Virus record (IMG/VR): IMGVR_UViG_3300002062_000002
Origin: a virus
Strand: one strand, 5' to 3'
Length of the DNA stretch: 27,706 nucleotides
Shown here: positions 1-27,706 of the stretch, one piece after another
Position numbering within the stretch: position 1 is the stretch's first letter
Layout of the letters: each line of letters begins with the position of its first letter
Position numbers and translations under genes: made by a program
Notes under the pieces: model-generated
The model's database searches: none
Told to the model about the DNA's origin: nothing
The model's input: the letters and a program-made list of their open reading frames with translations, nothing else

Positions 1-1
1 C

Positions 2-298
2 CCCCGGGCCATTAAGAAGTTTCCTGTCGCTGTACGGAAACGTCCTACCACAACCGCAAAATGTATAGATTGCATCATGGCAGGTAAACCTATTGATTAC
101 ATGGTAGACTCCAACCCCAAATTTGATCCCATTACCGATGAAATAATGCAACTTAACAATGCCTTGGATTTAGCCGTGCGAGGTGGTGAAACCGATGCGA
201 TACATAAAATGATTTACTCCGATCTCCCTGAAATAAGTAGTGTACTTGAGAATACACCAAAACGAAAACGTAGATTTAGTTTTGGTCGCCGCCGATAA
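2..298 (+). CDS. C-terminal part of a hypothetical phage protein (5'-truncated by the window edge)
   Basis: The frame of track ORF 77..298 is open back to position 2 (PRAIKKFPVAVRKRPTTTAKCIDCIM...). It has a basic C-terminal tail, and its stop is followed by a GC hairpin at a convergent junction. Confidence 0.7.
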   Translation, partial: PRAIKKFPVAVRKRPTTTAKCIDCIMAGKPIDYMVDSNPKFDPITDEIMQLNNALDLAVRGGETDAIHKMIYSDLPEISSVLENTPKRKRRFSFGRRR

Positions 299-307
299 CT
301 ACAATGC

Positions 308-345
308 AAAAAAGATAGGGGGACGCAAGTCCCCTCTTTATGCCG
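308..345. terminator. Probable bidirectional terminator between convergent genes
   Basis: GGGGGAC-GCAA-GTCCCCT hairpin at 318-335. The minus-strand tail is TATCTTTTTT and the plus-strand tail is CTTTATGCCG. Confidence 0.8.
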
Positions 346-1714
346 TTTCATCCCTCTCTACCCAAACAGAAAGTGCACTGGTGCAACGTATGTTTACATC
401 CGTTAACATATCCGACTCTGTCACATAGGCATGCTGGCATCCAATAAGGATGCCATTGAGCGCTGTAACATTATCTTTGTTGGCGTAGAGTATTTTGGTA
501 GGTAGTCCTGGACGTAATACATTTGGATCCGAATTAGTCCAATTAACAATAACCACGGTACCACGTCGACTGTTTAATTCAGATAACTGTCGTAATGAAT
601 TAGAACTGGCGGATGCAATGGGTGCGTGATTGAGGCCATCTTTACGACTCTCCACCAAATACTCGCTCATGTTGGCCGTACGACTAACTGAGGTTTTGCC
701 ATTTACGGTAGAAGCATAATTATCAATAATGCCGTTTGCGTTTTGATGACGTACCCCATTGCCAAAGTTTTGCAGTAATGACTCGGTTATGTCGATATGG
801 TTTACATTGCCAGTGGCTACGATGTTCACATGTCCATTTTTCACGCGATACGAATTATCTGTTAGTGGTAACGTATTTGTATCTACTAACGCCACGGTTA
901 AGGTGCGGTTGGAGTTGGAGTAAAGACCTGTATTATATAATCCCCAAATATACCATACACCACGTTCAACGTAGTTACCCAAGGCATGCTCGTATAGACC
1001 ATATTTATTTTGAATAAATTCGGCCAAGTTAGTTACTTTCGTCCCCGTTGGAATGAGTACCTGTTTAGGAATAGTCTTATTGTCAACGTCCCTAACATCA
1101 ACCCCTGCCAATTCCATTTGCACCTGACTTTGAGAACTTGTTAAGTTGGTACGTACATCTAATGGAGACGTTGTAAGTTTAGCCGGTAGCAGGCCCTGCA
1201 GGATTGCCTTCCACTCCCCTGAAAAAATACCCGATATAGTAGTTACCCGCAAATCATCTAGAATGGGGTCAACCAACTGCATGGTGACGGGGATCTGCCT
1301 AGACCTATCCCCCGCCTCCTCTTCCGTTGTTAAAGTAGACCCTGACCGTAGCCCTAAACTACTTTGATCTTTCAGTATAGCCCTGTACCTGGAGGTATAC
1401 ATGACCTTGCCGTCATCCAGTGTATCCTTAGATCCCTGCACTAGGGGCTTATGGATAATATCAATGTATAGATTTGCTTTAAATGGGTATATTCTAGATA
1501 CATACGTGCCAATACCGATATTAAAATTTATTTGTCGATCGTCAGTAAAGGCTTCTACATAATCCCGTACAACCGATAACGTCTGCACGTGGGTTAATAG
1601 TATCTCTTCATTGGGTGTACGTAGAATAACCTCCCACACTTCCTCCACATGTGTAGAGGGCGTAGAGGCTATCTCTACAATATCGGCATACAAACTGGTG
1701 TCTTGTACTACCAT
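338..1714 (-). CDS. Virion structural protein, phiKZ gp101-like (probable baseplate hub)
   Basis: 458-aa beta-rich ORF, last gene of a four-gene block (about 505/424/186/458 aa) whose sizes and order match the recalled phiKZ gp98-gp101 block. Confidence 0.7.
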   Translation of the reverse strand: MVVQDTSLYADIVEIASTPSTHVEEVWEVILRTPNEEILLTHVQTLSVVRDYVEAFTDDRQINFNIGIGTYVSRIYPFKANLYIDIIHKPLVQGSKDTLDDGKVMYTSRYRAILKDQSSLGLRSGSTLTTEEEAGDRSRQIPVTMQLVDPILDDLRVTTISGIFSGEWKAILQGLLPAKLTTSPLDVRTNLTSSQSQVQMELAGVDVRDVDNKTIPKQVLIPTGTKVTNLAEFIQNKYGLYEHALGNYVERGVWYIWGLYNTGLYSNSNRTLTVALVDTNTLPLTDNSYRVKNGHVNIVATGNVNHIDITESLLQNFGNGVRHQNANGIIDNYASTVNGKTSVSRTANMSEYLVESRKDGLNHAPIASASSNSLRQLSELNSRRGTVVIVNWTNSDPNVLRPGLPTKILYANKDNVTALNGILIGCQHAYVTESDMLTDVNIRCTSALSVWVERDETA

Positions 1715-2268
1715 CGTCGTTTCCCATTTAATACGTTCATGTCAAACGTGTTATTAACTATCGGCTTGTGTAAATCCGGTGCCTTTGTACGGTCCGGTGC
1801 AGCTTTACCTATAACGCCTTGGGTTAAGAACTTAATTAACTCCGAAGTCTCCTCATAGTTATCATCGTGGTTAATTTTTGCTCTAGGGTAAATGAACCCT
1901 GCAAACTTATCTAACTTTACAAGATCCTCAATGGGCGGCACCTTACCAATGATATTAGAGTTCCTAAACTCTTTAACCTCGTTTAGGTGTGCCACGATAA
2001 GTTGATACATCTCACCACCCACATCGTCGTCATCAACTTCAATGGGTATTTGGTTGGCGTGTAATTCGGCTAACTCCGCAATAGTTCGAATGGCATGCGA
2101 CATACACTTGGCACGACTTCTATCTAAATCTTCGTCCCCGCTTGTGATGACACCAAAGTTCTCAATGACCGAATCGCTATAGATTGCAAATTCAGGTATT
2201 CGACATTGATATTTACTGTGAAAGACCCGGTACCCTGCACTTTTCATTGTATCCGCTGTCGTTTTCAT
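1708..2268 (-). CDS. Conserved jumbo-phage protein, phiKZ gp100-like
   Basis: 186 aa with a KVPPIEDLVKLDKFA segment. GAGGTG Shine-Dalgarno upstream, and it overlaps the next gene by 7 nt. Confidence 0.65.
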   Translation of the reverse strand: MKTTADTMKSAGYRVFHSKYQCRIPEFAIYSDSVIENFGVITSGDEDLDRSRAKCMSHAIRTIAELAELHANQIPIEVDDDDVGGEMYQLIVAHLNEVKEFRNSNIIGKVPPIEDLVKLDKFAGFIYPRAKINHDDNYEETSELIKFLTQGVIGKAAPDRTKAPDLHKPIVNNTFDMNVLNGKRRW

Positions 2269-2269
2269 A

Positions 2270-3544
2270 TCACACCTCTAAGCTCTGTAATAGAATTATA
2301 AGTATGGGAATTTGATAAAATTGAGTAAGTGGACTCCACGATCTCACGTCTTCGGCTAACATGATAAGATGAGTTGTATCTAATGACTTACCGCTAAACC
2401 ACATGGAAAGATATCTCTCCAATAAAGATTTTTTATCTGTATCGTTATAGAAATTAGACGACACAATATAACTACCCCCTAACGTAGAAGGCCAGACCAT
2501 CGGCACTTCCATGTCAACAGTGACATCGTCGGTAATTTCTACCTGCCCCTCTACTGGAATACGTACGTGCCTAATGTTAGTCCAGGCTATACCACCCAGT
2601 AGGGGTTGGGTAGCATAGTTAACCACCGCACTGTTTGCCATGACCTGCGTAAACGGCATGGTATACAGCTCACCGTCTGTAATGTAGTCCCATAGAGTGG
2701 TGACCCGCTGCCCCGGGACATTGCTACAATTTAAGGCTCTGGGTAGTCTTTTCCAATTGACGGATAACTTACGAAGTACCTTAATGAGGTGAGGGTCATA
2801 AACCAATCCGTCGATGGGGTCATTAAATGCAATTGTATTAGATTCAACGTCAAAGAACATATCTTCATATGTTTGTGTAAGGCTCTCTATGAGCTTTTTA
2901 ACCACAACCCTACGACTTATGTCATCATCGGTTATAAGTCCGTTGTAGCCGCCTCTAAGGCGATCCCTGTCAAAGTGATTGACTTCCACAGTTTTATCGT
3001 TTAGATTGGTAGTGAGTTCATCGTTAACGTAATCGATTAACTTATAGGTTATCTCAAACGCAGATTCCTTATAAATTGTTTTTCTACTGACGGACAATAC
3101 CGAAAAGAGCGCACCTCTACCATCGCCAACATCGGCTATAAATACATCTCCTTCATTGGGTGTTATTCCGGGGTATAATTGAGCGGTTCCAGTTACCTCA
3201 AATAAGGAGGTTTCCGAATTTTGACTTTGACTTAATGGGTCGGTTACCTTAAGTTCTAAATTTATAATTTTGTGGTATTGTTGATATGCCCCTTCCTGAC
3301 TAAGGTCTAGCGTATTACCTACCTGGTCACTGCCCAATACCTGCCCGTAAAAGTCTACATGCCAACTTGACCCGGATATAAACGTCAATAATGAAGAATG
3401 ATCGATTTCTTTACTGTTCACTACATTACCACCGTATTTTGATACACCGTCACGAGGGCGAACTATATCTGTATTACGGATGGGGGCAATGGCATCTGGG
3501 ACAACAACGACACTGTCTGCTGGTGTATCTGTGATAAGTGGCAT
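2270..3544 (-). CDS. Virion structural protein, phiKZ gp99-like (probable neck/head-closure protein)
   Basis: 424 aa. The motif PNEGDVFIADVGDGRGALFSV resembles T4 gp14-type head-closure proteins. AGGAG Shine-Dalgarno; synteny. Confidence 0.7.
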   Translation of the reverse strand: MPLITDTPADSVVVVPDAIAPIRNTDIVRPRDGVSKYGGNVVNSKEIDHSSLLTFISGSSWHVDFYGQVLGSDQVGNTLDLSQEGAYQQYHKIINLELKVTDPLSQSQNSETSLFEVTGTAQLYPGITPNEGDVFIADVGDGRGALFSVLSVSRKTIYKESAFEITYKLIDYVNDELTTNLNDKTVEVNHFDRDRLRGGYNGLITDDDISRRVVVKKLIESLTQTYEDMFFDVESNTIAFNDPIDGLVYDPHLIKVLRKLSVNWKRLPRALNCSNVPGQRVTTLWDYITDGELYTMPFTQVMANSAVVNYATQPLLGGIAWTNIRHVRIPVEGQVEITDDVTVDMEVPMVWPSTLGGSYIVSSNFYNDTDKKSLLERYLSMWFSGKSLDTTHLIMLAEDVRSWSPLTQFYQIPILIILLQSLEV

Positions 3545-3552
3545 ATAGACTC

Positions 3553-5070
3553 CTATGTTTTATTCGCGGTAATGACAAAATTACCAACGGTAAGTATATT
3601 ACTTTCCAAATGATTTCTAAAATGTTTAATAGATTCGGATAATTCGGTACGTAACTTCATCCATTGAGGTCGACCTAACGTATTGTTATCTAATATGGGT
3701 ATGGTGGATATATCAAAGTCGGAATTAATAATGGAAGCTAAGCGTTTGATGTATTCCCCGTTAGCAAGTAACCCGTCCACCGCTACGTCACTTAACATTG
3801 AGATGTCGGTGATCACCGTTATGCAAATATGGTATCTGTGCCGTATATCTAAATCAAAAGTACTGAGTACCTGAAGATCATCCGTTACAGTTAAAGCATC
3901 ACTGTACAATGGTAGATTATTTCGAAACAGGGTTATGTGGTACGGGTGCTGATATAGTTGAGTAATGCACTCGGGATACTTAGCCATGTGCTCTCGTACC
4001 GTGGGATCTAGTTGAACCAGTCCTAATTTATCTAAATCTAATAAATTTCTTGGATTGTTCACATCCACTTGCACCATTGCACGCACTGCGGTTGAGTAAT
4101 GCCCCTTAATGCGATCTGGCATCCACTCATCCCATGAGGGGATACTTATTCCCCCATAGCTACTACCGGGCATGAAGTTAGTCACGTTAAGTTTAGCAAG
4201 TCGACTGGTGGTGTGTGACGAGAATTCTGGATCTACCAATGCATTAAAATTCTCACCCCGCACACGCAGGTTGCCTGGAACTATCTGGTTATGTACCATT
4301 AATGGATAGGCCATGGCAAATGCCCCGGGTTTATCGTATTCGAATGTATACCCAAATGACGCTGTCCATAGGTTGTCTGTTTTGGATGGTTTTGGGGGAC
4401 GGTCAAAATCAAACCATCCATTAATGCCTGTTTGGGTTTCGTTAATGGCATAGATAGAGGCGCGGCCGGCTTGGTTGGTCATTACGGTAACCCGATCGGT
4501 AAAGTGGTTTCTTAACCAGGTTCCAAACGTATCCCCGTACCCACCAACGTTCTCCCTAAGTTTCCATATCTCAACGAGAATGTGCATAAACGTAACAGTA
4601 ATGGGATAGTGGTATTGTACTGTATGTCGATTATGTTGCCTATCTCCACTCAACCGTCTACGGATACCCTGCATCCAATTATTGGCACGTGTCTCAGAGT
4701 TAAACTGTAACTCGAATGACAAGGTTGTGCGCGTCTTATAATAAACTGGCTTTATCCATACCTCTAATTTCTTATCATAAAAAATGGCATGGTGTCCACT
4801 ATCGGTTATTTTCTTATCCAGTAGATCGTCTTCTGAATATTCTTCTTCCATACTGACTCGTATGTGCTCTTTTGAATCGAATTTAACATCGGTGGATATG
4901 GAGCCCAGTGCACTATTTAGTTGCAGGGCTTCACTTCCATCTTTATTTAATAGCACACTTGCTTCTTTACCTATCCCCGTTCGAGATAGGATATTTCTAG
5001 TTATATCAAACACAATAGGCCGTATTACGGACTCAATTATTTCAGGTATTTCAGCACTAATAATAGGCAT
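3553..5070 (-). CDS. Virion structural protein, phiKZ gp98-like (neck/tail-completion candidate)
   Basis: Start corrected to MPIIS at 5070 (505 aa): GGAGAG Shine-Dalgarno upstream, and the track start at 5133 lies inside a terminator hairpin. Synteny supports the assignment. Confidence 0.7.
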   Translation of the reverse strand: MPIISAEIPEIIESVIRPIVFDITRNILSRTGIGKEASVLLNKDGSEALQLNSALGSISTDVKFDSKEHIRVSMEEEYSEDDLLDKKITDSGHHAIFYDKKLEVWIKPVYYKTRTTLSFELQFNSETRANNWMQGIRRRLSGDRQHNRHTVQYHYPITVTFMHILVEIWKLRENVGGYGDTFGTWLRNHFTDRVTVMTNQAGRASIYAINETQTGINGWFDFDRPPKPSKTDNLWTASFGYTFEYDKPGAFAMAYPLMVHNQIVPGNLRVRGENFNALVDPEFSSHTTSRLAKLNVTNFMPGSSYGGISIPSWDEWMPDRIKGHYSTAVRAMVQVDVNNPRNLLDLDKLGLVQLDPTVREHMAKYPECITQLYQHPYHITLFRNNLPLYSDALTVTDDLQVLSTFDLDIRHRYHICITVITDISMLSDVAVDGLLANGEYIKRLASIINSDFDISTIPILDNNTLGRPQWMKLRTELSESIKHFRNHLESNILTVGNFVITANKT

Positions 5071-5090
5071 TGCATCTCTCCGTGGGTTAA

Positions 5091-5100
5091 CTACATAGAA
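5091..5100 (-). promoter_or_regulatory. Candidate late promoter (TATG core)
   Basis: TTCTATGTAG lies about 24 nt upstream of the 5070 start and just after a terminator. phiKZ late promoters have a TATG core. Confidence 0.45.
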
Positions 5101-5102
5101 TA

Positions 5103-5142
5103 CGGCAAAAAAAAATACAGCGTGACCAAACACTGTATTTTT
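5103..5142 (-). terminator. Intrinsic terminator
   Basis: Minus strand reads AAAAATACAGTG-TTTGGTCA-CGCTGTA-TTTTTTTTT-GCCG immediately after the stop at 5148. Confidence 0.75.
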
Positions 5143-5147
5143 AAAGA

Positions 5148-5933
5148 TTACTTTACCGGTAATACATCACCAATTTCAACTAGTCGATTAAACCCCTTAG
5201 ACATGGCAATGGGATTTTCTCTGACCTTAAGATACTCCACCCAAAACTCTTTACGTAAATTAAGTATAAACCGAGCAGCGACTGCGGGGCCCCTTAACCC
5301 TTTTGCAAACAGTGGCGGCGGAGAAGGTAATATACTACGTCCTGTTAAACGAATAAGTTCATCCAACTCATCAATCATTTCTTGGATACGTTGATGTTTG
5401 CATGTTGTTATATACGTTAATTCCTCTATGGTGTATCGTTTCATTACCGCATACATTGAATTGCCGGTAAGTGGAGTTAGTAACGTGTTTATTTCATTTA
5501 TGCGTTCCCGTAGAAGCTTACGTCCATCGTTGGTAACACCTATGACGCCACTGTGCAAGGTAAGACCACAGTTGGAGAACATCAGGTTAAATAGATACCA
5601 ATGTGTCCAATTGCGGGTAGGTAGGGGATAACTTTTTTTCGCAGTATTTTTTTCATATTCCATTGTTATAAAATATAACCCACTTGGCGTTGCCGGTAGT
5701 ACCTCTAAACTTCCTACATTTGTGTGGATGGTAGGAAGCGACGGGTCAATGACCCAGCCCTCATTGTATCCTCCGTCGTCCGTATGATGCGACTTACGGT
5801 TAAAGGTGCACACCGCCATCCCATCTAAAAGATCAGTGGCAATTGCAATGGCTTCTCTAATGGTCATTGATCGATATTGATTGACTTGATACTCTTCAAT
5901 AATACGGTCTTGTTTAGCCTGAGATAAATTCAT
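5148..5933 (-). CDS. Hypothetical protein (accessory insertion in the structural cluster)
   Basis: 261-aa ORF with AGGA Shine-Dalgarno, bounded by hairpins on both sides. No family recognised. Confidence 0.75.
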   Translation of the reverse strand: MNLSQAKQDRIIEEYQVNQYRSMTIREAIAIATDLLDGMAVCTFNRKSHHTDDGGYNEGWVIDPSLPTIHTNVGSLEVLPATPSGLYFITMEYEKNTAKKSYPLPTRNWTHWYLFNLMFSNCGLTLHSGVIGVTNDGRKLLRERINEINTLLTPLTGNSMYAVMKRYTIEELTYITTCKHQRIQEMIDELDELIRLTGRSILPSPPPLFAKGLRGPAVAARFILNLRKEFWVEYLKVRENPIAMSKGFNRLVEIGDVLPVK

Positions 5934-6010
5934 GTTATACGTAGTCCTGTTAGTTAGTAATATTTGTCCATAATAAATGTACGTTAATTAAAAAAAGATA
6001 TAGCGTATTA

Positions 6011-6020
6011 ATAATATATG
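6011..6020 (-). promoter_or_regulatory. Candidate early-type promoter element CATATATTAT
   Basis: Resembles the phiKZ early consensus TATATTAC and lies in the AT-rich spacer upstream of the 261-aa ORF. Confidence 0.3.
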
Positions 6021-6038
6021 CATCAAATACGTTTAGTC

Positions 6039-6067
6039 CGACATAACTAGGGGCGCGGGACCCCTAG
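6039..6067 (-). terminator. Terminator-like hairpin at the end of the head-protein operon
   Basis: Minus strand reads CTAGGGG-TCCCGCG-CCCCTAG followed by TTATGTCG. Confidence 0.6.
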
Positions 6068-6116
6068 CCGTTTCACAAATAAGCAATGTGTGGTTGACGA
6101 ATTTGTGTGGTTATGC

Positions 6117-7454
6117 TTACTTGTAATTAGATAACGATTTAGTACAAACAGTTGCCGATGCACGGATGGCCGCTAAGCCATTGCGTGTAATTGACGTAAA
6201 TGGTTCAGACGACCAGGTTGCTAAGCTTGTAATAAATTCAAGTGCAGACTTTGGATACGCGCGAACTTCAGATGATAGATCGCCGTGTTTAGTCAATGCC
6301 GCGTCTAATTTCTTACCCGCTGCAAATGCCTTGTCTTTGGCCTTTTTAAGGTTACCGATTTCTTTACCGCGCTCCCACGCTTCAATGCCATCAATGGTAT
6401 CAATCGCAACATCACAAATAGCTTTGATGTCTGCAACCGATAACGTTTTAATAGACGCGTCTTCTAATGGATCTTTACGCTTTTCAAACGTAGACATGAC
6501 ACGATATACACGTGAACGCTTTTTACGGGCCAGTGTAAGAATATCTTCGTCACCTTTAAATTCATCAAAGCTTAAGAAAACAGACATGTTACCCGCTAAC
6601 GCGCCAGTGCGTACTTTATGACCGTCATCAAAACGCGAGTCGTTGACTACGTCGGTAAGCTTTAGATCACCTACAACTTCTTTGTCTTTAACCGTTGGGA
6701 ATGCATACACTTTAGAAAGACTCACTTTTGCGTCAGCTTCTTTCATGTCGTCCGATAGATTAAAGTCTTTCAAGCCTTCTTCAATCTTTTCGGCGCGCGT
6801 AATCATGATTTTGGCGTAGTAATCAAACAATGCATTAACCGCACTTTTGTTTACTTCAAGTGTTGCAATGATGTCTTTTGCTGTACCGGGCGCTTTGTTG
6901 TTTACGACCAGTGCGTTAACTTCAGAACCTAATTCGGTTTTGGCTTCTTCAACCGATTTAGATGTCGCTGCATCCGCACGCTCTTTGAGGGCAAGAAACG
7001 ATTTCTTTAAACGCGGTAAGGCACCAAAGATCTTTTGGAAGAACATTTCAACTTGCTTAGCAATACGCTTAATGAAGTCAACGATAGTTTTCCATACGTT
7101 GGCCGCAGCATCTTTAATACTTTCTACCGAAACGGTATCGTCCAATGCACTTTCAAGGCCAGGGGTGACCTCAGCGCCATTAAGGCCAGTGCCTGCAACC
7201 GCAAGGTCGCTTGCAACGTCAAGTAAACCTAATTCGATAGCAGTCGATTTTTCAATGCTACCCGCTACAATGGCAAGGTTTTCTAAACCAACTTGAATGT
7301 CAGACATGCGCTCAACTTCATCACACATAGCCACAACTTCGTGATGACATTCCAAGGCCACTTCAAGGTTATTGGCCTGCGTTAATTCGTCTAAGACAAC
7401 ATGACTTTTAGAGGGACTAACACCAGTAAAGGCGGTACGTAGATTATTTCTCAT
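6117..7454 (-). CDS. Internal head/inner-body protein, phiKZ gp93-like paralog family
   Basis: 445 aa with an acidic N-terminal propeptide carrying ALE, GLE, GLE and SVE sites. This is followed by the amphipathic SIKDAAANVWKTIVDFIKRI helix and a C-terminal KSLSNYK. Paralogous to the adjacent gene. Confidence 0.8.
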   Translation of the reverse strand: MRNNLRTAFTGVSPSKSHVVLDELTQANNLEVALECHHEVVAMCDEVERMSDIQVGLENLAIVAGSIEKSTAIELGLLDVASDLAVAGTGLNGAEVTPGLESALDDTVSVESIKDAAANVWKTIVDFIKRIAKQVEMFFQKIFGALPRLKKSFLALKERADAATSKSVEEAKTELGSEVNALVVNNKAPGTAKDIIATLEVNKSAVNALFDYYAKIMITRAEKIEEGLKDFNLSDDMKEADAKVSLSKVYAFPTVKDKEVVGDLKLTDVVNDSRFDDGHKVRTGALAGNMSVFLSFDEFKGDEDILTLARKKRSRVYRVMSTFEKRKDPLEDASIKTLSVADIKAICDVAIDTIDGIEAWERGKEIGNLKKAKDKAFAAGKKLDAALTKHGDLSSEVRAYPKSALEFITSLATWSSEPFTSITRNGLAAIRASATVCTKSLSNYK

Positions 7455-7494
7455 TTTTTTGTTTTCCTAACAATGTATCATGGGGGATTTAGAC

Positions 7495-7519
7495 TGTCCA
7501 TGTATTACATACATGGACA
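7495..7519. other. Perfect 11-bp inverted repeat between the two inner-body paralogs
   Basis: TGTCCATGTAT-TAC-ATACATGGACA, with no U-tract in the direction of transcription. Confidence 0.7.
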
Positions 7520-7525
7520 AAAGAT

Positions 7526-8857
7526 TTACGCGTATTGAGCTAAAGACTTTTGACATACGTCCAATAGTGCTTTACTTGTACCGATTGCACATGACGTAAT
7601 TTGAGTGGCGGGGTAGCTGTTGGCATCTTGTAGAAGTTTCAATTTCGATGCCACTACCTTATTGGTACCACGGCCCACTGAACCTAATGTGTACTTGTCC
7701 GTTTTTTCGCCAACCTTACGGGCAGCGGCCATGGCCTTTTCCATACTTTTCTGATACTTAAAGTAATCTGTTTCGTACGCTTGAATGCTAGCTGCAACTT
7801 CAGCTACGCCATCTGCCACTTTAGAAATATCTGGCAATTTAAGCGCATCAATTTCCTGATCATCGGCAACTTCAACGGCTTTGCCTGCTGAGGTTTTCTT
7901 AGATTCAAAGCGAACTCGAAGATCTTTAACGGCAACATTAAAATCTTCCAAGGTATCCAACTTGCCGGCCATCTTAGGCATACGTAGTATTTTACCGCCT
8001 AGGAATACATTGGTATCGCCTTTAGGTAAAGCGTCAAACAATTCTTTGTACGTTACGGCACCTAGGAATTTGCCATCTTTATACACGGCACTTTCGTCTT
8101 TACCTTCCCATGTTTCTTTAGGGGCGTCTGCCGCGGCCTTAAACGTCTTTTCTGCCAAGTCTGCCATTTTGGTAATCATTGCACCATGATCTTGGAAGAA
8201 GTCGCGGGTAAGACTTTTAAGTGCATCTGTACCTGAAATTAACTTACCCGCATCAACTTTGCCGGTCGTTTCTAAATATAGATACTTCGCACCACCGCCC
8301 AACTTGATTTTTTCAACATCGTCTTTCAGTGTACCGTTAGATTCACCGGCCGCCTTTGCTAACTTTTCAGCAGATGCTTTAAGTGACGCTGCGGTAGAGA
8401 ATGATTTCTTATACCACTCCATGATTTTTTGACGTACTTCTTCAAACTTTCCAACCAACCACTTAATCAAATCGTTAGCTTTTTCTTTAATGGACTCAAC
8501 CGAGATAGTAGTGGCTTGTTCGCGTGTACTTTCACCGCCAAATGATTCAAGTGAAGGAATGGCATCTTCTACCTTTATACCAAATTGACCAAGGTGCGAT
8601 TCAACCGCCACGGTAACAAGACCAGCGCCAAAGCGATCTAAACCACCACCTTCTAGCGATGCTTCAATTTGTTCGGCCAATGCTTCTAAGCCAACAATAC
8701 TATTTGATACGGCTTCAATTTCCATGGCGTCTACTTCAAACGAAGCGGCTTCAACGGAAACGTCGGCAACCATTTGATTAAGATCGACGTCACTTGACAT
8801 TGAAACTGATTTTTTGTTTTGGTTCAATTGTGAACCGATGTTATGTAAATTTCTCAT
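7526..8857 (-). CDS. Internal head/inner-body protein, phiKZ gp93-like paralog family
   Basis: 443 aa with the propeptide segment ASLEGGGLD...PSLESFGG...ISVESIKE and a C-terminal KSLAQYA. Confidence 0.82.
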   Translation of the reverse strand: MRNLHNIGSQLNQNKKSVSMSSDVDLNQMVADVSVEAASFEVDAMEIEAVSNSIVGLEALAEQIEASLEGGGLDRFGAGLVTVAVESHLGQFGIKVEDAIPSLESFGGESTREQATTISVESIKEKANDLIKWLVGKFEEVRQKIMEWYKKSFSTAASLKASAEKLAKAAGESNGTLKDDVEKIKLGGGAKYLYLETTGKVDAGKLISGTDALKSLTRDFFQDHGAMITKMADLAEKTFKAAADAPKETWEGKDESAVYKDGKFLGAVTYKELFDALPKGDTNVFLGGKILRMPKMAGKLDTLEDFNVAVKDLRVRFESKKTSAGKAVEVADDQEIDALKLPDISKVADGVAEVAASIQAYETDYFKYQKSMEKAMAAARKVGEKTDKYTLGSVGRGTNKVVASKLKLLQDANSYPATQITSCAIGTSKALLDVCQKSLAQYA

Positions 8858-8870
8858 TTACGTATATTCC

Positions 8871-9419
8871 CTATTTGTTGCAACAAAGTTGGTGGGGGGT
8901 GCCAAACAAAACCACTAGAGTATTGACTAAATCGTAGATGCCGTCTTGTCGACGTATCCAAGCTACATACTCCGAAGTCTCCGAGGGGTAGCCGTGTTGA
9001 TCTAATTCCATATCTAGCTTAGGTCGAGTTTGACGATTTATAAGGCTTGCAGTGTGCACAATATCGCCTGGTGATAAAAAATCTATTAACTGTCTACGGC
9101 TACGGATACTCACGGGGCGGGTGCCGCATGTAATATATTTAACCGTATCGGCAATAAACTCAAAAAGGTGATCGCTGCCAGTTGATACAGGCGCGCTCTC
9201 ATATAAGTAAGATAACCGTTTGCATGGATTCGATCCTAGGTGACATTTAGCCACGCGGATTATATCCCCAACCAATTCCATAGGAATGGCTTTAGTACGT
9301 ACCGCTTTAAATCGTTCCGCAACCTCTACGACGTTAGGGCACGCCATAACTTTGACAGGGCGAGCTTCTAGCTTTAACTTATATACCATTCCACTCGGAG
9401 AGATAATGTCATCATACAT
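8871..9419 (-). CDS. Conserved virion-cluster protein (phiKZ gp91/gp92 region)
   Basis: 182 aa, overlaps the upstream gene by 8 nt; synteny. Confidence 0.6.
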   Translation of the reverse strand: MYDDIISPSGMVYKLKLEARPVKVMACPNVVEVAERFKAVRTKAIPMELVGDIIRVAKCHLGSNPCKRLSYLYESAPVSTGSDHLFEFIADTVKYITCGTRPVSIRSRRQLIDFLSPGDIVHTASLINRQTRPKLDMELDQHGYPSETSEYVAWIRRQDGIYDLVNTLVVLFGTPHQLCCNK

Positions 9420-10302
9420 CTTTCATTTCCTCAAGTTCGTATTGTAACTTACTTACTCGGGCAGTGTATCGTTCAATGACTTCTTCTAACTTAGGATCTT
9501 TTTTACCCATTGATTCATTTTTGAGATGGGCCAACTTAAGATTTAGTAGTTCCATTTCTTCTTCGGCTAAGCGGATACGGTGTACCTGATAGCGGGCAAC
9601 TAACATCCCTAAATGATAGAAGGGATTTAACGCCGAGCTAATAAACCCAAATTTATTCGGATCTACTTTATCCAGCCCTACTTGCTGACGAATAATTGGA
9701 GCCGTTTCAGGATCAACCTTAATATCTGGAATGCCATCAAATGACTTTTCCAGTTGACGCTGAGTCTTTAAATTCGCATTAACAACTATCATAAAGTCAG
9801 TGAGTCGTTTATTAACAAACTCCATATCTTTAGATAGATGTTTACCCGCGGCAGTTTCACCCAGGCCCTCAAAGCCATAAGTAGCCAATAGCAGCCTGCG
9901 CGAGAATACACTTAAGAACGCAATGGATTCAATGTACTGTGCGATGTTTACTTTCAGGTACGTCATACCCTCACGCACTGCCACACTATCATAATGCTCG
10001 TCTACCAGCTTGTGTAGTAACACAATGTTCTTACTGGCGTTCTTTAGAGCGTCATTTACTGCCAATATATAGTTTTCATGGCGACCATCCACCTTTGCAT
10101 CGAAACGGCGCTGTACGTCTTTCAATACACGTGATTTAAACTTATACCGTTTATTAAACAGTTCGGTGGCATTAACATACGGAGGAATAGATTTGTGATT
10201 TACTTCATCTGCTAAATTACGCAGTTCTTCTTTTAACGTCGATTTACTAATTGACGGTAACATTGATTCAAAGAACTTTTCGATTTTCATTTCGTGCTCC
10301 AT
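9412..10302 (-). CDS. Virion head protein, phiKZ gp90-like
   Basis: 296-aa helical protein with an NPFYHLG motif followed by a C-terminal coiled coil; synteny. The start may be at the second Met (MKIEKF). Confidence 0.72.
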   Translation of the reverse strand: MEHEMKIEKFFESMLPSISKSTLKEELRNLADEVNHKSIPPYVNATELFNKRYKFKSRVLKDVQRRFDAKVDGRHENYILAVNDALKNASKNIVLLHKLVDEHYDSVAVREGMTYLKVNIAQYIESIAFLSVFSRRLLLATYGFEGLGETAAGKHLSKDMEFVNKRLTDFMIVVNANLKTQRQLEKSFDGIPDIKVDPETAPIIRQQVGLDKVDPNKFGFISSALNPFYHLGMLVARYQVHRIRLAEEEMELLNLKLAHLKNESMGKKDPKLEEVIERYTARVSKLQYELEEMKDV

Positions 10303-10310
10303 TCCTATAT

Positions 10311-11399
10311 TTAAAATTGGGGCGAGTTACCCAACTGGTAAGCCTTTAATATCTCGCCAACATCCGGACCAGTACCTTTGTTAACGGACTTTAATTCACT
10401 AATGGCTAAACGCGTGGGGTCTTCTATGCCGCGATGATAGATAGTGACCTGTTCAAAATCCACATCGACTACTACATATATCATAGTTAATGTGTTTTTA
10501 AACAACTGCTGCCTATCGCGGAAGCGTTTCATTTTACCGCCCATCTTCTTTTCGATTTGGCGCATAGTTGAATCTGAAACAACCACCATGGCAGAAGCGT
10601 TGTTAACTGAAGGCTCCCCTGATAGTAATCCTGCAATTCGATTTTTAGTACGACGGTTTGCCAGGGCGGATACAGTACCGTCGGTATCTTCAATCATTGC
10701 GCGTTTATTCGTTTCGATTAAATCTCGACATAATACAATGTCCTTCCAAAAGGAGAGCTCTTTAGCATCCCACTCAAGATAACGCGTACGGGCACGTGTA
10801 TCCTTTGATTTACCTGCCATTATGGTAGATATAGTATCTGGAGTGGTTGTTTTAACACGCAGTCGGACAGATACATCTAGTTCTGCCTCGTGGCCATTTT
10901 CTTTAACGGTAACTTTAAGTAGTTTACCCACCGCAAGATTAGATGCCTCAGTTAACTTAGCGTGTTCACCTGACTTGGTATTTGTAGAACTTTCAAACTC
11001 GTCACGTTTGTTACGTTTATTACGTGTCATTTCCAAAGATATCGTTGGAAGACCGACATCATATGACTCAAGTGATATAAAGCTTTCTAACGCACCTACC
11101 CCCGCGCGCATGGGAGAGCGTTCCGTGCTTAATTTATTTAATAGCTTAGAAACGTCAATATTACCCACGTTAGCGGTTATGGATACAGCCTGTAAGTAAT
11201 ATCCTGAAAATATACTAACTAACGTATGTAATACATCTGTTGCATACGGCTGATTACGTAATGTGCTATCTAAAATGACAACCGGTTCTACCCGCGTATC
11301 TTTAGTATAATCAATTAAAGATTCGGATGTGGCACTTTGCATTAAATTAGAAAGACGACCCACCGTAGCGAGTGTAGTGTCTACACCTTCCTTATACAT
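10311..11399 (-). CDS. Virion head protein, phiKZ gp89-like
   Basis: Start corrected to MYKEG at 11399 (362 aa; AAGGGG Shine-Dalgarno), which avoids overlap with the divergent gene. Motifs TRVEP...YLQAV, internal ALE/SLE/SLE sites, and C-terminal GPDVGEILKAY. Confidence 0.75.
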   Translation of the reverse strand: MYKEGVDTTLATVGRLSNLMQSATSESLIDYTKDTRVEPVVILDSTLRNQPYATDVLHTLVSIFSGYYLQAVSITANVGNIDVSKLLNKLSTERSPMRAGVGALESFISLESYDVGLPTISLEMTRNKRNKRDEFESSTNTKSGEHAKLTEASNLAVGKLLKVTVKENGHEAELDVSVRLRVKTTTPDTISTIMAGKSKDTRARTRYLEWDAKELSFWKDIVLCRDLIETNKRAMIEDTDGTVSALANRRTKNRIAGLLSGEPSVNNASAMVVVSDSTMRQIEKKMGGKMKRFRDRQQLFKNTLTMIYVVVDVDFEQVTIYHRGIEDPTRLAISELKSVNKGTGPDVGEILKAYQLGNSPQF

Positions 11400-11425
11400 G
11401 AATTTCCCCTTAGGAGTTAAAGTTA

Positions 11426-12523
11426 ATGTCTGACAATTCAAGAATCGCAGAACAATTTAGACAGCAGACAGCACTAAGAGATGCGATAATTAGAACAACG
11501 GGTTCTAAAGTTTCACTTTCTAAGGCAGCATCTAGTGCTTTCTATGGCATAAATTACCGTAGTGTAGGTATGCCGGTTAAATCAAATTCAGATACCCACG
11601 GACTGACATTCATTACCCGCCCCAGACTAAATTTGTCATATGATAATATTAGTGGAGTGCGCAACTTTACACAATTACTTACTGATGATCAGTTTACTTT
11701 ATCTAGAGCGGTGCGATGTTTACTTGATCCCGTGAGTAATAAAGGCATTGAAGGGGGGGTTAGATCGAAAATAAGCTCTCCTATTATTGATGAAAATAAT
11801 CCATTTATGGCTATTCTTAGCAACTCCATTATTAGTGTTTCTGGTTTTCCAGATGCGGTGATGGATACCCACACGTCACCCAACGGACTTGCGAATGAAT
11901 CATGGTCAATGATCGATTCCCTACCCAATGATTATAGTACATATGATCTTACTTTAAACTTTAGGAATATGTCGGGTGACCCCATTTCATTGATTATGCA
12001 TATATGGACGCAATATGCAGCGCGGGTATCAGAAGGATCTATGTCACCCTGGCCGGAGGCCATTGCCGAAAATGAAATGGATTATAACTGTAGGATATAT
12101 CGGTTAGTACTGGACGATAAACGAAAGTACGTACAAAAGATTGCGGCAACGGGATATTCTTCGCCGTACGTTAATCCAATTGGCGCGGCATTTAACTACG
12201 ACGTTAACCAACCTACCATCACAGATAACAAAGAAATATCCGTTCCCTTTAAATGTAGTGGAATTATGTACAACGACCCAATACTAGTTACCTATTTTAA
12301 TGCACTGGTATCCGGTTGGAATGGCAACATGAAAAATGGGGTTCGGGAACAAGCCATGGTGAAGGTACCCGAAGAATTAAAGAACTACTTTAACTACAGT
12401 GCGTATCCTAGAATAAGTGAAGATGGGGTAATGGAATTAGAGTGGTGGGTAAATAAAATAGATTACGAAGAAAGCGTTCGTGGCGGTAAGGTTGAATTCA
12501 ATCCAGAAGACTATATAGTGTAA
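11426..12523 (+). CDS. Virion structural protein, phiKZ gp88-like (tail tube/baseplate junction candidate)
   Basis: 365 aa with GLTFITRPRLNLS and EMDYNCRIYRLVLD segments. Forms an opposite-strand pair with the 968-aa gene, as recalled for phiKZ-like phages. Confidence 0.72.
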   Translation: MSDNSRIAEQFRQQTALRDAIIRTTGSKVSLSKAASSAFYGINYRSVGMPVKSNSDTHGLTFITRPRLNLSYDNISGVRNFTQLLTDDQFTLSRAVRCLLDPVSNKGIEGGVRSKISSPIIDENNPFMAILSNSIISVSGFPDAVMDTHTSPNGLANESWSMIDSLPNDYSTYDLTLNFRNMSGDPISLIMHIWTQYAARVSEGSMSPWPEAIAENEMDYNCRIYRLVLDDKRKYVQKIAATGYSSPYVNPIGAAFNYDVNQPTITDNKEISVPFKCSGIMYNDPILVTYFNALVSGWNGNMKNGVREQAMVKVPEELKNYFNYSAYPRISEDGVMELEWWVNKIDYEESVRGGKVEFNPEDYIV

Positions 12524-12533
12524 GGTTACGGTT

Positions 12534-15440
12534 ATGGAAAATATACAAACAAGCGAGTTATTATCTAAACTTGATCAATTTCGAACAAACCCAAATGCGA
12601 TACAGCGTGAGGTGTATACATTATTAGAAAAGGCGGTGGCGGGTAAACTATTGGTAGTTGACCCAGCTAATCCATTCTCATTACTATTGGAATCCGCAGC
12701 CGTTATGTCAGCGGATGCACTTAATGAGGGGGAGGCCGTAACGCGTCGTCTATACTCACAACTTGTTACTAATGAAGATGAGTTGTTTGGACACATTGCA
12801 GACATGGAGTATATCGGTGTATGGGGAACCCCGAGTACTGCTGACTTTTTATTCATGTTAAATGTCGATGAGGTAAAAAAGTTAGCGGTGGTGGTTCCGG
12901 GTACCGGCACTAAGAAATTAACCATTCCTAGAGAAACTGAGGTGCGGGTTGGCGGTGCATCATTTACATTCGCATATCCCATTGACATTATAGTAACCGC
13001 AAGCGATTCCATTAGCGTCATTTACGATACTTCCAGAATGTCACCGTTTATGTCGCTGCAGTCTAATGTATTGGAATATAAAATATTACCCTTTAACGGA
13101 ATTAACGCGTTACTCTTTAAAGTTCCAGGAATGCAGTACTCTGTAGAGAGTAGAATCTCGCCCCTATCTAACTCCACTGGATTTATTGTTCGCTACCCAC
13201 TTACTGATCAATTATATTATTGTCGAGTGTATCATAGATTAGAAAGTGCATCGGAATGGATTGAATTAGCCACCACACACTCTTCAAATATTTATGATAG
13301 AGAAACCCCTACCGCCGCACTTAAACGCGCCGACAATACGTTAACCATACGTATACCTGAGGTGTATTTTAATACCGGGCAAATGGGGGTGGACTTACGT
13401 ATAGATATTTTTGAAACCAAGGGGGATCTTTCATTGGCGTTGGGGGAATATCCCGATACTGCAGTGGGTAGAACATTTAAAGATCTTGACCCAGAAGAAA
13501 ACGGTAGGTATACCGCACCCCTATCACTTATAACCCAGCTTGCCGTGACGGGGGACGGTACAACAAAGGGGGGGAGTCCGGGACTAGATTTTAAAGAATT
13601 ACAAGCGCGTACGGTTAGGAACTCAACCTACAAACCAGTAGCGGTGAGTGAGATTGATCTGGTAAACGATTTGAAGGACAGTGGATATACTGTGTCTACC
13701 GTTATTGATAATATAACCAATCGAACATTCCAAGCTAGTCGTCAAATGCCTTATCCCACGGTTGGACTATCGTCTAGTGCCATTGGAACTACCGTTGCAA
13801 CCTTACGGTTAACCTCCTTCATTCTATCCGCCCCAAGTACAATTGTCAAAGATGACTTAACTTGGTCTATAATGCCAAACACGTTATATAAGACTCAGGG
13901 TAGGGCGTTTGTGATTGTGGCGGACAGTGAAAGAGAGTGGCTGACGTCTATGTCGCCCGATGAACTAATAGCAACATTAAATGCCGGTAAGTATTTCTTT
14001 AGTCCTTTCCTTACCACGCTAGACACGGCGGGCAATCAATTTGGGTATAAAAATTATATCATTGATCAGCCTAAAATAGCCAGTAAATACTTTATCTCGG
14101 ATAACGATAACGTAGATTACATAGCGGCCATTACCGCTATTGATACGCATAAAGTTGATACGGGTTATGTGGTTAATGTTGCAGTAACGGGGCAGGTGGG
14201 ACATGAAACGCTACCCGCCGATAAGACCGGTCTTCAAATGGCGTTTAAACCCGCGGGTGGGGAACGGAGAGCGTACCTGGAAGGCGTTAATGGTGGGCGC
14301 GATAATGAAGGTAGACTATTGTTTAGTTTTTATATCGATACTAATTTTACCATTGCGGATGGTAACGAGTTACAAGTAAACAACTTTGTAATGTCTTCTA
14401 GCGATACCCTACGACTACCCATTACTCCCGATACCAAATTTGACTTTATTCATTACGTTACTGAACTTGGGTTAACCGAGGAAAATAAGGGGGGTATACA
14501 ATCCCTGGTGGGGGGTGGTGCCGCGCCCATGGATGCGGTTGCGGTATCACATGAAACCGTGAATGTGCGGCTATTCGAAGTATTAGATGGGTTAGTTAAT
14601 CGCTCACGTACGTCAATTGACGCCCCTGCATATAGTGTACACACCGTAGATGTCCCTTTAACGTATACTGAAGACGTTTTCCAAATAAACCCCATAACAG
14701 GTCACCTTGATTTAGAGCAGCAGTCAGATGGGCGTTGGGAGCCCATTTTAATACATGCCTTTGGCGATGAGGTTTTGGATTCAAATGGGGAAGTGAGGCT
14801 ACGTCATCGTGCGGGGGAACGAATACTGGATTCAAATGGCGAGCCCGTACTCGTGAATAGTTTACAGGAGACGTACTATATCGATCAGGTATTGATGGAC
14901 GCACGATATTTATTTGCAACCGAACCTGGAAGCGTTGAATATATCCGTCGGGTAGCCACGACTATAGGTCAATGGGTAAGTCAAGATATTGACACGATGC
15001 GTCAAGAGTTATTGGCGGGCACTGACTTATTCTTCAGCCCTAAAACAAATGTGGGGATGTTAGAAGTATACTCCACTAAAGGGGAGGCGTTAACCATTGA
15101 TTCGGCCGTATCGGTTACCATTGATTTATACGTAGATTATAACTCGTATTTAAATACCGCTATCCGTAATGCGTTGAGTGTTTCAGTTAAAGAAATAGTC
15201 ATTGCCGAATTAGCACTTCAACGAATATCGACGGGGTCAATTCACGATTCCATCCGGTCTCGCGTGGGAGATAATGTCATTGCCATTAAGGTTAATTCAT
15301 TTAACAATACGGATATAGATGCCTTCACTATTCAAAATGTGGGCCAGGGATGCAGTCTAGCAAAAGAACTAGCGCGTCAGCCCGATGGTACCTTGGCATT
15401 GGTAGATGATTTAACCATTAACTTTATACGTCACGAATAA
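12534..15440 (+). CDS. Large baseplate (wedge-type) protein, phiKZ gp87-like
   Basis: 968 aa with N-terminal DPANPFSLLLE, a middle TKGGSPG...DNITNR segment and LDSNGE repeats. The architecture is like T4 gp6/P2 J-type wedge proteins; synteny. Confidence 0.75.
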   Translation: MENIQTSELLSKLDQFRTNPNAIQREVYTLLEKAVAGKLLVVDPANPFSLLLESAAVMSADALNEGEAVTRRLYSQLVTNEDELFGHIADMEYIGVWGTPSTADFLFMLNVDEVKKLAVVVPGTGTKKLTIPRETEVRVGGASFTFAYPIDIIVTASDSISVIYDTSRMSPFMSLQSNVLEYKILPFNGINALLFKVPGMQYSVESRISPLSNSTGFIVRYPLTDQLYYCRVYHRLESASEWIELATTHSSNIYDRETPTAALKRADNTLTIRIPEVYFNTGQMGVDLRIDIFETKGDLSLALGEYPDTAVGRTFKDLDPEENGRYTAPLSLITQLAVTGDGTTKGGSPGLDFKELQARTVRNSTYKPVAVSEIDLVNDLKDSGYTVSTVIDNITNRTFQASRQMPYPTVGLSSSAIGTTVATLRLTSFILSAPSTIVKDDLTWSIMPNTLYKTQGRAFVIVADSEREWLTSMSPDELIATLNAGKYFFSPFLTTLDTAGNQFGYKNYIIDQPKIASKYFISDNDNVDYIAAITAIDTHKVDTGYVVNVAVTGQVGHETLPADKTGLQMAFKPAGGERRAYLEGVNGGRDNEGRLLFSFYIDTNFTIADGNELQVNNFVMSSSDTLRLPITPDTKFDFIHYVTELGLTEENKGGIQSLVGGGAAPMDAVAVSHETVNVRLFEVLDGLVNRSRTSIDAPAYSVHTVDVPLTYTEDVFQINPITGHLDLEQQSDGRWEPILIHAFGDEVLDSNGEVRLRHRAGERILDSNGEPVLVNSLQETYYIDQVLMDARYLFATEPGSVEYIRRVATTIGQWVSQDIDTMRQELLAGTDLFFSPKTNVGMLEVYSTKGEALTIDSAVSVTIDLYVDYNSYLNTAIRNALSVSVKEIVIAELALQRISTGSIHDSIRSRVGDNVIAIKVNSFNNTDIDAFTIQNVGQGCSLAKELARQPDGTLALVDDLTINFIRHE

Positions 15441-15448
15441 CAATACTC

Positions 15449-15477
15449 GGGCATATAGGAGGGGTTTCCCCCTCCTA
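15449..15477. terminator. Hairpin at a convergent junction
   Basis: Minus strand reads TAGGAGGGG-GAAA-CCCCTCCTA-TATGCCC (GNRA loop, 9-bp stem). Confidence 0.8.
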
Positions 15478-15478
15478 C

Positions 15479-16744
15479 TTATTCCGCGTCCATAGTTACA
15501 AGCTTACGTTTAATAGTTCTACCGCATAAATCAATGGTATTAAATACGGAATCAACCTCTTTACTGTAGATTAGAAATGATTTTAATATTTCCGTTAACG
15601 TTAATCCCATAATGCGTAACATCTTAGTAGATTGCACATATGAACTTTTTATAGCGGGTATTTCTTTGTGCTTCAACGAGCTATCTTTATACGTCTCCAT
15701 CGTAGTGGCGTAGATGCGATCTTTGTCGGTATCAAATTTACGTGCAAGCGACTCAATCATATCCTGTAGCTTCGTCGACATAGCAACCATCTTTAAATCC
15801 ATGACGCGCTCTATCTCTTTTGGATTTTCTAAAAGATGTATCATGGGAGTGATTGCTTTAATGTACTCTTTTTCAGATACGGCTTCTTTACGTAGCTCGA
15901 TAAACTCTTTATTGTACGCCTTTACACTATCGTACATAGCGCTAAGGTTGCTCCAATCATCCGTAATTTTAAACTTTACGTTACCAAATTCTTTATCAAA
16001 AAACGAGAACTTGCTTTTCGCAATCTTGGCATACATTTGAGAGGTATGGTGAAGAAGTAAATCCGGTACCTGTTCTGCCCCACCTTCATCCGCCCGCATG
16101 CGTTCTTCTGCAAGCGCATCGAATAGCGACAGGGCTTGGGTATTAATGGTTTCAAATACTTCCACGTATTCTTTTAGCATCTTAAAGTCACTGGACAGTT
16201 CGGGAATTCTATCCATCCGCTTTGATAATATAACATGTGTTTTAGCTAGGTGTACGTGTTTAAAGATATCGGTTGGGTATTTCTTTAGTACGTCCATTGC
16301 GCTGAATGTAGACTCCTTAACGACTTCGCGTAAGCTTTCACTTGATGCTACCGCGCTAGCCGCCGAGTTTGTTATTGCACTATCCGAAGAACCGCTTCCA
16401 AATAGCCATTTAAAGGGGGCTAGTAACACTTTAAAGATGCCAGATATAAATGCATAGAGTGCTCGCATTATACCGCCCAGCACCGAGCCAATGGCCCCAG
16501 CGATGCCCTCTAGCCCTAGCTCTATATTGGTGTCGGTTGGAAAGGTAGTAAAGCCATTAACATTAAACCGCGCCACCCCATGGTTAAACTTATCAATGGC
16601 AAACGCTTCGGTCGAGGAAATCCCCCCCTCGTCGTTAATCGTAGTGAGTACATCAACAACAGTAGAGTGGCTTTCATTAGAAACTTGGAGATCTAATTCA
16701 AAACGCTCTATTAAATTATCAATGGTAGTTAGATCAATTTCCAT
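15479..16744 (-). CDS. Internal head/ejection protein, phiKZ gp86-like
   Basis: 421 aa with SNE and GLE sites followed by a hydrophobic/amphipathic helix (GIAGAIGSVLGGIMRALYAFISGIFKVLLAPFKWLFG). Confidence 0.65.
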   Translation of the reverse strand: MEIDLTTIDNLIERFELDLQVSNESHSTVVDVLTTINDEGGISSTEAFAIDKFNHGVARFNVNGFTTFPTDTNIELGLEGIAGAIGSVLGGIMRALYAFISGIFKVLLAPFKWLFGSGSSDSAITNSAASAVASSESLREVVKESTFSAMDVLKKYPTDIFKHVHLAKTHVILSKRMDRIPELSSDFKMLKEYVEVFETINTQALSLFDALAEERMRADEGGAEQVPDLLLHHTSQMYAKIAKSKFSFFDKEFGNVKFKITDDWSNLSAMYDSVKAYNKEFIELRKEAVSEKEYIKAITPMIHLLENPKEIERVMDLKMVAMSTKLQDMIESLARKFDTDKDRIYATTMETYKDSSLKHKEIPAIKSSYVQSTKMLRIMGLTLTEILKSFLIYSKEVDSVFNTIDLCGRTIKRKLVTMDAE

Positions 16745-16754
16745 GGGGCGTCCT

Positions 16755-17138
16755 TTATCTATTTAGGGTAAGTATGCAATGGTTTAATACGGTGGAATCG
16801 GAAGGCGTATCCAATAGTGCCTTTAGCGTTACCTGTGGGATATGGCAACAATCATAGCGCTTCTTCCATAGGTCGTATACTAAGGTTGTAACTGCATCAA
16901 TTGGAAACATTTTTATTTCATTGATCTCTCCCACACACTGATTAACAAACGCTTGATGGGTTTCAATGAAATAAATCTTAGGTGCCGTAACTGCTTGGCT
17001 GGGTATATCTAATTTACACGATATATGGCAGGCAATGGATTGTATAAATAGGTCACGCTTAGCTTGCTCGTCGACATTTATTGTGTCAATGTATTTAGTG
17101 ACCGATACAACTTTTTTATGGAGTGGCATATTTAACAT
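16755..17138 (-). CDS. Small virion protein, phiKZ gp85-like
   Basis: 127 aa lying between the gp84-like and gp86-like genes; contains DLWKKRY. Confidence 0.6.
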   Translation of the reverse strand: MLNMPLHKKVVSVTKYIDTINVDEQAKRDLFIQSIACHISCKLDIPSQAVTAPKIYFIETHQAFVNQCVGEINEIKMFPIDAVTTLVYDLWKKRYDCCHIPQVTLKALLDTPSDSTVLNHCILTLNR

Positions 17139-17150
17139 AGGGTAAAATCC

Positions 17151-18437
17151 TTATAGGGTAGAGAATCTAGTGGCCGTTAGGTTGAGGTCGCTCATTAATA
17201 GCTTTTCAATGGCCTGCTGGCCCTGCTTTAACTTGAGTTGCTTTCTGGTGGCGGGTGAGAATACACGATGCAGTAATTGTACTACCGTATCATTTTTTGA
17301 CATGGCACGTATAACATCATCAATCATAGCGACGTTGGCCTGTAATTCTTTTATTTTCGACTTGGATAACTTTGAGTTTTTTGTTTCAGAAATCATATCC
17401 CGACGGATTCTATTTGCACGATCTAAGGGATGATCGTACGTAGAGTAGTGTGGGCTGGAATTTATAAGCATTATAATCCCTATTAGTGCAGTAAACGGGA
17501 ATAACAGACTCAGTATACTCACCCCATAGATAGTCGTTAAGGTACGAACAATCTGCATGGTATAAAATGAGGATTTGCTTCTGTATATATCCGAACCAAC
17601 GCGCCTATGCATTTTATCCAAGGCCGTGATTAAGTACGTGCCGTTACCAAAACGACTAGCAAATTGATCGGATAGAAACTCAAAGCCCGTAGCGTCGTAG
17701 ACATTGGCCCCGGTTTCTGAAACAGATTTTGCCGTTTCAGCCTGGAGTAAGAATGCCGCTACCCCTTTTTTACTATTAGCCTGTGCCACCACGTCCATGT
17801 CCGGGATACTAACATTACGGGTTTTACTATACGCCTCTATAATTTTTACCTTGGGCAGTTTACGCTTAGGTGACATAATGCCACCAATGGCCGCTTCAAT
17901 GGCATAGTTAACACTAACAAGTTGGTATATCTGCTCGAAGTACGCAAAGCAGTGCCCTAGTTCGTGTAGGGTAATCATGGCAATTTCGTTTGGTGTAAAC
18001 TCACCACTGATAAACAATCCCCGCCCCAACGTAATGGTTACCGGCACCTTTGTAAAAACACCATGTACCTTACCGGCCTCTACATCCACCCACCCCTCAA
18101 GGAATCCATCTTTAGAGTTGGCCAATAAACGAAGAGCGTGTTCGTCGTCCCCCTCGCCTCTAGTGGAATTTACCTTTAAGACGTGATTCTTACCCAATTT
18201 AGGTATGGTGGCATAGGCGTTAAACGTATCCCACGACATGTTGCCCGAGGCAATCATCACTTGGACATCAAGGTTTGTTGCGTTGGTTAATAATTTAGTT
18301 ATCTCCGGGTTGGCGGTAACCGACTCACCGATCCCTTTTTCTTGTATGGTTGTAATGGCCGCTACTAAGTTTGTAAATAGCACGTCGGGCGATTGGTGCG
18401 CCACTGCTTCTAAGCCTAGTGTGTTTAGATTTCCCAT
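17151..18437 (-). CDS. Virion head protein with zincin HEXXH motif, phiKZ gp84-like
   Basis: 428 aa with N-terminal GLE site, FNAY strand, EIAMITLHELGH, downstream EFLSDQFASRFG, a hydrophobic segment, and TYDHPLDRANRI. Confidence 0.78.
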   Translation of the reverse strand: MGNLNTLGLEAVAHQSPDVLFTNLVAAITTIQEKGIGESVTANPEITKLLTNATNLDVQVMIASGNMSWDTFNAYATIPKLGKNHVLKVNSTRGEGDDEHALRLLANSKDGFLEGWVDVEAGKVHGVFTKVPVTITLGRGLFISGEFTPNEIAMITLHELGHCFAYFEQIYQLVSVNYAIEAAIGGIMSPKRKLPKVKIIEAYSKTRNVSIPDMDVVAQANSKKGVAAFLLQAETAKSVSETGANVYDATGFEFLSDQFASRFGNGTYLITALDKMHRRVGSDIYRSKSSFYTMQIVRTLTTIYGVSILSLLFPFTALIGIIMLINSSPHYSTYDHPLDRANRIRRDMISETKNSKLSKSKIKELQANVAMIDDVIRAMSKNDTVVQLLHRVFSPATRKQLKLKQGQQAIEKLLMSDLNLTATRFSTL

Positions 18438-18478
18438 GGAGTTACCTTATAGTTTTACGGTACAGTGAATGTAATTGC

Positions 18479-18488
18479 AGACATACAA
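18479..18488 (-). promoter_or_regulatory. Candidate late promoter TTGTATGTCT
   Basis: The identical 10-mer also occurs at 24207-24216. Both copies lie 30-45 nt upstream of minus-strand morphogenesis operons and contain the TATG core. Confidence 0.55.
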
Positions 18489-18628
18489 AGAAGCTTAGAG
18501 TTACTATAGTAGCTCTATATGGTAGGCATACTATCCCTTACCTAACTAATTGTATTCTTGCAGAATAAATTAATTATGTGGAAGCTAGTCCGATACAATA
18601 TTATTACGCTATGTAAAAAATAACACAA

Positions 18629-18660
18629 GTAAAAAAATAAGGGTGTCGTTATTGTTATAG
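18629..18660 (+). promoter_or_regulatory. Candidate middle-type promoter GTAAAAAAATA-N15-TTATAG
   Basis: The same two elements occur with identical spacing at 24229-24260. This copy is 35 nt upstream of the DNA polymerase gene. Confidence 0.55.
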
Positions 18661-18695
18661 TGGTAAAATATATGTAATCAACTAAGGTACCCCAA

Positions 18696-20450
18696 ATGGA
18701 AAATGACTTCATAGGTTACGAGTGTAAGTTTGCAAGCTATGCACCCTGTAAAGATAACGACGGCAATGATCTAGTATTGGTTAAACGCGTTACCCACTGC
18801 AAGGATGGCACCAAGATACCCGAAATAAAATTTATAGAGAACTACAAGCGACCATTTTGGGTGGTTAATGACGCGCACCGAACGTACAAAGAAGAGAAAA
18901 AGGCGTGGGAAGATATTTCTAAATGTCGTAAGTTTACTACAACCCAAGCCAATCTAAATAAGTCCATCCAGACCGCCTTAGGTAAACACTACAACCCAAA
19001 GCATAGACTCAGCATCACGCTACGCAGCCCATACGTGTACGGAGCAGACATATCCACCCCCGCTCTTATCAAAAAAGCGTTTATGGATAAGTACCCGGAA
19101 TGTGTCAGTGATGATAACATTGCGGTAATGGATATAGAAACCGACGTAGTTACGGGCAATGGGAAGAATTTAATTTCTGCATCGTTTACCTTTAACGATG
19201 AAGTGTATATTGGCTACACAAAAGAGTTTATGGATACCTATGGCGATCCTCGTGAAAAAATACAGGAGCTATATAGACAGTACATAAACGGGGATATGGT
19301 ACAAGAAAAGATAGCCCAGGAATCTGACCCTACCCGCAGAGAGTTCTTAACTAAAATAGCTAAGTTATTGGAACACAAAAAAAATATTGAAATACACAGT
19401 AAACTTTTCGACACCAGTGCAGGCGTGGTTAAGTTTGTTTTTGATGCCGCCCATAAAAGTATGCCGGATTTTGTAGCTTTTTGGAATATGAACTACGATA
19501 TTCCTATTATGGAAAAAGCCTTACATGAAGTCGGTATTTCTCCGGAGTCCGTATTTAACGATCCTAGTGTGCCATACAAGTACCGACGTTATAAACATGT
19601 CCCCGGGGAAGCCATAAAACGAACCGCTACCGGAAAATCCATGTCCAAGCATCCGGCGGAGTTGTGGCCTGTTGTACACAACATGGCTAGTTTTTACTTG
19701 ATCGATGCAATGTGTGTATTTAAACAAGTTCGCGTAACGGAAGGTAATCGAAATTCGTACTCCCTAGATAATATTCTTAAGGAAGAACTTGACCTAGGTA
19801 AGTTAAAGTTTTCTAAGGCGGATCACGAAACCGGGTTGGGGTGGCATGTACTCATGCAGTCTAAGTATAAGTTAGAATACTTAATTTACAACATCTTTGA
19901 TTGCATGAGCATTGAGATTCTAGATTCCAAAACTAAAGATCTAGCAATGACCATCCCTACACTTTGCCAGCACTCTGAATACAATAAATTTCCGAGTACC
20001 CCAAGACGTTTGTGTGACGACCTCCACTTCTTTTTAATGGAACACGGCAAGGTTATTGCAACCACATCCGATAACATGGTCGAGGAGTTAGATAAACATG
20101 TAACCTCTATGAATGGCTGGGTGGTAACGTTACCTAGTCACCTAGTACAGGATAATGGTTTAGCGGTATTGAAGGAAGCCCCCCACATTAAATCGTTAAT
20201 TAGAACGTATGTGTGTGACATTGATGTTGAGGCCGGGTACCCTAAAATAGGATACTTCTTTAACGTGGCCCAGGAAACCACCGAGAGAGAAATGGTATCA
20301 ATAGCAGGACTACCCGAATCATTGAGGCGACTAACGGGCATTAACCTTACAGCCCCCCTAACAAATGCCGCTGAGTGTTCACGTGACATATTTAAATTAC
20401 CTACCCCAATGGCACTGTTGGATCAATATAGAAAGGAGCATGCCGCGTAA
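18696..20450 (+). CDS. Split family B DNA polymerase, N-terminal 3'-5' exonuclease subunit (phiKZ gp82-like)
   Basis: ExoI DIETD, ExoII FWNMNYD, SYSLDNIL, ExoIII YNIFD, and polymerase motif A-like CDIDVEAGYP near the C-terminus. Motifs B and C are absent. Confidence 0.88.
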   Translation: MENDFIGYECKFASYAPCKDNDGNDLVLVKRVTHCKDGTKIPEIKFIENYKRPFWVVNDAHRTYKEEKKAWEDISKCRKFTTTQANLNKSIQTALGKHYNPKHRLSITLRSPYVYGADISTPALIKKAFMDKYPECVSDDNIAVMDIETDVVTGNGKNLISASFTFNDEVYIGYTKEFMDTYGDPREKIQELYRQYINGDMVQEKIAQESDPTRREFLTKIAKLLEHKKNIEIHSKLFDTSAGVVKFVFDAAHKSMPDFVAFWNMNYDIPIMEKALHEVGISPESVFNDPSVPYKYRRYKHVPGEAIKRTATGKSMSKHPAELWPVVHNMASFYLIDAMCVFKQVRVTEGNRNSYSLDNILKEELDLGKLKFSKADHETGLGWHVLMQSKYKLEYLIYNIFDCMSIEILDSKTKDLAMTIPTLCQHSEYNKFPSTPRRLCDDLHFFLMEHGKVIATTSDNMVEELDKHVTSMNGWVVTLPSHLVQDNGLAVLKEAPHIKSLIRTYVCDIDVEAGYPKIGYFFNVAQETTEREMVSIAGLPESLRRLTGINLTAPLTNAAECSRDIFKLPTPMALLDQYRKEHAA

Positions 20451-20790
20451 TACAATGGACATATACACGTTAAGCTTTCCTATCGCAGGGTTCCCCGTTG
20501 CGGGGAGCGTTAGCGATGCCTTTACCAATAGTCCGTTTATTGATACCGATCAACTTATTCGGCATATATCAACCACCGAACCCAAACTACAAAAGCAGAA
20601 TAGGTACGGTGACTTTGATAGTCAAAGTAGCCCGCAGTATAAATTAGGAGTTATATTGCGAGAGAACGAATCCCAGAACTTCTTAACTCAATGTAGGTCA
20701 ATGTTATACCCACATATCCATACTGGGCAAGTAGTGCAATCGATGGAATACGATGTCATCTTAGATGCATGGGTAATAAAAGTAACATAA
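20440..20790 (+). CDS. Hypothetical protein
   Basis: The likely start is ATG 20440 or 20455 after AAGGAG, rather than 20365. About 111-116 aa, coupled to the polymerase stop. Confidence 0.6.
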   Translation: MPRNTMDIYTLSFPIAGFPVAGSVSDAFTNSPFIDTDQLIRHISTTEPKLQKQNRYGDFDSQSSPQYKLGVILRENESQNFLTQCRSMLYPHIHTGQVVQSMEYDVILDAWVIKVT

Positions 20791-20815
20791 TCTTCGTAAA
20801 CACGGATAGTTTATC

Positions 20816-20992
20816 ATGAAAATAATAATGCAAGTCATCCGAATAATAACATTTAGCGTAGTAGTCGTATTTTTAACTATACTCCTATCTAAAAAATTAG
20901 TTATTATCCCCGATACCACGCGAGATGAATGGGAGGATGGAGAGGTGACTGACGTTATAGATGACGGTCATTTTCATCCATCGTCCGATTAA
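20816..20992 (+). CDS. Small single-pass membrane protein (58 aa, not in the ORF track)
   Basis: MKIIMQVIRIITFSVVVVFLTILLSKKLVIIPDTTRDEWEDGEVTDVIDDGHFHPSSD; it fills the gap before the terminator hairpin. Confidence 0.6.
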   Translation: MKIIMQVIRIITFSVVVVFLTILLSKKLVIIPDTTRDEWEDGEVTDVIDDGHFHPSSD

Positions 20993-21007
20993 TCAAAATA
21001 ATAAAGC

Positions 21008-21035
21008 GAGTCCCCGAGGGGACTCACCTATGCCG
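21008..21035. terminator. Hairpin at a convergent junction
   Basis: GAGTCCC-CGAG-GGGACTC. The plus-strand tail is ACCTATGCCG and the minus-strand tail is GCTTTATTATTTT. Confidence 0.8.
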
Positions 21036-21051
21036 TGTTGTAGTATTTACT

Positions 21052-21765
21052 CTACTTGTAAAACGCCAGTAGCTTTTGAACTATGTCTTCGGGGCATACG
21101 CCCGTAGAAGATAGACGCTTAATATCCAGTGTCTTCAATGCTGCCGCCCGATTGACTGGGTTAGCGGTTGCTGTAATTATAGTCAACAATAATTCAAAAC
21201 GTAAACGTGACTTGGGTGGTATGTTCATGCTGGCGATGCCGCGAAATACATACTTTTCAGAAAACGTTTCGCGATTCATGTTTACAATCTGCAGAATTCT
21301 ATCGTACGCTTCCGTAAACTGCTTACCCGTTAAACTACCAAATACTACAGATAGTGCAGTGTGCAGTTTTATTTGCTGTTGATTGATAATATCTTCTGTC
21401 ACCGGAGTCGTGGGTCGCATATACGCTATGTACTCGTTGAGTACTTCTTCGTGCGGGTACGGCACTGCGGTAAGTTTGGTGTTGGCCGGGACTTCATCAA
21501 AACCTACCGAGTCGGAACCGGTGGCGTCATCGGTATTTGGCTCAGGTTCGCCTTCCTCAGCGAGACTTTGGGTAACTTCTTCTGGTGGTTGTGTAGATTC
21601 AACTGGTTCTTGATCGCTTACTTCTTCTGCCGCTGGGGGCTCAGAGTCAGGAGTTACTTCAACGGGATCGGACTCTCCCGTGTTGTTTGATTTTTTAAGG
21701 TCGCCTTTATTTTCAGCAGGAGTGGGTTTATTTTTAGTACGTTCTTTTTTAGGCTTAGCTGGCAT
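21052..21765 (-). CDS. Conserved jumbo-phage protein (phiKZ gp81-like) with disordered N-terminus
   Basis: 237 aa: about 100 aa of basic then E/P/D-rich low-complexity sequence followed by a helical domain. AAGGA Shine-Dalgarno. Confidence 0.65.
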   Translation of the reverse strand: MPAKPKKERTKNKPTPAENKGDLKKSNNTGESDPVEVTPDSEPPAAEEVSDQEPVESTQPPEEVTQSLAEEGEPEPNTDDATGSDSVGFDEVPANTKLTAVPYPHEEVLNEYIAYMRPTTPVTEDIINQQQIKLHTALSVVFGSLTGKQFTEAYDRILQIVNMNRETFSEKYVFRGIASMNIPPKSRLRFELLLTIITATANPVNRAAALKTLDIKRLSSTGVCPEDIVQKLLAFYK

Positions 21766-21796
21766 AACGTGTTTCCTTTATATATAAGTGGGTAAT

Positions 21797-22264
21797 TTAC
21801 TTTAACGTATGTAATTCATCGATTGCAGTTTGCTTGTCGGCTTCTATTTCCATAGACACCTCAAACATATGATCACAAATATCTCTCGGTAGCTCTAAAA
21901 ACTCGGTAAGGCTAACGCCAAATACGGAAGCTATTTTTCGCCTACCAAATTTCCTAATTGTGTCATAAAGTAAGCTTCTAGAACACACCTCTTCTGCGGG
22001 ATGTAATTTGATATAGTCCAAACCGTGGCCGGAACTACCGTATTGGCATATATCAAAATCTTCATCGTACGCCTCGGTTAGTAGTTGCCTGATCGTAAGG
22101 TGATCTAATCCTTCACACTCATCGAATAGTTCATCTAAATTAGAGGGAGGGTTACCCCCCTCCTGCGCACGCCTAAGTTGTTTTTTACCAAACCTAGGAT
22201 GCATTACATGACCAGTTAGATCTATAGGCTCGTTTGAATGGCCAACTGGACCCGCTGACTGCAT
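21797..22264 (-). CDS. Tail/baseplate assembly chaperone second ORF (T4 gp51/GpT-like); possibly expressed by -1 frameshift
   Basis: 155 aa with an FGVSLTEFLELP motif. No Shine-Dalgarno, and it overlaps the upstream ORF by 43 nt in the -1 frame. Confidence 0.6.
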   Translation of the reverse strand: MQSAGPVGHSNEPIDLTGHVMHPRFGKKQLRRAQEGGNPPSNLDELFDECEGLDHLTIRQLLTEAYDEDFDICQYGSSGHGLDYIKLHPAEEVCSRSLLYDTIRKFGRRKIASVFGVSLTEFLELPRDICDHMFEVSMEIEADKQTAIDELHTLK

Positions 22265-23724
22265 AGGGTAAAAAACGTAGTAGTAAGATCTAATGGTACA
22301 TATGGGACAACGTCATTACTTCGCACAATAACGACATCCGTACCCGACCCTTCCTTTTCATCTCCCAATCGCATGTCACAACTAGGGCATTTATCATTAG
22401 GGTAACCCACAATAGAAACGGTGGTCTCCGATATAAACGCCCCCACGCCATTTAAGATGGCATCACGTACATGCTCTATCCCAGACAGGTCAACCATAAA
22501 ATCATCAATTACATCACGGTCCGTAATAACATCCAATGACTCAACGTCATCGTTATTTAGATCGCCAATGGTGACTTTACTTATCCAGTGGGAATACTGA
22601 CGTAGATTTGATAACCTTCCCTGATCTCGTATATACGCATTTCTCTCGTCTCCCTTGAGGGGAACCTTAAACGCGCGGTCGACCATGCTAACAATGCCAT
22701 CAACCCACTTAAACCCACTTTCTTCATATTCTAAAATAGAAGGTACGGTTAAATGAATATTGATATCACTGCCGTTATCATGCGTAGCTGTGATCACGTC
22801 ACCTTTAAAGCTAAACTCGTCACTGTACGCCTTTAATGTTTCTTCGGTACGGGCCACGTTACGTTTAGACATTTCTTTTAATTGTTTATCGCTCAAACGA
22901 GACATATCCGTAACGCGAATACGTGATAGGTTAATTTTACTAACCTCAATGTGACTACAATTACCAGGATCTGCCGCACAGGGCTCACGTAGTGTATACC
23001 CATCCGGATACATTGTGCAGAGTATACCCAATACGAGCGAAGGTATGTCGGTAGATTTAATTATCTGCTTTAGCTCGTTGGGGTCGTTCGTACCCAAGTT
23101 AGTTTCATAGATATGTCCCAGTACAAAGTTAATCAAATAGCTTTGTATGTAAATGGAACTGCTACTGAATATCATGCCATTGGTAAGGCGACCTAGGCTA
23201 ATCTTCTCTTGAGATACTCGACGCTGTAGCTCTAGTATGCTACCATTTGACGGCGCTTTAAGTGTTACCCAGCCACCGGTATGGAAAAGTGGAATGGTCA
23301 TAATTGTACCCAGACCTAGACGAGCACGCACTTTCATTAGGCCGCTTTCACCCGAGAGGTTACCTGCTTTATTGCCACCCTTTAGACGTGATGTGGTTAG
23401 GGGCTTATCATCGAACGTGGGACGGTTGGTCCATTGACCCCCAGTGTCTTTTATTGCATCGTCAAACACCCCACCGGAGAGTGTATGTCGCATGGCTTCT
23501 TGTACTGCCGCCCCCCAACTTTCAACTTCTTCTCCGCCAACACCTAGGTTAGGCAATTTATTTATAATGGCAGTAAAGTTATCGACATTGGCCTTTAACA
23601 GGTTCAGTGCATTTGTTGCATTAGCTTGACTCGCCGATTTAGAAACATCCGATTTAATAGGTAATTTAGGATCTTGAAAGTCTACCTCGGGGGCAGGTTC
23701 AATGGGACCGTTTTCATCAATCAT
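22222..23724 (-). CDS. Baseplate hub/tail assembly chaperone-like protein (phiKZ gp77-like)
   Basis: 500 aa with IPLFHTGGWVTLKAP, MYPDGY, Cys pairs (CAADPGNC, CPSC) and a near-terminal TTFF, reminiscent of T4 gp26-type proteins. Confidence 0.65.
   Translation of the reverse strand: MIDENGPIEPAPEVDFQDPKLPIKSDVSKSASQANATNALNLLKANVDNFTAIINKLPNLGVGGEEVESWGAAVQEAMRHTLSGGVFDDAIKDTGGQWTNRPTFDDKPLTTSRLKGGNKAGNLSGESGLMKVRARLGLGTIMTIPLFHTGGWVTLKAPSNGSILELQRRVSQEKISLGRLTNGMIFSSSSIYIQSYLINFVLGHIYETNLGTNDPNELKQIIKSTDIPSLVLGILCTMYPDGYTLREPCAADPGNCSHIEVSKINLSRIRVTDMSRLSDKQLKEMSKRNVARTEETLKAYSDEFSFKGDVITATHDNGSDINIHLTVPSILEYEESGFKWVDGIVSMVDRAFKVPLKGDERNAYIRDQGRLSNLRQYSHWISKVTIGDLNNDDVESLDVITDRDVIDDFMVDLSGIEHVRDAILNGVGAFISETTVSIVGYPNDKCPSCDMRLGDEKEGSGTDVVIVRSNDVVPYVPLDLTTTFFTLCSQRVQLAIQTSL
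22270..22276 (-). other. Candidate -1 ribosomal slippery site G-TTT-TTT
   Basis: In-frame ACG TTT TTT ACC; the -1 frame reads TAC CCT ATG directly into the 155-aa ORF. Confidence 0.55.
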
Positions 23725-24179
23725 ACCTTTACCTCTTTACATTCATCTAATACGCGACCGCATTCTTGGGTGATGCTGTCGACAATGCCCAATGTGGTAT
23801 CTGTGAACTTTTGCTGCCAACTCTCAAAGCCATTGGCTAAGTCAATGGAAGTAGTCATTACTTCCATCTCATTGGGTGAGTTTGACAATTCTTGTATCTT
23901 TGCATTGCATTCACTCGTTAGGGTTTCTAGTTCTACGTTCAGCGCCGATACATCCTTGCCAAGGACACTAGTTAACGTATTAATCTTAGCCACGTCTAGC
24001 TGATCGCCATATAGCGCATATGTATCTTTAACGAGTGCACGTACCTGTAGTGCACTTAACAGTAAACGCTTAGAGTCATCACGAATAGCACATAGCTCAG
24101 AAATAAAATCTTTCTTTTGATTATTAACTGGGGGTTTTGGACGATACTTCTTTTTAGGTGGACGATTGGCATTTGCCAT
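23721..24179 (-). CDS. Hypothetical coiled-coil protein with basic N-terminus
   Basis: 152 aa with AAGGAG Shine-Dalgarno and an ATGA 4-nt overlap with the next gene. Confidence 0.75.
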   Translation of the reverse strand: MANANRPPKKKYRPKPPVNNQKKDFISELCAIRDDSKRLLLSALQVRALVKDTYALYGDQLDVAKINTLTSVLGKDVSALNVELETLTSECNAKIQELSNSPNEMEVMTTSIDLANGFESWQQKFTDTTLGIVDSITQECGRVLDECKEVKV

Positions 24180-24206
24180 GGGGTTACTCCTTTAATATGT
24201 ATTGGT

Positions 24207-24216
24207 AGACATACAA
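24207..24216 (-). promoter_or_regulatory. Candidate late promoter TTGTATGTCT
   Basis: Identical to the 10-mer at 18479-18488. Confidence 0.55.
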
Positions 24217-24228
24217 GGTATGCTAGAC

Positions 24229-24260
24229 GTAAAAAAATACATTTTTTGATTATATTATAG
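24229..24260 (+). promoter_or_regulatory. Candidate middle-type promoter GTAAAAAAATA-N15-TTATAG
   Basis: Identical elements and spacing to 18629-18660. Confidence 0.55.
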
Positions 24261-24285
24261 GCAAACTAACAACGGGAATGTACTT

Positions 24286-25179
24286 ATGTTAATTAATTTA
24301 ATACAGCAAAATGCATGCATTGAAAAAAGTAAAGTGTTATTGGATTGTATCACACTGTTTACGCGAGCAAACTACCTATTTGCAGAAGAAGAATTAGAAG
24401 GTCACATTAATGCGGTGGGAGACACACTCGACCCACAGACACTATTAGGTGAGATGGAAGATAAAATGGAAGCTCACCTAACGTACATGTTAAATGAGTT
24501 TGGTATTTATCTAACGGAAGACGCCAATCAAATTGGCCTATATCGACTATCCACGTTGGTTACGGGTATAATGGATCTTGTTGACTATGAGAATATGGAT
24601 GACCTACTGGACACCATTGAATCCGAGGACGACGACACCGAACGGTTAGTGAATTGTTTAGATTTGGTTATACTTGAAATGGATACGGGTAATGTATTAG
24701 ATTATTATGAATTTATTGATGTGATCGAGGATAGCTTATGGACTAACCTAATGGCCTCCATGTCAGATAAGAAAGATGTCACGGATTATTTTGAAGTGGC
24801 CGATACCATTAATAATGCCAATTTACCTAGCGTGACGGCGGACGAGGACATACAGGTAATATCGGACGAGGATGAGGCACAGACATCAGTGAAGAATTGG
24901 GTGTTGTTGTCTGGTCGGGTAGGGTATTCTCTAGATGCCGCGTTTACCTACCTAGAGTCCTCTCTATTGAACGATCTATCTCCCGATGAACGATGGGGTG
25001 TAAATGAGATAAATCGTCTCACAATGGAGCTGATAACGTTAATGAAGTACTCCTCAACTCCAACTAAAACCGACCCTCATATATTTATGGGACTGGTAGA
25101 GAAATTAACATATAACCCATCCAATATAACGGACTTTTTTAATAAATCAAATACCCTTCTACTTGTAAACGGTGAATAA
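24286..25179 (+). CDS. Acidic conserved protein upstream of the vRNAP subunit (phiKZ gp79-like)
   Basis: 297 aa, very D/E-rich and helical; overlaps the RNAP gene by 8 nt. Confidence 0.65.
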   Translation: MLINLIQQNACIEKSKVLLDCITLFTRANYLFAEEELEGHINAVGDTLDPQTLLGEMEDKMEAHLTYMLNEFGIYLTEDANQIGLYRLSTLVTGIMDLVDYENMDDLLDTIESEDDDTERLVNCLDLVILEMDTGNVLDYYEFIDVIEDSLWTNLMASMSDKKDVTDYFEVADTINNANLPSVTADEDIQVISDEDEAQTSVKNWVLLSGRVGYSLDAAFTYLESSLLNDLSPDERWGVNEINRLTMELITLMKYSSTPTKTDPHIFMGLVEKLTYNPSNITDFFNKSNTLLLVNGE

Positions 25180-26440
25180 CGTGAACCCTTCTCAGATATT
25201 TTTGTTTTTAGTACGGAACAGGCTATATACCAAAAAGAAAATTCTACTTCAGTACTTTGCAGTTATGAGCCAAGAGACCCTCAATGCACCCGAGGAGAGG
25301 GGGGCAGGTGAACTATTTAACGTAGATGGGGAGTTGCATATTTTAGATATGGAACTCGCCCCTGTACGTGTTACGGGTCAGGTGGCAGACACCCAATTGT
25401 TATCGGAATCTAGTGAAATAACATTAACCCCAGGCGATCTACCCAATGTGACTACGACAGTTAAAACTACCATAGGTGTAGCATTGGCAAATGTATTATT
25501 TTTAACACACGCGTTTAATGACAAGATACCTTACCTCACAGGGGAACTTACGTATAAAAAGATTGAGGGTATAATAATAGATGGTATAAATAGTAAGTTA
25601 ATTACTGTACCAGAACTAAAGGTTTTCTTACGGGCGGCCTCATGGTCAACGGGAATAATGCCATTATTCGTAGCTTCTACCTCCCCACAATCGGTGGTGG
25701 GAAACCCTAAAACGCGGGGACTTAGGAATAAGTTTATTAAGGATAATAAAGATACAATTGATACCCCGTTAACGTTAGCTAAATTAGATACGTTAGTATC
25801 GGATCTAGAAAAAGAACACATTAAAGGGGACGTAACCGAAACATTCTACAAGTCCAATAAGTCGTATGATGTAACCAGAAAACGTATGTACGGTGTATTT
25901 GGTGGCGAGACTCGATTGGACGATCCCACTAAAATGGATTTGGTTACCAACTCATTAGAGGAGGGGTGGGATGTTGAGCAATTAACCCCTATGTTTAATG
26001 CACTGCGAATGGGATCATACTACCGTGGTGCAGAAACCGCATTGGGTGGCGCTGATTTTAAAGATTTAATTCGAATGTTTCAAAACTATAAAATTGTTAA
26101 TGGTGATTGTGGCGTCTCGTTTGGTAAGTCGGTATTGGTCACCGAAGAAAATATACCTCTGTTAGATGGGCGGTATGATTTAACGGCTACGGCGGTTAGC
26201 GGCAAAGACCTACAAAACCAAGTAGGGAAACGGGTTATGCTTAGATCCCCATTAACATGCCAACAAGCAGGACAAGCCTATTGCAGTACGTGTTGTGGGG
26301 ATAACCTATCTCGTAGCCCTACTACGTTGGGAATGCTTGCAGCTAACCTAGGCGCAGCGTTTTTAAGTTTGTTTTTGGCCGCAATGCACGGACGAAGTTT
26401 ACAGGTCGCCCCATTGGATTTAGATGCAACAATACGATAG
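25172..26440 (+). CDS. rpoC: Virion RNA polymerase beta-prime fragment (phiKZ gp80-like)
   Basis: Bridge helix RMGSYYRGAETALGG...IVNGDCG, Zn site RSPLTC...CSTCCG, and trigger helix/loop LGMLAANLGAAFLSLFLAAMHG. These align with RpoC RKGLADTALKT..DCG, RSVVSC..CAHCYG and IGVIAAQSIG..TMRTFH. GTG start. Confidence 0.9.
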   Translation: MNNVNPSQIFLFLVRNRLYTKKKILLQYFAVMSQETLNAPEERGAGELFNVDGELHILDMELAPVRVTGQVADTQLLSESSEITLTPGDLPNVTTTVKTTIGVALANVLFLTHAFNDKIPYLTGELTYKKIEGIIIDGINSKLITVPELKVFLRAASWSTGIMPLFVASTSPQSVVGNPKTRGLRNKFIKDNKDTIDTPLTLAKLDTLVSDLEKEHIKGDVTETFYKSNKSYDVTRKRMYGVFGGETRLDDPTKMDLVTNSLEEGWDVEQLTPMFNALRMGSYYRGAETALGGADFKDLIRMFQNYKIVNGDCGVSFGKSVLVTEENIPLLDGRYDLTATAVSGKDLQNQVGKRVMLRSPLTCQQAGQAYCSTCCGDNLSRSPTTLGMLAANLGAAFLSLFLAAMHGRSLQVAPLDLDATIR

Positions 26441-27704
26441 CAAAAAAAAAAGTTATTTTCTTTTCATGGTACTCTACATGCTTAGGTATATTCCTCGCTA
26501 CCAGATAATCGAAATATAAATGAGATTCGGGATCATCGGTTATTTTACGAAGTCTCCCCACTGCTTGTAGATTGGCCTGACTAGAACTTATTGCCGTTGT
26601 CATAAGGCAGTATCGTAGATTGGGAATATCCACACCCGTACCCGCAGATTGAATAGTAGATACGGATATATCGGACTCCATTAACACGTCGTAGTCATCC
26701 TCCGCAACATATCGAGATACCTCCAATGTAGGATTTGTTTTAGCTAGGTACTGGGCTATAACACCGCACATCTCCGTTGTAGCTGCAAGAACCAAACATT
26801 TATATCCATCGTCTCTACGGGAACTATACCATTTATACACCATGGCATCAATGACGCCAAGATATTGTGCAATATAAATAGGTTTTTTCATGATGCTTTC
26901 TTCAAACAGAACATGGCTATACATTTTTTGTTGGTTAACATGACGAATCCTTTCGGGTTCATATAAATCATAATAAACCGACCTAACACGCACGTACCTA
27001 TCATAGTCCCCCTCTTTAAACCGCATTTCAGGTGGCCATTGTATACCCACCATGCGCATTCTAAAGTCGGAATCGGGTTTAATGGTAGCCGATAAAAATA
27101 TAGTCTTTGGGATATGTGCATATAAATCCATTTTGAACAAAGCGTGTTGGTTTTCATGCGCTTCATCCACCACCCGTAACCCAATGCCTAGTGTCCGCCA
27201 TAGATCAACGGGCTTGATGAGATACCCTCGCAACTTCCCCTCTTCATAAGCTTTATAAAATAACAACAACGTAGTTGTGCTAAAGATAATGGTCTTATAA
27301 TTAAACTCTCCCGCAATGGCCAGGTTAATTACATTCTTTAGCGCCTTAGCTCCACGTACCACACAAATGTCTTTCTTGGATAATTGATACGCTTCCTGTA
27401 TATCCCCCACCCATTTATCTATATATTTACCACCCATTTGAAAGGCCGTTAAGGTGCCCAATACCTCAGCGGCCTTAAGGGCACAAAAGGTATTATGGGT
27501 AACAATATAGTCATTAGTAATATATAGTTTATCTACGTCATTAAGCTCTATGCACTGCGATTCTTCACTGCCCACCCTACGGATATCTTTAATTGTTAAC
27601 TTAAGTCCCTTTGAGAACTCCGATAGGTTGGACACCTTTTCCTTACCCGCGCGAGATCTAAATAACTTTTCGGGTTCGGCACTGCGTATCTTTAATATAT
27701 ACCG
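26343..27704 (-). CDS. SF2 DEAH-box helicase (UvsW-like, phiKZ gp75-like), intein-containing, 5'-truncated
   Basis: Motifs VVDEAH, LSAT, STIQSAGTGVDIP and QAVGRLR. The frame is open to the window edge. The 3' end beyond about 26450 is doubtful. Confidence 0.88.
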   Translation of the reverse strand, partial: RYILKIRSAEPEKLFRSRAGKEKVSNLSEFSKGLKLTIKDIRRVGSEESQCIELNDVDKLYITNDYIVTHNTFCALKAAEVLGTLTAFQMGGKYIDKWVGDIQEAYQLSKKDICVVRGAKALKNVINLAIAGEFNYKTIIFSTTTLLLFYKAYEEGKLRGYLIKPVDLWRTLGIGLRVVDEAHENQHALFKMDLYAHIPKTIFLSATIKPDSDFRMRMVGIQWPPEMRFKEGDYDRYVRVRSVYYDLYEPERIRHVNQQKMYSHVLFEESIMKKPIYIAQYLGVIDAMVYKWYSSRRDDGYKCLVLAATTEMCGVIAQYLAKTNPTLEVSRYVAEDDYDVLMESDISVSTIQSAGTGVDIPNLRYCLMTTAISSSQANLQAVGRLRKITDDPESHLYFDYLVARNIPKHVEYHEKKITFFFAIVLLHLNPMGRPVNFVRALRPKTNLKTLRLG

Positions 27705-27706
27705 GT
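27492..27706 (-). mobile_element. Intein, C-terminal part, inserted at the Walker A motif of the helicase
   Basis: Blocks F/G read QCIELNDVDKLYITNDYIVTHN, followed by +1 Thr (TFCAL). The upstream YILKIRSAEPEKLF resembles the end of a LAGLIDADG/DOD endonuclease domain. Confidence 0.9.

Follow-up and report, generated by a model that had tools for sequence, protein, structure and literature searches.

Comparison of 72 related loci supports, with a probability of about 0.9, a −1 frameshift across the cg18/gp77 family of nucleus-forming jumbo phages, which would join this protein to the product of the small open reading frame (ORF) behind it. The DNA that we analyzed (the window) is a stretch of 27,706 nucleotides from IMG/VR virus record IMGVR_UViG_3300002062_000002. 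The first-pass annotation, made from its letters alone, had proposed that a −1 frameshift joins two ORFs here and was not aware of an earlier description; we likewise found no frameshift described for gp77/cg18 in the literature and GenBank records searched.

The larger of the two ORFs (P0001; 23724..22222, minus strand) encodes 500 amino acids and is, judged by its sequence, a copy of phiKZ gp77, the Chimalliviridae core gene cg18. It matches phrog_4585 with an E value of 1e-105, and tblastn with this ORF retrieved 227 jumbo-phage records. The cg18 assignment was taken from the supplement of PMC10299810, and the core-genome table gives only "hypothetical protein." Upstream of the large ORF, a 152-aa ORF without a PHROG match (23721..24179, minus strand) occupies the position of phiKZ gp78, in a gene order shared with phiKZ, D6, Xoo-sp14, and others. 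Since the TGA of this ORF and the start codon of the large ORF share bases (ATGA), the pair is probably translationally coupled. Toward its 3′ end the large ORF reads GAT CTT ACT ACT ACG TTT TTT ACC CTA TGC, with a six-T run at 22275-22270. The small ORF (P0002; 155 aa, 22264..21797, minus strand) matches PHIKZ076.4 and lies in the −1 frame relative to the large one. Its ATG (22262..22264, minus strand) stands two codons past the T-run, after TAC CCT, with no Shine-Dalgarno sequence. The ORFs, their frames, the run, and the ATG are thus as first described. Before the run the −1 frame has 12 open codons (the earlier count was about ten), and from the slip site onward it has 159. A slip at the heptamer G_TTT_TTT (22270..22276, minus strand; 0 frame ACG TTT TTT ACC) would join the protein after Phe485 to a −1-frame extension of 157 aa plus stop, Y-P-M-Q...K (22270..21797, minus strand), which contains the 155-aa ORF. 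The predicted fusion, with the junction ...TTTFF/YPMQSAG..., comes to 485 + 157 = 642 aa, as the earlier estimate had it. The 0-frame tail past the slip site, TLCSQRVQLAIQTSL plus stop (22222..22269, minus strand), is dual-coding with the −1 frame.

We then compared the junction among relatives from isolates and metagenomes, where it could be read at 72 loci, 61 of them unique. Homology to the small ORF was found in the −1 frame at all 72 loci, and the offset never varied. From the T-run onward the −1 frame is open for 150 to 186 codons at every locus other than L058, which ends with its contig, and the 0 frame stops 10 to 19 codons past the run at all 72. An in-phase T_TTT_TTN heptamer is present at 57 of the 72 loci; the full set comprises T_TTT_TTT (35 loci), T_TTT_TTC (21), T_TTT_TTG (1), A_TTT_TTT (9), G_TTT_TTT (4), and other heptamers (2). 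Because it recurs at 72 related loci, the arrangement is more than chance.

The T-run, that of the window included, sits within a conserved PLDxxxxFFTL motif, and divergent phages conserve the site and its frame relation more closely than the encoded protein alone would demand. TTT, and not TTC, encodes the first Phe at 60 of the 61 unique junctions; in the rest of these genes the share of TTT is 33%. The codon before this Phe ends in T at 48 of 61, against 23% expected, and does so across five amino acids. Start codons are scarce where an independent gene would need one: at 40 of the 48 canonical junctions, no ATG, GTG, or TTG lies between the slip site and the GHVxxxxFG motif of the extension, and the ATG of the window is not conserved, even among its closest relatives. 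In phiKZ, the first 80 codons of the −1 frame hold no ATG, GTG, or TTG, and the annotated start of PHIKZ076.4 falls 171 nt inside the region of homology; the predicted trans-frame junction there is ...IPIDMLSTFF/YFGGLEVKPDGVVNDLR. Taken together, the constant offset, the long open frame, the heptamer, the dearth of start codons, and the TTT bias strongly support a frameshift throughout the family.

Two further observations bear on this reading. An error of assembly or homopolymer length was considered and rejected: the same frame relation holds at 72 loci, both frames are conserved past the run, and the exact 500-aa and 155-aa window proteins are recorded from 4 contigs, so the length of the T6 run is not a one-off assembly error. 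Among the longer proteins searched we found no in-frame fused form. In a profile search of 1.84 billion proteins, the best 150 of the 1751 related clusters all end where the profile ends and measure 453 to 645 aa. The absence of in-frame fusions is only weak evidence, and it is expected if both isoforms are needed.

The proposed slip site of the window departs from that of most relatives. The six-T run of the earlier proposal stands, but the heptamer is not canonical: it reads G_TTT_TTT, where relatives have T_TTT_TTT, so that X is not T, although the U_UUU tetramer and re-pairing in the A site are kept. We consider it likely, from the sequence and its relatives, that the window phage nevertheless shifts frame here to give proteins of 500 and 642 aa. 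Most ribosomes would stay in the large ORF until its TAG at 22222 and so produce the protein of 500 aa, which follows directly from the reading frame. A minority, as the comparative evidence suggests, would slip back one base at ACG TTT TTT ACC. The A-site tRNA-Phe would re-pair perfectly on UUU and the P-site tRNA-Phe on GUU with a first-position mismatch, and the slipped ribosomes would read on in the −1 frame as far as 21797, adding a helical extension of 157 aa to the first 485 residues. Since the first T of the heptamer is lost, the efficiency of frameshifting is probably below that of the relatives. In E. coli, a U_UUU tetramer by itself needs a strong stimulator to cause a shift, and rates across shifty tetramers range from 0.26 to 5.6% (PMC4066793). 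The weak hairpin pointed out in the first-pass annotation (GUCAGC/GUUGGC; 22241..22259, minus strand) does exist, but it is neither significant nor conserved, and we rejected it as a stimulator: the 75 nt past the run in the window fold no better than shuffled sequences (z = −0.17), and no downstream structure is conserved among the nearest relatives. Minimum free energy folds downstream of the run were heterogeneous across 13 loci.

A non-canonical heptamer followed two codons later by an ATG is also what one would see if frameshifting had decayed in the window phage and the 155-aa ORF were made alone from the ATG at 22264, giving two proteins and no fusion, like T4 gp26 and gp51. Ribosomes would then initiate there either by binding weakly and directly or after terminating 40 nt downstream. 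Across the family, 9 of 13 non-canonical heptamers but only 2 of 48 canonical ones have an ATG before the conserved motif (raw Fisher p = 2e-6). However, this association is carried by one clade; with only 3 to 4 independent contrasts, on which a sign test is not significant, it fails correction for relatedness. The ATG itself does not look like a start. No Shine-Dalgarno-like 4-mer occurs in the 20 nt before it, whereas the flanking genes carry clear ones, AAGAGG and AAGGAA. Among the nearest relatives only L007 shares it, and L008 and L010 have CTG in its place; as a start it is therefore not conserved. In L007 it stands beside a perfect T_TTT_TTT, and with CTG in the other two it resembles an ordinary Met/Leu residue. 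The window has also lost neither its six T's nor its open −1 frame. Independent expression of the small ORF is therefore unlikely, and we prefer the frameshift for the window as well.

A related possibility, to which we give still less weight, is that the window lineage is passing from one way of making a short and a long protein to another. A synonymous change of ACT to ACG would recently have removed the first T of an ancestral T_TTT_TTT, and with an AUG two codons downstream, the extension may be starting its own expression. This would be a route from a frameshifted chaperone gene to the two-gene arrangement reported for T4 gp26 and gp51. The Psa21/D6 clade has a similar pattern, a non-canonical heptamer and an ATG about 20 codons downstream. 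Near-identical contigs, in which variation at the G of the heptamer might have shown, were not found among viral or metagenome contigs.

The same fusion could in principle arise in the RNA. The phage multisubunit RNA polymerase might stutter on the T-run and add one U to some transcripts, so that the fusion would be read in a single frame. Such slippage is a known outcome of homopolymer T-runs, and enterobacterial genes are depleted of UUUUUUU in every frame, perhaps owing to transcriptional slippage (PMC4066793). Against this, 21 of the 72 loci have only six T's followed by C, and the window too has only a T6 run. To our knowledge, runs of 6 to 7 T's are shorter than those that slip efficiently in transcription. 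Moreover, the run keeps the exact X_XXY_YYZ phase and, where it is longer, is always lengthened at its 5′ end, as slippage by the ribosome requires; the phase is weak evidence, since the conserved Phe-Phe-Thr also constrains it. Polymerase stuttering is thus quite improbable, and slippage by the ribosome remains the favored source of the longer protein.

What the two isoforms do is less certain. The first-pass annotation took them for the phiKZ-like equivalent of the lambda G/GT pair. We regard it as plausible but unproven, at roughly even odds, that they form a short and a long assembly chaperone for the tail or baseplate hub; remote similarity suggests that they would act together in this way. 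An AF2 model of the 500-aa protein (pLDDT 86.5, pTM 0.88) retrieved T4-like "baseplate hub assembly" proteins from BFVD with E values of 1e-4 to 1e-2 and a TM score by target of 0.45 to 0.55; several dozen such T4-type proteins were the only named fold matches there. PF12322, "gp26 family baseplate hub assembly chaperone" in NCBI naming, is matched by 2 of 57 relatives, with a best E value of 1.1e-5. An hhalign comparison with the gp26 alignment gave a probability of only 13.7% (E 0.002, 55 columns), with a colinear C-terminal match ending in FFxL. The cg18 and gp26 families each have two mid-chain cysteines and a C-terminal CxxC. The window protein itself has no Pfam match and none to PF12322 at an E value of ≤1. 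A search of the whole records of five relatives for PF12322 gave no match, but as the control search was equally silent, this result is uninformative. Profile searches of PDB sequences gave nothing below an E value of 0.19, Foldseek gave nothing in the PDB at an E value of ≤0.001, and a wide VIA search returned only helical noise (best Z, 6.2).

The models also indicate how the isoforms would differ. Residues 480 to 499 of the 500-aa protein are helical, and the 0-frame tail past the slip site makes up most of this C-terminal helix of the short isoform. Within this tail, T486 and L487 do not vary in one alignment of relatives (A1), and L487 is nearly invariant in another (A2). The extension matches phrog_12109 and is modeled as helical (pLDDT 80). 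Its conserved motifs are GHVxxxxFG, ExYxxxYGI, and EFLxLPRD (alignment A3), and its fold matches only its own family in BFVD.

Known tail assembly chaperone (TAC) systems share the logic of this arrangement more than its setting. The closest parallel in the slip site is P2 E/E+E′: the P2 record annotates a −1 site at T_TTT_TTG (GGT TTT TTG), bearing out the earlier statement that P2 slips on a six-T run, and the same heptamer occurs in our relative L001. In P2, too, the 0 frame stops a few codons on, the short product is the major one and the long product the minor one, and the phage has a contractile tail. However, the 91-aa P2 E is encoded immediately before the tape-measure gene T, whereas the protein here has 500 aa and is encoded among polymerase and helicase genes, and the window heptamer begins with G. 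Lambda G and GT, reportedly described by Xu, Hendrix, and Duda in 2004 (cited in PMC10274946) as tail assembly chaperones of siphophages, also have a common N terminus and a longer form made by a low-frequency −1 frameshift, and neither form is expected in the virion. In contrast, lambda slips on G_GGA_AAG and its small proteins adjoin the tape-measure gene; we found no sequence or fold similarity between G/GT and the window proteins. For T4-like phages, Vladimirov, Gautam, and Davidson (2022) reportedly proposed gp26 and gp51 as TACs, and a citing paper has the short and long forms coming from two separate genes without a frameshift. The cg18 protein shows a remote resemblance to these in its BFVD fold, its colinear C terminus (strand, P-x-CPxC, FFxL), and its four-cysteine pattern; it differs in that gp26 has 208 aa and encodes FF as TTC TTT, and the window protein falls below every Pfam threshold. 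Finally, Vandenendeviridae and Andersonviridae have a TAC frameshift on a GTTTTT motif (PMC12846349). The case for it was likewise made by comparative genomics: no genome interrupts the −1 frame, the 3′ end of TAC-N carries a conserved T-run, and the ORF behind it has been mis-annotated as a hypothetical gene of its own. That protein, however, belongs to another family, is much smaller, and adjoins the tape-measure gene.

Two defining features of TACs are lacking. Short isoforms usually have about 90 to 250 aa, and the one here, at 500 aa, is 3 to 5 times larger than known TAC-N proteins. The gene also lies far from any tape-measure gene, as the first-pass annotation had noted. Its neighbors in the window are the gp78-like ORF, a gp79-like gene, and genes for the virion RNA polymerase β subunit, a DNA polymerase, a 237-aa virion-protein-like product, and a helicase; phiKZ and five other phages have the same context, a block of virion and non-virion RNA polymerase, DNA polymerase, and helicase genes. 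A frameshift that is real but serves something other than tail assembly is thus a serious, if somewhat less favored, alternative: cg18 might act in the nucleus-forming life cycle, for example, as a zinc-binding assembly or nucleic-acid factor, and its resemblance to gp26/gp51 would then be too distant to imply a common function. The size of the protein, the weak hhalign score, and the lack of a Pfam match or an informative annotation fit such a role, as do the neighbors. On the other side stand the T4-type proteins as sole named fold matches, the cysteine pattern and C-terminal FFxL held in common with gp26, and a short and a long form with a shared N terminus, produced through −1 slippage on a T-run, a hallmark of tail chaperones that is present here in gene architecture and conservation. 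A TAC would bind the tape-measure and tube proteins, be needed for tail assembly, and be absent from virions; weak hints of such absence are that the phiKZ record flags gp79, not gp77, as structural, and that the Goslar virion paper nowhere mentions gp81, the cg18 homolog. The equivalence with G/GT thus survives in the predicted frameshifted pair and the remote gp26/gp51 likeness, but not in size or gene position. We know of no other TAC candidate for the phiKZ-like family.

If the frameshift is true, the six annotated GenBank records that we inspected, including that of phiKZ, give the small ORF (PHIKZ076.4 or its counterpart) a wrong annotation. The annotated start of this ORF would be arbitrary and the product truncated; the ORF would be the C-terminal domain of a second isoform. 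If the chaperone assignment also holds, the phiKZ-like family would gain the assembly chaperones for tail or baseplate hub that have been missing from it, a pair linked by descent to T4 gp26/gp51, which reportedly gave up frameshifting. The rule of a "conserved frameshift in tail assembly genes" would then extend to a protein of 500 aa whose gene is remote from that of the tape measure. The gene belongs to the core set of all nucleus-forming jumbo phages and is annotated only as a hypothetical protein; its T-run would offer a simple handle on jumbo-phage tail assembly.

On the minus strand of the window, a 500-aa ORF (23724..22222, stop TAG at 22224-22222) carries a run of six T's at 22275-22270, where it reads GAT CTT ACT ACT ACG TTT TTT ACC CTA TGC. 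A 155-aa ORF (minus strand, ATG at 22264, stop at 21797) overlaps it in the -1 frame, which reads GTT TTT TAC CCT ATG across the junction and is closed 12 codons 5' of the run. There is no Shine-Dalgarno (SD)-like tetramer ahead of this ATG; the large ORF has an SD-like AAGAGG, and the next downstream gene has AAGGAA. All that the first-pass annotation had stated about the sequence (ORFs, frames, six T's, ATG, and missing SD) holds on rereading. A slip is predicted after Phe485 and would produce a protein of 485 + 157 = 642 aa. Since the identical 500-aa and 155-aa proteins are recorded on four contigs, the six-T length is reproducible.

PHROG comparison places the large protein in phrog_4585 (E 1e-105) and the small protein in phrog_12109; Pfam gave no match for either. 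By tblastn, the large protein is found in 227 jumbo-phage records, with every match below 36% identity, and the small protein in 68; a family profile search of 1.84 billion proteins returned 1751 clusters (50% identity). The phiKZ counterparts are gp77 and PHIKZ076.4. Gp77 is Chimalliviridae core gene cg18, listed as "hypothetical protein" (supplement of Prichard et al. 2023, PMC10299810). The window and six annotated phages share the gene order gp78-like, gp77-like, small ORF, flanked by virion-RNAP/gp79-like genes and helicase or polymerase genes. In 6/6 annotated phages, the gp77 homolog has another small ORF ahead of it, with the same orientation. In the window, this upstream ORF (152 aa, gp78 position) has no PHROG match, and its stop overlaps the large-ORF start as ATGA (23721-23724, minus); in Xoo-sp14 and D6 the overlap is also 4 nt. 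This ORF is a possible third partner for the pair.

We then compared the junction across the family, using the 6 annotated loci, 66 IMG/VR loci, and the window. One locus (L070) is without the large ORF, and the junction was readable in 72 loci, or 61 unique junctions, window included. A PLDxxxxFFTL motif is conserved in the large protein, 10 to 19 codons ahead of its stop. In all 72 loci, the small-ORF homology sits in the -1 frame, which is open for 150 to 186 codons from the T-run (one is interrupted by a contig end). In 0-frame phase, the heptamer is T_TTT_TTT in 35 loci, T_TTT_TTC in 21, and T_TTT_TTG in 1; the non-canonical forms are A_TTT_TTT (9 loci), G_TTT_TTT (4, the window among them), A_TTT_TTC (1), and C_GTT_TTT (1). 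The first Phe codon is TTT at 60/61 junctions, against 33% elsewhere in the same genes (binomial p 4e-28), and the codon before it ends in T at 48/61, where the same genes predict 23% (binomial p 1e-19); shared ancestry among the loci makes both p-values inexact. The T-ending codon spans five different amino acids. The nucleotide pattern at the junction exceeds what the protein sequence calls for. The most degraded site in the set, ACC GTT TTT ACG (Val-Phe, only five T's; L062:3835-3845), still has its -1 frame open over 176 codons, conserved motifs included, and is a useful natural test case.

Could the small ORF simply be initiated on its own? The -1 product has a conserved GHVxxxxFG 19 to 39 codons past the run, followed by ExYxxxYGI and EFLxLPRD. 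No ATG, GTG, or TTG lies between the run and GHVxxxxFG in 40/48 unique canonical junctions, and in phiKZ there is none in the first 80 codons. Independent initiation is therefore ruled out as the family-wide explanation, while a -1 shift at the run can account for it. Transcriptional slippage by the phage RNA polymerases is a minor alternative, 6 or 7 T's being a short run for it. Protein searches found no natural in-frame fusion of the two genes; this absence is weak evidence, and it fits a need for both products. Taken together, we put the probability of a family-wide -1 frameshift at about 0.9. The nearest mechanistic match is phage P2 E/E+E', whose RefSeq record places a -1 shift at GGT TTT TTG, with the E stop seven codons further on; one relative in our set has the P2 heptamer, T_TTT_TTG. 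The same kind of comparative argument was recently made for the tail assembly chaperone locus of Vandenendeviridae (PMC12846349).

In phiKZ (L004:2915-3414, the reverse complement of 71442-71941 in NC_004629), the annotation gives PHIKZ076.4 a length of 80 aa and a start at locus position 3172. Counted from T_TTT_TTT in gp77, the conserved -1 frame stays open through 167 codons. The annotated start lies 171 nt inside the homology region, and GHxxxxFG and ExY, both conserved, are lost from the annotated product. The other five annotated phages have comparably arbitrary small-ORF starts, and 0/6 of the records join the two ORFs.

The nearest relatives of the window (L007, L008, and L010, about 50% identity, in a well-supported clade with it) have ACT TTT TTT ACC where the window has ACG TTT TTT ACC, a synonymous difference that removes the first T of the heptamer. 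At the window site, the A-site tRNA-Phe would still re-pair perfectly, and the P-site tRNA-Phe would meet GUU. In E. coli, U_UUU and U_UUC are among the few shift-prone tetramers; they require a strong stimulator, with which shifty tetramers reach 0.26 to 5.6% (Sharma et al. 2014, PMC4066793). A weak hairpin had been proposed downstream of the run. No stimulator emerged from the folding analyses: the fold of the 75 nt 3' of the run is no better than shuffles (z = -0.17), no conserved structure was found there in the window's clade, and folds from 13 loci are mutually unrelated, so the hairpin does not count as evidence. Of the three relatives, L007 has the ATG two codons past the run together with a perfect heptamer, and L008 and L010 have CTG there; by this comparison, the codon looks like a Met/Leu position rather than a conserved start. 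We consider a -1 frameshift in the window likely, probably at lower efficiency.

An ATG precedes the conserved motif at 9/13 non-canonical versus 2/48 canonical junctions (raw counts; raw Fisher p 2e-6); on the tree, however, the non-canonical state changes only four times, leaving just 3 to 4 independent contrasts. As a lead, separate initiation may partly replace frameshifting in the non-canonical loci. A_TTT_TTT or G_TTT_TTT with a tendency to ATG, about 20 codons past the run, is seen in the Psa21/D6 clade (L005, L056, L057, L063, L064, L066, and L072); L049 and the window also combine a non-canonical heptamer with ATG.

An AlphaFold2 model of the large protein (57 sequences) has pLDDT 86.5 and pTM 0.88, with the slip position where the final helix (residues 480-499) begins; the extension is modeled as helical (pLDDT 80, pTM 0.51). 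PDB sequence-profile, Foldseek PDB, and wider structure searches found no similar solved structure. The BFVD list opens with about a dozen gp77 homologs, and from rank 21 there are many entries of about 250 aa that are named as T4-like baseplate hub assembly proteins or hub subunits (E 1e-4 to 1e-2, TM by target 0.45-0.55). Pfam PF12322 is matched by 2/57 relatives (best E 1.1e-5), not by the window protein. With the T4 gp26 family alignment, hhalign gave a probability of only 13.7% (E 0.002, 55 columns); the columns are colinear and specific, covering a hydrophobic strand, P-x-CPxC, and the C-terminal FFxL. T4 gp26 ends in KEFFELL (L073:7803-7830, gene 26 3' end), which aligns with the FFTL slip motif. 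Its FF codons are the non-slippery TTC TTT, with a stop almost immediately after, and may be what is left of an ancestral slippery site. Both families have two mid-chain cysteines plus a C-terminal CxxC (C82, C84, C187, and C190 in T4 gp26). In the 500-aa protein, the four cysteines (residues 249, 256, 446, and 449; window ~22378-22980, minus) are nearly invariant in the 57 relatives, a pattern suggestive of a structural zinc site that would link the mid-protein region with the C-terminal CPxC ribbon immediately preceding the slip site. That the family is remotely homologous to gp26/gp51 is likely, not established.

The first-pass annotation had read the ORFs as a candidate G/GT-type tail or baseplate chaperone pair far from any tape-measure gene. 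That position is correct, and together with protein size it argues against the role; the gp26/gp51 likeness favors it. The T4 family carries the NCBI name "gp26 family baseplate hub assembly chaperone," and T4-like phages are described as making a short and a long chaperone from two separate genes with no frameshift (Vladimirov, Gautam and Davidson 2022, as cited in PMC10274946 and PMC12846349). A non-structural role is weakly hinted at by two observations: the phiKZ record labels gp79, not gp77, as structural, and gp81, the Goslar homolog of cg18, goes unmentioned in the preprint on the Goslar virion structure. We infer a chaperone role for the pair.

Searches of the full-text literature turned up no report of frameshifting in gp77/cg18 and no account of a tail assembly chaperone for this family. 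The window contributes a naturally weakened variant of the heptamer. The main value of the finding lies in correcting an annotation family-wide and in proposing the missing chaperone pair of the nucleus-forming jumbo phages.
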